Numbered from the stretch's first letter, positions 1 through 64,000 are shown. The stretch: DNA of 64,000 nt from an uncultured virus (IMG/VR IMGVR_UViG_3300031847_000001) (IMGVR_UViG_3300031847_000001); one strand, 5' to 3'. Made by a program: numbers and translations. Notes: generated by a model from the letters alone, not told the origin.

Positions 1-551
1 GCGGTGAGGTATTCGGGATTGGTTCCCCACTGTTTCAAGGTTATATTATCACCTTGATTATCAACCTTATTATATAAGGTTGATTTACGATCCCCGCCAT
101 GGTTGCCGAGTTTTCGTTCCTCCAGATTCCCCTTTACCTCCACAAGCGACAGATCGCCATTCAGGTGTTTATTCCAGTCCGCCTTTAGTGACTCATACTC
201 ACCGAGCCAGGGCTCGAATACAGCGGCGTACATCGCCTTGAATGAGCCATAATTGACGACCTGTAGGTCGTCGGCATACTTGCCAGCCGGAGCAATCAAA
301 TCCTTGTCCCACTCCATCGCCTCAGCGCGCTTCAGGCCCTGCATTATCTCGGGGAGCAGTTCGGCCTGTAGTTCTTGAATGCCAATGAAGTCCCCGAGTA
401 GGTACTCCTGACTATCCGGCTTCTTGTGCGTTGAGAACTTGTTGCGCGCGGCTGACAGGGGATTGGCGCGATTCTTTCGATCGCGCCGCCCCTTAACCCC
501 ATCATGTAATTTAAACGGCAGGTCTTTAAAGTCCGCCTTGCTACTCTTCAT
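1..551 (-). CDS. Partial hypothetical protein (open to window edge), translationally coupled to the HNH-helicase
   Basis: Manual translation from ATG at 551, which overlaps the upstream gene end: MKSSKADFKDLPF...HGGDRKS...NQGDNITLKQWGTNPEYLT; no stop before base 1. Confidence 0.75.
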   Translation of the reverse strand, partial: MKSSKADFKDLPFKLHDGVKGRRDRKNRANPLSAARNKFSTHKKPDSQEYLLGDFIGIQELQAELLPEIMQGLKRAEAMEWDKDLIAPAGKYADDLQVVNYGSFKAMYAAVFEPWLGEYESLKADWNKHLNGDLSLVEVKGNLEERKLGNHGGDRKSTLYNKVDNQGDNITLKQWGTNPEYLT

Positions 552-3183
552 CACGACCTCCGTATAAGGACGATGCGGCGCCGAGTCTGCCCCACTTGGC
601 CAAGTAGATGTATGTCAGTTTTTCGATCCTGGTCGAAATGGTTGGCGAACAAATTTTATGATGGTAGCCAGGCTGATCAAGCGGGCCGTCATTCCCCGCG
701 TTCTCAACGTCGAACACATCTTGTAGGGCGCAGTTCACGGCCTTAATGACAGATCCAATATTCGCACGAAAATCGGTATACACCCCGTTCTTTAGCAGCG
801 CGTTGGTGATGGCGCCCCCGATCTCGCTGACAATACTATCCTCGCCGTTTAGTCGTCTGATTTTGACCGGAGGAATGTATGCCTGCTTCTCGTCTTCGTA
901 GATCAGCGCCCCTATCAGATTGCGCACGAACTGATCTTCATCGCGTATGCGCTGCAAATATCCGGCTCTTAGATCGTCTCGGACCTTGAGAGACTCGTTG
1001 ACAAATTGCTCTAGTTTTGAGTCTTCGTATTGGTCCGGCCGCAACTGCGTTTCCTTCAGAACCGCGCAGACCGGATCGCGGGCGGGAACGCATATAAACT
1101 TCTTCCTGTATTCCTCGTCTTGCGTAACGCTTCTTATGTGTTCTACGGCTGCTTCTCTGCGCGCGTTGGTGATCTCGGGCGGGAGTTGGTTTACGATCTG
1201 ATTGATCTCCTCGTCGCTCAAACGCGCCAGATCCTCAATGGAGATGCCGTCGTTGATCCTCTGGCCCAATTCGTTGTCGATTTGTGTTCTATCGGCTTCG
1301 GTAAACGGTACTTCTCTCTTCTTATTAAGGTCGGGATCAGTCAGGGCATTTTCAGTCGCATCCCCGTATAAAAGGTCGCGCCATGTAGGGAGCCCGCTCT
1401 TCTCTAATTGCTCCTCCATCGTGTGGACCCATCTTCGCGCCTCTGCCGTTGAAGCCCAGTCGGTTCCGTTGGCGTCCGGATAGTAGAGGTGTGCCGTCAC
1501 AAATCGCTTGCAGCGGTCAATATCTAAATACTTCTTTAGGTGATTTGGAATCCGATGAGTGCGGCCGTCAAACTGTACCTGTTCAGATATTGAACTGGAT
1601 CGGTTGATGTCCACATTGATAAGGCAGGTCCAGTTATTGAGACCTCGGACGCCGATGTCTATCACGATGAGAATGCGCGCGGATTTGTCCGCGCAACGCC
1701 CGTTATTGGATTCTTTTGCGAGTAGCCAGGGGTGTATTTTCTCTGCTCGCTTGGACGTGCCCGCATCATGGATGAGATATTTCTCTTCTGACGAATCAGG
1801 AAGGGACTTCTTTATGACCTCCCCGCCTTGGACGATGTACCGATGTTTAACCCCCTGATACATCATCGCCGTTCGCCACCCGTCGCCGCTCAACTCTCCC
1901 TGCCGCTTAAGTCTCGATAGAAGCTCTTCAATCTGCGCGGTCAGGCTGTTCGCCTGTTTGATAGTGCTGCATCGGATCAGAATGTGCGGGCTGTACCAGT
2001 CATCCGGCATGGTGATCTTCATCTCCCGTTCCAACTGTTCCGCGCGCATGATCGCTTTATGGACCGTGGCTAATTGGCCGGGCAAACTGTCCTTATCGTT
2101 GTGTGCGGCTTCGATGTATTCGTGTTGACCGCGAACCCCCTTCGTATGGGCTGAATGTTGAACGGGAACGATGTAGCCCTCAGATTTTCCGCTTTCCCAC
2201 GTAGGAACAATCTTGAGGCAGCGATCTAACTCGAATGTCAGCGCATAGCTTGCAGACGTGGCGAGGATGAAGTGTTTTGAGATCACTCCTCCATCCGCAT
2301 TAATGGGTGTCGCCGTAAGCCCAAACTTCAGCGCGTGCGTTGCCAGTGTAACTATCCTGCCGAGTTGGGCGTGCGCCCAGTCGCATTCATCGAATACGAT
2401 GGCGTCATAATTATTCAAAATCTCCCTGATCTGGTCATCTGTACGCGGCTGATTTTCCCTGTCCCATACGGCTTGGGGGCAGGCTATGGTGATATCGTGG
2501 TAGGCGTAGCCTTTTGCAAGGTCGCCTGACTGGGTACACTTGAGAATGCGAGGGGCCTCCTGATGCAGTCCATACTTTTGCACCTCTTTCTCTAGCTCGG
2601 CCTCTAGCTGATCGGCGCTTGTGGTGTCTTTAACAAACCACAATGCGCGCCCCACCCTTGGCCCCTTGTCCGTGCGGCGTAATACTTCCGAGTTGATGGC
2701 GAGCAGGAGTGACACGGTAAGCATGGTTTTCCCTGCGCCGGTTGTCAGCACAAAGAGCGAGCAATACGTGAGCAGGTTGTTGCGCTTGTCTCTGCTTGTA
2801 AAAAGCTCCGCATGGTTCTTTATGAGTTGCGGCCCGCAATAAACTTGAACTGCTCTCAGTCCGGCATAGGATAGATGTCTGTCAAACCAGAACTCATCCC
2901 GCCATCGTGTATCCTCGCCGGCGCCTCGCACGAGATTTGATTCCTTGCATCCACTATGACAAATCAGGCGGCAATTACGTGCGCTGTCTTCGCCGCCTTT
3001 GCTGCGGGCTTGACGGTGATCATCGCTTAAGGGAATCTCGCCATCTTGGTCCAACGCGCCATGTAGCTCAGCACATATGCCGTCTGCCCAGTTTTCACAT
3101 ATCGGTGGTTTATGGCGGTTGAGAATGGCCTCCCATTCAAGGGTTGTTATGCAGTCTGGCTTGTGTGGGATTTTGAATCGCAT
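541..3183 (-). CDS. HNH nuclease-like domain fused to a superfamily-2 (ResIII/DExD-like) helicase
   Basis: N-terminal DDH..RSKGG.D...N.RLIC..C...N (HNH-like); Walker A LTTGAGKT, Walker B FDECD, motif III GLTATP, motif VI QFDGRTHR. Confidence 0.8.
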   Translation of the reverse strand: MRFKIPHKPDCITTLEWEAILNRHKPPICENWADGICAELHGALDQDGEIPLSDDHRQARSKGGEDSARNCRLICHSGCKESNLVRGAGEDTRWRDEFWFDRHLSYAGLRAVQVYCGPQLIKNHAELFTSRDKRNNLLTYCSLFVLTTGAGKTMLTVSLLLAINSEVLRRTDKGPRVGRALWFVKDTTSADQLEAELEKEVQKYGLHQEAPRILKCTQSGDLAKGYAYHDITIACPQAVWDRENQPRTDDQIREILNNYDAIVFDECDWAHAQLGRIVTLATHALKFGLTATPINADGGVISKHFILATSASYALTFELDRCLKIVPTWESGKSEGYIVPVQHSAHTKGVRGQHEYIEAAHNDKDSLPGQLATVHKAIMRAEQLEREMKITMPDDWYSPHILIRCSTIKQANSLTAQIEELLSRLKRQGELSGDGWRTAMMYQGVKHRYIVQGGEVIKKSLPDSSEEKYLIHDAGTSKRAEKIHPWLLAKESNNGRCADKSARILIVIDIGVRGLNNWTCLINVDINRSSSISEQVQFDGRTHRIPNHLKKYLDIDRCKRFVTAHLYYPDANGTDWASTAEARRWVHTMEEQLEKSGLPTWRDLLYGDATENALTDPDLNKKREVPFTEADRTQIDNELGQRINDGISIEDLARLSDEEINQIVNQLPPEITNARREAAVEHIRSVTQDEEYRKKFICVPARDPVCAVLKETQLRPDQYEDSKLEQFVNESLKVRDDLRAGYLQRIRDEDQFVRNLIGALIYEDEKQAYIPPVKIRRLNGEDSIVSEIGGAITNALLKNGVYTDFRANIGSVIKAVNCALQDVFDVENAGNDGPLDQPGYHHKICSPTISTRIEKLTYIYLAKWGRLGAASSLYGGRDEE

Positions 3184-3379
3184 TTACGATCTCCTTTGGT
3201 TAATGCTATGGCGTGCATTGAAGATCGTTGTCGCGCCATAGCGCAGCGAGTTAGCGCCAAAGCGCCTATCGCTTGATTGTTGATTAATGGCCATGTGGTG
3301 ACCATCTTCGTGACAAGCCATGATGAACATATTTCGTTACATTGTGTCAACTAAAATGATACACGCGTATAAAAAGAAC

Positions 3380-3402
3380 GGGGCGAGCCGAAACCCGCCC
3401 CT
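3380..3402 (-). terminator. Probable intrinsic terminator after the SSB-like gene
   Basis: GGGGCG-AGCCGAAACC-CGCCCC stem-loop with a nearby A-run on + (U-run on -). Confidence 0.4.
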
Positions 3403-3419
3403 TAACAACAACACACGAC

Positions 3420-4301
3420 TCAAAATGGTATATCGTCCGCGTTGTGCTCTTCGAAGGATTTACCCTTTGGTGAGTATTCGCCCTGTGGATCGTTGATGGC
3501 AGGATCGGCCGATGGCCCCTGTGCCGTCTTCGACTCCGTAGCGCTCGACCCGCCGGCGTATTCCCACTCCCGCGACCAGTCGTTAGCCTCAACGTAGAGC
3601 TCCTGCATCCGCTTCAGCAGGGCATTGCCGACAAAGCGAGACTTGGCGAAGGTCAGATCCACGCTCGGCGGCAAGGCGATGATGGGCATGGTCGCTTCCG
3701 ACTGCTGTGCGCCGCCGCCTACCTTCTCATGCTTGCCGGCCTTCACTCTCACCCAGAGCGCATACGGCGGCAGGCCCTGGCCCTTGTTTGGTGACGTCCG
3801 ATTGACGACCGCAACGACCTTGCTCATATGTTCGCGCTGAATAGCCTCGATGGCCTGGCCAAGTAAGCCCTTGAAATTGAACGTGACGGGATTTTCAAAG
3901 CCCTTGATGAATCCGACGATCTGCAGGTGAGCTCGGAAACCTTGTTCGTAATTTCGCCAGGCGCGAAATTCTTTCTTGTCGTTTGTCTCTTTAAACCAGC
4001 GTTTCCGCGATCGCACCAAGGCAATATCCGCAACGTTCGTTCCGATGCCGAGGACTTCACCCCTGTCGCCTTCGAAACTCTGCGGCGTCCAAAGGTCGAT
4101 CTCCGTGTCGGCCCCGGCCGCGTCCTTGCTGAAGAAAAAGCCGCCGGTGTAATTGATGTTCTCAGGCCCGAGGGCTTTCATCGCTGCCTTGCCGTGAAAC
4201 CAAAGGACGAGCGGTAGTTGCAGTGACATCGCATCTTGCGCGGACTGGTCTACGCCGTCCCAATTGATTTCCTCGGCGGCAGGTTTTGCATTTGTAGTCA
4301 T
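3420..4301 (-). CDS. Putative ssDNA-binding/recombination protein
   Basis: Globular N-terminal domain, disordered linker and acidic C-terminal DDIPF tail typical of SSB-Ct. Confidence 0.55.
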   Translation of the reverse strand: MTTNAKPAAEEINWDGVDQSAQDAMSLQLPLVLWFHGKAAMKALGPENINYTGGFFFSKDAAGADTEIDLWTPQSFEGDRGEVLGIGTNVADIALVRSRKRWFKETNDKKEFRAWRNYEQGFRAHLQIVGFIKGFENPVTFNFKGLLGQAIEAIQREHMSKVVAVVNRTSPNKGQGLPPYALWVRVKAGKHEKVGGGAQQSEATMPIIALPPSVDLTFAKSRFVGNALLKRMQELYVEANDWSREWEYAGGSSATESKTAQGPSADPAINDPQGEYSPKGKSFEEHNADDIPF

Positions 4302-4345
4302 TACGTCATTACTCCTGTTGAAAAGGTTGATTCCGAGCGCTCGCG

Positions 4346-4367
4346 TGTAACATCAAATGAGGTTACA
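4346..4367. promoter_or_regulatory. Putative repressor operator TGTAACATCA-AA-TGAGGTTACA
   Basis: Near-perfect palindrome; related copies at 49626-49647 and 63026-63047. Confidence 0.65.
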
Positions 4368-4397
4368 AAACAAACGCTAAAAAAGCGCGTCTTGCTA

Positions 4398-4425
4398 AGC
4401 ATACGCGCTTTTAGAGTAGTGTCAA
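4398..4425 (-). promoter_or_regulatory. sigma70-like promoter for the SSB-like gene
   Basis: TTGACA-16 bp-TATGCT on the - strand. Confidence 0.55.
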
Positions 4426-4468
4426 GTGGAATGTTGCAAAGATGTATCGAAGAATGTTCAGGCGGGGG

Positions 4469-4786
4469 TTAGATGCCTACGGCGAGTCTCTGTCTTGTTT
4501 GCCATGTTGTCGGTGCCGCGCATGGTCCGCACAGGTCGAGGTCTTTCTTTCGCACGACGGCGCGCGCGCCACAGTTGCAAAGTGGGGTTTGTGGGGTTGT
4601 GGCGGCCTTGATGGCGGCCTTGTCAGGCGCTGAGATTGGGATCGGCGAAGATCGACGCCCATGTTCCCATCTCTCAATGGTGCGTTTCGGCCTTTCAATG
4701 CCGCATATGCGAGTGAGCAATTCAGCAAACTCAGATTGAGAGTGGAAAAGGTTTTCCCTGAATTGTTGCAATTCCTCCGGTAACAT
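4469..4786 (-). CDS. HTH (XRE/Cro-like) protein with C-terminal Cys motif
   Basis: SQSEFAELL...KRTIERWEHG HTH pattern; CNC...CGPC. Confidence 0.6.
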   Translation of the reverse strand: MLPEELQQFRENLFHSQSEFAELLTRICGIERPKRTIERWEHGRRSSPIPISAPDKAAIKAATTPQTPLCNCGARAVVRKKDLDLCGPCAAPTTWQTRQRLAVGI

Positions 4787-5138
4787 ATTTTGAGTATACG
4801 TGAATCACGAGATGTACTCAACGGAAAACTATACGCGAATCCCGTAGCATTGAAATAAATTATACTGAGCCGATTACGACTTTAGAACATCAACCACGCT
4901 AAGAACGATTTCCATGTCGTCCGAAGATTTGCTGCACGATGCGCAGTTTGCATTTCTTGGCCTTGCCGGCGCTCAAGTCGGCCTCTTCGATCATCCCTTC
5001 AATGGATTCGTTGAATTCGCCAAGTTCCATTATGCTGCCCCCTCGACTTGCAAAACGCCAACATCGTCGCGCCCCATCGCCTGGATTGCCAGCGTCAACT
5101 GATCAATGATCCGTTGAGCGCTGGCGCGGACTGTCTCG

Positions 5139-5682
5139 TCAGGATGCTTCAAGAGCTCGCGGGCCTCGTGCCTGGCTTCCAGACTCGCAGCCGGCACATC
5201 GTAGATGCTGAAGTCTGGCGTCGATGGATTGTTGCCGCTTCCGGAGGATGTTCTTGATGACACCGATTTTCGTCTCATAGTCTTCACGCTCCAATTCAAT
5301 CATTTGAGTCGCGCTGATGTAGCCGGCAGTCAGACGTTTTTCGCCGCCACATTCGACGCAGAATGCTCGCCTAAGAATCTCATATCCGGTTCGTAATTTG
5401 CGACCAATTTTCCGCTTTCCGGACGGGTTTACGACGTGCAGATCCGGGACTGGCGACCGGCCATCTTTTAGGCGTTTCCAGTCCCGAATCTCGCTGTTTA
5501 TAAGTGATAGTTGCGAAATGATTTCCAGGGAATTTTTAGTACTAAAACCATCGCCGGAAATCAGCCTAAAAACTGGACGGTCTTTAGTACTAAAAACCTC
5601 GGCGGATTTAGGAGAATCCAGAGAAGGGTTTTTAGTACTAAATGGCGCCGGATTTTTAGGGGACTGAGTGCGCCTCCTCACC
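5139..5682 (-). CDS. Hypothetical protein with FSTK repeats and two CxxC motifs
   Basis: ORF track frame 5139..5807; likely start is the GTG near 5682 after a short hydrophobic ORF; CVEC and CAGC motifs. Confidence 0.5.
5534..5642. repeat. Three copies of palindrome TTTAGTACTAAA at exact 48-bp spacing
   Basis: AGTACT cores start at 5538, 5586 and 5634. Confidence 0.85.
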
Positions 5683-5755
5683 ACATCGCCTTGACCGCCA
5701 GGCAGATCAGAACGGCCATCAATATCGCGTACGCGATCGCTAACCTGCGCATGTC

Positions 5756-5980
5756 CTACCCCCTTGATTGCTTCTTGGCCTTCTTGGCCTTCGGCGTCAT
5801 GAACCATGACAGCCCCGTCAGGCCGATTAGTAGAAATAGAAATCTCAGCCCCTCGACCGGGCCGCTCGTCAGAAAGAATCCGCCGCCCCCCACCATTAGA
5901 AACATCAGCGCTATGGTTCCCTTTTTCATGATCTGCCTCCTTGGTTGATTGTTCAGGGTTCGCCGCCGCGGCCCCTTCAC
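5756..5980 (-). CDS. Small membrane protein (2 TM)
   Basis: Two hydrophobic segments and a basic C-terminus. Confidence 0.55.
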   Translation of the reverse strand: MKGPRRRTLNNQPRRQIMKKGTIALMFLMVGGGGFFLTSGPVEGLRFLFLLIGLTGLSWFMTPKAKKAKKQSRG

Positions 5981-6001
5981 TTCCCTGCTCTTCCGCGGCG
6001 G

Positions 6002-6946
6002 CTAGTGTTTTCCCGGATGCGTCTCAGTCGGGAAGTCTGATTGCTGCGGCGGATGATTGCGCAGTCGCCATTGGCCGTTGGGGTCTTGTACCCAGGGCGA
6101 CGCCCACGGCGCGACTCGTGGGTCGTTGTATGATCCTGACAGATAAGCGTGCTGCAGGTGATCGGCTATGCCGTCGCCGTTCTTGTCCCACTCCCAGGCC
6201 AGCGCGCAGATCCCAAACGCCACAACCGACACCAACAGTTCGGCAATCGCAAAGGCGAGTAGGAAAGGGGTGTAGTACTTCATCACCTCTTCGACAGTCA
6301 GGGCCTTGTCTAGGGTGGCCGTTACTGCGGCGGCCGTCTCGGCGGTTGACTCCGACGCCGGCGCGCTTATCCTGGTCCCTCGAGGCGCTTGAATGCCCAG
6401 CTTGCGCGCCTCGGCATTGCGCCAAGCCTCGGCCTTGAGCCGTTTGGTTTCACTCTCGAGCAGGTCTTTTCTGCGCTTTACTTCGGCCTCGGCGCGCTTG
6501 TCGGCTCGGTCCTCTTCTGAGTGTCGTTCTGTCGTCGCTTGCTTGGCGCCGCTGATCTCCCGAGCCAATACCCAATGGAAGGCCAGGTTGCCAGCGAGTA
6601 CCAGATCGATCGCGAACGTGGCAATCAAAACGTATCGCCGTACTTTGGGTGTAGCCAGCGCGCTGGCCACGGCGAAGATGATGGCAATTCCGATCGTGGT
6701 AACCACCATCCCGGTCGCTAGCCAGCTTGCTTCGGGGAAGACTGTTTTGTTCGCGGCGATCACGAGCACGCCGGGGATAATCACGGCGAAGAGCATCCCG
6801 GCCGCTTTGCCCCAGCCAAAATTAACCTGGCGCCGTACGGGCATGTATGGTGGGTATCCGAAGTTCGGGTTCGGCCCGAGCGGCTGTTGTGGCGCAGGGG
6901 TTGGCGCTTGTGGTCGTTTCTTAAAAAGTTTGGTGAATATTGACAT
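6002..6946 (-). CDS. Multi-pass membrane protein with coiled-coil loop
   Basis: Three N-terminal TM segments, charged coiled coil, a fourth TM; SD GGAGG upstream. Confidence 0.75.
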   Translation of the reverse strand: MSIFTKLFKKRPQAPTPAPQQPLGPNPNFGYPPYMPVRRQVNFGWGKAAGMLFAVIIPGVLVIAANKTVFPEASWLATGMVVTTIGIAIIFAVASALATPKVRRYVLIATFAIDLVLAGNLAFHWVLAREISGAKQATTERHSEEDRADKRAEAEVKRRKDLLESETKRLKAEAWRNAEARKLGIQAPRGTRISAPASESTAETAAAVTATLDKALTVEEVMKYYTPFLLAFAIAELLVSVVAFGICALAWEWDKNGDGIADHLQHAYLSGSYNDPRVAPWASPWVQDPNGQWRLRNHPPQQSDFPTETHPGKH

Positions 6947-7191
6947 CGCCTTTCCTCCATTCGGGAAAAGCGAGCTAGGCGGGAAGTATTGGCAGGATTG
7001 GACTTTAGAGCCTTAGTGTTGTATCTCTATTGCCGCCTGTCAGCCTCGCGCTTGCTCGCGTGGTTGTAGAGTCGCTTCGGCGACTCACTGCGGCGCGTCG
7101 GCTGTTCTCCGGCGCGTCGCGGCGGCAATTGTAAACTAAGATGTTGCTTTTTGGAACATCCTTTGCGTATACTCGCGATAATCGTAACATC

Positions 7192-7239
7192 AAAAAAAGA
7201 GCCGACCGCGCTTCATCTCTCGAATGCGGTCGGCTCTTT
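7192..7239 (-). terminator. Intrinsic terminator
   Basis: AAAGAGCCGACCGC...GCGGTCGGCTCTTT inverted repeat with an A-run. Confidence 0.7.
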
Positions 7240-7244
7240 GGCGT

Positions 7245-7439
7245 TTAGTTCCTACTTAGTCCGCCTTGCAGGGCTCTCGACGCTTTTTCTTTCTCTTCGG
7301 CGAGTTCGGCTTCGAGTTCTTTGATTCGCGCGTCTTTCTCTTTGACTACGGTGGTGATCGCTTCATAGATAACATCTCCTGCGTTCTCGCCGTTGCGAAT
7401 ACATAGTAAACATCTTGCAACTGCTTCTTCTGGTGTCAT
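7245..7439 (-). CDS. Small coiled-coil hypothetical protein
   Basis: MTPEEAVARC... with SD upstream, follows the HTH gene. Confidence 0.55.
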   Translation of the reverse strand: MTPEEAVARCLLCIRNGENAGDVIYEAITTVVKEKDARIKELEAELAEEKEKASRALQGGLSRN

Positions 7440-7443
7440 TTCT

Positions 7444-7671
7444 TTAGTCCTCCGTTGTTGGCTTCCTGCCCCCCTTGCGTGGCTCGAAGTCTCGCAGGCG
7501 CTCGACGCCTTTGTCGGTGAGCAGTAGGCGCTTACCAACCTCGACGACCTCGCCGGCCTCGACCGTCAAGGGTTCGCCGCGCACCTCCAGGCTCTTAATT
7601 CGTTTGTGTATGACGGCGCGCCCACTCAGTTCGAGCAGGCGCGCGGCTTCGTGGTAGCTGTAGAGTTTCAT
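7444..7671 (-). CDS. Small HTH DNA-binding protein (excisionase/MerR-like)
   Basis: MKLYSYHEAARLLELS...; ATGA overlap with the upstream gene. Confidence 0.6.
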   Translation of the reverse strand: MKLYSYHEAARLLELSGRAVIHKRIKSLEVRGEPLTVEAGEVVEVGKRLLLTDKGVERLRDFEPRKGGRKPTTED

Positions 7672-8453
7672 GCTTGCACTAACTCGCTTTCGCTGATTAT
7701 TGATCCATCCCACGCGTATACGGCGCCGCATGCGCAGGTGATCGGCGGTTGCTGGTTGTTGTATTCGGACACTGGCGCCTGGCCGCAAGGGCAACGGATG
7801 CGACCCGAGGCAGGACTACCAACCGGCGCGTCCGGATTTCGGACCCAAGCGCGTTTTGTGAATTTGCTGGTCACTTTCGCGCTGTCCGCTTTGGTCCGGC
7901 GCGTTGAAGTGGTGGCGGTCTTTCGCGCCTTGCGCGCCGGCTTTGGCTTCTCGGCGACCTCTTTCCATAGCGACGACAGACTGATGACGTTTTCCTGTCC
8001 TAATCGCATCTGTGGTTTCTCGTGGAAGGCGCAGGAAGTGGCCCGCCGCGCAAACCAGTAGGCGACGTTGGGTTGATTGGCATCGATCGCCTGCGCCATG
8101 TATTCGGCGTACTGTGAGCCGTGGTTCAGTTCGTAGTGGGCAGGGGGCGCGTAAGTGCGCAGTTCGTAGAGCCGATCTTCGAGCCACGCGGGCATCATAT
8201 CGTCGAGGTTGTAGATCAGATGGCCAATGCCCCCAGTTTCGGCCAAGTAGCTTTTCTTGTCGGCGACGATGTTGGAGTCGTATAGGTCAAAGGTTTCGAC
8301 CTTTTCAGGGTAATAGCGGACCTCGAAGGCCAGCGCGTTCAGTTCGTGGGCGACTTGAATGAGGTCGTAAATCTTTTCTCGGTTGTGGCCTTCGTCAATG
8401 AGGACTTCCGCTAGACCTTTGATCTCTTCGGCGTCAAAATAAATTGTAGACAT
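7668..8453 (-). CDS. Hypothetical early protein with C-terminal Zn-ribbon
   Basis: 261-aa ORF, SD AAGGAG, CPCG...CACG. Confidence 0.75.
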   Translation of the reverse strand: MSTIYFDAEEIKGLAEVLIDEGHNREKIYDLIQVAHELNALAFEVRYYPEKVETFDLYDSNIVADKKSYLAETGGIGHLIYNLDDMMPAWLEDRLYELRTYAPPAHYELNHGSQYAEYMAQAIDANQPNVAYWFARRATSCAFHEKPQMRLGQENVISLSSLWKEVAEKPKPARKARKTATTSTRRTKADSAKVTSKFTKRAWVRNPDAPVGSPASGRIRCPCGQAPVSEYNNQQPPITCACGAVYAWDGSIISESELVQA

Positions 8454-8489
8454 TGATCGAATCTCCTTAACAGTCTTTCGGTTGATGTT

Positions 8490-8516
8490 TGGGGCGTGTT
8501 TACGGCACGCCCCCAG
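8490..8516 (-). terminator. Stem-loop (terminator or processing site)
   Basis: TGGGGCGTG-TTTACGG-CACGCCCC inverted repeat. Confidence 0.4.
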
Positions 8517-8520
8517 GTTT

Positions 8521-8826
8521 TCAGTACGCGCAGACGACCTTTTGATAATCAGCCTTCCGCCACTTCGGGCCGTTGTCGAGGATCTTCACTTGAAACTGGC
8601 CGTTGCGTGTGCGGATACCGTGGATACGAAGTCTGCGAGGGTAGTCGATCTTGTCGTCGGTTCGCAGGGTGACTTCCAAGTAGAGCGGCTTTTCAGCCTT
8701 CCAGAATTCGCGGATTTGCGCGAGTGATAAGTTTGTGAAAGTCATGGGTTTCTCCTTTGGTTTTGGGTTGCAGTCGTGAAGTGGAAAGATCGGCGCGATC
8801 AGTTTGTTGCAGTCCGGACATCTCAT
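8521..8826 (-). CDS. Hypothetical protein
   Basis: ORF in a coupled leftward operon; a downstream start (MTFTNL) is possible. Confidence 0.55.
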   Translation of the reverse strand: MRCPDCNKLIAPIFPLHDCNPKPKEKPMTFTNLSLAQIREFWKAEKPLYLEVTLRTDDKIDYPRRLRIHGIRTRNGQFQVKILDNGPKWRKADYQKVVCAY

Positions 8827-9077
8827 TTAGCAGCCTCCAGTTGCTCAGTCAGTTCGACGCCGCCAATCGTGTTCCGGTCGGTAGCCTTGCCGTCATAAGT
8901 GATGTAATACCACCAGTAATGGCCGCTCGCGCTGCAAACCTTCACTGTCTCGCGCGCTGATCGCCATGCCGCGCGTGCAGCGATTTTGACTTGCTCATAT
9001 GTCCCCTCGAAAAACTCTGATGTCGTGTTCAGGGACGGGCGAGGGTTCGTGACTTCGATTCGATATTTGTTTGGCAT
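8823..9077 (-). CDS. Hypothetical protein
   Basis: ORF with SD, overlapping the next gene by 4 nt. Confidence 0.65.
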   Translation of the reverse strand: MPNKYRIEVTNPRPSLNTTSEFFEGTYEQVKIAARAAWRSARETVKVCSASGHYWWYYITYDGKATDRNTIGGVELTEQLEAAK

Positions 9078-9104
9078 AAGTCCTCTATTCGTTGAATGAT
9101 GCGA

Positions 9105-9440
9105 TTACTCTTGGCGTCGATATTCGTGGTGCTCTTCGTCGAAATACCAAACGGCAGAATGCGGCTGACAAGCTATACGGTCGGCGGCTTCCATCGCCCG
9201 CGCCCGACTGCCACTGCGCTGCGGTCTTCGACCGCACGTCTCGCACGCATAGCGCAGATTTGTTTCTGTGTCGCAGTATTCGCACGTTCCCTTGACGATC
9301 GGCAGACCGTCTTCGTCAACTTCCGGCGTTGTCGGCTTCTCAGGTTCGACCACAGGCGCCGCGCCAGCGATTTCGGCTCCGAACAATTCCAGATCACCAA
9401 AACAAAATCCGCTCTGTCTGTTGTCTCTCTTTTTCGCCAT
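9105..9440 (-). CDS. Hypothetical protein with CxxC-CxxC motif, first gene of leftward operon
   Basis: SD GGAGG; CEYC...CETC. Confidence 0.6.
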   Translation of the reverse strand: MAKKRDNRQSGFCFGDLELFGAEIAGAAPVVEPEKPTTPEVDEDGLPIVKGTCEYCDTETNLRYACETCGRRPQRSGSRARAMEAADRIACQPHSAVWYFDEEHHEYRRQE

Positions 9441-9485
9441 CTCAATCCCTCCGGTTCGTGGTTATCACTTCCAACTGACAAGCGC

Positions 9486-9514
9486 ATAGTAGTAAATGTG
9501 GAAACTTTTGTCAA
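9486..9514 (-). promoter_or_regulatory. sigma70 promoter (early, leftward)
   Basis: TTGACA-17 bp-TACTAT. Confidence 0.75.
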
Positions 9515-9560
9515 CCGAATTCTTTTACTCAACCCCACTTTTTTTCTTGCAACATTCCAC

Positions 9561-9590
9561 TTTACATCGGTGTATCAAAAAGGGTACTCT
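9561..9590 (+). promoter_or_regulatory. Candidate rightward (late) promoter
   Basis: TTTACA-18 bp-TACTCT, preceded by the TTGCAACATTCCAC motif. Confidence 0.4.
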
Positions 9591-9648
9591 GCGCGCGGAT
9601 GCAGATTTCTTTCTTCACAATCGGAAATAAATCGGAGGAAAACCAAAC

Positions 9649-10155
9649 TTGAAAACACTGATCAGAATCGTATCCGTTGCTACCCTCGTTCTTCTCTCCA
9701 TTGCCGTCGCGTCCGCTCAGGACAGAATCAAACTCGGCGCCAACTTCGTCAATTCGGAATTCTCTATCAACCCAATTCAGGGCGTTGAATACCTGCAGGG
9801 CGTAAGCGCTGAACTCGATGCCAGGATCGCCGCGCAGAAGGAAGGCAAAGGCGTGAGGCTGGGCGGGGTGTTCTACTACAAGCGGGACAACTTCACCGCG
9901 CCGACAGACACCTATGCTTTCGGGCCGCGTCTGAGCTACCGCCTTTCAATCTTCGAGCCGTTCGGCCATGCGTTGTTTGGGTTCAACACCACATACAACA
10001 GTGATCGCACATTTACGCGTCTCTACGGCGCCGGGCTGAATCTCAATTTAGGCAATATTTACGTGCGGCCCATTGAGATCAATTATCAGCGCGCCGAGGG
10101 ATTCTTGAGTCCTTCGACGCAAACCTATAGCGCCGGTATAGGAGTGAGATTCTAA
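9649..10155 (+). CDS. Outer-membrane beta-barrel protein (OmpA/Ail/Lom-like size)
   Basis: Sec signal peptide (..VASA/Q), alternating amphipathic strands, C-terminal YSAGIGVRF beta-signal. Confidence 0.8.
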   Translation: MKTLIRIVSVATLVLLSIAVASAQDRIKLGANFVNSEFSINPIQGVEYLQGVSAELDARIAAQKEGKGVRLGGVFYYKRDNFTAPTDTYAFGPRLSYRLSIFEPFGHALFGFNTTYNSDRTFTRLYGAGLNLNLGNIYVRPIEINYQRAEGFLSPSTQTYSAGIGVRF

Positions 10156-10156
10156 G

Positions 10157-10378
10157 ATGGCTGATCCAGCACTCGACGCAATCAATCAGGACAGTAAGAA
10201 GTGGTGGCAGAGCAAGACGATCTGGGGGTTGATTATCACCGGAATCTCTATTGCCGCCCCTAAATATCAACCGATCGCGCAGGCGCTCCCGCAGGGCGTC
10301 GATTTAGTGGCCTCGCTTATCGGTCTTGCGCTTGGCACTTATGGCAGGCTGAAGACCGAGAAGTCTATTACGAAATAA
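10157..10378 (+). CDS. Putative holin
   Basis: 73 aa, KKWWQSKTIWG start, two TM segments, basic C-terminus. Confidence 0.55.
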   Translation: MADPALDAINQDSKKWWQSKTIWGLIITGISIAAPKYQPIAQALPQGVDLVASLIGLALGTYGRLKTEKSITK

Positions 10379-10424
10379 CTAACACGCCCTTCCTCACACT
10401 AACTGGCAATTACTCCTCCAGAAA

Positions 10425-10715
10425 GTGTGGAATATGCAACAAACAGGATCTATGACAATAGGTGACGGAATCATAGGCGCGGTGGCGTCGGGTCTTGTGG
10501 GCTGGTTCGTCGCCTCGGTGACGAAGGTTGGCAGGGGCGAGCATAGGGAACTTCTTCAACGCGTAGACGCGCTTGAAAAGGATTTGACAAGCCGCATGAC
10601 TCGCGCCGAGTTCGCTGAGTCGTTTAGCGAGGTTAAGTCGCTGGTGCGCGAGTTCCGAAGTGAGACAAGAGCCGAGTTCAAAGATTTGAAAAGCGAATTG
10701 AAGCAGAAGACTTGA
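10425..10715 (+). CDS. Single-TM coiled-coil protein (lysis-cassette type)
   Basis: N-terminal TM followed by a heptad-rich region. Confidence 0.6.
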   Translation: MWNMQQTGSMTIGDGIIGAVASGLVGWFVASVTKVGRGEHRELLQRVDALEKDLTSRMTRAEFAESFSEVKSLVREFRSETRAEFKDLKSELKQKT

Positions 10716-10919
10716 GGCTTTCGGCTCCGGGCATGTGACGTGGAGGAATTCGGGGCACACTAACCGCCGCAATCGCCCGGAGCCGAAACTGATACGTTCA
10801 CGCGCAGGATCTCCGCCGTTTCGGGTTGAACGGCTCTCTGCCTGCGCGCCGCGCGGGGATCGAATCTGGCTGAGGTGGTCCCCGCGCCTCACAATTAAAA
10901 CTTCGGCTGCTCTTCCAGT

Positions 10920-11309
10920 ATGGATGATGCGCCTATCAGATACGGGTTTCGTGTATCTGATAGGCGCTTTTTCTTTATGTCAAAACGTGGGACCAGAGGC
11001 GGCAAGGCTAACCGCCATTTTGTACAGCTCGAGAATCAACTTCACTACCTGCCGGCGGCAAAGTGGCACGAGTGGCTGCGCGCCGGCTTGCTGGTCCTCG
11101 TGGTCGGCAACGTCGCGACTCCAACCGCTCCAGGCGTGATGTGGCTCCAGAATGGAGAAGTGCACGAGAAGCAGGAAAAGCCTGCGCCGTTTATGAACCT
11201 GAATTGCCGCGTGATCGAGCGCCACGCCATTTTTGATGTCCGCGGCCCGAAGCTCGACCCGGTGGTATTACAGCGAGAGATTCAACGCGCCTATGGTGGG
11301 CGCAGTTAA
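10920..11309 (+). CDS. Hypothetical protein
   Basis: 129-aa ORF in the late operon direction. Confidence 0.45.
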   Translation: MDDAPIRYGFRVSDRRFFFMSKRGTRGGKANRHFVQLENQLHYLPAAKWHEWLRAGLLVLVVGNVATPTAPGVMWLQNGEVHEKQEKPAPFMNLNCRVIERHAIFDVRGPKLDPVVLQREIQRAYGGRS

Positions 11310-11321
11310 GAGAGGGGAAAT

Positions 11322-11519
11322 ATGGAGAATACAGTGGAAGAGAAAACCCAAATGAACATAGAGATTAGCGCCGACCTGACATATCAGCGCGCCATTCTTA
11401 GGCTGATGGTCGAAGCGTTGACTGCGCCAGATGCGCCGAAGTCGCGCGAGCGTTCGCTTGTGGTGACAAAGCTCCAAGAAGCGCATATGTGGGCAGGTGA
11501 AGCCATGGACAAGGAATAG
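11322..11519 (+). CDS. Acb2/Tad1-like helical hairpin protein (candidate immune-signal sponge)
   Basis: SRERSLVVTKLQEAHMWA matches the SRExSLAxTKLEEAxMW hairpin motif; SD GAGGGG. Confidence 0.55.
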   Translation: MENTVEEKTQMNIEISADLTYQRAILRLMVEALTAPDAPKSRERSLVVTKLQEAHMWAGEAMDKE

Positions 11520-11542
11520 AGACCAAAAGGAGAAATCAACCC

Positions 11543-11758
11543 ATGTGGACGACTGACGACGAACTAGATTACATCAAGCGCATAGGTAACCACTCAGAGA
11601 CCTCACAATTGCGCACCACGAGCCGCAAGATTCAACTGCTCAAGAACTACATTCAAGCCGCTCAAATGCGCTCGCGCTGGGGCGGAATTGATAGCGTGAG
11701 AGTGATAGGCGCCGCGCGTCGGCATTTGGCCGCGCTCGAGGCTGAGGTGGGACAATGA
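11543..11758 (+). CDS. Hypothetical protein
   Basis: SD AAGGAG, coupled to the next gene. Confidence 0.65.
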   Translation: MWTTDDELDYIKRIGNHSETSQLRTTSRKIQLLKNYIQAAQMRSRWGGIDSVRVIGAARRHLAALEAEVGQ

Positions 11759-11985
11759 GCGACGTTCAAAGAATCGAAGCCACCGCGCATAAAATCGCCT
11801 CAATCACAGCCGAAGAGCATGGAGGCGCTATCATTAGGCTCGTTGTCGATCTTCCGCCAGTTCAAGTGGACGCCGAATATATGACCACCTGTAACCCGGT
11901 TGAGGGTGGTTATTACGTGTGCTCCGAAGAAGGTTTCAAAGGGTTTTTGCCTGCCGAGGCCATAGAGAAGCATAGCGATGTCTGA
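11755..11985 (+). CDS. Conserved small phage protein (PxxGGYYV...GxxxFxP motif)
   Basis: VDAEYM...PVEGGYYVCSEEGFKGFLPAEA. Confidence 0.6.
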   Translation: MSDVQRIEATAHKIASITAEEHGGAIIRLVVDLPPVQVDAEYMTTCNPVEGGYYVCSEEGFKGFLPAEAIEKHSDV

Positions 11986-12409
11986 GACGAACGGACACAA
12001 GCCAGCAAAATTGCGCAGACAGCGCAATTATTCAGACAAAGAGAAAGCCGCGGCGTTGGTGATGCTTGATTTCTGCGACGGCAATTTGTCTAAAGCTTCC
12101 AAGCAGTTAGGCATTCCTCTCACCACGTTGAAAGAGTGGAATGATGGCCGCATACCGGACGGTGTTACGGAAACTCGTAATGAGAAAAAGGCCGATCTTG
12201 CCGATTCGCTCGAACAACTGGCATTTGACCTCATTGACAAGGTTAAAACCAGCGAAAAGGCCGGCGGCGTGGACCTGGGAATCGTGATCGACAAGATGCT
12301 GCTGCTCCGTGGCGAGCCTAATTCGATTTCCAAGGATGTCACGCAGGTCTCGCCCGAGCAGCGCCGTGAGCGGATTCTCCAATTGGTCGAAAAGGCAAAA
12401 GTTGCTTGA
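11978..12409 (+). CDS. Terminase small subunit (putative)
   Basis: N-terminal HTH (NLSKASKQLGIPLTTLKEW), directly upstream of and overlapping TerL. Confidence 0.65.
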   Translation: MSETNGHKPAKLRRQRNYSDKEKAAALVMLDFCDGNLSKASKQLGIPLTTLKEWNDGRIPDGVTETRNEKKADLADSLEQLAFDLIDKVKTSEKAGGVDLGIVIDKMLLLRGEPNSISKDVTQVSPEQRRERILQLVEKAKVA

Positions 12410-14118
12410 GCCAGTTTGATCTTTCCAAACTCACAGAGGCTGAAGAGCAAGAACTTGAGACATTGCTGGCCATTGAGGCGCGGACAAGTCGATACTCGCC
12501 CCATGAGCCGACTGAACGGCAAAGGTTGTTTTTTGGACTGCCACACCTTGAGGCGTTTTATGGTGGCGCTGCCGGCGGTGGGAAGTCGGATACGTTGTTG
12601 ATGACCGCGCTTGAACATGCTGATGTTCCGCGATATTCAGCGTTGCTTTTGCGGCGTACATATCAGGATTTAGCAAAGCCGGGGGCGCTTCTCGACCGCG
12701 CGCATTCCTGGCTGAAGGGGACCGGGGCTCAGTGGAATGAGCAGCGTAAACAGTGGCGATTCCCTAACGGTGGCGGTATTCTGGCCTTTGGCTATTTGGA
12801 GAACGATGTCGATGTCTACCAGTACCAATCGGCTGAGTATCAGTTCATTGGATTTGATGAACTGACGCAGTTTACAGAGCGCCAATACACCTATTTATTC
12901 TCTCGCCTGCGCCGACTGAAAGATTCAAATGTTCCGCTAAGGATGCGTTCGGCCAGTAATCCTGGGGGCATTGGCGCTGAATGGGTTCAAGCCCGCTTTA
13001 TTCCAGATGACTGGGCACCGGAAATGAGCTGCGACGTGCGCCACTGGGAGAAGGATGGCCGCGCCTTCGTCCCGGCAAGACTCAAGGATAATCCGCATCT
13101 TGATCAGGCTGGGTATGAGCAATCGCTTGCCAAACTGGACGATGTTACACGCGCGCAATTACTCGAGGGCGACTGGCAGGTCAGAGAGCGCGGGAACATT
13201 TTCCCGATGTTCGAGGATGGGCCGGCGAGCCGCCACGTCATCACCTGGAGCGAGTTTGCGGCTGTCTATGGTCAAAGGCGCATTCCTGAGCATTGGCGCC
13301 GCGCGATCGGTCACGATTGGGGAAGCACTGAAGGACATCCGGCGGTTGTCAGCCTAGTCGCGAGGTCTGCGGCAAATTCAAGTTTTCCCGGCCTTTACTT
13401 TCTTTACTGGGGGCGCACGTTCAAAGAATCGCTTGTGGATCACGTCGCCGAGGTGGTTCAAGCCGAAGTCGCGGAATATCTGCCGATGGTTGAAATATGG
13501 CGGATGTCTCATGAGGCCAAATCGGAGCGCGACACGTACCGCGTGAAGTTCAGCCTTCCCTTTGTGGCGATGAATAGCGGTAAGACGGCTGGGATCGCTC
13601 AGATGCGGCACATGCTGCGAATGCGGAATCTTGATGCGCCGCACCCGTTCAGGCCCGGCCTTTATGGTCATCCCTTGCTATTCTTAGTCGTAGACGACGA
13701 CGAGTTTATCAACCCCAAGACGGACATCGGCCTTGCCCGTCACCGGGCTGAGTTTACGGCATACAAGATCGCAGATACGCCTGTAACGCCGCTTCGAGGT
13801 CAGGCGATCCCGGTTCCTTACAAGTGGTTCGATGACGCGATGGACAGCCTCCGCGGCGTCTTCTGTGAGTGGGGACCGGAGATAACACCGCTTACTGATG
13901 CCGAAAAGATCGAACTCGCGCTACCTGACGGCCTGAAGCGCGAAGCCTTGAACAACATCCCGCCCGGCTTTGACCGCACGATCGGCGAGTTTATGCGCGA
14001 GGTCAAATTAAGCGACCGTAAGAACGAGCAGAAGCGCACGGGCGACAACTGGACAAGTGAGATTATTGACCCAAGCGACGACCCTTGGGATGGAGCCTAT
14101 AAAGACCCAAAATGGTAG
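12406..14118 (+). CDS. terL: Terminase large subunit
   Basis: Walker A YGGAAGGGKS, Walker B IGFDELTQF, coupling motif SASNPGG, nuclease GHDWG and DDAMD. Confidence 0.93.
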   Translation: MSQFDLSKLTEAEEQELETLLAIEARTSRYSPHEPTERQRLFFGLPHLEAFYGGAAGGGKSDTLLMTALEHADVPRYSALLLRRTYQDLAKPGALLDRAHSWLKGTGAQWNEQRKQWRFPNGGGILAFGYLENDVDVYQYQSAEYQFIGFDELTQFTERQYTYLFSRLRRLKDSNVPLRMRSASNPGGIGAEWVQARFIPDDWAPEMSCDVRHWEKDGRAFVPARLKDNPHLDQAGYEQSLAKLDDVTRAQLLEGDWQVRERGNIFPMFEDGPASRHVITWSEFAAVYGQRRIPEHWRRAIGHDWGSTEGHPAVVSLVARSAANSSFPGLYFLYWGRTFKESLVDHVAEVVQAEVAEYLPMVEIWRMSHEAKSERDTYRVKFSLPFVAMNSGKTAGIAQMRHMLRMRNLDAPHPFRPGLYGHPLLFLVVDDDEFINPKTDIGLARHRAEFTAYKIADTPVTPLRGQAIPVPYKWFDDAMDSLRGVFCEWGPEITPLTDAEKIELALPDGLKREALNNIPPGFDRTIGEFMREVKLSDRKNEQKRTGDNWTSEIIDPSDDPWDGAYKDPKW

Positions 14119-15668
14119 ATTTCACAGAGTTTGCTAAATCAATTAAGTACAAGAATTATACGAGCCAATTCGGGGAAGATGGCGTTATTGAGGCTATCTT
14201 TGACAAGATTGGCGCGGCGAATAAATGGTGTGTTGAGTGCGGCGCGTCTGATGGTCTTTTCTTCTCGAATACGCGCAAACTGATCCTGGGGGGATGGGAC
14301 AGTATCCAGATTGAGGCTAATGAAGGTCGGTATCAGAAACTTGCCGAGTTGTACGAGGATACACCCGGCGTTCACACCGTCTGCAAAATGGTTGGCGCCT
14401 CACATAATCAACCCAGTTTTGAGGACATCTTTGCGGATTACCCTGAATTGCCGAAAGACTTCGATCTGTTGATCATTGATGTTGACGGCCAAGATCGGCA
14501 CCTCTGGAATCAACTCACCAATTATCAACCGCGCGTCGTAATTTGCGAGTTTGATCCGAACGCAGATCCTGACTTCGTTCCTATTATTGACGGTCCCGGT
14601 CAGGCCGGCGAGCGCGATGTGTGGCATGTTGCGTTGGCCCGTGGTTATCAGCCTGTTTGTAAGACATGGTGCAACCTGGTGTGTGTCCGCAACGACCTCT
14701 GCCACCTGCTCGGGCAAGAGGTCGAGAAGCGGCACCTACTCGACAGCCTTGGCGCAATGATCCCGGTCAAGGACGACCAGCCAGAGCCAGCGCCGCAACC
14801 GGAATCCTCGGACGTACTCTTTGGTGGATTCACCGAACAGGAATACATCGAGGCCAAGGCCAAGCGTGAGCAGGAAGGCAGATTCATGTTTGCCGCTTGT
14901 ATGAGCACGCCACGATGGGGGCCAGTCAGTACAATGGTTACCATTCAAACGGCGCTCACGGCCTGGAATGTCCCATTTTTCTCTACAGAGGGCGCGTACT
15001 GGCATCACCACATCACCGATGCCATCGAGAAGGGTTTGCGCCTCCATCCTGATGCGATTATCACCTTTGATTACGACTCTCTATTCTGCCCGGCGCCGAC
15101 CGAGAACGACATCGCCAAACTCGTCACATTGCTGGTAGAAAATCCCCACGTGGACGTGATCGCCCCGCTGCAATTACAGCGCGAGGGTGGATTCCTGATT
15201 GCGAATTCAGACAGCGGTGAATTCGAGCTCACCCAGCCTCTGACGCCGGTATGGTTTGCGCACTTCGGCATGACGTTATTTCGCGCCTCTGTCTTCGATC
15301 GCATCAAAAAGCCCTGGTTCTGGGAGAAGCCGAACCCAGAGGGCTCATGGGGCGAAGGGCGCATAGATCCGGACACGGGTTTCTGGCTCAACTGCAAGGA
15401 AGCTGGCATCAAGGTTTGCGTTGCTCTCGATGTAGTCCTTGGGCATGGCGAGTATGGCCCAACATTCCCTGATGATCAATTCAGGCCGATCCGGATGTCG
15501 GGCAATGAATGGCGCAAGAACGGGATGAAGCCGCCGGCTAATGCGTTCAATCGGCATCGCGTGATCGAGGCCGCAATGAATGGAAGCTATGCGGGGGCAA
15601 AGGTGAATGGAGTAGCGCCAGTGGTCGAATATCCTGATTTATTAACTTACAGCAAGGAGCTACAGTGA
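14112..15668 (+). CDS. FkbM-like SAM methyltransferase fused to a GT-A glycosyltransferase-like domain
   Basis: SQFGEDG..VECGASDG..SNT..LLIIDVDG in the N-half; DYD, FGMTLFR..VF, D..F..CKEAG....LGH in the C-half. Confidence 0.7.
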   Translation: MVDFTEFAKSIKYKNYTSQFGEDGVIEAIFDKIGAANKWCVECGASDGLFFSNTRKLILGGWDSIQIEANEGRYQKLAELYEDTPGVHTVCKMVGASHNQPSFEDIFADYPELPKDFDLLIIDVDGQDRHLWNQLTNYQPRVVICEFDPNADPDFVPIIDGPGQAGERDVWHVALARGYQPVCKTWCNLVCVRNDLCHLLGQEVEKRHLLDSLGAMIPVKDDQPEPAPQPESSDVLFGGFTEQEYIEAKAKREQEGRFMFAACMSTPRWGPVSTMVTIQTALTAWNVPFFSTEGAYWHHHITDAIEKGLRLHPDAIITFDYDSLFCPAPTENDIAKLVTLLVENPHVDVIAPLQLQREGGFLIANSDSGEFELTQPLTPVWFAHFGMTLFRASVFDRIKKPWFWEKPNPEGSWGEGRIDPDTGFWLNCKEAGIKVCVALDVVLGHGEYGPTFPDDQFRPIRMSGNEWRKNGMKPPANAFNRHRVIEAAMNGSYAGAKVNGVAPVVEYPDLLTYSKELQ

Positions 15669-15949
15669 CACCGGACCAGATGGAAGCGTGCGCCGAACGC
15701 GCATATGAAATCCTCGCGGCGAACAGCGGCGAAAGAACGCCCTGGGCGGCCAGCAGAAACAAAGGCATGTGGCTCGGTGCCGTCAGAGACCATCACTTGC
15801 ACCCGGACGCCATTGTCCGAAAGGGCGGCGGCAACCAGGTGGAGTGGTGTGTCCAGCAGGCATACGAGGAAATGCAATCGGAAACAACGGCCGAGGCGGC
15901 GCCGCTCGTCGTTCCGCCACCTAGCAAGAAAGGAAATAAAGGCAAATGA
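15665..15949 (+). CDS. Hypothetical protein
   Basis: SD AAGGAG, overlapping stop/start. Confidence 0.65.
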   Translation: MTPDQMEACAERAYEILAANSGERTPWAASRNKGMWLGAVRDHHLHPDAIVRKGGGNQVEWCVQQAYEEMQSETTAEAAPLVVPPPSKKGNKGK

Positions 15950-16272
15950 ACGTAGACTTTTTACAACACGTTAAGCGCGCGCTGAGCGGCTTCAACCAGG
16001 GCGTCAAGATCGGTATCGTTGATTCAACGGTCAACGGGGCCAACACATTCGCGGTTTTCCGCGCTCGCGTGGCTGCGCTCACGGGGCTCGACATCGAAGA
16101 GTCGCAGACACTGCAGACGATTGTGCTGCCGGCGCTGGATGATGGGTTTCTCCTCGGGACTTTGACTGACGCCCGGCTTAACGGTCTGACCACGGTCGCG
16201 GCGGTTCAAGCGCTTTTCACTGCCGATGACAACACGCTGGCCGCCGGTTACGGGGCAATGAACGTCGAATAA
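15946..16272 (+). CDS. Hypothetical protein
   Basis: Coupled ORF. Confidence 0.7.
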   Translation: MNVDFLQHVKRALSGFNQGVKIGIVDSTVNGANTFAVFRARVAALTGLDIEESQTLQTIVLPALDDGFLLGTLTDARLNGLTTVAAVQALFTADDNTLAAGYGAMNVE

Positions 16273-16691
16273 TGTACTTTCGCGGACACGTTGAGGCGCT
16301 TGAAAGCCAGATCGCGTTTCTCAAAGAGCGGCTTGAACTGGCCGAGCGAGAGAAACGCGAGGTCGAGCAGGCGGCGCGTGTTCGGGAGGATGCGCTTTTA
16401 GAGCGTCTTGCGAAGGCTGAAGAGGCTGGGCGCGTCCGAGCTGATGCGCTTCTGGATCGTGTTCTCGCGAAAAACAATGTCTCACCAGTCGCCGAACCTG
16501 TAAGCATCGTTGCGCGTCCCGACATCATCGCTCCTTATGGCGTTGCCGATGCCGACGTGCAAGAGGCTTACAGGGAGTCAACCATTCGCGAGGAAACACA
16601 ATACATTATGAATCGTGATGGTTGCGATGAAGGCACAGCGCGCGCATATGCGGAACAATGGTACGTCGCCCAGTTTCAGGTGATTAAGTGA
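16272..16691 (+). CDS. Coiled-coil hypothetical protein preceding the portal
   Basis: TAATG coupling; heptad pattern. Confidence 0.7.
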   Translation: MYFRGHVEALESQIAFLKERLELAEREKREVEQAARVREDALLERLAKAEEAGRVRADALLDRVLAKNNVSPVAEPVSIVARPDIIAPYGVADADVQEAYRESTIREETQYIMNRDGCDEGTARAYAEQWYVAQFQVIK

Positions 16692-16698
16692 TCTCGGT

Positions 16699-16923
16699 AT
16701 GCTGAATTTCAAGATCATGGGCAAACAAGAACGCTGGTTCAATCGAGACAGATACGAGCGGGAATGTCGGGAATGGCAGGAGATCCGAACCCCGAAGCCG
16801 ATTTCAGTCAAGATCGAGAACTTGAATGGGATGTTGGCAGCGGGGCCGGTCGTGATTTTGCCCGGACCGAGGCTGATTCCCCTGCGTAGGTTTCTTGCCA
16901 CTGCGGATTTAGCAACATCGTGA
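16699..16923 (+). CDS. Hypothetical protein
   Basis: Fills the gap and overlaps the portal start (GTGA). Confidence 0.45.
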   Translation: MLNFKIMGKQERWFNRDRYERECREWQEIRTPKPISVKIENLNGMLAAGPVVILPGPRLIPLRRFLATADLATS

Positions 16924-19685
16924 GTTACGCTCTCGCCCTTCCGGCCGAATCCGAACCAAATCTAGCCCCCGCCGAACCGTTGAGGCAATACCTCGACGCG
17001 AACGGCGAAGCCTTTCCTCCATTCGAGGAATGGCTCAAGACGAAGTGTCAGGAACTGGAGCAGTTAAACTCTGCCGAGTGGGAAGAACTGGCGCTTCTCT
17101 GGGCATACCTTAATCTGATGATTGAGGGCAAGAATATGCTCCGGAAGAAACACCGGGGCTGGGGCTGGGATGTCGTCCCATTGCCGGAATCCACGACCGC
17201 GAACATCCGGGGCCAGAACAAACTTGGCTTTTACTTTCGGGTCTTACAGTCGAAATGGGTGGCATCGCGAACCAAGATTGACGCGGTGGCCGGTGACGAC
17301 AGCGACGAATCGGTCGCGTCGGCGAAGGCTGCCGATCAATGGTATGCCGCTATTTCTCCGATGGTTTACACGGAGAAATTCAGGCAACAAGAGTCGGTTG
17401 CGGCGCCCGTGCATGGGACTTACGCGCGGTATTTCTACTATGACGAATCAGCAGAGGATGGCGGATATGGATACAAACCAATTACCGAGCAACGACCAGT
17501 CAGAACAGAGGCAATCGCAGAGTGCGCCAATCCAGAGTGCGGATACGTCGGAAGTCCCGAGGAATTTGGAATTAGCGATGCTGGCGGAAGTGGTGCGGTC
17601 CCACAATCCGGCGGTATGGATATGGGCGCGGGGCCGGTTCCTTCAGGATATGGAGACGTGGCTCAAAGTGAGGGGCTTGCAGGAGGGTTAAATGTATCTG
17701 GTATACCAGGGCAGGAATTTGGCGGTAGCGGAGGATTCGAAGGGGAACAAACTGCTTTACCTGGCGGACAGCAGCCAGCCGAACTTGGTGCATTTAATAT
17801 ATGTCCCGGCTGCGGATCGCCTGATGTCACAGTCACTCCCGCGAAGGAAGAACTGATTGAGGTCATCGTCGATGTTCAGGAATACAAACTCGGCAACCTG
17901 AAATCTATCAGCGTTCCCTACTCCCAGATCCGCCACGAAATATCCTGCTCGTTCGAGGAATCACCCTGGGGTCGCTGGAAACGGCGCATCCGGACGGAAG
18001 AACTGAAGGCCAAATGGCCGAATCTCAAGATCCCTTCGGCGCAGGACGCTAAGAAACGCGACCCCGGTATGGCTTACGAAGAAGCCATGCGCTCATCGGT
18101 CGCGACGAATAGCAGTTCAGCTACCAGCGTCGCTTCCCGCGGTAAGCAGCACTACAACGACCTTACAATGTGGTGGCTCGCGCCGTGCATGTACTCGGAT
18201 TATGTGTTTCCGATGGACATGGTTACGGTGGCGGGCGAGACGATCCCGGCGGGAACGAAGGCTGTCGAGGCTTTCCCTGATGGGATGTACGTTGCTATCT
18301 GCGACGGCATTGACGCGCCGCTGCAGATCAAGAACGAGTCGCACAGAAAGCGCTGGGTTACGGCTCCCTACCACCTGCGCCTCTTCACTGGTCTCGGTAT
18401 CGGCGTTCAGGATAGCGTCGAGATGCAACGGCAATGGAATCTGATTCTGAGTTTGGTGTTTACCCAACTTCGGACATCCGCGCTTGGCGGGTGGCTGTAC
18501 GACAAGGACGCAATCGAAGGCGATCACGTCAAGAAACTCGGCCAGCCGCAGATGAGCGTCCCGGTGAGCTTGCGGAATCGCCCCGAAGGTACGCGGATCG
18601 AGCAATTAGTGAAGCAGATGGACCCGGGCCAGATACCGAGCCACATCCCCTGGTACATCGAGCACCTTGACTCAGGGATGCAGACGTCCATGGGCGCGCT
18701 GGTCAATGAAGGCGTCCCAGGGATGGACAGCAAAACGGCGACGGGCGTTGAGCAGATGGTTGGCGCTGCTCAGCAGCACAACGCGCCCGAGTACGCATTG
18801 AAGGGCGACGCTGACGAGCGATCGGCGTATGTGCTCTTCGAACTAGCCAAGAAGCATTACGTTGAGCCGAGGTTTCTGCCGAATCGCGGCAAGCGGGGCA
18901 AACAAGGCGGCATCTGGCTTTCGGCCGCCGACTTCGCCAACGGCCAGGTCCGGTTCGAAAAGGTTCGCGATTCCTACATGCCGAGTACGCGCGTGGATAA
19001 GCAGGAAGGCATCAAGGGGCTTCTGTTGATGTTCGGCGGCATCCAGGGTTTGCTCATAGCAATGCAGGAAGCGCCCGAATTTGTTGAGCAGTGCGCCGAG
19101 GCATTCCAGATTGACATTCAGGGCGATCTATTCGAGCCGACGGCCCTTCTGTGCCGACAGCGTGTTGATCAAATTCAAGAACTCGCGCCGCAGTATCTGC
19201 CCATACTTGAAGAGATGACGATGCTGGCGACGATGGACCCGCTGGCCTTCACGAATCCCGCCGACGTTGATCCGATGACGGGCATGCCGATGCCGGTGAA
19301 TCCGGTTGACGCGTTAGCAATGGAAATCGTTGACCAGTTGAAGCCGCCGGTTGAACTTGAAGAGCCGGCGCATATGGTGGCGATTAAATGTCTGCGCGAT
19401 ATGTTCTTGGACGATGAGATCAAAGAGGCGGATGAGCTGACGCGCGCCTGCCTGAAGGCGCTGGTTCGGAAGCACGTCGAGGCCGCCGCGCAGGAAGCGC
19501 AGATAATGAGCGCAATGGAAATGATGGCGGCGCCGCCACCGATGGAAGAAGACGACGAAGGTGGAAAGCCGAATCAGCCAAAGCGGACTGAGAAGGATAG
19601 CAGGAAGCAGCAGGCCAAGGGGAATATGTCAGGACAGAAAGTGCCGACGAATCCGAGGCCGCAAGCGCCAGCGATGGGGATGTAG
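16920..19685 (+). CDS. Portal protein (P22-like, with Zn-ribbon/low-complexity insertion)
   Basis: Position after TerL; size; QRQWN..LS, KTATG and helical C-terminal features typical of podovirus portals. Confidence 0.75.
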   Translation: MSYALALPAESEPNLAPAEPLRQYLDANGEAFPPFEEWLKTKCQELEQLNSAEWEELALLWAYLNLMIEGKNMLRKKHRGWGWDVVPLPESTTANIRGQNKLGFYFRVLQSKWVASRTKIDAVAGDDSDESVASAKAADQWYAAISPMVYTEKFRQQESVAAPVHGTYARYFYYDESAEDGGYGYKPITEQRPVRTEAIAECANPECGYVGSPEEFGISDAGGSGAVPQSGGMDMGAGPVPSGYGDVAQSEGLAGGLNVSGIPGQEFGGSGGFEGEQTALPGGQQPAELGAFNICPGCGSPDVTVTPAKEELIEVIVDVQEYKLGNLKSISVPYSQIRHEISCSFEESPWGRWKRRIRTEELKAKWPNLKIPSAQDAKKRDPGMAYEEAMRSSVATNSSSATSVASRGKQHYNDLTMWWLAPCMYSDYVFPMDMVTVAGETIPAGTKAVEAFPDGMYVAICDGIDAPLQIKNESHRKRWVTAPYHLRLFTGLGIGVQDSVEMQRQWNLILSLVFTQLRTSALGGWLYDKDAIEGDHVKKLGQPQMSVPVSLRNRPEGTRIEQLVKQMDPGQIPSHIPWYIEHLDSGMQTSMGALVNEGVPGMDSKTATGVEQMVGAAQQHNAPEYALKGDADERSAYVLFELAKKHYVEPRFLPNRGKRGKQGGIWLSAADFANGQVRFEKVRDSYMPSTRVDKQEGIKGLLLMFGGIQGLLIAMQEAPEFVEQCAEAFQIDIQGDLFEPTALLCRQRVDQIQELAPQYLPILEEMTMLATMDPLAFTNPADVDPMTGMPMPVNPVDALAMEIVDQLKPPVELEEPAHMVAIKCLRDMFLDDEIKEADELTRACLKALVRKHVEAAAQEAQIMSAMEMMAAPPPMEEDDEGGKPNQPKRTEKDSRKQQAKGNMSGQKVPTNPRPQAPAMGM

Positions 19686-19706
19686 CCATTTTTAAAGGAG
19701 ATTAAA

Positions 19707-20036
19707 GTGAGAGTACGAGTTGAATCCGAAACGAAACGCGAAAAACTGATAGAGGCCAAGACAGCTACGGACGAGGCAGGCGCTACGCAGCTTTCGTGTA
19801 AATACGAGATGGAGCACAGCTTTTACGTGCGCGTGGTTGATCCCAAACATGACGGATGGTCAATGACCGACTCTTTCCATGTCCTCGCCCAGATGCTGCC
19901 GCCTGGGACGAAATGCGGGGATGAGTTCTTGGTGTTCTTCGAGCGAGCAAGGACGCCTGAGGGCTACGAAAGGCCGCTTGGAATCACGCCCACTTTCCCA
20001 GTCAACCCCGGTAGCCTTCGGGAGAAGAAGAGTTAA
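19707..20036 (+). CDS. Hypothetical protein
   Basis: SD AAGGAG. Confidence 0.65.
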   Translation: MRVRVESETKREKLIEAKTATDEAGATQLSCKYEMEHSFYVRVVDPKHDGWSMTDSFHVLAQMLPPGTKCGDEFLVFFERARTPEGYERPLGITPTFPVNPGSLREKKS

Positions 20037-20336
20037 GTGGAAGGAAAAGGCGTCCGTGTTCCTACACTCGTTCGCCCGCCCGTGCAGGATGAGGCCGACG
20101 CGAGAGCCCGCGAAGTCTGCCAGCGCGCCCACTGCGACATGTGGCAGGCGCGCGCGGCATTGGACATAGCCCATTGGGACGTTGAGCGCGCCGTTGAAAA
20201 CTTGAAAGTGGTATCAGCGCTCGCGCCGCGCCCTTTTACATGGGAAGACGCGCGTGAGATTGCTGTTGTTTTCCGTGACGGTTTCTTGATGATCGTGAAG
20301 GGGCTCGAACGAAAATTCGGCATCGGTAAGAAATAA
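20037..20336 (+). CDS. Protein with UBA-like (EF-Ts N-terminal-like) motif
   Basis: AREVCQRAHCDMWQARAALDIAHWDVERAVENL. Confidence 0.5.
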   Translation: MEGKGVRVPTLVRPPVQDEADARAREVCQRAHCDMWQARAALDIAHWDVERAVENLKVVSALAPRPFTWEDAREIAVVFRDGFLMIVKGLERKFGIGKK

Positions 20337-20427
20337 AGATGTGGTAGAATCTGGCAAGTAATTGCCCCCTGCGAGTGCTAGTAACACTCCAGAGGGCTTG
20401 GCATCAACCTAATCAGGAGGTCGATAC

Positions 20428-21090
20428 ATGTCGAAGCCTACCACAGATAAGTCTCGCAAGGAATCCGATCGTCAATACCGTATAGAAAGAGTCAGGCGGC
20501 TAAAAGAGGCTGGGCTGTGTACTCGTTGTGGGAAGAATTCGCCGTTAGGCGGTGGCTTTCTTTGCGTTCAATGCGGAGATCGCAAGGCGCGAGCCCGGAG
20601 CCAACGTATAGTTGCTGGTATATGTGTTAATTGCCCAAAGCCTTCGAATGGTCGAACGCGGTTTTGCGATGAACATCATCAAAAGAGTAACGAGTCTAAG
20701 AATGCGCGCACGGCAAAACTGTTACAGGCCGGGCTTTGTGTTGTTTGCGGCCAGCGTCCGCCTGAGACGAAGCGCCTGTGTAATGAGTGCGCAGGTGTTC
20801 AGCGAAGTTGCCAAATAGGGCGGCATCAAAAATTGCGAGCGCGGGTGTTGGCGGGGTACGGGCATAAATGTCAATGCTGCGGTGAACCTCACGCCGAGTT
20901 TTTAGCGGTTGACCATGTAAACGGTGGCGGAAATCGGGAGCGAAAAGAGCATGGTTGGCGAGTCATCGGGCGCGATCTATATCGCAAGATAGTAAAGCTC
21001 AATTTTCCAGATACATACAGATTATTATGTCATAACTGCAATAATGCATACGGGCACTACGGATATTGCCCGCACCAATTAAAGGTTTGA
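20428..21090 (+). CDS. Free-standing HNH endonuclease with tandem Zn fingers
   Basis: Repeated GLCxxCG fingers; CQCCGE...LAVDHVNGGG...LLCHNCN. Confidence 0.8.
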   Translation: MSKPTTDKSRKESDRQYRIERVRRLKEAGLCTRCGKNSPLGGGFLCVQCGDRKARARSQRIVAGICVNCPKPSNGRTRFCDEHHQKSNESKNARTAKLLQAGLCVVCGQRPPETKRLCNECAGVQRSCQIGRHQKLRARVLAGYGHKCQCCGEPHAEFLAVDHVNGGGNRERKEHGWRVIGRDLYRKIVKLNFPDTYRLLCHNCNNAYGHYGYCPHQLKV

Positions 21091-21143
21091 TTTAGTGGAA
21101 CCCCGCGTTGGCGGATAGTCGGCGCGGATCAACTAGCTAATTT

Positions 21144-21200
21144 AGGCCGAATATTTCGGATGCTGAGAGGCGTCTGAGGTATTCGGCCTTTTTCTTTTTT
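21144..21200 (+). terminator. 20-bp stem-loop with U-tract upstream of the scaffold gene
   Basis: AGGCCGAATATTTCGGATGC/GCGTCTGAGGTATTCGGCCT with G-U pairs, followed by TTTTCTTTTTT. Confidence 0.6.
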
Positions 21201-21209
21201 AGGACATAC

Positions 21210-22655
21210 ATGGAGTCAATCTCGTCCGAAACTTCTCCCGCTGTCTCGCCGGAGACGAGTCCTGTTACTCCAACAGACTCGACGCCTTCGACAAGCGTTG
21301 CTGAGACTCAACAGGCTGGTCCCGAGACCGGCCAGCCCGCGATCGATCAAATCCAGGGCGGTGAGACCGTGACCGCCAATCAGGATGAATTTCCCGATGA
21401 ACAAGCCTTCGTGCAATTGCCGGGGGAACAGCGCGCCGAAAACTGGAAGAGAGCCCGAACGCGGATAGGCGAACAGAATCAACGGATAGAGCAATTGGCG
21501 TCGCTCGAAGCCTTCAAGCCCGCTGTCGAAACGATCGAACAGATGGGCGGATGGGAGTCGGTCGAGCCGTTGCTTCAACTGGCGACGAATCTTTTCGCGC
21601 CGGTTGTTGGCGAGGATGGCCAGCAAGTGTTCGATCAATCGGGGCTACCGCAGTACACGTCGGCGCCGTTTGTCGAGAACCTTGCGCAGCAAAGCATGGG
21701 CACGCTAAGCGAGATCCTGCTCCACGGTTTTGACATACCGCTTGGAGAGGAGACGCTGGGCCATTGGCTGTTACGCAATCGTTTGGGTCTCGACCCGAAC
21801 ATGCTCGCCACCTATCAACAGATTCAGTCGCCTGAACAGGCCCGTGATTACATCACGCGGTCTGGGGGCATTGATCCCGCGCTATTCGAAGATGTCACTC
21901 CTGAATATCACGATTCCTTGCGATCACTCATGGGCACCCGTCCGGGCCTTGCGTCCGAATGGGGAAACATGTCTGACGAAGCCAAGGAGGAGCTACTTCA
22001 GGACCGCCGCGAGCTGCTCGAAAACCGCAAGTATGCGGAGGAGCAGCGGCGCCGAGATGAACAAACCGCAGCGGAGCGCACAGCGGCCGCTGAGGAACGC
22101 ATCAAGGCGGCCGGCCAGCAAAGCATGGCCACAGCCGAACAGCGCGTAGTAGATGCCCAACTCGCCAAGTTGAAACAGACGGCGACGTTCTTCGCAGACG
22201 AGGCCGATAACTCGGACGTCTGGGATGACATCATCCGTCACAGCGCGAACCAACTGCAAAAAGACCCGGACTTAGCCAAGAAGTCAAAGGAGTGTCAGGC
22301 ATGGCACCACAAACTTGCGGAATATGAAGCCGCGAGAGACGTGCTGAAGGCCAGTCAGGCCAGGGTCGAGATCGGCAAGCTCGAACGCAAGCTCGAAAAG
22401 GCGTTCGGGGATGCTGTCACTGCCCGCACGGGCCAGTGGTCTCGTCGCCTCGGCGGGGCGCGCGCTGCACATCAGCAACAAATCACAGAAGCAAAACCGA
22501 GAATAGAGATTGGCTCCGCTGGGGACAATTCCAGCGGGAATCCGCCTCAGATCCACTCGCCGGCTCCTCCGGGGCAACGCTTTGGCATGAGCGAAGAGCG
22601 CAAGATGCAACTTGCCCGCGAACTCGCGGCGAGGAAGCAGGCGATGGGCGGATAG
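21210..22655 (+). CDS. Scaffolding-like protein
   Basis: Acidic disordered N-terminus, long coiled coils, directly upstream of the capsid gene. Confidence 0.65.
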   Translation: MESISSETSPAVSPETSPVTPTDSTPSTSVAETQQAGPETGQPAIDQIQGGETVTANQDEFPDEQAFVQLPGEQRAENWKRARTRIGEQNQRIEQLASLEAFKPAVETIEQMGGWESVEPLLQLATNLFAPVVGEDGQQVFDQSGLPQYTSAPFVENLAQQSMGTLSEILLHGFDIPLGEETLGHWLLRNRLGLDPNMLATYQQIQSPEQARDYITRSGGIDPALFEDVTPEYHDSLRSLMGTRPGLASEWGNMSDEAKEELLQDRRELLENRKYAEEQRRRDEQTAAERTAAAEERIKAAGQQSMATAEQRVVDAQLAKLKQTATFFADEADNSDVWDDIIRHSANQLQKDPDLAKKSKECQAWHHKLAEYEAARDVLKASQARVEIGKLERKLEKAFGDAVTARTGQWSRRLGGARAAHQQQITEAKPRIEIGSAGDNSSGNPPQIHSPAPPGQRFGMSEERKMQLARELAARKQAMGG

Positions 22656-22690
22656 CAGGTCTCGTCCCTCGGGAATGCGGGGGAAAGTGA

Positions 22691-23959
22691 ATGTCACAAA
22701 CAAATATTGCGACGATTGGCCCCACTCTGAATCAGGCTGTGTCTGACCTGCAGACTCAGTTTGAGAATCAGAAGAACGCCTATACGTCCATCGCGAAAAG
22801 AAAAAAGCGCGATTTCATCAACGGAAAGGGCGAGCGAATCCCGAACTACCTGCGCCGGCCTACCGGTATTACCGCGGGTACTGAGGGTTTTTCGTTCAAC
22901 ACTCCCGGCAATCCGACCTACGACGACATGTGGGTCTATCCCGCCGAAGTGGCCCTGCCCTACGAATTAACGGATCGCGTGATCCGCAACCTTAACGCCG
23001 GGTCTGAGTACACTCAGATTGACGGCATTTCCGGCTATCTGGCCAAGATAGCCGATGCCCTGACCAAGAACCTCGAGCGCATCACGTTCGGCGACGGCTC
23101 CGGGCTGAAAGGCACGGCCGCCTCGGCTTCATCGTCAACCATTACCTTCCGCACGGCTGCCGCGGCGTCTTTCGGCAGCACTAAGGGCGCCGTGTGGGTC
23201 GAACTCGGTGAGACCTACGACCTGATCAACGGCTCGACTCGCGCCGTTCGCGGTCAGGTCCGTTTCAGTTCGAAGACCGCCACCACAGCGACGGGAACTT
23301 TCGTTGGCTTCGTGGCCGCCGATGTCACGGATGGCGATTTCATCGTTGAGACGAACTCGCTCGACAACTTCCCGCGCGGACTCGCGTACATCGTCAACAA
23401 CGACACCGGCAACTTCCAGTTGCTGAGCCGTTCGACCTACCCTGAACTCAAGGCGAACGTTGTTGACCTCGCGAACGCGGCGATTACGGTCTCCGACTTT
23501 GATCAAGCCGTCTCCCTTCTCGAGATTCGCGGCGACACGATGGACGGAGCCACGGAAGGAATTACTTGCTGGCTACCGGTCGCCCAGTGGGCCGCGCTCA
23601 AGCGTCTGGGCCAGAACCTGAAGCGTTTCGGGCCTGGCGACACCAAGTTTGACGGTAGTTTTCAGAGTTTCGGCTTTGGAAATCTCACCTTCAACAAGGC
23701 CGTGGATTCCTGCGAGGACCGCATTTACTTCAACAAGAGCATGGACCTGTTCAAGCTCGAGGAGAAGGAATTCGGCGCGTACGAGACCGACGGCGTGAAG
23801 ATGTACCGCAAGATGGGCACGAACGGCGTCGGTAGCACCGCAAATGTTGGGGCTATTGGCGTTGCCTACCAAAACGGAGCCTCACAGCCCCGTAACTACT
23901 CACTTATCAAACGCGCTGCGACCGCTGGCTTGCCCACGCAGGTTCTCGCTTACACCTAA
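22691..23959 (+). CDS. Major capsid protein
   Basis: 422 aa after scaffold; strongly biased codons; FGDGSG motif and PRN..LI C-terminus as in P22-like capsids. Confidence 0.75.
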   Translation: MSQTNIATIGPTLNQAVSDLQTQFENQKNAYTSIAKRKKRDFINGKGERIPNYLRRPTGITAGTEGFSFNTPGNPTYDDMWVYPAEVALPYELTDRVIRNLNAGSEYTQIDGISGYLAKIADALTKNLERITFGDGSGLKGTAASASSSTITFRTAAAASFGSTKGAVWVELGETYDLINGSTRAVRGQVRFSSKTATTATGTFVGFVAADVTDGDFIVETNSLDNFPRGLAYIVNNDTGNFQLLSRSTYPELKANVVDLANAAITVSDFDQAVSLLEIRGDTMDGATEGITCWLPVAQWAALKRLGQNLKRFGPGDTKFDGSFQSFGFGNLTFNKAVDSCEDRIYFNKSMDLFKLEEKEFGAYETDGVKMYRKMGTNGVGSTANVGAIGVAYQNGASQPRNYSLIKRAATAGLPTQVLAYT

Positions 23960-23980
23960 TTGAAAGGAGGATAGACGCAT

Positions 23981-24310
23981 ATGGCATCAGTAGCTGTTTC
24001 GAACATTTCGAACATCACATCGCTAGTCACTGGAACTCCTCCGAAGGGGTCGGCGCTGACTTGGCCAGGTGGCATCCCGATTGTCGTTTTCCGCATTGCC
24101 TCCGGGCAGAATCCGGGAGACACGGCGGTACTTTCGGACCCGATCAGGTTACCGCTCATCAAGGCGGTAATGGGTCCAGTCACGCACACCCTGCCGATTT
24201 CCGGCGCATCAAGCGTGACGGTCACAATCGGCGCTTTTACGGGGAGCGCCCAAACAGTCACCGTCGGAGCGGTGGAAGTGTGGTGTATTGGGCCACAGCC
24301 CATCACTTAA
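23981..24310 (+). CDS. Putative capsid decoration protein (paralog 1)
   Basis: Beta-rich; similar to 24365..24661; SD AGGAGG. Confidence 0.6.
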   Translation: MASVAVSNISNITSLVTGTPPKGSALTWPGGIPIVVFRIASGQNPGDTAVLSDPIRLPLIKAVMGPVTHTLPISGASSVTVTIGAFTGSAQTVTVGAVEVWCIGPQPIT

Positions 24311-24364
24311 TCGAACGCCGGGGCGCTTCTTAATTGGGGTGCCCCGCTTCACAGGGGAGGGCTT

Positions 24365-24661
24365 ATGGCCTCGGTCGCGACTTCAAATATAACCCTGGTT
24401 GAATATAACCAGAGTAAATTATCCATCTCGGGATTCGCCATTGAACATTGGCGAATTGCCGCTGGCCAGCTCAGCGGTGATACTGCCGTCATCGTTCCGG
24501 CGAGGGAAAAGCTGATTAAAGGCGTTTTCGGGCCGGTTACGCACAACGTCCCCGCAAGTGGCGCTTCAAGTGTAACGGTCACGCTGGCTGGCGTTTTTAC
24601 ATCCGCAGTTAGCAACACCATCGGCCAAGTCGATGTGTTTGTGATCTGCGCCCCAAGGTAA
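24365..24661 (+). CDS. Putative capsid decoration protein (paralog 2)
   Basis: Shares RIAxGQxxGDTAV and GPVTHxxPxSGASSVTVT with paralog 1. Confidence 0.6.
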   Translation: MASVATSNITLVEYNQSKLSISGFAIEHWRIAAGQLSGDTAVIVPAREKLIKGVFGPVTHNVPASGASSVTVTLAGVFTSAVSNTIGQVDVFVICAPR

Positions 24662-24671
24662 AGGAAACCAC

Positions 24672-25061
24672 ATGGCAATCGGTGGAATTTTACTGTCAGT
24701 AACTGGTGATAGAGAGCCGATAGATGGGAAATCTGTCGCAAATACTAAGATATTCGATGAATCCGATCTTCCGTCCGGCAATCACATCTCTCCAATTTTT
24801 GTCACTGTGGAGACGTACACAGCGGATTCGATTTCAATGACGGCGATCTTCAGTATCGGAACCAACTCTCCGAATTACGACAACATACTTGCAGCCCATG
24901 CCGTGAAACCGGTCGCCGGACTGGTGGAAATGTTCCCACTCCAAGATGCTCAGATGATTGATGCTGAGACCGACGTATATGCTCGTGTCCAGAGGGCTGC
25001 TTCAGGAACCGATCTTACGTTCGTCGTCGGGATGGCTCATCTGCAGTATACGGTGCAGTAA
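24672..25061 (+). CDS. Beta-rich virion protein (putative)
   Basis: Position after capsid; SIGTNSPNYDNI. Confidence 0.55.
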   Translation: MAIGGILLSVTGDREPIDGKSVANTKIFDESDLPSGNHISPIFVTVETYTADSISMTAIFSIGTNSPNYDNILAAHAVKPVAGLVEMFPLQDAQMIDAETDVYARVQRAASGTDLTFVVGMAHLQYTVQ

Positions 25062-25062
25062 A

Positions 25063-25929
25063 ATGATCATCGTTCCACAATCCAGCAACAATCATCCCGT
25101 GTTCGACGCTCCCTTGAAGCAGTGGGATGAGAATCTGATGTCTCCGTGGTCAGCGGAGCGTCTGAAGGATTTCCAGGCCAGGATAAACCGGATTGCGGGG
25201 CTTGCTTTCAACGGCAAGCCCAACGTCCGGATTATCTGGCCCGGTCATCCGGTCCCGCCAATTATCACTCTCGATAAAGAGCCTGATGCGGTCCTCGGCC
25301 CCGAAGAGGAAAAGACCATGCATTGGGTCAAGAGCAAGGATGGTAAGTACGTCAAACGTGGTCGTTATCACCTGTTCACGCAAGAGTACGAATTGACCGG
25401 CTTCAATCGTGAAACGGGCGTGCCGTTTGTCCAATACATGGATGTCGACATAGCCGTTCGGCGGTTCATCGTCGAGCAATACCACCTACCGGCGGAACAG
25501 GGCTTCAACTACAAAGCAGGCACAAAGGGTCAAGGTTTCTATTCTCATCTCTGGTCGGTCGCCACGCATTTCGACGACTGCTGCGGAGGGTTGGAAGCGA
25601 ACAACGGCCATTTGTGCCTTGGTCTGTACCGCGAGCCGTCGGATTGCGATCTCGACGAACTGGCGATGCGCGTCAAGGCTCGTGACGCTGAGGAGTTCGG
25701 CCATATGGCAGGCGAGCGGGCAACGCTTGACGAGATGGTGGTGGAGGCGCGCCAGTCCCGCGATGCAACCGAGGCGGCCAATCAGCGCCGGCTGGAACTG
25801 TACAGGAACACTTTGAAGGATAGTCTCCTTTTCCACGGCTGGAAAATGTTCACGGAAGATCCGGCCAGACTCGCCGAGGGCAAGATTTTCGATCCCTCTC
25901 GGCGTAAACAGCAACATCAGAACAACTAA
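25063..25929 (+). CDS. Hypothetical protein
   Basis: ORF frame 24958..25929; ATG at 25063 follows the previous stop. Confidence 0.7.
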   Translation: MIIVPQSSNNHPVFDAPLKQWDENLMSPWSAERLKDFQARINRIAGLAFNGKPNVRIIWPGHPVPPIITLDKEPDAVLGPEEEKTMHWVKSKDGKYVKRGRYHLFTQEYELTGFNRETGVPFVQYMDVDIAVRRFIVEQYHLPAEQGFNYKAGTKGQGFYSHLWSVATHFDDCCGGLEANNGHLCLGLYREPSDCDLDELAMRVKARDAEEFGHMAGERATLDEMVVEARQSRDATEAANQRRLELYRNTLKDSLLFHGWKMFTEDPARLAEGKIFDPSRRKQQHQNN

Positions 25930-25933
25930 CCCT

Positions 25934-26941
25934 ATGCAAACACAAGTAGCAGTAAGGCCGGATGCGTTCCAGGGCGTGATCAACGAGATGACACCGGAGC
26001 GGGTGTACATCGCGGCCGAAGACAAGAGAGAGCGGTATTTCTTTTACCCTGGGGATGAACCGGGGATGAAGAATCCGGGCGGATTGTCGGTCAACACGCC
26101 GTGCGTTCCTTACAAGCGAATCTATCGCTGTCAGATCACGCCCTGCATTTCCCGGCAGATCCCGGCGCGCATCGAGGAAATAGCCGAGGGCTCACGGATA
26201 CCGGGCACGGTGGGCTTCCGTGTCGGATTCGCGAAGTCCTGGCTTGCGAGCGGTCCGGAGGCTGACGGTCTCCTGGCCGATTATGGCAACGCCGCGGATT
26301 TCTCTCGGAATTGGGGCTTGATTGAATTGCTTCCCGAGAAGTTGACGGGGATGAATTACGCCGAGTACGCGAAACTTCACCTCAATGAAGCGCTCTTCCC
26401 ACAGTGGCCCGACATCGGAGAAGCCAACCAGGACGTCCTTGATCACTTGTTCGAGATGAACGGGATCATCGAGAAGAACGAGCATGATTGGTTCAAGTGG
26501 AACCTTAACAACTCCGAGACCATCCTTCACCGGGACATCTACCTGGCCTGCATCCCGCAGATGGTCATGGCGGTCGAGGCAGCGCAGCAGCATCAATCCG
26601 AAGTTGTGCGCAACTCGAACATCGCGGTTACGCTTCCATCCACCGAACCTGGCTATAAGCGCAATTTCGACGATCGGGACCGCCTTTATTCGAAGCGCAC
26701 CGGAATCCCGCTCGCGATCAACTCGCTTCGTCAGAACTCGTCCGATGCGATGGAGGTCATGGCCGAACGGCTCGCCAGCAAGTTGCAGCCGCAGGTTGCG
26801 CCGCAAAGTGATCCGACACAGGTAGCCGCGACGGTAACTGCGGTGATTCAGGCGCTGAAGGCAGAGGGTCTTTTGACTCTCCCGTCCGCGCCTGAAGAGA
26901 CCAAGCCGAAGGAAAAACCGAAAGCGCTGAAGGCTGAATAA
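25934..26941 (+). CDS. Hypothetical protein
   Basis: 335-aa ORF, coupled to the next gene. Confidence 0.75.
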   Translation: MQTQVAVRPDAFQGVINEMTPERVYIAAEDKRERYFFYPGDEPGMKNPGGLSVNTPCVPYKRIYRCQITPCISRQIPARIEEIAEGSRIPGTVGFRVGFAKSWLASGPEADGLLADYGNAADFSRNWGLIELLPEKLTGMNYAEYAKLHLNEALFPQWPDIGEANQDVLDHLFEMNGIIEKNEHDWFKWNLNNSETILHRDIYLACIPQMVMAVEAAQQHQSEVVRNSNIAVTLPSTEPGYKRNFDDRDRLYSKRTGIPLAINSLRQNSSDAMEVMAERLASKLQPQVAPQSDPTQVAATVTAVIQALKAEGLLTLPSAPEETKPKEKPKALKAE

Positions 26942-27741
26942 TGCCGACAACGATTCAGAACCTTGCCATGATCCGGCGGTTACTCGACGACCCCGATCCG
27001 CATAAGCCGTCGAATCCGAAACTGTTCGAGTTCTTCGGCAATCAGGTCATGCACCACAAGACGCGCCTGCAGAACAGCGGGGCTCCGTGGGACGTGATGG
27101 ATTACCTGTTGACGGTTTCCGCCGGCACGGAAGATTACATTGTCGAGGTGGGCGACTTCGGCAAGCCGTTTCTGGTCTACACCGAAGACCAGACCGACGA
27201 ATTCCGCCCAAGGGTCGAGATACCCTTTTCGATGATCCAGAACACGGATCTCTTCTGGTCCGGGCCGCGCCAGGTCCACGCCACGAACGACAACACGAAT
27301 ACGGCCGTCGCGATGACCTTTTATCGCAAATCCGGCGGCTTTTATGCCCGAGTGACACCGATTCCAGGTGGTTCAACCTCGTACCGAATCTGGTATGAGG
27401 TCGCTCCGTCGCCGCCGGGCTCGCTCGCCAGCACGGAAGGTCTCACGCCGTTCCATCACTTGATCAGAATGCAGACGGCCCTTGCGTCTTTGCCCTATTG
27501 CGCGTGGGGCAATTTGCGCATTGACGCCGAGAAAGACAAACACGTTGATCGGTTCAAGGCGAAGGTCGGTATGCTCGCGACCGCCTTTAAAGATCAGGAA
27601 GAGAAATACGACCGCGAGTTTTCCACGTACATCGGATCTCTGATGATGTCGAGCGCCGAGGCCAGGGATGGTTTCGGCGACGAGTATATGGATGATTGGG
27701 GCTACGACGTCGGCGGCTTCGGGCCGAATTCTCTAGGTTGA
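26941..27741 (+). CDS. Putative head-tail adaptor
   Basis: Helix-beta-helix layout (IRRLLDD...AGTEDY...TPIP...FHHLI) typical of podovirus adaptors. Confidence 0.5.
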   Translation: MPTTIQNLAMIRRLLDDPDPHKPSNPKLFEFFGNQVMHHKTRLQNSGAPWDVMDYLLTVSAGTEDYIVEVGDFGKPFLVYTEDQTDEFRPRVEIPFSMIQNTDLFWSGPRQVHATNDNTNTAVAMTFYRKSGGFYARVTPIPGGSTSYRIWYEVAPSPPGSLASTEGLTPFHHLIRMQTALASLPYCAWGNLRIDAEKDKHVDRFKAKVGMLATAFKDQEEKYDREFSTYIGSLMMSSAEARDGFGDEYMDDWGYDVGGFGPNSLG

Positions 27742-27742
27742 T

Positions 27743-28243
27743 ATGCAAAATAAACCAGTTATTACCTTAGTCAACGGCCGCGTTTCCGCCGTCGCCAACG
27801 GCACCAGAACCGTTCCGCTTGAGGGCAACCTTGAGGCTTTCGCGGGATTGCAGGACTATGATTCGCTGTTGGTTTTGATCAACGTCACGGCGGCGGGAAC
27901 GGCCACGGGAACGGTGAATATCTTCATTCAGGACTCATGGGATGGTGGTACAACCTGGGATGATATGGTGGCGAGCGCGCAGTTGACGCTTGGAACCACG
28001 ACGGGCACGCAGCGTTTCTGGGTGCAAGGCCGCATCGCTCCTGCCACTCATACCACCACGACATCCACACTCTCAACTCAGGGCAGCGCAGTTTCCAACG
28101 CGGCGCTCACCGCGGCATCTGCTCGCGTAGGGCCGTTCGGCGACCGGCTGCGAGTTCGCGAGACCATCGCGGGCGCATCCGGCTCGCCCGTAGGCGCGAC
28201 CTACACAATCACCATCATCCCTTGCCGTTCGGAAAACAACTGA
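27743..28243 (+). CDS. Beta-sandwich virion protein (putative)
   Basis: LINVTAA..GTVNIFIQDSWDGGTTWDD..FGDRLRV. Confidence 0.6.
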   Translation: MQNKPVITLVNGRVSAVANGTRTVPLEGNLEAFAGLQDYDSLLVLINVTAAGTATGTVNIFIQDSWDGGTTWDDMVASAQLTLGTTTGTQRFWVQGRIAPATHTTTTSTLSTQGSAVSNAALTAASARVGPFGDRLRVRETIAGASGSPVGATYTITIIPCRSENN

Positions 28244-28563
28244 TGGACTCGATTGAATACGCAAAGGCGGCATTTCGGTATCGCGAAGAGGCGACCGGGC
28301 GTAAGTTGCCACACGATCCCGACTGGCCGAAGGTGATGCAAGAGGCAATCAAGCCCGCGCTGGCCGGCGCGCGCGGCGACACCGACCAGCAACAATGCGC
28401 TTATCAGGCGATCCGCCTGGAGGCATGGCCACAAACCAACAAACCTTGGACGAAAGCATTTCTGCCTGCGTCTATTGTTCGAGTGGTCTGGTATAGGCGA
28501 TGGTGGGCCATAGTGGTAGCCTGGTATCAATCCTTCCTGAAGCGTTTCAATGACCTCGTATAA
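28243..28563 (+). CDS. Hypothetical protein
   Basis: TGATG coupling at 28243. Confidence 0.5.
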   Translation: MDSIEYAKAAFRYREEATGRKLPHDPDWPKVMQEAIKPALAGARGDTDQQQCAYQAIRLEAWPQTNKPWTKAFLPASIVRVVWYRRWWAIVVAWYQSFLKRFNDLV

Positions 28564-28903
28564 GTTTCCGCCGAATAGTCCCGCATCAATCAGTCTCAAC
28601 GCCGCCACGGCTGCCGCCGCAGGCAGCGCCATCGCCTTCAACGACTCGCGGCAAGTTAATTGGCTTGTTGAGGGCTCCGGCACGATTAGCAGCGGGACCG
28701 TGGTCATCGAATCGGCCCACGCGTCGGATTATTCCGGAACTTGGAATGAACTCGACAGCGTGGACGCCTCGACGCTCTCCGGCGGAAAACTCTACGGAAA
28801 TACCTTTCCCCATGTGCCTGGTGGGTTTGTTCGAGCGCGGATCTCGGTTCAAATCGCGGGTGGGGGCGATGTCACGGTTCGTCTCAATGGACTTCTTGGA
28901 TAG
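28550..28903 (+). CDS. Beta-sandwich virion protein (putative)
   Basis: GTVVIESA..YSGTW..FVRARIS; similar pattern to 27743..28243. Confidence 0.6.
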   Translation: MTSYKFPPNSPASISLNAATAAAAGSAIAFNDSRQVNWLVEGSGTISSGTVVIESAHASDYSGTWNELDSVDASTLSGGKLYGNTFPHVPGGFVRARISVQIAGGGDVTVRLNGLLG

Positions 28904-28904
28904 T

Positions 28905-29654
28905 ATGAAAAAACTCCTTTATATCTTTTATTCACTCTGCGCAGTTGCGACATTGACGCTGGCTCAGGGCGCGCCGCCTCTAACGGTTCAAGAGGCGGAC
29001 GGCTCACCAAAGAAAGCGGGCGTCAGCAAGATCATTGTAAGTAACGGGACGCTTACTGTTAGCGGCACAACCGCCACGGTCACAACAGGCGGCGGGGGCA
29101 GCGCTGGCGGGGCCAATACGCAAGTTCAGTACAACAACGCTGGGGTTTTTGGCGGCATCAATACCTTTACCTACGATGGAAACCGAGTAACATTCGGCGC
29201 GAATCCGCTGTTTAATGTGGGCTCCACAGGGACGGATAACCTGATTTACGTTGGCTCAACTTCAAGCGGCGCTGTGAACGCTTCGTTCGGTTTCTTCGTC
29301 GCAGGCGTCGGTTCTCAGCAGGCGTCAGATGGCCCCTACTTCCTCGGTCGCGGTAACAGTTTTTCGAACATCGCCAACCAACACGGAATGCTTTACTTCG
29401 GCGCAGGTGATCCGGGTGTCAGCAACGGCAATGATGGAAACATCCTCTTCGCAACCGGGGCCGATGTCGTCCGGGTGACGATCAGGCGCGACGGGTATAT
29501 GCAAATGGCAGGCGTCATTCAAAGCGCCCTCGGCGGCCCGCCGGATGGGTCATTTATTTACTGCAGCGATTGCGGCATTGGTACTGATCCCTGCGCAGGC
29601 GGTGGCACTGGCGCCTTTGCATATCGCTTGAATTCGCGCTGGTACTGTCCATGA
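28905..29654 (+). CDS. Fibre/spike-like protein with N-terminal signal peptide
   Basis: MKKLLYIFYSLCAVATLTLAQ; GGANTQVQYNNAGVFGG fibre motif; Cys-rich C-terminus. Confidence 0.65.
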   Translation: MKKLLYIFYSLCAVATLTLAQGAPPLTVQEADGSPKKAGVSKIIVSNGTLTVSGTTATVTTGGGGSAGGANTQVQYNNAGVFGGINTFTYDGNRVTFGANPLFNVGSTGTDNLIYVGSTSSGAVNASFGFFVAGVGSQQASDGPYFLGRGNSFSNIANQHGMLYFGAGDPGVSNGNDGNILFATGADVVRVTIRRDGYMQMAGVIQSALGGPPDGSFIYCSDCGIGTDPCAGGGTGAFAYRLNSRWYCP

Positions 29655-30361
29655 GCTTTTCTTGGAACATAGCCAAACAAAAAGTTGCCAACGAACTTGG
29701 CGCCATCCTCGGAGCCACGGCGACGGCGGCGGACGCTGCCTATCTGGCCACAATGACGACCGGGACCGTTATTGGCCCGGACTTCACGCCCTCAATGATT
29801 GAGGATGCCTTGGCCGCCGCATTGGGGAAGATCATCGAAGCGATCGCATCCACGCCGTTGAATCCTGAGCGAGCCGGGTTCACCACGCAGACGGTCGCCT
29901 TAGCCAGCGGAGATTTGATCCCGAGGACGGACAGCGGAGGAACCAAGATAGTCGGCGTGATTGGCGCGGTGAGAGATTCGAGCGATGACGAAGTGTTGGA
30001 GATTACGGATCTGGACAAGGTGCGTAGTTTTGCCAGGCATTCGGCCACTGTCTACGAAGACTTTGACGCCTACTGGTACGCTCTGGACGGCCAACGCATC
30101 CTACATACGCGCACGGAGGTTGAGATTGACGTTTGCACGTATACGCGCCCGGCCGCTTTTTCCGGCGACGTCCCGCTGGACGACTGGCACGAAAGCGGAT
30201 TGGTCAAACTAGCAGTCGCCGAGATCGCGATGAAGGAAAGCATGTTCGCCGCGCTTTATGCGTCCGCGAGCAAGGACGGAGAGGCGCATCTGCTTGAGAT
30301 CAGGAATTACGGAAACCCAGATTGGCACGGTCGCATGCAAGCCGCACAGTCTCCCACATGA
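29651..30361 (+). CDS. Putative adaptor/virion protein
   Basis: Coupled ORF in the tail module. Confidence 0.6.
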   Translation: MSFSWNIAKQKVANELGAILGATATAADAAYLATMTTGTVIGPDFTPSMIEDALAAALGKIIEAIASTPLNPERAGFTTQTVALASGDLIPRTDSGGTKIVGVIGAVRDSSDDEVLEITDLDKVRSFARHSATVYEDFDAYWYALDGQRILHTRTEVEIDVCTYTRPAAFSGDVPLDDWHESGLVKLAVAEIAMKESMFAALYASASKDGEAHLLEIRNYGNPDWHGRMQAAQSPT

Positions 30362-30651
30362 TTACTTGGATTCGCGAGAACGCATCACTTGTCTCTTTCC
30401 TTGGTAGCGCCGTCTTAGTGATCTCGGGCGCCGCTGTCGCCAAATACCAACTTTCTGGCCTTGTGGCTCAGCAAGCCGAAGTCCAAAACCACATACACGA
30501 CACTACGCGCCACCTTGATCCGCAGCGGGACGCGGAGGAGAAGAGGCGATTGATTGAGCGGATTGAGAAGTTGGAAGAGCGGCAAGAGAGAGCGGAGAGA
30601 CGGCGAGCGTGGACAGGCGAACAGTTGCGACGAAGGGGTGATAGACGATGA
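30358..30651 (+). CDS. Single-TM coiled-coil protein
   Basis: MITWIRENASLVSFLGSAVLVISG.. then charged heptads. Confidence 0.55.
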   Translation: MITWIRENASLVSFLGSAVLVISGAAVAKYQLSGLVAQQAEVQNHIHDTTRHLDPQRDAEEKRRLIERIEKLEERQERAERRRAWTGEQLRRRGDRR

Positions 30652-31232
30652 CGAAGAATCAGCTCGTTGAGCGAGCGAAACGCCGACTCAACGCAGGCGC
30701 AGCCCAGCCTCACGTCTGGCCTGAGAGCGAGATCGAGCTGGCCGCCTGTGTCAACGATGCCATGCACGAACTGTCTATGGCCGTGATGCGCGATGACGCG
30801 CGCCGCTCACTGCTTCAACAGGATTACACCGTCACGCTCGACGCCAACGGCGAGAGCACGGATTTGATGACCACCGCTGGCAGTATTACTGCTGAGGCTG
30901 GCGAGATCATGCTTGAAGGTATCTATTTCGGTCTTGTTCGCGACCTCAACAATGATGTCCTTGAGCCAGTTTTCCACTACCGCGATTTTGTCAGTCCGCA
31001 ACCCACGGTTTATCCCCGCTATCTCCTGAAGAACCAAATAATCGCAACCTGCGCGAAAGATATTGACGTGAACGGCCCAGCGGATATTCAGGGGGCGAGT
31101 GGACCGATCACAATCACCGCAAGTTACACGCCTAAGAACGTTGACGATGTTCCGCTTGAGATAGAAGACGATTTAGTTGCCCATTTGTGCCAAGTGGTCC
31201 TCCGTAAACTTCCTGCCAATGCCAACGCCTGA
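30648..31232 (+). CDS. Putative adaptor protein
   Basis: MTKNQLVERAKRRL...CVNDAMHEL, adaptor-like N-terminus. Confidence 0.55.
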   Translation: MTKNQLVERAKRRLNAGAAQPHVWPESEIELAACVNDAMHELSMAVMRDDARRSLLQQDYTVTLDANGESTDLMTTAGSITAEAGEIMLEGIYFGLVRDLNNDVLEPVFHYRDFVSPQPTVYPRYLLKNQIIATCAKDIDVNGPADIQGASGPITITASYTPKNVDDVPLEIEDDLVAHLCQVVLRKLPANANA

Positions 31233-33204
31233 TCAGCTCGCCTCTCTTGATGTAGATTTCAGTGGCGGATATTTTCCGTCTGCGCAAAATCTGTCTCCCG
31301 AAGAATTGCAGCGCACTATAAAGGCGGGCTCGAATGTCTTGCTGCGGGCAAAGGGGAAGCTCAAAGTAGCGAATGGACTGCTTGAATTGTCCTCTACGAA
31401 TGTAGGGGCGAGGATATTCCCCGCTGATATTCAGAGGGCGGTGATTGCAGGGGGATTGGTAGGCGATCGTTTACCCTACGCTGGCTTTTTGCGCTATGAA
31501 AACGCGGTGTTGCTCTTTCTCTCGGAAAATACTTCCGCGCAAGTTTATCTTGATGAGGTGGCGGTATCGGGTTTAACCACTTCTTCCACAGCGGGACGAC
31601 TGAGAGTCGCGGTCCCTGACGGAGTAGGTGGATACAACGTATTTGACGCGGGTTTCGACAAGCCGGATTTACCCTCTGCGTCTGTGACCGTGGTGAACTC
31701 GCCCGGACTCAAGAACATGACTGGTCAAATCGGCGTAGCCCTGGCGCCCTGGCGCAGTACAACGAACGCATGGGGGCCGCCGAGCAATACCCACCTGAGA
31801 ACTTGCACACCAGCCACGCTGGATATTTTGAGAATAGTCCTCCCGACCGCGGTCAGCGGGCAAGATGGGTGGATATTCTGCGGAACGCGATGGAACGATC
31901 AGAGTGCGGAATTGCAGATTGTTAGATATGTTCGTATTCAGCCACGCGGGACTTTCAGGCTGGAGAACGGATCTTCGAACATCACGGCAGGCGTTGGCAC
32001 GCGGTTTACGCAGGATTTAGCTCGCGGTGATCAGTTCATAACTGACGGCATAGCCAACGACGTTACTACTGTCACCTCCGACACCACGGCCACTATTCTG
32101 ACGCCCTGGGCCGGCGCGACCGGCGACGGCAAGATCATGACCCTCACGTCGGCGGCCGGCGACTGGTTTAACTCTGAGCTTTTAGGCGTAATTTCCCGCG
32201 ATACCCAGAGACTGCCAAGGGCGGCAGGGATTCTGCAATATGCTGGCCGCGTGTTCGGGTGGGGGATCGCGGACCCAGATTCCACAGGGCTATCTACAGC
32301 CGCCACTGGTAACGTCTTGGCTGTGATGCGGGATGATAATCCCGAGCATGTCTCTCTACTTCGCATCCGCACGGCCTCGGGCAGCGATCTAGTCAACGTC
32401 CTCGGTGGCGATGGCCCACTCTACTTAATGACAACAACCTCTCTCGAAGTGGCGAGCTTCGGCGGCAAGCAAGACGCGCCTTATACCGTGCGTGTCGTTG
32501 CGGAGCCGGGTTTTCAGGCGTCAACGAATGGATGCCTGTACAAGGATTATTTCTACGGTTACTCCAATAAACCGCTACGGACTCGGGCCGAAGACAACAT
32601 CGACGTTGAGTTTGGCGAGCCGGTATGGGAAGACATGGCGGATTGGAATGGTGAGCGGGTGGTTGTTACAGTTGATCCAGACAACGCGGCCGTTTTATAC
32701 GTCCATGATAATGGTTCTACGTCAGAGGTAATTCCCTGGATGACCCAGTTTGAGCAGTGGGGGCCGCCGTTAAACTTCTCAGCAAGGATAATTGACGCAG
32801 CCGTGGTGAATGGAACGCTGTATGTGACTTATTTGGATGGTGGTAATTATCGCGTTAATCAATGGGAAGGCGGGGCGGGGATCGGTGGGACAAGATACGC
32901 GGCGAGCCAGTATTACGACCCGCAGATGTTGCAATCCAGCAGGATTAAAAGTCTTATTCCGGTCGGGAAACTGGGAAGTGTGAGCGTATATACAGCCACA
33001 CCCGACGCCGCGGTGCCTGATGTAAGCGATTTGGCTCAGGCCGCCGCGACATTCCCGCTCTCGGACACAGCCAACAAGCGCGAACCAGCCATTAAGACGA
33101 ACATTCGCGGCGACGCGCACGCTTTCCGTGTGGATTTCGCCAGCGATGACGGCACATTCGATAAACTAATAGTGCGCGGACGGCAGGTGGGCGAGGATAA
33201 ATAG
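31219..33204 (+). CDS. Putative tail nozzle/stabilisation protein (P22 gp10-like)
   Basis: About 660 aa, beta-rich, DFSGG N-terminus, position after adaptors. Confidence 0.55.
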   Translation: MPTPDQLASLDVDFSGGYFPSAQNLSPEELQRTIKAGSNVLLRAKGKLKVANGLLELSSTNVGARIFPADIQRAVIAGGLVGDRLPYAGFLRYENAVLLFLSENTSAQVYLDEVAVSGLTTSSTAGRLRVAVPDGVGGYNVFDAGFDKPDLPSASVTVVNSPGLKNMTGQIGVALAPWRSTTNAWGPPSNTHLRTCTPATLDILRIVLPTAVSGQDGWIFCGTRWNDQSAELQIVRYVRIQPRGTFRLENGSSNITAGVGTRFTQDLARGDQFITDGIANDVTTVTSDTTATILTPWAGATGDGKIMTLTSAAGDWFNSELLGVISRDTQRLPRAAGILQYAGRVFGWGIADPDSTGLSTAATGNVLAVMRDDNPEHVSLLRIRTASGSDLVNVLGGDGPLYLMTTTSLEVASFGGKQDAPYTVRVVAEPGFQASTNGCLYKDYFYGYSNKPLRTRAEDNIDVEFGEPVWEDMADWNGERVVVTVDPDNAAVLYVHDNGSTSEVIPWMTQFEQWGPPLNFSARIIDAAVVNGTLYVTYLDGGNYRVNQWEGGAGIGGTRYAASQYYDPQMLQSSRIKSLIPVGKLGSVSVYTATPDAAVPDVSDLAQAAATFPLSDTANKREPAIKTNIRGDAHAFRVDFASDDGTFDKLIVRGRQVGEDK

Positions 33205-33662
33205 TGGCGCGCTTTATTGAGACTGACGGCCGATTCGTCTTTGATGTAGACATTGTTGGTGGGGGTGACGGTGGCGATGGTGGCATCAACGAGAATCAGC
33301 TTAACCAGATAAGCAATGCGCTGTCAGCCGCCTCGCCTGACATTCTCGATCAGGTAACGATACCGCCGCTTGCCGCCACGGCGAATGATTTGTCTCTTCC
33401 GGAGGGCCTTAGCTTCCGGCTCTCCACGTCCGGCGGCGCGCAGATTATCACGGGCTTTGCCAATGTAAAGGCCGGGCGGCAAGTGTTTATTCTTAACTTT
33501 GGCGCGAACAATATCACTCTCAACAACCAAGACGCGGGATCATTGGCGCAGAATAGGATTATCACCGGGACCGGCGCGGCGGTAGCCATTCAGCCCGATC
33601 GCTCGGCGTTGCTGGTATATGACGGGACTACGGTGAGATGGAGATTAATTGCGTTCACTTAG
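33204..33662 (+). CDS. Virion protein (fibre-tip-like domain)
   Basis: ITGF..GRQVFILN..ITL..NRI..LVYDGTTVRW. Confidence 0.6.
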   Translation: MARFIETDGRFVFDVDIVGGGDGGDGGINENQLNQISNALSAASPDILDQVTIPPLAATANDLSLPEGLSFRLSTSGGAQIITGFANVKAGRQVFILNFGANNITLNNQDAGSLAQNRIITGTGAAVAIQPDRSALLVYDGTTVRWRLIAFT

Positions 33663-34110
33663 TCTGGAACCGCTACAACCCAGCCAGTACCGCCAGGTTG
33701 CTGAATGGGAGTTTGGGCCTCAAGGTGAAGACACGGACTGGGACAGGTACATGTCTGAAATGAATGCGTCACAGTGGGCGCATTTCGCTTTATATAGCCA
33801 CGCTGAGTTTGTCGGATGTGTAAGCCTGGAGAAGATTGACCGGCACATGGTGGCCTATCACGTCGTCACGGGCCGCCACAAGGTAAACCCGCGCGCCCTG
33901 GCTCAGTCTCTACTCAAGATGGCGGGCGAGTTGTTCACCTCGGGGTATCTGGCTCTTGTGGCGCGGATTCCAGTCGACAACGTGGCGGCGGCGAGGCTGG
34001 CAATCCGCTCAGGCATGAGGGAATGGGGACATACCCCGGAGATTCGCTATTTCATGCTTACGAAATCGAGGTATTTAAAAAAATGGGATCATCAAAGCCA
34101 CAGCCTGTAA
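33649..34110 (+). CDS. GNAT-fold acetyltransferase-like protein
   Basis: FVGCVSL...ARIPVDNVAAARLAIRSGM..G; usual position before ejection proteins. Confidence 0.6.
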   Translation: MRSLSLEPLQPSQYRQVAEWEFGPQGEDTDWDRYMSEMNASQWAHFALYSHAEFVGCVSLEKIDRHMVAYHVVTGRHKVNPRALAQSLLKMAGELFTSGYLALVARIPVDNVAAARLAIRSGMREWGHTPEIRYFMLTKSRYLKKWDHQSHSL

Positions 34111-34649
34111 AAGCGCCATTTGAGCAGCAGCAGCAGCAGCAGGGATCGTTTAGCCGGTCTTACACGCCGTACTCGATCGCTGAGACGCCGCTTGGGCAGG
34201 AGTTTAAAAACGCCAAACTCGACTACGGCGATGAGACGAATGTTGATCCCGGTGTGGCGAGAAGGACGGCACTGGCTGAGCAGGAAGAAGAAAACCGCTC
34301 CGATTCGGCATTCAATTTTGGCGTTCCGCGCTTTATTCGAGACGCGAACCGCTCCAAAAACCTGCGTGATATACGCTCTGAGGGCGCATACCAGTCGCAG
34401 GCCGCCGAATATGCGAACCAGCAGGGCAACAATCAGCGGCGAGGGATGGCGACTCAGGCCAACGTGGCGCGCCTTGAGCGTCTATTGCCGCAGCTTCTCG
34501 AAACAAGCGGGACTTCGACGGGAACGGGCGCGTCGAGTGGATACAACACCCAGATAGTTCAGCCGCAGCCCGGGTTCTTGCAAAGATTGGCGGTGGCAGG
34601 CGTCGGTGGCGCCTCAAGCGCACTTCGGTTCGGGTCAGGTGGAGGTTAA
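34083..34649 (+). CDS. Putative ejection (internal virion) protein
   Basis: MGSSKPQ start, Q/S/G-rich, C-terminal Gly/Ala hydrophobic patch. Confidence 0.55.
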   Translation: MGSSKPQPVKAPFEQQQQQQGSFSRSYTPYSIAETPLGQEFKNAKLDYGDETNVDPGVARRTALAEQEEENRSDSAFNFGVPRFIRDANRSKNLRDIRSEGAYQSQAAEYANQQGNNQRRGMATQANVARLERLLPQLLETSGTSTGTGASSGYNTQIVQPQPGFLQRLAVAGVGGASSALRFGSGGG

Positions 34650-34653
34650 TCCG

Positions 34654-37098
34654 ATGAAGAAATTTCTCTTTTTATTGTTCCTATTTGTTACTTTCACGGC
34701 GCCGGCTCAAGCGACAGACGTTACGATCAGCGCCGTCACGATTGATGGTTTCAACCCGTCCAACATCGGCAACGATCGTCCGATTGCCGTGTCAGCCGCT
34801 GGCGGTAGCCCGACGGTCACGTCCGCCGCCCTGTTTCCGACAGCGATAGTCGGCCTGGGCGGCTTTACCGTTCGGATTGACGGCGCGAATTACACTGTTG
34901 CCTCGGTTGCCTCGACCTCGAGCCTGACGCTGACGACGAACTATGCGGGCACGCCTGGCGCGCAGACGATGACGCTATTCAGGTATGCCCTGATGCGCGT
35001 CTATGCTGATAAGGCATTTCAGCCACTGGGTGATACCCAGATAGTTCAGGCTGGCGCGGTAGGGACTGGCGCATTTTTCAGGCAGTTCGCGGCTTCGGTG
35101 GTCAACGATGGCTCGACGAACCAGTTGCTCATCCCTGAGATCGTGTTGCCGGCGACGACCGACGCGTTGATCACCAACACGGCGCGGTACAGTTTCCCGC
35201 TCTATACTCCCGGTGGCTCGCAAATTCAGTTCTTTTTCTGTCCGTCTTCTCTCTCTCAGCTCAGACTTGCGCCTGCGACCCCGACGACGTGGGTCGCGAT
35301 CTGCCAATTCAATTCACCGCCCGCGATTGTTCCACCGGCGAATGAAGCCTATACAAAGGCTGCGATTGATGCTCGCTTTCCATCCTGCACGCTTAACAAT
35401 GGCGTTTACTATTCAGCGGCTGGAAATATCCTCTCTTGCCTAACGTTCGGATCGGGTCTGACGCTGGCTGGCGGCACTCTCACGGCATCAGCCGGCGGTA
35501 GCGGGTATGCGACGATTCAGGAGGAGGGTGTATCGCTCACTCAGCGTGGGATACTGAACTTTATAGGGGCGGCTGGTACTGGGGCGGATGACGCTGGCAA
35601 TACCCGCACAAATTTCTCTTTTGACTCTGACCTGAACGCCCTGGCGTCAATCGCTGGGACCGGCTTTTCTGCCCGTACAGCCGCCGATACCTGGCTACTT
35701 CGGACATTCACAGCTCCGGCGGCTGGCTTCACAATAACAAATCCCGCTGGGGTGGCTGGTGACCCCACCTTCGTGCTGGCTGACGATCTGGCCGGACTGG
35801 AAGGATTAGGCACAACCGGCATTGCCACGCGTACGGCAGCCAGCACCTGGACGACTCGGACCATAACAGGGACCGCCAACGAGATCACCGCCACGAATGG
35901 ATCTGGCGTGGCTGGCAATCCCACGCTAAGCCTACCGACCGCGTTGACGTTTTCGGGTAAGACAGTCACAGGTGGGACATTCTCGTCTCCCACTATTAAT
36001 TCGCCCACCATCGCCACGCCGACGATTACGACCCCGACCATAACAGGTGGGACGCATACCGCAATCACCGGCCTCGGGATTCGCTCGACCGGCTCCGGCG
36101 CCTTCGATTTACAACTCGTCAACACCGAAAACCTGACGGCGAATCGTGCGCTCACGCTCACGCTTGGCAACGCAGCGAGGACGCTTTCCCTCGGCGGCAA
36201 CCTGACGACCGCCTCAACTTTCACCACGTCAGGCGCGAACGCGCTCACGCTGACGACCACTGGGTCAACCAACGTCACTCTGCCTACGACTGGCACTCTT
36301 GCGGCGTCGGGCAATAATCTTAGTTTCTTTTCGCCCACCACGTCGGCGCAGCTCGCCGGCAACATATCCGATGAAACCGGCACCGGACTACTGGTATTCG
36401 GGACAAGCCCTAGACTTGCCACTTCGATACTTGATACCAATGGCAACGAGTTTTTCACCCTCAACGCCACAGGCTCGGCTGTCAACGAAATCGCGATCAC
36501 GAACGCCGCGACTGGGACCGGGCCGACAATTGCCGTTAGTGGCGGGGACTCAAATCCGAATCTCAATATCAACGCCAAGGGTACAGGCCGAGTCGTAATC
36601 AAAGGCTACCCCTACACCCTCGAAGTAAACACTACCGCTGTCGGCAACGTCGGGACGGGCCTTGATAACCTGCAATCCTACTCCCTGCCGGCTGCCAGTC
36701 TTGCCGCGACCAATGATTACCTAAAAGTCACTTACGCCGGGACGCTTGGCGCGAACGATGACAATAAGCGCATCGTGATCACCTTCGACGGCCAGACAGT
36801 GGAAGACACGGGTTTGATCGACCTCGACGGCCAGGGCTGGAAGGCGACAGTTGAATATACGCGCCTTTCCGCGACTTCAGTGCTGGCTACTGCGGGGATT
36901 TGGATAGGCTATTTACAGTTTGACAGCGCCGGGGTAAGCGCCGGCTCGGGCGGGAGGTATATATCCAGGATTACTACGCTTACGGTGGCGAATTTGACCA
37001 CAAACGCAGTGACGCTGCTCGTCGCCGCTGAATCCGCCGCGGCCACCAATAACAACATAGTTCAGTCGGCGAGCTTCGTTGAGCTTGTGCAGAGATAA
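34654..37098 (+). CDS. Tail fibre-like protein with N-terminal signal peptide
   Basis: MKKFLFLLFLFVTFTAPAQA; T/G/A-rich repeats (RT..TW..RT, ITNxxGVAGxPT, ISDETGTG..VF). Confidence 0.7.
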   Translation: MKKFLFLLFLFVTFTAPAQATDVTISAVTIDGFNPSNIGNDRPIAVSAAGGSPTVTSAALFPTAIVGLGGFTVRIDGANYTVASVASTSSLTLTTNYAGTPGAQTMTLFRYALMRVYADKAFQPLGDTQIVQAGAVGTGAFFRQFAASVVNDGSTNQLLIPEIVLPATTDALITNTARYSFPLYTPGGSQIQFFFCPSSLSQLRLAPATPTTWVAICQFNSPPAIVPPANEAYTKAAIDARFPSCTLNNGVYYSAAGNILSCLTFGSGLTLAGGTLTASAGGSGYATIQEEGVSLTQRGILNFIGAAGTGADDAGNTRTNFSFDSDLNALASIAGTGFSARTAADTWLLRTFTAPAAGFTITNPAGVAGDPTFVLADDLAGLEGLGTTGIATRTAASTWTTRTITGTANEITATNGSGVAGNPTLSLPTALTFSGKTVTGGTFSSPTINSPTIATPTITTPTITGGTHTAITGLGIRSTGSGAFDLQLVNTENLTANRALTLTLGNAARTLSLGGNLTTASTFTTSGANALTLTTTGSTNVTLPTTGTLAASGNNLSFFSPTTSAQLAGNISDETGTGLLVFGTSPRLATSILDTNGNEFFTLNATGSAVNEIAITNAATGTGPTIAVSGGDSNPNLNINAKGTGRVVIKGYPYTLEVNTTAVGNVGTGLDNLQSYSLPAASLAATNDYLKVTYAGTLGANDDNKRIVITFDGQTVEDTGLIDLDGQGWKATVEYTRLSATSVLATAGIWIGYLQFDSAGVSAGSGGRYISRITTLTVANLTTNAVTLLVAAESAAATNNNIVQSASFVELVQR

Positions 37099-37139
37099 TT
37101 TCTTGGATCAATGAAAACTCTTGTTCGTATACTGTGGCT

Positions 37140-38939
37140 ATGAAATACCTACTAATTGCCACAGTCTTATTATCGGCATGCTCGTCATGCTCCACTCAGG
37201 TAAAACCCGCGTTGACAGTTGCGCCCACACCCACAATCGAACCGACCGCCCCGCCTGCGGTCTGGCACGTCAACGCTAACGGATTCCGCTTGACGCTCGA
37301 TCTGGCGCGGTTGGATGATGTGACATGGGACGGTAATCAACTTGAGTTCCGGCGGGCGCTCCAGGGGGTGACTCAATGGTACAAGGTAACGGTCGAGGAT
37401 GGTGTAATGGTGGGTAGATTTTCCCACTCGACCGAACCCGCGAAGCCGGATTTATCCGCATACAAGTACCACGTTACCGGATGGGATAGGGACGCTTTTC
37501 CGATTACCCCTGTCGTCTTCGACATTAACGCGAATGGCTATCAAGGGAGATTGGGGATTGATAAGGCAGGCGGCGTTTTCACCGGCCGGCTGAAGTTCTA
37601 CGCGACGAATGGCGCTCTTAACGAAAGCCTCGAAGAGGAAGTTTTAGTAACGCATTGGGATGGGGCAGCGATCAACTTCATACGCCCCTTCGCCAATCAG
37701 ACTTACACAGGGCAGGCGAACGGGGCCGAGATTTCCGGCACGTTCACTTACGCGGGGGCGCCCTACAGTTGGTCAGGCCGCAGGGCTGAAATGCTGACCT
37801 ATGGGATGGCGCCAAAGACAGCCGAGCAGCGGCAGGCGTGGCAGGAACGGACCCGGCGGACGCTGCATAGACTGATGATGGCGGGAAATCCGGCGCCGCT
37901 GAGCGTGACCGTGGAAATTCTTGGGGATAATATTCCGCCGATTGCGGGGAATCTGTATCCCCTGCGCGACGATGATCCAGGCTCGCACCCTCAAAACTAC
38001 ACCCTGACCGAATTAAAGCTCACCTACACCCTGCCAAACTGGCTCGGCGGCGCTCCGATCACTCGAACTGTCCATGCTTACCTTGCCAAGCCTACAACCC
38101 CGCCTCCGGGCGGATTGGAGAAGTATCCGCTTCTACTTTCCGTCAACGGCCACGGCGGCAGTGCATATCAGACGATGGATGGCGGAACGCTGTTTTATTA
38201 CGGCGACGCTTTTGCTCGTCGTGGATATATGGTCCTCGCGGTCGACATCTCGCATCGGCCCATATCTGACCGATTTGGCTATACAGAATGGGTCGAGAAT
38301 GGAGACGACCCGGAGCATGGGAACGGCTCACATCCTTCGATTAAGCCAATACCTGACAAATACTATACGGATTGGGAAGAGGACGGTGAGAGGGTATGGG
38401 ACGTGATGCGAGGGCTGGATTATGCGCTGAGCCGTTCGGATGTGGATCATGGCAAGATCGCGGTTACGGGGCTATCAATGGGCGGCGAAGTGGCATCCTA
38501 CGTCGGCGCGCTCGATCCGCGGATCGCCGTAACGATCCCGGCCGGATATTCGCCCGATATGAACGTCGTCAAATATCACGGCAATCACGGTTGCTGGACA
38601 TGGGCATGGGCTGACGTGAGGGAGTATATAGACCAATCGGATATTCTCTCTTTAATCGCGCCGCGGGGCTTAATCGTTCAGACAGGGAAAGAGGATCGGG
38701 TCTTCTCAAACATTGGCTTCGCGGGAGACAAACAGGTAATGAGGCGGGCAAGAGTCGCAGGCGGCCCGGTGGTCCACTTTCTTCACCCGCTCATTCACGA
38801 ATGGCGGGCCGGGCAAGTCAGACAGCCAACAATGATTGAACCATCATCACCGGGCGATCTCCCTTGGCAGACGAACGGGGAGACCACGAGTGATGGACAG
38901 ACACTATTTGATCACGTCAGACAGTTTTTGAACTTTTAG
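37140..38939 (+). CDS. Lipoprotein with alpha/beta-hydrolase (esterase) domain
   Basis: Lipobox LSAC; NGHGG oxyanion motif, GLSMGG nucleophile elbow, LIAPRGL..G..D, terminal H. Confidence 0.75.
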   Translation: MKYLLIATVLLSACSSCSTQVKPALTVAPTPTIEPTAPPAVWHVNANGFRLTLDLARLDDVTWDGNQLEFRRALQGVTQWYKVTVEDGVMVGRFSHSTEPAKPDLSAYKYHVTGWDRDAFPITPVVFDINANGYQGRLGIDKAGGVFTGRLKFYATNGALNESLEEEVLVTHWDGAAINFIRPFANQTYTGQANGAEISGTFTYAGAPYSWSGRRAEMLTYGMAPKTAEQRQAWQERTRRTLHRLMMAGNPAPLSVTVEILGDNIPPIAGNLYPLRDDDPGSHPQNYTLTELKLTYTLPNWLGGAPITRTVHAYLAKPTTPPPGGLEKYPLLLSVNGHGGSAYQTMDGGTLFYYGDAFARRGYMVLAVDISHRPISDRFGYTEWVENGDDPEHGNGSHPSIKPIPDKYYTDWEEDGERVWDVMRGLDYALSRSDVDHGKIAVTGLSMGGEVASYVGALDPRIAVTIPAGYSPDMNVVKYHGNHGCWTWAWADVREYIDQSDILSLIAPRGLIVQTGKEDRVFSNIGFAGDKQVMRRARVAGGPVVHFLHPLIHEWRAGQVRQPTMIEPSSPGDLPWQTNGETTSDGQTLFDHVRQFLNF

Positions 38940-38948
38940 GTACTGCTT

Positions 38949-40079
38949 ATGCCGATTTTTGGACTTCCATTTGACCCAGAAGAGTTGCGGCGTCGGGCGT
39001 TGACGCCGGGGATTAACCCCAACGCGCCCTCGCCGCTGCCGAACATTCCAGCGCCGAATCCACGCATGCCGCTGCCGGTAAGACCTCCGGAGGCCGTAAT
39101 GTCTACCCGTATGCCTGGCCCGCCCGGTTCGTCGCCGTTACCTGAAACGGCAATGGGGCGTCCGAATCTTCCACTGCCGGCGCCTGGAATACCGGGCGGG
39201 ACGGGTATGCCGCCGATCAAGCAGCCGACAAGGGCGGACCAGTATAGAGAGGCGAAGGACGTCTACATGATGGGAACGCCAGGCCGCGGTAAGTCCGCGC
39301 TTCTCGGCGCCTTACAAGGCGGCTTGCGGGGACTGGCGCAGGGTGGGCTCGGCGGGGCCGCAGGCGGGGCTCTTGGCGGGGCTCTCGGTGGAGGGGTAAA
39401 CCCAAGGGGATTGCGTGAGGCGGAATTCAACCAGCGAGTAAGGCCAGAGATTCTGGAAGGCTTCACGATGGAAGATCAGGACCGTGCGGGACGCATACAG
39501 GCGGCGAAGGCTGCGGCCGAACAGGCGATGACGCAGGCGCAGCTTGAGAACATCAACAGTCAGATTCGATCGCGACAATCCGGCGACGAGTTAGCGCGTG
39601 GCAAAGATCAGAGAGAGGCAAATCAACCACTGGTCTACAAGCCGGGGGATGAGGGGTTTGACCCGAAGACCCGTGAAAGGGTGTTTAAAATTCCAGGGGC
39701 CGAAAAATCCCCGACAGCGGCTGAATTGACCGTTGAGCCCTCGAGCGGGAAATCCTTCGAACAGATCGCCGACGAGAGTTACAGCGGGCGCGGGGGTGAC
39801 GATTACGTGTTCAAAAGACTACCGACGCGAACGCAGCAATTGATTTCCGGCCAGATACGGGATGCGGCCCCTGCGGAAATCGAAGCGGCCAACCGCGCCT
39901 ATCAAACCGCGATCGAGCGACAGCGGAAGACTGACCTGGATTACACCCGCGGTGATGTTCGCGCCAGGGCGTTAGGCGCGAAGAAAGGCGGCGGGAGCGC
40001 AATGAAGACATCCCCGCGCAAAGGCCAGCCCGGACGCCGCGCCATTTCCGTCGCGGAAGCTGCCGAACTGTTGAAGTAG
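38949..40079 (+). CDS. Putative ejection protein (Pro-rich, glycine zipper)
   Basis: Pro-rich N-terminus, GGALGG repeats, coiled coil. Confidence 0.6.
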   Translation: MPIFGLPFDPEELRRRALTPGINPNAPSPLPNIPAPNPRMPLPVRPPEAVMSTRMPGPPGSSPLPETAMGRPNLPLPAPGIPGGTGMPPIKQPTRADQYREAKDVYMMGTPGRGKSALLGALQGGLRGLAQGGLGGAAGGALGGALGGGVNPRGLREAEFNQRVRPEILEGFTMEDQDRAGRIQAAKAAAEQAMTQAQLENINSQIRSRQSGDELARGKDQREANQPLVYKPGDEGFDPKTRERVFKIPGAEKSPTAAELTVEPSSGKSFEQIADESYSGRGGDDYVFKRLPTRTQQLISGQIRDAAPAEIEAANRAYQTAIERQRKTDLDYTRGDVRARALGAKKGGGSAMKTSPRKGQPGRRAISVAEAAELLK

Positions 40080-40080
40080 G

Positions 40081-40176
40081 TCACCAGCGGCGCATTTTCC
40101 CTTGGTAGTAGCCGGCGACGCTGAAGAGCACGAGGGCGGCAAGGACCAAGAGTAGTTCCCAGTAAGGCCACACCAT
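40081..40176 (-). CDS. 31-aa hydrophobic peptide, antisense within the ejection module
   Basis: MVWPYWELLLVLAALVLFSVAGYYQGKMRRW with GGAG upstream; fills the intergenic gap. Confidence 0.5.
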   Translation of the reverse strand: MVWPYWELLLVLAALVLFSVAGYYQGKMRRW

Positions 40177-40260
40177 AAAAGTCACTCCAGCGATTCCCGT
40201 AATCAACAAAAATGCCTTTAGCCCAACTCTCATGGGCGCATTCTCTAATTAATTTCATCT

Positions 40261-43200
40261 ATGCCGCAAGATCAACAGAAACCATTGACGCCAGCCCAGC
40301 CCGAAGAGATGTCGCTTGACGATTTCCGCGAGAAGGCCCGCGAGCGGTATGGAATCCCCAAGCCCTTATGGGAAAGCCTGAGAAGCCAGGAATCGGGCGG
40401 CAATATAGATGCTGTAAGTCCAACAGGCGTGAAGGGGGAGTTTCAGCTTACGCAGGGAACGGCAGGCGGTTACGGCTTGAACCGAGATGATCCATTTCAT
40501 CAAATTGTCGGCGCCGCAAAGAACCTGCGCGAAGGCTATGATAAGTACGGTCACCTGAAGGACGACAATCAGCGCTGGCTTGCGGCGGCCGGCTACTATT
40601 ACGGGGGTCCGGACGCAGTAAAGCCGGATGGGACACTGAGCGATAAATCTAAAGACGGATTATCTAATCCGCAGGCGTACGTCACGAAGATTGCTGAGCG
40701 ATGGAAGGCTTACAACGACTCCCAGCCGGCCACGACGCAGCCAGCGACCGCTCAGGCCCCACAATCTGCCCAGCTATCGGCGACTGCGAAAAAGCCGATG
40801 AATTTCCTTACCCCGAACTCCGGACGACCGCAGACCGCCAAAGAGCGCAAGGCTGTGACCGAGGAATCTGCTCGACAGAAGGCAACGCCGCAGATCGCCC
40901 GAATGGTCGAGGACTTCGAAGCGCTGAAGCGCGAGGGCAGCGTTGACGCCGCGCGATCAGTCGCAGCCAAAATCAAAGCGCAATACGGCAAATGGATGGA
41001 GGTCGGAGACGGTACGGGCGGTTGGCCATACGTGAAGAGCAGGGTTCCCGGCTGGAATCCGATTCAGCCACTGGCGGCGCCGATCACGACGCCATCACTC
41101 GAAGATGAACAGGCGGCGTTTGCGCAAAGCCCGATATTGTATCAATTGAAGGAGCGCGGCCTTGATGCCCTTACCCGCGGCGGCGGGCAAATCTCGAAGA
41201 TGCTGAGGCAGACGGCCGGCGCCGGGCTGGGGCTGGCTCAGGGCCTCGCTGGCGGCGATTTCAGGCCGGTGGACTTGCCAGCTTGGCGGCAAGGTGAAGA
41301 AGAAAGGATGCGGGCCTTAGAAGAGCGCCGCCTTCGTCGTCCGTCTTCGTTTGCGTCCGATGTTGGTGAGGGGGTGATTGAGGCGATTCCGGCAGCCGCT
41401 GGAGCGATCGGTGGAAGCATCCTCACAGGTGGCGGCTTGCCCGCAGCCGCGGCGATAGGTGCCGGGATGGGCGCGGCAGGCGCTGACTGGAAAGATCCGA
41501 AGAGAGCGGCCGTACAGACGGCCCTTGGCGCTGTGGCCCCGATTGCTGGCGGTAAAGCTGGTTCAGCAGTCGGCGGCGCCGTTGCGCGCAGATTGGCAGG
41601 CCCTGTGAGCCAGGCTGCGTCGAGAGTCGGCGGCGAGCTACTTGGTGGCGGACTCGGGAACGTGGCAGGCAGCGGCGCCGAGCAACTGGCGTTCGAAGGA
41701 CGTGTTGACCCAAGAGAGCTCGCCAAACAGGGCATCGTTGGCGCAGCGCTGAACGTGCCAGGCGTAGTGGGAGCGGCAAGAAGGCCCCCGACTATGCCTG
41801 CGAGCGGTGTCGGTCGCGCCATCATCGAGCCAGCCGCTGAGACTCCACCTCGAGCGCCGCAGTTTCCGCGCCCTGTAAACGCTGTTGATCGAGTCATTGC
41901 CGATTTTGGCAATCGCCTTGTGGAAATTGACCAAATGGTCCCGCTCAACGAGCGCCCTGCGGCAATCGAAACGGCGCGCCGGGAATTCAATGCCCGAAGA
42001 CGGCAAGCGGCTTTGGTACCGCAGCAGCCCAAGACGATGGCAACATCGGCGGAAAATATTCCAGAAAATATTCCCGAATCGGTGACAAAACCGACGGAAA
42101 ATATTCCCAGCACGCCGCAACTTCCTGAAGGCGTTCGAATTGTTCGTGAAGGTGAGCCAATTCCGCCCCGAGCGCCAGGCCAGCGGCAGATCCCGATGGA
42201 CTTTGATAATCCTGATGGGACGACTCAGACCGTACTGGTGATCGCTGATGGTAAGGCAAATGAAGCCACGTTGCGCCCGATGGTCGAGCAGGCGCTGCGT
42301 CCCCAAGTTCAACAACCAGCCGCTCAGCCTGTGTCCGTGGCGCAATCGGGGGCGGCCTCCCCAGAACCGCCCCCGATTCAACCAGTAGCGCCACGCAGAC
42401 AGCCTGCGCCAGTCCAGTTTATTCAACTTGGGCCGCAAGGTCTACGGGGCGGCATACCCATGCCGAAATCTTCACTGCCGAGCCAGAAACTGTTAGGAGC
42501 GGGCAGGCCCGAGGATGTGCCAACGGAACGTCTTGGCGCGCGCCCGCAGTCTGAACGTGTGCCGACTGATCCATTGACGGATCCTCTTACGGATCCGTTG
42601 ACCGAAGAGATGCCGTCGAGGCCACTGCGCCGGACGTCGGAAATACCGCGAGTTCAGCGTGACGCCCCGCCCACGCGACCCTTTGAGTATCCCGATGCGC
42701 CAGAGACTCAAAGAATACCCGCGCTGTCGAAATACACGGTCGAGGACGCGCCGACGCGAGAATTACCAGCACAGCCTATGCGGCGACAAGCTGCCCCCGC
42801 ACCGCTGCCACGTATCACTCAAGAACCGACGAACCGTATCACTCAGGGCGAAGGCGCTGAACTGCCAAGACGTGTACTTAGACCCCGCGAAGGCCAACCA
42901 GTCGAGATGGGGCGCCGTAGGCCAGAGCCTCCGTCACGGCTCGGCGGTGGACGATTCCCGCGCCCGCTCGAAGGGCGGATGTATCCCGAATTTCCAGCCG
43001 ACCGCCGCGCGCTGGTTGGCGAAGGCCGACGTGTCGGTGCCGAGATCGAGGCCGGACGAGGCGAAAAAGGCCAATTCGGGAAGATTGCACAGCAGATGTT
43101 CAAGTCTTCATCCGGCGAAGTCCCGCACGGCCAGGATGCGTTCTTCCATGATCCGAACGTGAAAGGCGCTTTAGGACTCAGCCGGGACGCCGAGATGGGC

Positions 43201-45609
43201 GAGGTTCGCGCCCGATTGAAGAAAGAACTTGCGCGCTCGATGGGCGTGAAGGCTGACGAAGTGTCATTGACGCAGGTTGGCCCGGATGTCTGGAAGAGAT
43301 GGGCAAGGCAAAAGGGACTGCGCGGCGACGCCTTGTCGAAGATGAACACAGCGATTGAACGTTATCAAAAAGGAGTGATCAGTGATATTGAGAAGACCGC
43401 TCCGGCGCAGGCCGAGCAACCATCAGAACGTGTGGGCGCAGTGCCAGAGGCATCGGCAGATGCTGGCCGCAAAATCCAGCATTTCCGTTACGGTGAAGTA
43501 GCCGAATCCCCGAATCAGAAAGGCGTCCGCAAGGGACAGTTGCGCGTGACTGGGAAGGACGGCAAGGACCATATTATCAAGAATCCCAGAACCAAAGGTG
43601 GCGGCAATCGCGAAGCAGCGTTCGTCAAACAGGAAGTCTCTACTGGCCCGATTCCGGCTGAGGCAATGGTAGAATTACGCGATAAACCGCCAGAAAAGCC
43701 CATCCCGGCCAAGGCTGGCCCCAGAGCTGGTTACGCTATCCCGTCTGAGGCGATGCCGGAACTGCGCGGCAAGCAGGCAATCAAGTCCGGTGAGATCGTT
43801 CAGCGAATGGCCAAGATTGCCCGCACGCCTACATCTCCCGTTGAGGTCGCCAAACTACGCGCCGAGTTTCCGCAAATGAGCAAGGCTGACTTCGACGCCC
43901 AAATGATCAAACTCAATGAGGAAGGCCGCATTGCGCTACACCGTCACGATCAACCTACTGAAGCGGATCGGGCTGGCGCTGTGAAGATCAAGGATGATTA
44001 CTTTACCGCTGCGACATTCAGACCGCGCGAGGGGACAGTGCTTGGCTCCGGTCCTGGCGTGTTTCAGAAGTTTTTTGAGAAGCGGACACCACCCAAGGCC
44101 AATCCGACTAAGGTGGACATCGAAAGCGCCAGTCTCGGCAAGTCTATCGGCAACGTTCTCCGAACAGGCGCGCAAGGTCTTAGGACCATAAAGACAAGTT
44201 TCGACCTCTCGGCGCCATTCGGGCAGGGGGCTTTTCTTACCATTCCTCACCCGCTCAAGAGCGCGCAGTCGTTCGGGAAGATGCTGCGATCTCTGAAGCG
44301 ATCGCAGTCTGACGCGATTGATACGGAAATAGCCTTTCATCCACTGCGGGAACTCTGGAAAAAGGCAGGAATGTATACGGCGACAGACGCCAAGTTGAAA
44401 GGTGACGCGGCGGGTGGTGAAGAGGCGTTCATGGTCAGAGGTTTGAATAAAGTGCCCGGTATCGGCGCTTCAGAGCGCACCTATCGCACGTATCTTGACA
44501 CCCTGCGCGTTTCGGTGTTTGAGGGCTACGTGAAATCATTGCAAGCCGATGGCTACACTTTCGAGAACAACCCGAAGGCATATAAAGACGTGGCAGCGTG
44601 GATTAATATTGCGTCTGGTCGGGGCTCGTTAAAGAAGGGCGGCAAGGTGGAGCAGGCAATGGGACTAGGCGGGGATATTCTCTTTTCGCCTCGCAATTTC
44701 GTGGCGAAGTTTCAGCGGCTCGATCCGGTGAGATATGCGACGCTTGCGCCAGGCGCTAGAAAGCTGGTCCTGCGCGACGCCTTGACGACCTTCGGCGCAA
44801 TGATCGGGACCGCCGCACTGCTTCGGGCAAATGGCGCCTCTATCTCTCTCGATCCCGAGGCCGACAACTTCATGGTGGCGCGACTGGGCGATACTCGCTA
44901 TGACCTGACATTCGGCGCTAAGACGCAAGTTCAGTTCTTGGCTCGAATGGTGACCGGGACATACCGCAAGGCGACAGGCGAGGGCAATTTGCCTAACAAA
45001 GATCCGCTCTCTGTCGCAACCGGTTTCATGCGTAATCAGTTGGCCCCTGGTCCCAGCCTTGCCGTTGAGGCATTTAAGGGTGTTGACGCCAAGGGTGAAA
45101 AATTATCTGAAAAGAGCGCCGGGAAGATTGCACGCGAGGCCGTTGCGCCAATGATAGTTGAGGACTTTTGGGAGATGGCCCAGAAAGAAGGGACAAAGGG
45201 CGTGATAAAGACGCTGCCGGCCATTGTGGGCGCAAGGGTGAGCAGTTATCCGGACAGGGCGAAATCTGCCTTTGTGGATACGCCCGCCGAACTTAGGGCC
45301 GAACAGAAGCAGTTCAAACAGACGCGCAGTTTTTTGACACCAAGGCGCGGCGAGACGCCTGAAGCGTTCAAAGAGCGCAAGGCAAAGGTGGACGAATGGA
45401 CGAAGGAGTACGGCTCGCAGTTGGCTGCGTCAGATACCTACAAGTCAGCAGAACCGGAGATCAGGGAGGCCGCGCTTGAGTACTTGAAGAGGACGATTGC
45501 CAGTCAATCAGGCGCAAAGCGGCCAAGTCTGTATTTGTTGAGTCCTGGGAGCGTTCTTCAGACGGTGCGCGAGTCTGCGCGCAAGAAGCGGCGCGCGGCG
45601 GCTCAGTAG
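40261..45609 (+). CDS. Large ejection protein with N-terminal lytic transglycosylase (SLT) domain
   Basis: QESGGN..AVSPTG..G.FQL...TA and AAGYYYGG motifs; 1782 aa. Confidence 0.8.
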   Translation: MPQDQQKPLTPAQPEEMSLDDFREKARERYGIPKPLWESLRSQESGGNIDAVSPTGVKGEFQLTQGTAGGYGLNRDDPFHQIVGAAKNLREGYDKYGHLKDDNQRWLAAAGYYYGGPDAVKPDGTLSDKSKDGLSNPQAYVTKIAERWKAYNDSQPATTQPATAQAPQSAQLSATAKKPMNFLTPNSGRPQTAKERKAVTEESARQKATPQIARMVEDFEALKREGSVDAARSVAAKIKAQYGKWMEVGDGTGGWPYVKSRVPGWNPIQPLAAPITTPSLEDEQAAFAQSPILYQLKERGLDALTRGGGQISKMLRQTAGAGLGLAQGLAGGDFRPVDLPAWRQGEEERMRALEERRLRRPSSFASDVGEGVIEAIPAAAGAIGGSILTGGGLPAAAAIGAGMGAAGADWKDPKRAAVQTALGAVAPIAGGKAGSAVGGAVARRLAGPVSQAASRVGGELLGGGLGNVAGSGAEQLAFEGRVDPRELAKQGIVGAALNVPGVVGAARRPPTMPASGVGRAIIEPAAETPPRAPQFPRPVNAVDRVIADFGNRLVEIDQMVPLNERPAAIETARREFNARRRQAALVPQQPKTMATSAENIPENIPESVTKPTENIPSTPQLPEGVRIVREGEPIPPRAPGQRQIPMDFDNPDGTTQTVLVIADGKANEATLRPMVEQALRPQVQQPAAQPVSVAQSGAASPEPPPIQPVAPRRQPAPVQFIQLGPQGLRGGIPMPKSSLPSQKLLGAGRPEDVPTERLGARPQSERVPTDPLTDPLTDPLTEEMPSRPLRRTSEIPRVQRDAPPTRPFEYPDAPETQRIPALSKYTVEDAPTRELPAQPMRRQAAPAPLPRITQEPTNRITQGEGAELPRRVLRPREGQPVEMGRRRPEPPSRLGGGRFPRPLEGRMYPEFPADRRALVGEGRRVGAEIEAGRGEKGQFGKIAQQMFKSSSGEVPHGQDAFFHDPNVKGALGLSRDAEMGEVRARLKKELARSMGVKADEVSLTQVGPDVWKRWARQKGLRGDALSKMNTAIERYQKGVISDIEKTAPAQAEQPSERVGAVPEASADAGRKIQHFRYGEVAESPNQKGVRKGQLRVTGKDGKDHIIKNPRTKGGGNREAAFVKQEVSTGPIPAEAMVELRDKPPEKPIPAKAGPRAGYAIPSEAMPELRGKQAIKSGEIVQRMAKIARTPTSPVEVAKLRAEFPQMSKADFDAQMIKLNEEGRIALHRHDQPTEADRAGAVKIKDDYFTAATFRPREGTVLGSGPGVFQKFFEKRTPPKANPTKVDIESASLGKSIGNVLRTGAQGLRTIKTSFDLSAPFGQGAFLTIPHPLKSAQSFGKMLRSLKRSQSDAIDTEIAFHPLRELWKKAGMYTATDAKLKGDAAGGEEAFMVRGLNKVPGIGASERTYRTYLDTLRVSVFEGYVKSLQADGYTFENNPKAYKDVAAWINIASGRGSLKKGGKVEQAMGLGGDILFSPRNFVAKFQRLDPVRYATLAPGARKLVLRDALTTFGAMIGTAALLRANGASISLDPEADNFMVARLGDTRYDLTFGAKTQVQFLARMVTGTYRKATGEGNLPNKDPLSVATGFMRNQLAPGPSLAVEAFKGVDAKGEKLSEKSAGKIAREAVAPMIVEDFWEMAQKEGTKGVIKTLPAIVGARVSSYPDRAKSAFVDTPAELRAEQKQFKQTRSFLTPRRGETPEAFKERKAKVDEWTKEYGSQLAASDTYKSAEPEIREAALEYLKRTIASQSGAKRPSLYLLSPGSVLQTVRESARKKRRAAAQ

Positions 45610-45615
45610 GGACGT

Positions 45616-45645
45616 AAAAAAGCCGCCAAGACAGTCTTGGCGGCT
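45616..45645 (-). terminator. Intrinsic terminator closing the RAMP/array/ParB operon (convergent with late genes)
   Basis: AGCCGCCAAGAC-A-GTCTTGGCGGCT perfect inverted repeat with an A-run on +. Confidence 0.75.
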
Positions 45646-45684
45646 CGAAGGTATTAGGAGGGTCTTCTATGCGGAGGTATTCCG

Positions 45685-46352
45685 TTAGGCGGCCTTCTTC
45701 AGTGCAGCGCCGTGCTGTCGCAGATGTTCGAGTAGCCGAGTAAGCGATTGAATCAGCCCGTCATTTTTCCAGTCGATCAATTCGGCCTCGAACAATTCCG
45801 ATAACTGATTTGCATAATAAGTGGCGTTCATTCCGCTCAGTTTTTGTTGGCTTCAACCTGCCTTGGCGTCAGTGTCTCACCGGCCTTCCACGCAATTGTA
45901 CGCTTGAGGGGTAAGGATTGCCCCTGTTCGTCCTGTGCGAACACTGTCTTTTTCTGAACGTGCAGGGATTCGATCGGGACTTTGAGAATCTGGCTTACCC
46001 GTTCGAGCGTGAAGCCGAGTTCTTCGGCTCGCTGCGTGATCCGCGCTCTCTCGAACGGGCTGAAAGGGCGTCCGTGGCTCGCGTTTGCCTCGACAGCCAG
46101 GGCGTACAACTCTTGCTCGTTCTTGCAATTCACCCATTCAACATCAATTACCTCTAGGCCCAGCCGCTCATGCGCGCCGTCACGGTGGAAGCCGTCAATA
46201 ATCTTCTTCGTCTTTCGATCCACCTTGATCGGCGGTAGTTGAGCGCCCGTTTTCATCGCCAGAACCATTCCGGTGATATGGGTACTGTCCACATGGGTTC
46301 GTGGATAGAGGTTCATGTCGCGTACCAGGGTATCTCGCTTAACTGTATTCAT
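45685..46352 (-). pseudogene. ParB-N/Srx-like protein interrupted by a 1-nt frameshift at about 45841-45845
   Basis: LYPR..LPPIKVD..IIDGFHR; frame stops at 45837, but the -1 frame continues LSGMNATYYANQL...KKAA to a stop at 45685. Confidence 0.65.
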
Positions 46353-46372
46353 CTTGCTCCTTTGGTGAGAGA

Positions 46373-46936
46373 AAAACTTTGCTGTGCGCTGCGCCGCTTT
46401 GCCATGCATCGCTCTACGACGCGCCGCGAAGTTTGAAGTCTCAACGACTCCCCGATTGAACCTGTAGGGTTCGCACGGGCAATCGTGGATCGCTCTTTGG
46501 TTTGCTTTGCGCCGCGCTGCCTGACTTTGCGGCACGATGCTTGGCCCCGCCTTACCAGGCATAGCATCAAGTTGAAAAGAACTTTTCAGCTCACGGAACG
46601 ACTCGGAAAGTCGAACCGTCAGCCGAAGCTGACTTCGCTATGCGGTACCGTGCCGATGCAACGCATTACGGTGCCTTGCCTTGCCGGGCTCGGCGCAGCA
46701 CCACTACGAACGGAGCCTCAACGACTCCCGGATCAGGCCGTCAGCCTTCACCGGCAATTGCCGAGATTGCTCATTGGTTTGCCTTGCCTTGCCTGGCCCC
46801 GCGAATCGAAGCGATGCTGGGAATAGAGCCTTTCGGCTCACGGAACGGCTCTGAGAACCGAACCGTCAACCGAAGTTGATCTACGCAACGCCGGGCAAAA
46901 CACTGCCGCGCGCCACGGCGCAATATCTTGCTTCGT
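46373..46936 (-). ncRNA. Array of five 5-nt-periodic (GY-NNN) tracts separated by two alternating structured linkers; candidate guide-RNA array
   Basis: Tracts at 46373-46427, 46501-46565, 46629-46704, 46778-46817 and 46882-46936; two copies each of linker A and linker B, with compensatory changes and cUUCGg/GAAA loops on the - strand. Confidence 0.8.
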
Positions 46937-46942
46937 TGCATT

Positions 46943-47524
46943 TCAAAGAACTCGAAACTTCCCAAACCATCCGTTTTTCGCCGGACGGTACGAACCAATA
47001 CCGATGCGCTTCCCGGCGTCATTTAGAACCGCCGTCAGCGTGTCCCGCACATCATCATCGGGCATGTTCTTGAACAACTCATCATCAAGGATGAGTGAGA
47101 AATTAAGCCGCCAGCCTGTCGGGTACTTCGGGCGGTGAACGATGATTGCGCCTTTGGTGTTTTTGTTGACGGCGCGCCTTGTGTCGATCGCGTAGTCCGT
47201 CACGGGTGAGCCGTCGCGCTCGATGGACAAAAACTCCATTGGGGCGATTTCCATCCCCTGCAAGAGTCTGGCGAGGGAATAGCGTTTCTTCGGCACCTTG
47301 AAGTCGCTGGCAGCCGCGATCACTGTTCCCCTGACTGCTAGGGAAGGAATGCCACAAGAGCCATCCGCAAGCCGGTAGCAAGCCAGTTCTGCGACTTCCT
47401 CTCTTGTCGGCTCTTTTTTGCCGCCCTTTACTGGCGCGCCGCCCTGTCCGGCAGATATGAACATTGAGATTGGGTTGTGGGTCATGAGGTCACTGACCCC
47501 TTCAATCGTGAAATCCAGTTTCAT
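46943..47524 (-). CDS. Solo Cas7/RAMP-like protein
   Basis: N-terminal strand F.IEG.S.L..HN, GIPSLAVRGTVI helix, HRP...GW.L.F.L, C-terminal Gly-rich loop AGKRIGIGSYRP..NGWFGKF; SD AAGGAG. Confidence 0.75.
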   Translation of the reverse strand: MKLDFTIEGVSDLMTHNPISMFISAGQGGAPVKGGKKEPTREEVAELACYRLADGSCGIPSLAVRGTVIAAASDFKVPKKRYSLARLLQGMEIAPMEFLSIERDGSPVTDYAIDTRRAVNKNTKGAIIVHRPKYPTGWRLNFSLILDDELFKNMPDDDVRDTLTAVLNDAGKRIGIGSYRPAKNGWFGKFRVL

Positions 47525-47583
47525 AAATCTCCTTTTGCTTCGCGTTGTTTTATTGACTACTGCGTCAAAATCACTACACCAAT

Positions 47584-47612
47584 GTTATAGCACCGACGAC
47601 TTCGTGCGTCAA
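47584..47612 (-). promoter_or_regulatory. sigma70 promoter for the RAMP operon
   Basis: TTGACG-17 bp-TATAAC. Confidence 0.75.
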
Positions 47613-47770
47613 CAATTTATGCTATATGACGCCTCAAAAAATGTTCTTTGGTGGTTGGACAGGTGAGGCTGCCAAGTGGTCGTCAGGCTTCGATGTTGTC
47701 TAAGACAAAATGATCGGCGTACAATCCGCCCGCCCCTGTGTTCCATCTAAACCCTATAGGAGACTCTCCA

Positions 47771-48211
47771 ATGAAAAACATCATCGCATCCATTTGCCTC
47801 AGCTTTTTGCTCGTTCCATGTGTCGCCCAGGAAGAGAAACCCAAGCCTCGGGTGTTTATCACCGACAGCCAGTCGTGGGAGATCGCAGGCGGATTTAGCG
47901 GGAATAGGGATGCTGCCGCTGGAAGCGTCCGGGGTGGCGCCCGACCGCAAACGGCTGAGATCGTCAAAACCTTCGGCGAGAAGTGCCCGGATGTCATTGT
48001 GACGATGAAGCCAGAAGCCGCCGATTACGTTGTAATGATCGAACGTGAAGGAGCCAAGGCGCTCTATCTCAAGGACAACAAATTCGCAGTCTTCAAGGCG
48101 GACGGCGATTCGATCAAGGCCGGCTCGACCCGGACGATGGGCGGTGCGGTCAAAGACGCCTGCGGGGCGCTCGTGAAGGACTGGCAGGACAGGTCAGGAA
48201 AGGCCAAGTGA
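47771..48211 (+). CDS. Secreted/periplasmic protein (moron)
   Basis: Signal peptide MKNIIASICLSFLLVPCVA; GGARPQTAEIVKTFGEKCP; SD AGGAG. Confidence 0.75.
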   Translation: MKNIIASICLSFLLVPCVAQEEKPKPRVFITDSQSWEIAGGFSGNRDAAAGSVRGGARPQTAEIVKTFGEKCPDVIVTMKPEAADYVVMIEREGAKALYLKDNKFAVFKADGDSIKAGSTRTMGGAVKDACGALVKDWQDRSGKAK

Positions 48212-48511
48212 GCGACGCTATGTGACATAGCGCACATATAATCTCAAGGTTTCCTCAACCGGCCTCTGGCAAAAGTAGATCAGATCATGAGACATGCGGA
48301 CGCTCCCTGACGTAGACACGCTAAAACTTTGCCGATTTGCGGGAAAAATATTTTTCCAGTGAAATTTCTGGCGACAAAGTTGCACCCAAAAGCCTCATCT
48401 ATTGTAGCAATGTGCTACGAACGGTGATACCATCAACCTACCTCACCCCACCGAGAGGTATGCCCCGGATTGATGGACTAGGTATAAGTACAGCGTGGCC
48501 TCCGTACGCCT

Positions 48512-48820
48512 ATGCCTCACGATGACAACAAAAAAAACGAAAGGAACAGAGCTGCTATGGCTATTGTCGAAGAGTCTCGTTATCCCACCCCATTATCCGC
48601 TAAGCTGCAAAACCAGATTGAAAAACTCGTTGAGACAACCGTTGCTGAGGTACCAGAGCCGCACAGGACCGGGATGAATCTCAAGATGCGATCCCAGGCG
48701 CAAGAACTCGTAAAAGGAATCCTTGCCGAAGTGTCAGAGATGTACAGGGAAGGGTTGACTCAACAGGTCGCCCTACTGACCAAAGAGAACCAAGACTTAA
48801 AAGAGCGCCTGAATTTGTAG
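48512..48820 (+). CDS. Hypothetical helical protein
   Basis: 102-aa ORF convergent with the repressor. Confidence 0.5.
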   Translation: MPHDDNKKNERNRAAMAIVEESRYPTPLSAKLQNQIEKLVETTVAEVPEPHRTGMNLKMRSQAQELVKGILAEVSEMYREGLTQQVALLTKENQDLKERLNL

Positions 48821-48896
48821 AAGAATAACCCACACTTCATCCTCCGGCCGCAGGGCCGTATAAGTTGGTAAAGTTGACAAAAAAGGAAAAGCGGGC

Positions 48897-49337
48897 CTAC
48901 CTTTTGGCCCGCTTTTCCTTTTTCAACTGTTCGAACTCGTAAGCTCGCGCAACCTGGCGCGCAATGTCTTCTTGTATTTCGCGTGGTAGTTCGTTGAAGT
49001 GGCGCATTGAGTCGGGAAGGCTGGCGGGCTCCTGATCCACCGCAAAACCGGCCAATTTGCGAACGTAATCAATCTCAGATGAAGTGATATAGCCGAGCGC
49101 TCGAGCGATCCGGGGAATTGTCATGGATTTCGTCGGCTCCCCGCCTTCGATCCTTGACCACGTAACGCGGGACAGTCCGGCTTTCCGTCCCGCTTCCAGT
49201 TGCGTCATCCTCAGCGTTTCTCTCTTCTCTTTTACCCATCCTCCGAATCTAGTCCACCTCTCAGCTTCCCTTTGGAAGTCTCCTTCATCCACGCGTCCGG
49301 CTTGTGTGGACTTTCTCACCTGGTCACTTTTTTTCAT
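48897..49337 (-). CDS. XRE-family HTH repressor (CI-like candidate)
   Basis: KRETLRMTQLEAGRKAGLSRVTWSRIEGG..IARALG; adjacent to integrase. Confidence 0.8.
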   Translation of the reverse strand: MKKSDQVRKSTQAGRVDEGDFQREAERWTRFGGWVKEKRETLRMTQLEAGRKAGLSRVTWSRIEGGEPTKSMTIPRIARALGYITSSEIDYVRKLAGFAVDQEPASLPDSMRHFNELPREIQEDIARQVARAYEFEQLKKEKRAKR

Positions 49338-49625
49338 CTCGAATCTCTCTCTTTAGTGGTTAGCGGGAATCCAGACGGTCTGGGACATCTAGGCGTGATT
49401 AGGACGCCCGCCGGGTTGGTTACTTCCTGTTGCGATCCGGCTCACTGCATAGGCAAGGGCGACATAAGCCGAGTCGTCTTCAAATCGTGCAGATATTCGC
49501 ATGGGGACGACTGGGAGGCAAGATCGATGATGCGTGAAACAACAAAATATGCTTCATGTCGCAAGGATTTACAGAGATGAAAAATACTTTAGTTTGTGAT
49601 ACATAAAGAGCTGCGGGGATAAACT

Positions 49626-49647
49626 CGTTGTATCAAATGAGGTTACA
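49626..49647. promoter_or_regulatory. Operator copy upstream of the repressor
   Basis: ATCAAATGAGGTTACA (49632-49647) is identical to 4352-4367. Confidence 0.6.
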
Positions 49648-49721
49648 CGATATATCAATCGTTCAAGCGGGACTGAAACACAGAAAATGGCCACGCAGGG
49701 AAAGCGTTTTAATCCAAGAAT

Positions 49722-50846
49722 TTAATCCGATTCACCATCTGTAGCCGGATCGCCGGGGACGGCTGGGGGACGATCAGGCGCGGGATTCAATTGCAGGAGA
49801 GAAGAGAAGACGCCATCAAGTTGCCTTGCGCTTCCGGATAAAAAGTCCGATGACAGATGAGAATAGCGCACAGTCTGCCGGATGTCTTTATGTCCCAACA
49901 TTACAGCGATTGTGTGAATATCAACGCCTGCCATTCTCAGCCATGAGGCGTTTGTGTGTCTCAGATCGTGAAAGCGAAAGTCTTCGATGCCAGCCTGCCC
50001 GCATGCTCGCATGAACGCTATCGTAACTTGCCCTCCGGTTATGCCCGGAAAGATTCGCCCCAGGCTTCCTTTGCCGAAGTGCAGGGCTGCCATTTCCAGC
50101 CCAAGTATTCCGATGTCGTTCAAATGAACGGTCAGATATTCGTTGCCTTTGGTTTTCTCAATTGCCAGCCGGCGCACTCGCTCGTAATACTGAGACCACC
50201 TTAATTGAACGATATTATTGCGGCGCAACCCTGTTGCGGTCGCCAAAACCACGATAGGTTTTAGCCAGTCAGGACAGTGACTGATCAAATCAAGCAGCTC
50301 ATCCGGATTCAAATATCGCACACGCCCAGGCGGTAGTTTTACGCCTAGCGTTTTCAGCGTGAGAGTTTTCGCTGGACTCTCAGGGATCAAACCCCACTCT
50401 TCATGAGCCAGGCGCAGGATATGCTTGAGGCAGAGGAATTCCTGCCGGACAGATCCTGGCGACACTTGATTTAAACGATCAGTGACAAAACTTGAGATCC
50501 GCGCGCGCGTAATGGCGCCAATTTTCCCTTTAAAGGCGGGCTTCAGGTGCAGTCTGCAGATGCACTCGATGCGTTCGTAGCGATTAGGGCTCACCCGAGG
50601 CTTTTGGTAGTGTAGGTACTGGTCAGCCATCTGATCGAAGCTCATATCTGTGGGGTCGACAATGCCTAAAACCTTTTGCTTTTCGACCTTGGTGACGAGC
50701 GCCGCACGGAAACTGCGCGCCTCTGTTAAGTTCTTGGCGGAAATCTTTTTCTTTCGGCGGACACCGTTGGCATCGGTATAGCTGATAAAAAAGCCGCTGC
50801 GATCCGGTCGAGTATGAATGCCGTCCCTGTCTTTTTTCTTCGGCAT
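49722..50846 (-). CDS. int: Tyrosine recombinase/integrase
   Basis: TGLR, KTK, FHDLRH, LGH and RY catalytic motifs. Confidence 0.93.
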   Translation of the reverse strand: MPKKKDRDGIHTRPDRSGFFISYTDANGVRRKKKISAKNLTEARSFRAALVTKVEKQKVLGIVDPTDMSFDQMADQYLHYQKPRVSPNRYERIECICRLHLKPAFKGKIGAITRARISSFVTDRLNQVSPGSVRQEFLCLKHILRLAHEEWGLIPESPAKTLTLKTLGVKLPPGRVRYLNPDELLDLISHCPDWLKPIVVLATATGLRRNNIVQLRWSQYYERVRRLAIEKTKGNEYLTVHLNDIGILGLEMAALHFGKGSLGRIFPGITGGQVTIAFMRACGQAGIEDFRFHDLRHTNASWLRMAGVDIHTIAVMLGHKDIRQTVRYSHLSSDFLSGSARQLDGVFSSLLQLNPAPDRPPAVPGDPATDGESD

Positions 50847-51104
50847 GGCTGGAACTCCTTAAAATGTAACATCAATGGCGCATCGAACGATGTGGCAGGC
50901 GGGGATGGTACGGGACGGTAGGGGATTGAGTCAACGGAACGTGGCCGAAGATTGGATTTTTCTTGACCCGGTGCGGCGGGTTTTGATAGAAGTGGATTGA
51001 GGGTGAGAGGTTGAGGTTTGTGGGAATCTTAACCGCTTAAGTCCTGTATTTAACTGGGTGGCCAATCGAGCCTAATGGCAACGGCGCAATTGGCCTTTTG
51101 TTTA

Positions 51105-51593
51105 TCAGGCGGCAACGTCTTCAGTCTTAAGCTCCGGCTCCAACGCTTTCGCCACGTTTGCCCACACCTCAGCGCGATCGCCCTTGGTGTGCCACTTCTT
51201 GAGATTGGCTAGCGTCACCGGCGCTTGAACGTGCGGGCGGTCGGGCATGGACTTCCACCTACCACCCCACTCAAGCCCTAACTTTTCAGCCTCTTCTCCG
51301 ATCACGTTCCAAACCGGATGTTTATCAGGGAAGTGCGAACCGTTTACCTTTTCCTTCAGGCAGAGGTCAACGGCGGCGCCGTAATTATGGTAACTCTCGC
51401 CGCCTTTTGCGTTCGTCACCTTCGGTCCCGGCTTCGTCCTGCCTTTCGCGTACAGGGCGTTCTGTTCTTCGAATGTGCGCAGCGCCTGGGTGATCATCAG
51501 TTCAAAGCCGCGCGCTTTGACGGCCGCCATCAATTTGACGATCAGCGCGGCGAAATCAGGTTGCAGTTGTTTCAATTTCTCTTCGTCGGTCAC
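51105..51593 (-). CDS. M15-family peptidoglycan endopeptidase (L-Ala-D-Glu peptidase-like endolysin)
   Basis: RTFEEQNALY..GR..VTNA..SYHNYG.AVD, WGGRW, DRPH; GTG start with SD GAGGAG. Confidence 0.85.
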   Translation of the reverse strand: MTDEEKLKQLQPDFAALIVKLMAAVKARGFELMITQALRTFEEQNALYAKGRTKPGPKVTNAKGGESYHNYGAAVDLCLKEKVNGSHFPDKHPVWNVIGEEAEKLGLEWGGRWKSMPDRPHVQAPVTLANLKKWHTKGDRAEVWANVAKALEPELKTEDVAA

Positions 51594-51594
51594 C

Positions 51595-52023
51595 TTATCT
51601 CTCCTCTCTGGCAATGGTCTTTAATGCGGCCCGGCAGATATGCAGGCAGAACGCCTCCGTCTTGAGAAACACCCAATGCCAAGGCGTCTCATTGATATAG
51701 CGGTCGGCAAATTCCTGGCCTAAACCCTTCTTGATCATTTCGTGTTTTACCTTCCAAGCTGCAGCAATGTCGGTTGAGTAGTCAGGGACAGAGGTTTCCT
51801 CGTCGTATAGGCCATCAATGGGCATGGTGACTATGCCATCCCACAGCATAAATGCCGGGTTCGCAGTGCGGTAAACATCAGGTTCGCAAAGCCACCTCCG
51901 CCATGGTAATCCAGGCTTAGAGCTATCGCGGCTGGCTATCCACTTCCAGCCCATCACCTTCTCGGCTATCAAGGCATCCATTTCGCGCCCGGCCTCCATT
52001 CCGTCAATTTCTTCGTCGCTCAA
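51595..52023 (-). CDS. Phage ABA-sandwich (BC1872-like) domain protein
   Basis: GREMDALIAEKVMGW...VPDYSTDIAAAWKV...ICRAAL. Confidence 0.7.
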   Translation of the reverse strand: MSDEEIDGMEAGREMDALIAEKVMGWKWIASRDSSKPGLPWRRWLCEPDVYRTANPAFMLWDGIVTMPIDGLYDEETSVPDYSTDIAAAWKVKHEMIKKGLGQEFADRYINETPWHWVFLKTEAFCLHICRAALKTIAREER

Positions 52024-52683
52024 TTGGATCTCCTTTTATAGAGAAGCGGGGCGTCGGGCTCTCCATCCCACGCCCCACTTCAAATACCCGACACGAAGAC
52101 GTCACCCTCACGCAATCCACGTCTCCGCGCCAGGCATTGATAGACCACGAGGGCCTACCATCCGATAAGGCCGGACAGACATCCGACCACGTAAGTCGAA
52201 TACACGATCGCTCCACCTCCAAGCAGGGAAGCGACCGTAACCAATCTGATCTCCGATTTGTGCTCAGCCGTTGCGGCGATGGCGGTTTTGAATCTCTCAA
52301 ACATGGGACAACTCCTTTGTTGTTAATTATAGCAGCGTTTGAGGCTGCAAAGTGAGGCAAATTTTTTAGGGCGTGTTGTTTGGCCGGATGCGCGAACCCC
52401 CGCTATCTCACTATTCGTCCATATGGACCCACGCAGAATCCTGCCGCTGGATGTTCTTGGCCACAAGTCTCACATTTCACCTGGCATCACCTCCTTCCCG
52501 TTTCTTCTCACTTGTTACCTCCTCAAGCTGAGCAATGCGGGGCTTTAATTCAGTGTTGGCATTGGCTTCAGCCTCTTTATCCCATGACCAAAATGGCTTA
52601 GATTCCGAACTGCAACCCCTGTCTCTCCAATGGATTCTATTACAACTCGGACAGTGGCCATAAATATCTGCGTACATTTTGTA

Positions 52684-52923
52684 TCACCTCTTTTTCTTTC
52701 GTTCCAATTCTTCAACTTCATGCGGCCCGGGGCCATAAAGCCGCCCATTCGGATCAACCATAAGGTCATAGCTGAATGCCTTATACCCTTCATAGGCGCC
52801 GCTAACGCGCATAACGACAAGGCCACTCCGCTTGTCCAGCGAGATCGAAAAAGATTCATAGTTCTCGTCTAGGGCTTTGAGAAAGCGGCTCCGGATCTCA
52901 TCAAGGATTTGGTCTTTGCTCAT
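52684..52923 (-). CDS. Hypothetical protein
   Basis: 79-aa ORF with SD. Confidence 0.55.
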   Translation of the reverse strand: MSKDQILDEIRSRFLKALDENYESFSISLDKRSGLVVMRVSGAYEGYKAFSYDLMVDPNGRLYGPGPHEVEELERKKKR

Positions 52924-53132
52924 TTTCCTTGTCTTTTCCTTTCCGCTTCAATTTCTGCCGTGATGTGGGCACAATTGCGATGATCGTGATGGAAGCGTTT
53001 GCAGTTTGGGCAGACTCCAATCCAAGGCTCGGGTTTATAGTGCTGCCGATTTCTCTTTTGTTCTTCGGTCAGTTTTCGGTGTCGTTGTTCTTGTTGGCGC
53101 TCATGGTTTTCTCTCTTTTTCGGCCACCACCA

Positions 53133-54053
53133 TCAACCAGTGCAAACCGCCCCTAAATCGGGGACGTTTGGCTCGCAGCAACTACCACAACCCCCGCCCG
53201 AACAAGCAGGCGAGGTGTTGATCTTTCGGCGACCTGGCTTGCCGGGGTCAACTATCTCTAAAGATGGTCTGAAGTAGGTACAGGTGGCCGACTGGCAGCC
53301 AGCAGCCGGCGAGCAACTACGAGTGGATCCGGTGCGGGGAGGTGGTGGCACGGTGTAGCAAAAGGTTTGAGCCGATTTGCCGACAAACGACTTCTTGTAG
53401 AATCCAATCTGCGTCTCGCCCTGTGTGGCCTTCTTGATCCGCTCGTTTAACTTCTTCTCTTTCTCCTTGTTCTTTTCCCAAACGTCGCCCTTTTTATCGA
53501 AGTCGAATCCCCGATCCCACGCGCGGCTTTCAAATTCAACGGCGTAGAGTTCGAGAATCCCCTTGTCCCATATCTTCTGGTCGTATGGCGATGACTTCTT
53601 GAAGTGTTTGAAAGCCTCGAAGGCCAAAGGGTTATTAGAGTTAAACGTGATCACTGCGCTTTCTTTCTTGCCAATCTTCCTCTCCTCAACGTCGGGGTTG
53701 TTCTCGATCTTGAAGACCTCATCTTTGCCGTAGCCAATCCGAAACCTCTTCACCATCTCCTCGCCGTTGTGGACGATAGGGAAGTCGAGCGTGAAGGAAA
53801 GATACTTAATCTCCTCGTCCGTCTTGTTCGTGACGAAGATTTGCAGATCTCCGATCCAATCATCGCCTGCCTGAAATGGCACGCCGGATTTGATTTTCTT
53901 GCCGTTCAAATAAACCTCGATCTGCAACGGCGATTCAAGAACGGGGTCGTCTTGGATCGTCAGCACTTTTGTTCCCGCTTGCTCCTGTGCCGATGCCGAC
54001 AAGCAGAGAAACAGGGTGATTGATGCGATTGTGAATTTCAGGGCTGATTTCAT
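53133..54053 (-). CDS. Secreted protein with Cys-rich C-terminal tail (moron)
   Basis: Signal peptide ..SASA/Q; multiple Cys in the last 75 aa; own promoter. Confidence 0.75.
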   Translation of the reverse strand: MKSALKFTIASITLFLCLSASAQEQAGTKVLTIQDDPVLESPLQIEVYLNGKKIKSGVPFQAGDDWIGDLQIFVTNKTDEEIKYLSFTLDFPIVHNGEEMVKRFRIGYGKDEVFKIENNPDVEERKIGKKESAVITFNSNNPLAFEAFKHFKKSSPYDQKIWDKGILELYAVEFESRAWDRGFDFDKKGDVWEKNKEKEKKLNERIKKATQGETQIGFYKKSFVGKSAQTFCYTVPPPPRTGSTRSCSPAAGCQSATCTYFRPSLEIVDPGKPGRRKINTSPACSGGGCGSCCEPNVPDLGAVCTG

Positions 54054-54103
54054 CCGGTGTCATGCTCCTTGGTTAGTGGTTGAGTTTTGCCGAGATCGGC
54101 GCG

Positions 54104-54132
54104 AGTATGATCCCGACGTGAATTAGAGTCAA
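54104..54132 (-). promoter_or_regulatory. sigma70 promoter of the moron
   Basis: TTGACT-17 bp-CATACT. Confidence 0.6.
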
Positions 54133-54169
54133 TCGCCCCAGCCTGCGCGCCGGGTGGGGTTATGCGGTG

Positions 54170-54439
54170 TCAGTCCTTTATCGCTCCAGGCATGCGGACA
54201 TTGCTAGGTAGCGGATTGTCGGGGTCGTAATTCGGAGTGACAGCGATAGGTGCGCCCTTGTACAAATCCATCAGTTCGCACCGGATGTCGTCGCCGCCAC
54301 ATGTGCCGCAATACCAAAAGTCTAACACGGCGCACTGCTCCTCCTTCCTCTGATGGCGCTCTAATCGCAACTGCATGCGCTCAAGCATCAATCTGGACTT
54401 ACGGCCCGGCCCGTCAGGTTCATCATTCATTCTGTTCAT
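54170..54439 (-). CDS. Hypothetical protein
   Basis: ORF with SD. Confidence 0.5.
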   Translation of the reverse strand: MNRMNDEPDGPGRKSRLMLERMQLRLERHQRKEEQCAVLDFWYCGTCGGDDIRCELMDLYKGAPIAVTPNYDPDNPLPSNVRMPGAIKD

Positions 54440-54472
54440 CTTCCTCTCCTCTTCGCCCGTGCGGCGGGGCGG

Positions 54473-55036
54473 TTATGCGACATCGTACATTGCCGGATTG
54501 CTCGGCGTGACTACTGCCCCACGTTGAATCATCAGCGATGGAGCCCATTCTTGCTCAACGAATCTTTCAGCCGCTTCGCGTGGCCACGGTTCGCCCTTGT
54601 CCCAATACGTGCCTTTCGTGGCGAGATAATCAATCAACTCTTCCTTCGTGGCGAACGCGGGCGTTACCGGCGTCCCTTCGCTGACCGTCTCATAGACGGC
54701 GAAGCCTAATTCTGCGCCTTCCGGCCAACGTGGGCGGTAGTACTTAGGGTCAGGTGGTTCGCCATCCCAATCGCAAAAGGATTGGTATGGTTCATCGAGT
54801 TTGTACCCATGCTCTGGATGTTCCTCGATAGCCTTTGCCAGTTCGCCCGCTTTCCATTCCTCGAAGCCTTCCATCCAGTCCGCCCATGCCGTTTCGGCGT
54901 CCCTGTCGTAAAGCGGCTGATAACACTTGCCGCCGTTGCGTTTCGCATCATCGCATCCACCTGCCCAAGGTGAATGCCGGCAATCTCGTCTTGGATGCTC
55001 CCAATTCAATGCGACTCTTCTGATTTCTCGTCCCAT
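54473..55036 (-). CDS. Conserved phage hypothetical protein
   Basis: MGREIRRV..W...YETVSEGTPVTPAF motif; SD AAGGAG. Confidence 0.75.
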   Translation of the reverse strand: MGREIRRVALNWEHPRRDCRHSPWAGGCDDAKRNGGKCYQPLYDRDAETAWADWMEGFEEWKAGELAKAIEEHPEHGYKLDEPYQSFCDWDGEPPDPKYYRPRWPEGAELGFAVYETVSEGTPVTPAFATKEELIDYLATKGTYWDKGEPWPREAAERFVEQEWAPSLMIQRGAVVTPSNPAMYDVA

Positions 55037-55250
55037 AATGTTCTCCTTTGGTTGTTATATCACGCAATAGAATCAACCCTTTGTTGAACTGGCTTTCTTG
55101 CGCCGCTTGCCGCCGTGCGCCAGCGGTTCAAGCCCAGCGCATTTGCGGAAGTAGTTTGAGATAGATAGCCCGGCGTCTTTGGCGAGTCGGGCTATCTGCG
55201 CTTTCTCAGCGCGGGATTTGAATGTGATGTGGGTTTGGATGGCCATAGTA

Positions 55251-55511
55251 TTAGGCGAGGGCCGCGCGAGCAACGCAAGCCCTGCAAGTTAAATCTACCG
55301 ACTTGTCGCACTCGCAGAATCCAGCGCCGTTGCTGTCCTCATACCAATCAAGCATGCCCTGAAGGGCGCTGCGGGTCGCGGCAAGCCGCTCCTGAATCTC
55401 GTTGATTTCTGCGACTGCGGTGGTAAGTTCTCCATGCAGGACGCCTGCATTGGAGAACCATCCGCCCGCCTGGTATTCGTTGTTCCTGTCGCGCAATAAC
55501 TTGATGCTCAT
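55251..55511 (-). CDS. Hypothetical protein
   Basis: Coupled small ORF. Confidence 0.6.
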   Translation of the reverse strand: MSIKLLRDRNNEYQAGGWFSNAGVLHGELTTAVAEINEIQERLAATRSALQGMLDWYEDSNGAGFCECDKSVDLTCRACVARAALA

Positions 55512-55512
55512 T

Positions 55513-55698
55513 TCACTCGCCTCTTATGACTGTCATTTCCCAGCTTTTCTGAGTGACGATGTTCGAGCCGTCGTGAAATGTAATCTGAATCTCGCCAGCC
55601 TTGCCGAACTCCCAAGGCTTAACGCTCGCAACCGTCTTTCGGTATCCGATAATCCAATCGCCAGTTTTGATTTCCGTAGTGCTGATTCTGATTGTCAT
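55513..55698 (-). CDS. Small beta-rich hypothetical protein, first gene of a sub-operon
   Basis: SD GGAGG; downstream of promoter 55744-55772. Confidence 0.65.
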   Translation of the reverse strand: MTIRISTTEIKTGDWIIGYRKTVASVKPWEFGKAGEIQITFHDGSNIVTQKSWEMTVIRGE

Positions 55699-55743
55699 AG
55701 TTTCCTCCGGTTCGTTTCGTTTTCAATTCCAGCTGACAAGCGC

Positions 55744-55772
55744 ATACTATCAAGTAGGCTACTTGAAGTCAA
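55744..55772 (-). promoter_or_regulatory. sigma70 promoter with palindromic spacer
   Basis: TTGACT-TCAAGTAGCCTACTTGA-TAGTAT. Confidence 0.75.
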
Positions 55773-56048
55773 GAGGAAATTACAGGCAGATGGCGTTATT
55801 CGGCGGTGGTTGCAGTATGCTCTAATTCCTCCACCTCGCTTATCCAATCGTCAATATCAACCATTGCTCGCTGAAGCGCCGCGCGTTCATTGGGAAGCAT
55901 TCCTTTTATCAGACGTTTGCCCTCGTCTTCTTCTTTCTTCAGCGCGGCAATCAGCAGGTTCGTTTCCGTAAAATCTGACATGTTCTCTCCTTCAATAATG
56001 CACACTAACGGTTATTAGTGTGCATTATTTCTGACGGGAATAAAGGGG

Positions 56049-56243
56049 TTAAAGCTCCGCTTGTAGCTCAGCGCCTACGAGTCCAACCGCTAATGCCCCG
56101 ACCGGAAACCCCGCTTCTTTCACCATTCGCCTTATGTGCTCGGCCAGCTCGTTGCAGCGTTCCTCGTGTTCGGGCGGTAATTCAGATATTGCGCCCTTGA
56201 TTGCCAGGATTGTTATTTGCTCTTCAGTCAATTCTTTGCTCAT
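56049..56243 (-). CDS. Hypothetical protein
   Basis: SD GAGGAG. Confidence 0.6.
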   Translation of the reverse strand: MSKELTEEQITILAIKGAISELPPEHEERCNELAEHIRRMVKEAGFPVGALAVGLVGAELQAEL

Positions 56244-56408
56244 ATTCTCCTCACCTCTTCAACCGGCTCAATGCTGAATTCACTTTCTGGATATTTAGCT
56301 TCGTTGTGCTTCCATACCTCAATTGCCTCGTCGTACGTCATCGCGAAAGTGGACTCGATGCCGTCCACGATTAACACATAAAGCATTTCAGTTTCGTTCA
56401 TATTCTCC

Positions 56409-56451
56409 TTTCCAGCCGCCGCCATGCCCAGTCGCGTGTGCGTGGGGCCAT
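56409..56451 (-). repeat. 43-bp intergenic direct repeat, copy 1
   Basis: Two mismatches relative to 57934-57976. Confidence 0.85.
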
Positions 56452-56894
56452 TACGCCGCCTCCCACAATGTCTTCTGTACAGTTGGCGCTTTGTCTACTC
56501 TCGGCCGACTCGGTTTATTCCACGACCCGCCCCCGGCAAGCCCGACCTCTTTCCACCCCGCAGCTCGCAGAGACGCGCCGCCTTCATCCGGCAGTGTGTA
56601 GGACACCATTCGCCTATAGCCCAACGCCTTCGCCGCTCGCCACGCCGCAGCCCATAGCTTGCTCGCCGCGTTCGGGTGTCCTTCAATGACGCAAAGCCGC
56701 GTCACTTCCAGCGTCCAGCCGTTATCGAAATGGCGCGACACCGGACGGCCAACGATGGCGACTCCGACGATGTTTTCACCGTCGTTCACCGCGACACCGA
56801 ATTTCCATCCCTGACTTGGCGGGTGATGTCGGTGATGCTTGCGAATGAACTCGCATGCCTCGTCCCATTCAATTGGCTGTAGTTGCAGTGTCAT
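56451..56894 (-). CDS. XF1762-family (Mom-like/GNAT-fold) protein
   Basis: HHRHH....KF....VGVAIVGRPVSR..TLEVTRLC...AAWRAAKALGY. Confidence 0.75.
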   Translation of the reverse strand: MTLQLQPIEWDEACEFIRKHHRHHPPSQGWKFGVAVNDGENIVGVAIVGRPVSRHFDNGWTLEVTRLCVIEGHPNAASKLWAAAWRAAKALGYRRMVSYTLPDEGGASLRAAGWKEVGLAGGGSWNKPSRPRVDKAPTVQKTLWEAA

Positions 56895-57322
56895 CTTCCC
56901 TCGATGATTGCGTCTTCCGTCTCCCATAGCTCGTCGTAAATCTCAAAGTTCGCGTAATACCCGTATGCGAGCCGAAACTTTTCACATTTTCCTTGAGGCA
57001 TCGGCGCGCCGTGGCCAAGCCCGTTCAGATTGCACGCGCCGCCTTCGGGATGTTCCTTGCGATAGTCGCCGCAGTGACAAATATCTTCAGGATGTTCTTT
57101 CACCGTCTCCCTCCAAGCGACTGAATGGGTATTGTCGCATCTCAAGACACTTAGCTAAGTGGAGCAACTTTCGGATAATCTCTTCATCCTTCTCGACAAT
57201 TAACGCATCGGCGCTTGATGGAACGCTGAAGTCAATCGCGTTATCGGATGGATTCCAAGTGATTTCGATTAGCTTTATTTCTTGCATGATTCATCCTCCC
57301 TCGCGCCGCCGGTTAGCGCGGG

Positions 57323-57625
57323 TTAAATAGTCTCACTGAGCTCGCGGATTTCTTCGTAGTCCTTAAACTCCAGGTCGTCCGTCGCGATCCCGGCCATTTT
57401 GTAGTAGTCGCTCGCCTCGTTCAGCAGGTCGCAGATGTCTTCGTTCAGGTAGAACAATGCCTTCTTGCAGTCGTAATCGGCGCTCAGTGTCTGCGTCCGC
57501 TCGTGCAACTCCTGGAGCGCGGCGAGCGCGGTCTTGTCGTCGACCACAAACTTCTTGACTGCTTGAGCGAACTCGCCCCGTATTCGCGCAGCCTCGTATT
57601 GCTTGTCAAATTCTTGGTCTGTCAT
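57323..57625 (-). CDS. Hypothetical protein
   Basis: SD GGAGG. Confidence 0.65.
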   Translation of the reverse strand: MTDQEFDKQYEAARIRGEFAQAVKKFVVDDKTALAALQELHERTQTLSADYDCKKALFYLNEDICDLLNEASDYYKMAGIATDDLEFKDYEEIRELSETI

Positions 57626-57933
57626 ATTGTTTTACCTCCGTAAGTAGAGACGGACAACCGTTTGATAATGTGCAAAATTATTCTCGCTCGCCGCTCGGCT
57701 TCCATTTCCTCGCGCATGTCGTACACAGGTGTACATACTTTCTGGCTCTGGAGTTTACGCGCCATCCCATGTCGTAGATGAATTTCTGCGTTTGTGAGCG
57801 TACCGGCATTGTGACCATAGTAAACGCCTTGCACTTGTCGCATTCAATCTCGAATGTCCACGCGCTTGCGATGTTTGTTCCCAAGTCTTTCAGTTCGTCT
57901 TTCAGTATCATTGGCTCATATTCTCCTTTCGTT

Positions 57934-57976
57934 TTTCCAGCCCCCGCCATGCCCAGTCGCGTTTGCGTGGGGCCAT
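57934..57976 (-). repeat. 43-bp intergenic direct repeat, copy 2
   Basis: See copy 1. Confidence 0.85.
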
Positions 57977-57983
57977 AATGTAT

Positions 57984-58229
57984 CTACGCCCCGTAATACG
58001 CCCGCTCTCTCCGCTCTGTCCTTCTGTTCGCTCGACGTAGCGCCTCAGTGCTGCGCTGAAACTGTTCGGGGTCAACCCGCGCGAACGTCGCTGCCCGTTT
58101 TGTCAGTCGGCCCATTAGCTCAGTCGCCTCTCTTAGCAGTCGCCCCCGTCGTTTCAATTCGGCACAGCCGAGCGTTGCTTGATACTTCTTGATGTATTCG
58201 TGTAGTTCGAGTTCTTCTTGTACGCTCAT
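57984..58229 (-). CDS. Hypothetical protein
   Basis: Coupled ORF. Confidence 0.6.
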   Translation of the reverse strand: MSVQEELELHEYIKKYQATLGCAELKRRGRLLREATELMGRLTKRAATFARVDPEQFQRSTEALRRANRRTERRERAYYGA

Positions 58230-58432
58230 ATTCCCCTCTCCCCGCTCGCCGCGATTGGCGCGGGTGTTGTGGCGGGCGGTTGCGGCTCAACAAAGACTTC
58301 CTTAGCAATCCAGAGCGCGTTATTGATTTGCTCCTCCAACATTCCCAATTCGGCCTCAGTGAGCGGCGACGGCAGCACAAGTACACCCTGCCTTCCATTG
58401 GGTAGATACAGTGGAAACCGCTCCCTACTCAT
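58226..58432 (-). CDS. Hypothetical protein
   Basis: Coupled ORF. Confidence 0.6.
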   Translation of the reverse strand: MSRERFPLYLPNGRQGVLVLPSPLTEAELGMLEEQINNALWIAKEVFVEPQPPATTPAPIAASGERGI

Positions 58433-59151
58433 TCCCCTTCTCCTTCCTGCGTCGGCGCGGTGGATTCGGCGGCTGCTTTTGCGGCCAGTTCAAACTCCGC
58501 GACTTTCGTTGAGTATTGATAGGCGGCACACTCGGCAATCTCTCTTGCGTCGTTCGCCTCGGCCAACTGGCGCTCAAGCTCACCGCGTTCAACCTGCAGT
58601 CGCTTCAGTCCGTCGCCCGCGACTCGTATCTGCGCCTCAAGTTCCGCGATTCGCATGATGGCGTCAGCCTTTTCCTTGAACAGTAGAGCGTTGCGGGCAT
58701 CCGCCATCTCGGCGCGCCGCTTCATTCCGGCGAATTCCTGCGCCAATCTCCGAACAGCTTGAATGGGGTCACAGATTTGGTCGTATCCGAGCGCGTCTTG
58801 AGCCAGGTCTTTTATCTCGCGCATTACGGCTTTGAATAGCTCCTCAATGCTCGGCTTTCGCGGTTCAAAGCCGTCACACCCGCAGGCCGATACACAGCAC
58901 GGGTCGTGAGTGTCGGCGCTGTGGCCGCATTCACAAATCAGTTCCGCTGCGCCGCTTCCCGCCTCGGCTGTGAACGCTTCAGCATCCGCCCGAATCGTAG
59001 CCCTCGCGTGTGCAATGGCTTCCGCGTCGGTTGGGGGTTGCTTGATAAACTCAACGCTTTTCACGCCTGCCGCGTCCATCTCGTCGGCGTCAATTACGAG
59101 ATTTCCGTTGTCGTCAATGTGTATTCCCGGTATGTAAACTGGCATTGTCAT
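58429..59151 (-). CDS. Hypothetical protein with Cys motif and coiled coil
   Basis: CECGH..H.PC....CGC.GF, then heptads. Confidence 0.7.
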   Translation of the reverse strand: MTMPVYIPGIHIDDNGNLVIDADEMDAAGVKSVEFIKQPPTDAEAIAHARATIRADAEAFTAEAGSGAAELICECGHSADTHDPCCVSACGCDGFEPRKPSIEELFKAVMREIKDLAQDALGYDQICDPIQAVRRLAQEFAGMKRRAEMADARNALLFKEKADAIMRIAELEAQIRVAGDGLKRLQVERGELERQLAEANDAREIAECAAYQYSTKVAEFELAAKAAAESTAPTQEGEGE

Positions 59152-60024
59152 TGAGATACCTCCTGTTTCCGTTTCTCGAAATGCTCTCTCGCCTCGGTGT
59201 ACGCTTCCTCGTATCCGTGGCCGAAGCGCTGATATAGCATTGATCGCAGACGCCCCGGCAGCGTGTTGTAGTGAGCGCGGCAGAACGTCTGCTGAGTGAC
59301 CTTCTTAGCGCCGCAAAAGCATTTAGCGAGCGCCAGTTCGCGCAGGATGCGCAGGCGTTCGTCGTTGGTTAGTTCGGTGGTCATTGATTCCCCTTCCGTC
59401 GTAATGAGAAATGAATGGGCAAACACGGCAGCAGACAGAGCCAAATGTGGAAATGCCTATCGCCTCCGTCCTTCTCCCATGTCCAATACGCCCCGATCCA
59501 GCAGTCGGCAAGTTTGAATTCCAGGGCGATCCACCATGCGTTATCCCGTCGCATTGTTATTAGAGTTTGTGACACTTCTTGCCTCCTATGCCGCGTCGGT
59601 CTGCGCGGCGGTTTCGTTTACATCTTTGCCCGCTTCCGCCTCAATTGCGCGGCAGCCGCCATCGCCTTGTGTGGCTCGCAATACGCGCCCCTCGGGCCTC
59701 TTGCGTGGCGACGTTCGCTAAGCGCCGCCAAATTGCCGCAGATGATGCAGTTGCCCAGTTCGCGCTGCCGTAACTGCCATTGCCTCTGCCTGCTTACTTT
59801 TTCAGCCATAATTACCATAGCAGTCGAAGGATCATTCCGGCGCCGCCGAACACCAGGGCGACCGTGAAGGCGAGAAGAAGGACCGCGAACATTCGCGCCC
59901 TGGCGGATGTCTCAGGCTCCGACTCTTCGACGTATCGCTGCAGGGCGTCGTCGTTCAGCGGATCGGGTTGTTCGTCTGCGCGCCTAGCAATGATGATGCC
60001 GTTTGGGTTGTTGTTGAACATCGT

Positions 60025-60249
60025 TTAAACCTCTCCGTGAATCTCCGGCCAATATCCGCGGCGTGCGGCGCGATCGGCCGCGTTTCTGGCCCTTCGGCGC
60101 CTGTCGTATTCCGGCCCCAGCCTCGCCTTTCGCCTTGCGCGCTGTCGTCGGCATTGCGCGCAGCGGCGATAATGTCCAGGTGAACGCTCGCCGCATTGCA
60201 AGCAAAGGCCGAGTTCGATGCAGCGCAGTTGGAATTTGCTGTAAGGCAT
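60025..60249 (-). CDS. Small Zn-finger, Arg-rich protein
   Basis: GLCLQCG...RCAQC. Confidence 0.55.
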   Translation of the reverse strand: MPYSKFQLRCIELGLCLQCGERSPGHYRRCAQCRRQRARRKARLGPEYDRRRRARNAADRAARRGYWPEIHGEV

Positions 60250-60265
60250 TCAGGTGACCTCTCTA

Positions 60266-60577
60266 TCAGTCAAGCAAACTCTCCAAAGGTTGGTCGATTA
60301 GGTCTCGCCAGAGTACATAGCGACAATGCTTGCTGTGGTAATCCTTGATGTCCTCATCGAATCCCGTTTTGTCCTTGCACTTACAGAGCAACGAGAACGC
60401 CTCCGACTTGCGAACATCGGGCGCGATCGTTTCCAGCCTTTGAACCAGCGTAGGGCGATCCTTTGGCCGGATGTTGTCCGCGCGCGCCGCGCCTACGCTT
60501 AGGAGCACGCATGTAACGGACGCTTGCGACAATCCACGGTTCAATGCAATCTCCGCAATCTCTCTTTCAAAAGTCAT
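60266..60577 (-). CDS. Hypothetical protein
   Basis: SD AAGGAG. Confidence 0.6.
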   Translation of the reverse strand: MTFEREIAEIALNRGLSQASVTCVLLSVGAARADNIRPKDRPTLVQRLETIAPDVRKSEAFSLLCKCKDKTGFDEDIKDYHSKHCRYVLWRDLIDQPLESLLD

Positions 60578-60583
60578 TTGTCG

Positions 60584-60949
60584 TCAATCTCCTTGCGCTC
60601 GTCGAAACTCTATAAACTGCGCCAGGTACGGGTGTTTCTCGACCAGCATTCGGCCGAGGTGCGAGGTGTACGAATTATTGATCCGGAAGCCTTCTTCGTC
60701 CTTCTCCCAACTGGCCATCACTTGCCACCTTACCCTTTCGGCCAGAGCCTTCATCCCGAATCGCCGATCCCGTTCCGCCATCTCGAGCGCGAACTTTTCG
60801 AAGAGTTTGAAAACTTCCGGATGTTCTCTCGCCCACTCTTCCGCCTTTTCGCGGTAGGTGCGCTCTACACTTTCGCGATATGCGCGCTGTGCGGCTTTGT
60901 CGCCAGCGGCTCTGGCTTCTGCTTCCTCAATACACTCCAACAAAGTCAT
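60584..60949 (-). CDS. Conserved phage hypothetical protein
   Basis: HPEVFKLF...ERVRW...FRINNSY motif. Confidence 0.7.
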   Translation of the reverse strand: MTLLECIEEAEARAAGDKAAQRAYRESVERTYREKAEEWAREHPEVFKLFEKFALEMAERDRRFGMKALAERVRWQVMASWEKDEEGFRINNSYTSHLGRMLVEKHPYLAQFIEFRRAQGD

Positions 60950-60954
60950 ATCGC

Positions 60955-61455
60955 TTACCTGCTGGCCACTTGCGCCAGGATTTCTACATATCCCTTAACC
61001 TCCGACGTCGCCGGCGCGTCAAACAGCGCCTTGACCCCACGCCGGCGCATCAACCGATGCACTTTTTCCTGATATGTCCCATATCCAAATTCCCTTATAA
61101 ACATCATCCGCGCTCGCTTCTTCTGAATCGGCGTCGCGCGCAAGATGGCGTCGCTGGGCTCGATGGGGGCGCCAGGCTCGACGTAATCGCGCTCGCTGGC
61201 GTGGATGAGGGCGCGAATGATGATGCCGGGACGCCACTCCTTTGAGCCGGGCTTGTTGCGGTACTGGTACCACCAGAGGGCAGTCCAGATGTTGACCTTG
61301 TTCAGACCGTAAACCTCAGACCAGAGCCGATCTGCGCGTGGCCAAAACTGCATGGCCGCCACCCATTCATCAGGGGTCCAAACGCCTTCAATCTGGACTT
61401 GCGCGAGGTAGGCGCGGACGGTGGCGAGTTGCTGTTTGGTGAATTCAGTTTGCAT
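60955..61455 (-). CDS. Hypothetical protein
   Basis: Overlaps the end of the methyltransferase gene. Confidence 0.65.
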   Translation of the reverse strand: MQTEFTKQQLATVRAYLAQVQIEGVWTPDEWVAAMQFWPRADRLWSEVYGLNKVNIWTALWWYQYRNKPGSKEWRPGIIIRALIHASERDYVEPGAPIEPSDAILRATPIQKKRARMMFIREFGYGTYQEKVHRLMRRRGVKALFDAPATSEVKGYVEILAQVASR

Positions 61456-62650
61456 TGCTTTCGAAATGGTTGATCATTCGGCCTAAGACTTCCGCGCATT
61501 GCGGAACAACGGCATTACCCAAAGCCTTCAGCGCGGCCACTCGACGCCTTCCAGCCAATCGGGCGGAAACCCCATTAATTGAGCCACCCACTTGTGATTG
61601 AGCCTCAATGACGCGCGGTTCTTCCCATTCGCGCTGGGGTTCTCCGGGTCGTGCCGGCCAACTTGCTCGGACAATGGGCGCGAGTTCTTCGAGTATGTCG
61701 CCTCGCTCGCGTGAATGCTCTTGTGATCGCGCGCCGTTGGGGTTGCCCAGGGCAACCCCTGAACTACGGCGGTCTGAAGATTCAGACCGCCGTCCCTTCC
61801 CTGGTGGCCCGCCCCCGTTGAGCAATTCGCATGTGGCGTCGGCCACTGCTTCACCGCGAAATTCAGATCCACCTGGCGCTTCTTCCCGTCCGGCGTTTGA
61901 CCTGTCAGATCCATTCCGCCCTTGGGTTGCCGTCCGCCGCTCGGAAGGGTCGGGGTTGGCCACATCTGAACCGCAGACGGCAGCATCAAGTCGCCCTTGC
62001 TGCCCCGCTGATTCGGCCCACCCTTTGAGCCGTCCGTTGCTCGTGGTGATGGCCAGGCCATCACCACGCCTTTCAAGTTCGTGCCGTGTTTGCCGCTCCG
62101 TTCGTGATTCGTCGGCGCTGTCGCGTTCTGTCCGCCCGTGCTGGCCGTGACGCATGGCCACGAACCACACTCGCTCTCTTCTATGCGGCGCGCCAACGTC
62201 CTCAGCAGCCAGTTCGATGGGCAGGAGGTCGTAACCTCGATTCGCAAACTCACGCGCAATCCACTGGCTGAATTCCACTCCCTCAACGTCAATGCTAAGG
62301 ACTCCGCGAGGGTTCTCGGCCAACACCCACATGGGACTGATTTCAGACACCAGGCGCAAAAAGTGAGGCCAGAGCCAGCGATCATCGGCGGCGCCTCGTC
62401 GTTGTCCGGCAACGCTGCTTGGCTGGCAGGGCGGGCCTCCGACGAGTGCGTCAATTCGTCCGCAGTGATCAGAAACAAGTTGCCCTGTGAGTGTTTTGAC
62501 ATCGTTCCATCTCCAAATCTCCGGCCAGTGTTTTTCAAGTACGGCATTGCAAAATGGCTCAAGTTCGCATTGACCAACGCATTGCCAATTCGCCCTTTCG
62601 AGTCCCAGATCAAAACCGCCGATCCCGCTGAATGTGCTGAAAAATCTCAT
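61445..62650 (-). CDS. DNA (cytosine-5) methyltransferase, main polypeptide
   Basis: FSGIGG (I), GGPPCQ (IV), ENP (VI), HRRERVW (VIII), LGNAV (X). Confidence 0.88.
   Translation of the reverse strand: MRFFSTFSGIGGFDLGLERANWQCVGQCELEPFCNAVLEKHWPEIWRWNDVKTLTGQLVSDHCGRIDALVGGPPCQPSSVAGQRRGAADDRWLWPHFLRLVSEISPMWVLAENPRGVLSIDVEGVEFSQWIAREFANRGYDLLPIELAAEDVGAPHRRERVWFVAMRHGQHGRTERDSADESRTERQTRHELERRGDGLAITTSNGRLKGWAESAGQQGRLDAAVCGSDVANPDPSERRTATQGRNGSDRSNAGREEAPGGSEFRGEAVADATCELLNGGGPPGKGRRSESSDRRSSGVALGNPNGARSQEHSRERGDILEELAPIVRASWPARPGEPQREWEEPRVIEAQSQVGGSINGVSARLAGRRRVAALKALGNAVVPQCAEVLGRMINHFESNAN
61528..62502 (-). CDS. Nested out-of-frame methyltransferase partner polypeptide (WPTP repeats plus motif IX)
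   Basis: Five WP(T/S)P-like repeats and LNHKWVAQLMGFPPDWL; GGAG before ATG 62502. Confidence 0.65.
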   Translation of the reverse strand: MSKHSQGNLFLITADELTHSSEARPASQAALPDNDEAPPMIAGSGLTFCAWCLKSVPCGCWPRTLAESLALTLREWNSASGLRVSLRIEVTTSCPSNWLLRTLARRIEESECGSWPCVTASTGGQNATAPTNHERSGKHGTNLKGVVMAWPSPRATDGSKGGPNQRGSKGDLMLPSAVQMWPTPTLPSGGRQPKGGMDLTGQTPDGKKRQVDLNFAVKQWPTPHANCSTGAGHQGRDGGLNLQTAVVQGLPWATPTARDHKSIHASEATYSKNSRPLSEQVGRHDPENPSANGKNRASLRLNHKWVAQLMGFPPDWLEGVEWPR

Positions 62651-62768
62651 CGTCTTTCATTGCGAGACGGACGGCCTCGATCGCACCCACAATCTTGACC
62701 GTCCGTCCGCCCATCAGCGCCCCTCGAACGCTCCCCCTTTTGCCAAGAGGCGCCGATAACTCAATTCG

Positions 62769-63023
62769 TTAAACTTTCCAGCCATTAACAACGACGCAAT
62801 GGCCTTGCGGCTTTATCAGCAAGGCTTCTTCGCGTTCGAGTCGAGCCAGCGCCTGCCCTTTGCGCTTTGCCAACTGCTTCGCGTAGTCGTGGCAGAGTTC
62901 GGCTTGCTCCGGGTTCTCATCGGCTTGCTGATTGGCCCAGGCAATCCCCTTCTCTAAACTGGCTATTTCGGTTCTGAGTTCATCGGCTGTTGTTTGCATT
63001 GGCTTCTCCGTGGCTTGATTCAC
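62769..63023 (-). CDS. Hypothetical helical protein
   Basis: ORF downstream of the operator at 63026. Confidence 0.6.
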   Translation of the reverse strand: MNQATEKPMQTTADELRTEIASLEKGIAWANQQADENPEQAELCHDYAKQLAKRKGQALARLEREEALLIKPQGHCVVVNGWKV

Positions 63024-63025
63024 CG

Positions 63026-63047
63026 TGTAACATCGAATGAGGCTACA
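63026..63047. promoter_or_regulatory. Operator copy TGTAACATCGAATGAGGCTACA
   Basis: 20/22 identical to 4346-4367. Confidence 0.65.
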
Positions 63048-63082
63048 TTATAGGGGACAAAAATAGAGCGTCAAGCGTTTTC

Positions 63083-63556
63083 TTATTGCACCCCCAAAAT
63101 ATGACGCTGCGCGATCATTCCATTGTCCAGATAGGCCTCAATGACCATCTTGGCGCTTTCCCATCCCACGCAGACGCAGGCGTAATAACCCTGGGCGGTG
63201 AGATCCTTGATCCATTTGCCTTGTGAGTCGCTTGGCTTCCCGCCAGGCGCCTTGAGTTCGATGTACAAACCGTGAAACCTACCGCGCGCAACTGGCATGC
63301 AAATATCTGGTACGCCAGCCTTGACGCCTTCGGCTTTAAGTTTGCCAGCCGTCGCCTTGTTGCGTTTGCCACCGTTGGGGATCGCGAACAAAAGCGCGAG
63401 TTCGGGGACTCTCTTTTCTCGCATCCTTGCCCACTTGAAAAGCGCGACCTGCTCCTGGTGTTCCCTGTCGGATGACGGCTTTCTTTTCGGTTTCAGATCG
63501 GCGGCGGTAAGTCGCCGCCAATTAGGTTCATCCTGGCTTTTAATTACTATTGGCAT
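63083..63556 (-). CDS. VRR-NUC domain nuclease
   Basis: EHQEQ..LFAIPNGG..GVKAGVPD..LYIELK..S..Q..W..L..GY. Confidence 0.88.
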   Translation of the reverse strand: MPIVIKSQDEPNWRRLTAADLKPKRKPSSDREHQEQVALFKWARMREKRVPELALLFAIPNGGKRNKATAGKLKAEGVKAGVPDICMPVARGRFHGLYIELKAPGGKPSDSQGKWIKDLTAQGYYACVCVGWESAKMVIEAYLDNGMIAQRHILGVQ

Positions 63557-63932
63557 GTTCCCTCTCGTCTTCGGTGATGTTGGCGCGTTCCGCATCCGCT
63601 TTCTGCATGGAAATAATCAGATTCTCGAAATCTGTCGCCCTCTGTTCTTTCGTCGAGAGAACATCAAATAAACCGATCATTGCGCACATACCCTCCGGGC
63701 TGAGATTAAAAGTGATTGAATCCCTTCCCTTCGGGTTCTCCGGGTTGATAAAGTTGCAATGCCAGATTCTCTCGAAGTGAGCCACTAAGAGAATCCGGCC
63801 GCCGCTGAGCAATATATTGCCGCAGTGATGAAACCTGCCGTAAAACTCTTCCATCTTCTCGACCCAGCCCAGCATTTCTGGAAATTCTTCGAGAAATTCC
63901 TCGCGCGTTTTGCCTTTCTTCTCTATTTTCAT
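63540..63932 (-). CDS. Hypothetical protein
   Basis: 130-aa ORF coupled to VRR-NUC. Confidence 0.55.
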   Translation of the reverse strand: MKIEKKGKTREEFLEEFPEMLGWVEKMEEFYGRFHHCGNILLSGGRILLVAHFERIWHCNFINPENPKGRDSITFNLSPEGMCAMIGLFDVLSTKEQRATDFENLIISMQKADAERANITEDEREHANSN

Positions 63933-64000
63933 TATCTATTCCCTTCTGTATCACCAAATCGTCATATCCTTTGCTCGGCCGCTTCCGTAGCAAGACGAGC

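Follow-up and report, generated by a model that had tools for sequence, protein, structure and literature searches.

Alternating structured elements between pentameric repeat tracts in an uncultured phage are likely 3' tails of VIPR guide RNAs

Introduction

The window considered here, a stretch of 64,000 nucleotides of DNA from an uncultured virus (IMGVR_UViG_3300031847_000001), includes an intergenic gap of 590 nt (46942-46353, minus strand) that lies between an ORF of 193 residues (47524-46943) and the start of a gene encoding a ParB-like protein at position 46352. Within this gap, two classes of structured linker, A and B, alternate with tracts of short repeats. In a preliminary description made from the sequence alone, these linkers were assigned the order A, B, A, B and compensatory base changes between their copies, and were proposed to release or cap individual guides. 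The question thus raised is what these elements are and to which system they belong.

One system to be considered is VIPR (Viral Interference Programmable Repeat), a CRISPR-like RNA-guided DNA silencer described in 2026 (10.64898/2026.04.26.720920, 10.64898/2026.04.26.720927, 10.64898/2026.10.15.759431). According to the text of the preprints, the Vipr protein is a minimal RAMP whose genes are found chiefly in phages and prophages, and its guides, termed vrRNAs, are about 100 nt long, comprising 9-16 YNNGG units and then an invariable structured 3' tail, with a pseudoknot in the SUSP1 clade (10.64898/2026.04.26.720920). The repeats are described as being coated by Vipr protomers, with the pseudoknot capping the 3' end (10.64898/2026.04.26.720920, 10.64898/2026.04.26.720927), and the variable dinucleotides as reading DNA with a one-base skip (10.64898/2026.04.26.720920). 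Weak dimerisation through the tails is reported for SUSP1 complexes (10.64898/2026.04.26.720920, 10.64898/2026.04.26.720927). The first of these preprints describes staggered arrays, hammerhead-interspersed arrays (types I and V; legend of fig. S19) and single vrRNAs, and gives YNNNG, NNNGG and NNNNG as alternative repeats in its methods (10.64898/2026.04.26.720920).

Results

The gap follows a gene encoding a Vipr homologue

Like the sources of most Vipr proteins, the window corresponds to phage or prophage DNA, as it encodes an integrase, an endolysin, an SLT-domain internal virion protein and structural proteins. A profile generated from 30 homologues of the 193-residue protein matched the solved "SUSP1 Vipr protein" (PDB 36pp_D; E 7.3e-21, residues 3-180). 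The AF2 model of the protein presented a pLDDT of 90.9, and the best folds retrieved by Foldseek were Cas7/Csm3 chains of types VII and III (E 5e-7 and weaker, TM about 0.5). The protein is thus assigned to the minimal RAMPs homologous to SUSP1 Vipr, a group defined by an RRM core, a thumb and a G-rich loop; a G-rich loop is present at its C-terminus. It also matches phrog_4652, a family of unknown function. Identity to the window's Vipr reached 44% at best among the related loci that were fetched (see below). When the window's Vipr served as query in a tblastn search of 50,697 phage records, no match was obtained; the same search with the Vipr of a relative identified 136 records.

No cas gene families were found among the scanned neighbours, nor was a Cas6-like nuclease present, in agreement with the earlier remark that Cas6 is missing. 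PADLOC assigned no family to Vipr, to the ParB-like protein or to two neighbours, and a scan for tRNA and tmRNA returned none. Upstream of vipr, a sigma-70-like promoter candidate can be read from the sequence (Table 1), having been missed by the consensus scan because the last base of its -10 hexamer is C. As that scan detected no promoter-like site on the minus strand inside the array, a single transcript that is subsequently processed would be the simplest reading. The operon would end at a strong intrinsic terminator-like hairpin found after the ParB-like gene. Inside vipr, at 47032-47100 on the minus strand, weak matches to archaeal C/D-box sRNAs were obtained, the highest being that of sR5, with 22.6 bits (E 0.008) where the gathering score is 40; these are driven by UGAUGA/CUGA boxes in coding sequence and were taken as chance.

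Table 1. Positions in the window of the genes, repeat tracts, structured elements and candidate signals of the locus
Feature	Position	Strand	Composition	Basis or remark
Promoter candidate, sigma-70-like	47584..47612	-	TTGACG-17 nt-TATAAC	Upstream of vipr; putative, read from sequence
vipr	46943..47524	-	193 aa, Cas7-like RAMP with C-terminal G-rich loop	Profile match, AF2 model
t0	46885..46924	-	8 units; candidate vrRNA guide before A1	8/8 NNNGY
Linker A1	46826..46879	-	H1 46879-46866 (UUCG loop), H2 46865-46841 (bulged), H3 46839-46826 (GAAA loop)	
t1	46781..46820	-	8 units; ends AAGGC AAGGC like relatives	7/8 NNNGY; matches (GGCAA)n tracts of related loci
Linker B1	46713..46780	-	Conserved 5' AAACCAA-GAGC, Hb1 46769-46755, central hairpin 46754-46728, Hb3 46727-46713 with invariant loop	
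t2	46633..46707	-	10 units, one extra base, 5 units	10/14 NNNGY in a single frame; last 5 units read by eye
Linker A2	46579..46632	-	H1 46632-46619, H2 46618-46594, H3 46592-46579	
t3	46504..46563	-	12 units, 6 more than t1 at the 5' end	12/12 NNNGY
Linker B2	46436..46503	-	Hb1 46492-46480, central hairpin 46479-46451, Hb3 46450-46436	
t4	46376..46430	-	11 units, without A or B element	11/11 NNNGY
ParB-like accessory gene (vap candidate)	45685..46352	-		Start by homologue alignment; PHROGs ParB-like E 3.4e-12
Terminator-like hairpin, intrinsic	45620..45646	-	12 bp and T run	Operon end, after ParB-like gene; terminator and repeat scans

The tracts are periodic in five nucleotides

Read along the minus strand, the gap comprises, in order, t0, A1, t1, B1, t2, A2, t3, B2 and t4. 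Its predicted fold (-257.4 kcal/mol, z -5.2) was equalled by none of 100 shuffled sequences. The five tracts consist of 53 five-nucleotide units, 48 of which carry a fixed G-pyrimidine at positions 4-5 (NNNGY). Because of this periodicity and the fixed G-pyrimidine, the tracts are read as VIPR guide RNAs. Indeed, at least four tandem pentamer units with a fixed motif are found here beside vipr and on the gene strand, as in VIPR loci. The canonical GGY pattern (YNNGG) is not what the tracts display, with only 14 of the 53 units being NNGGY. Still, since the preprint lists alternative YNNNG, NNNGG and NNNNG repeats, the missing GGY does not exclude membership in VIPR, and the relaxed xGY units fit the published YNNNG variant. 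Period-5 GC tracts are confined to this gap within the 64-kb window and were seen zero or one time per shuffle (20 shuffles).

Two of the tracts show further traits. A conserved AAGGC AAGGC block lies in the middle of t2, a tract that may comprise two abutting guides, as in the published "staggered" arrays. For its part, t4 leads through a U-rich stretch and a Shine-Dalgarno site to the vap start, a layout also seen in two relatives (L051 and L014). Targets of the guides were sought in the window and in all loci (~0.6 Mb), assuming either an NNx rule or a contiguous NNN rule; in both cases, the best matches equalled those of shuffled controls.

Both linkers are structured on the minus strand and changed without loss of pairing

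A repeat search recovered A1, B1, A2 and B2 on the minus strand, confirming the alternation seen earlier, when A1 had been placed at 46818-46881 and B1 at 46705-46777. The two A copies share 81% identity over 59 nt and lie 247 nt apart, while the two B copies have in common a 5' part of 23 nt (87%), 277 nt apart. Element A comprises a UCARC-UUCG-GYUGA hairpin, a bulged CGG/CCG stem around a 6-bp stem, and a GAGCY-GAAA-RGYUC hairpin. When this three-hairpin model was considered on a MAFFT alignment, its 19 pairs were formed in 38 of 38 cells, with three two-sided changes, three one-sided changes and none that broke a pair. As a control, the 3' partner was slid by 1-3 columns; now, only 24-50% of the cells paired and no two-sided changes remained. 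For B, a coordinate script revealed 19 listed pairs to be canonical in both copies, corresponding to 18 non-conflicting pairs given that one C is common to two listed stems, with four two-sided changes, four one-sided changes and none broken. All of the two-sided changes in B map to the central hairpin, the inner stem of which is AGGCU/GGCCU in B1 and GAACC/GGUUC in B2. Taken together, A and B offer seven two-sided compensatory changes and no broken pair, based on two copies per class, both from one genome, such that all stems proposed previously pair in both copies.

The invariant sense-strand sequence ascribed to B in the preliminary description was likewise recovered. This 13-mer, GGGAGTCGTTGAG, is found in both B copies and nowhere else in the 64-kb window, with both occurrences being on the minus strand. 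By comparison, 0.04 occurrences are expected, and two were reached in none of 100 shuffles. The earlier assignment of the cUUCGg and GNRA loops to the minus strand also held. G-U pairs and the UUCG and GAAA loops are present on this strand only, and fold z-scores were better here (-4.2, -3.7, -2.2 and -2.3) than on the plus strand (-1.7, -2.8, -0.6 and -0.75) for all four elements.

The three-hairpin folds lie 4-10 kcal/mol above the minimum-energy folds, which extend the central stem by long-range pairing. In these folds, the UUCG region of A can pair with its GAAA region, and the variable 5' strand of B with its invariant 3' strand. The two models agree only in the central hairpins. In the case of A, the three-hairpin fold is preferred over the extended-stem alternative because two of the two-sided changes in this element need the small hairpins.

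A and B are similarly laid out, each presenting a short hairpin at either end and, between them, a longer one with a symmetric internal loop. A covariance model prepared from B1 alone finds B2 (47.1 bits, E 5e-13) and gives weak scores for A1 (25.1 bits) and A2 (20.1 bits). Its only other hit, at 28597-28666 in a coding-dense region, reached 20.0 bits and was taken as chance. Neither copy of B was recovered at E<=10 when the A model was run on the 64-kb window. Given the score of the coding site and the failure of the A model to find B, common descent of A and B is only a possibility. As for further copies of A in the window, that model found only A1, A2, their antisense sequences and a 10.6-bit hit.

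A two-guide cassette was duplicated in tandem

The segments A1-t1-B1-t2 and A2-t3-B2-t4 align end to end over 282 columns with a single 30-nt indel, equivalent to six units, that immediately follows A, where t3 has its 5' end. Within the tracts so aligned, both copies have the same fixed G in 9 of 9 and 10 of 11 units and the same pyrimidine in 6 of 9 and 8 of 11, while each of the three other phases is identical in only 3-5 of the 9-11 units. The A-B-A-B order is accordingly explained by a tandem duplication whose unit was a two-guide cassette of about 250-277 nt (A-tract-B-tract). The two-guide unit suggested earlier thus stands as the unit of duplication; the notion of a functional pair of guides found no support. 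Across the cassettes, sequence is retained at the tract-to-B junction and least so at the A-to-tract junction, as befits a tail placed 3' of its tract. The guides, then, appear to have diverged at their reading positions and through gain or loss of units after duplication, with the tails having kept their stems. With its six-unit indel, retained fixed G and freely changing variable positions, the duplicated cassette illustrates in concrete terms how growth and re-programming of such arrays may proceed.

Related loci contain similar tracts with other tails

Using the ParB-like protein, 27 viral and 80 metagenome loci were fetched, giving 108 loci when L001 is included. In a blastn search of these loci with the 590-nt gap, only the GGCAAGGCAAGGC part of the tracts was matched, many times per locus, and no A or B element was detected. 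The same search against the 50,697 phage records yielded no match. Tracts resembling (GGCAA)3 were present in 59 of the 108 loci, in each case on the gene strand and never on the opposite strand. The tracts of relatives are long NNGGC runs that end in AAGGC AAGGC AAGG, precede a short tail and flank genes; in those relatives with a Vipr that is 36-44% identical, the tails are short and weakly structured. The order vipr, vrRNA, ParB-like gene recurs in MAG contigs L113-L115. Across the ParB-associated loci (L003, L051, L032, L014 and 55 others), guides end in a constant AAGGC AAGGC AAGG before the tail. In these loci, a tail-less guide often lies directly before the start codon of vipr or of the ParB-like gene, so that guide and ribosome-binding site are almost contiguous.

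The preliminary description had proposed that A and B be sought with Rfam and with covariance models of homologous loci. Neither search extended the two classes. Rfam returned nothing over A or B, whether the whole window was scanned at gathering scores or 46200-47100 at E<=10, the C/D-box matches inside vipr being all that the latter scan gave. When covariance models of A and B were run against 98 related loci (512 kb; 117 loci minus 14 presumed duplicates, L001 and four chance-match loci), no element was found, the best E-value being 0.023, and the two loci from cultured phages (L118 and L119) likewise gave nothing. In IMG/VR, a motif spanning A had no matches; a motif from the 3' part of A had four, which look like chance, with no tracts or hairpins seen around them.

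The ParB-like gene is interrupted by a frame break

The ParB-like ORF (46352-45837) encodes 171 residues, with the remaining ~50 residues (KLSGMN...KKAA) being found in a different frame at 45843-45685. The break follows a run of five A residues (45845-45841), and the C-terminal residues missing from the first frame match homologues of 221-222 residues, for which PF02195 is the precomputed assignment. A Pfam scan of the window's own protein assigned no family at E<=0.01. Close relatives of the protein (P0002-P0007) are 62-75% identical. The broken frame could be a real frameshift, as in a decaying locus, or a homopolymer assembly error; in the only sequencing run found to contain the stretch, a soil-metagenome DNA run that is probably its source, the sequence across the break is identical, at a depth of ~15. 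None of the runs listed for the stretch was an RNA run, and a second run, with a 0.04 share, yielded no matching sequence. A longer N-terminus, in the form of a 241-residue ORF spanning B2, was rejected because homologues start at the ATG at 46352. In 62 of the 108 loci, themselves fetched via the ParB-like protein, a Vipr homologue is encoded a few kb or less from the ParB-like gene. Searched by term, neither the text of the VIPR preprints nor the supplement of the discovery preprint (PMC13142463) contains the word ParB.

Discussion

We consider it likely that this region represents an array of guide RNAs belonging to a phage VIPR system, with A and B as the 3' tails of its vrRNAs. The homology of the protein, the periodicity of the tracts, the changes that preserve pairing and the duplication are all observed in the locus itself. 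As to a conserved structured 3' tail, four of the five tracts are followed by A or B with pairing kept, so placed that these elements may form the 3' end of the mature RNA.

According to this assignment, one minus-strand operon would encode Vipr, five vrRNAs and a ParB-like accessory protein. A single vrRNA would comprise a tract of 8-15 five-base units in which the G-pyrimidine is fixed and the intervening bases vary; t0-t3 each lead into A or B. These elements would probably cap the 3' end of a helical Vipr filament containing one protomer per unit, and would probably fix the register of the filament and protect the RNA end. The variable bases would read the target DNA of a competing mobile element. 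It is from the published SUSP1 work that we infer filament assembly, capping, DNA targeting and the placement of the tail 3' of its tract.

Comparison with the SUSP1 type II vrRNA tail reveals both shared and distinct traits. In each case, the element directly follows a pentamer tract, on the gene strand and beside a homologous Vipr gene, and is conserved while guide positions vary, with compensatory changes keeping the pairing. The SUSP1 tail, however, is about 40 nt long and comprises a hairpin and a pseudoknot, whereas the A and B cores span 54-68 nt, contain up to three hairpins and have no evident pseudoknot, none being seen on inspection as opposed to a formal search. Moreover, SUSP1 type II repeats are GGY, in contrast to the xGY of the window. 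On the VIPR locus of a Felixounavirus (SUSP1 clade), the A and B models scored at most 9.3 bits, and a tail with a pseudoknot of the SUSP1 type was not recognised in A or B.

A parallel in architecture is offered by Pseudomonas phage vB_Pae_LESphi2 (OQ594955.1), where two to three consecutive GC-rich hairpins with UUCG or other 4-nt loops follow each NNGGC tract. As with A and B, the sequences of these tails differ within one array while the stems are kept. They nonetheless share neither sequence nor model similarity with A or B, and the array lies upstream of vipr. In this cultured P. aeruginosa LES prophage, the Vipr homologue is annotated as hypothetical, and three NNGGC guides are found upstream of it (L119 1028-1500). 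Alternation of tails, in turn, is seen in the Felixounavirus Escherichia phage vB_EcoM_AYO145A (NC_028825.1), where two tail variants can be read as alpha, beta, genes, alpha, beta; a 159-nt repeat (80%) supports this reading. Given the multi-hairpin tails of LESphi2 and the alternating tails of AYO145A, A and B would be a lineage-specific version of a known part. What is unusual here is the combination of long tails of the three-hairpin type in two alternating classes, xGY units and a ParB-like partner.

Likeness to CRISPR is also apparent, in that a constant structured element flanks each variable guide, as do CRISPR repeats or crRNA handles, and the partner is a RAMP. Unlike in CRISPR, the guides are periodic five-nucleotide units, no cas genes or Cas6 were found, two classes of element alternate and the whole is part of a phage operon. 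Instead of repeats of 24-48 nt separated by unrelated spacers with cas genes nearby, the stretches between the elements are periodic and mutually related. Type III toxin-antitoxin repeats, CsrA/Hfq/TRAP-like sponge sites, G-quadruplexes and parS-like iterons were also entertained, and were dropped after the Vipr match and the periodic tracts had been found.

Several other roles for A and B were weighed. With no Cas6-like nuclease and no internal minus-strand promoter, some processing of the array is needed, and in the text of the VIPR preprints no account was found of how type II arrays are cut into single vrRNAs. Structured modules placed between guides, as in the hammerhead-interspersed arrays reported for VIPR types I and V (10.64898/2026.04.26.720920), would solve the problem of release without Cas6. 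One or both elements could thus be modules that cut the array into single guides, whether as self-cleaving ribozymes or as substrates of host RNases, and the stable UUCG and GNRA loops and the invariant 13-mer do suggest a folded, functional RNA. Yet, in contrast to the modules of hammerhead arrays, neither A nor B matches a hammerhead core or a ribozyme model. The 590 nt lack CUGANGA, GAAA appears only as the loop of H3, Rfam places no family over either element, be it at gathering scores or at E<=10, and each element folds into a row of hairpins or a single long hairpin rather than a three-way junction. Cutting by a host RNase, moreover, is also compatible with A and B being tails. We hence regard a role in cutting as unlikely. 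Of the release-or-cap idea put forward earlier, it is the cap or handle that agrees with published VIPR tails; for release by self-cleavage, the searches for a hammerhead core and a ribozyme match offered no support.

The functional RNA might otherwise run from A through a tract to B, with A serving as a 5' handle and B as a 3' tail, and with t0, t2 and t4 being degenerate filler or tail-less guides. Indeed, t1 and t3, the tracts between A and B, have a common 13-nt core and end in a conserved AAACC junction, and either assignment leaves one orphan tract. However, the G-pyrimidine frame is kept equally well in t0, t2 and t4 as in t1 and t3 (Table 1), the A-to-tract junction, which holds the 30-nt indel, is the least conserved, published vrRNAs are described as having a 3' tail only (10.64898/2026.04.26.720920), and relatives present a tail-less tract directly before a start codon, as is the case for t4. 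Such an arrangement is accordingly improbable.

The hairpins could, alternatively, act in cis as attenuators or terminators that set the level of the ParB-like mRNA, rather than being parts of guides. The array does lie between vipr and vap in one presumed transcript, UUUUC follows H3 of A2, and a weak terminator-like site is found in t0 (46919-46905). Still, none of the four elements was detected as a terminator by the scan, relatives have short, poorly structured tails at the same place, and the conserved tract-to-B junction would be left unexplained, making attenuation very unlikely. Least credible of all is that A and B act at the DNA level, be it as binding sites of the ParB-like protein or as inserted palindromic elements. 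The ParB-like gene is adjacent and the stems are palindromic in DNA as well, but G-U pairs become A-C mismatches on the other strand, and folding is clearly better on the minus strand. In addition, all tracts in the 59 loci are strand-specific, and no other copies of A or B exist in the 64-kb window.

More far-reaching versions can be imagined, although we doubt them about as much as the A-tract-B arrangement. Filaments with A and B tails might dock by these tails, making neighbouring guides an obligate pair that acts on two nearby DNA sites, or else guides might be freed in the absence of Cas6 by one of the elements, acting as a new kind of self-cleaving or RNase-guiding module. Docking would be in keeping with the weak dimerisation reported for SUSP1 complexes and with the complementarity of the invariant GUUGA loop in B to the UCARC strand in H1 of A.

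If A and B are indeed vrRNA tails, the locus adds a well-delimited natural example, as opposed to a new class of element, to a system only months old in the literature. Its relaxed xGY frame leaves three variable bases per unit, and its tails kept their stems through seven two-sided changes.

Some further traits of the AYO145A locus (L118) were noted. Two vrRNAs lie on each side of vipr-vap (1054-1500 and 2525-2920), and each is preceded by a conserved leader resembling AAGAGGGUUUUUUAA. The pseudoknot stems of the beta tails covary, being GGUAG/CUACC in one copy and GGCAG/CUGCC in the other.
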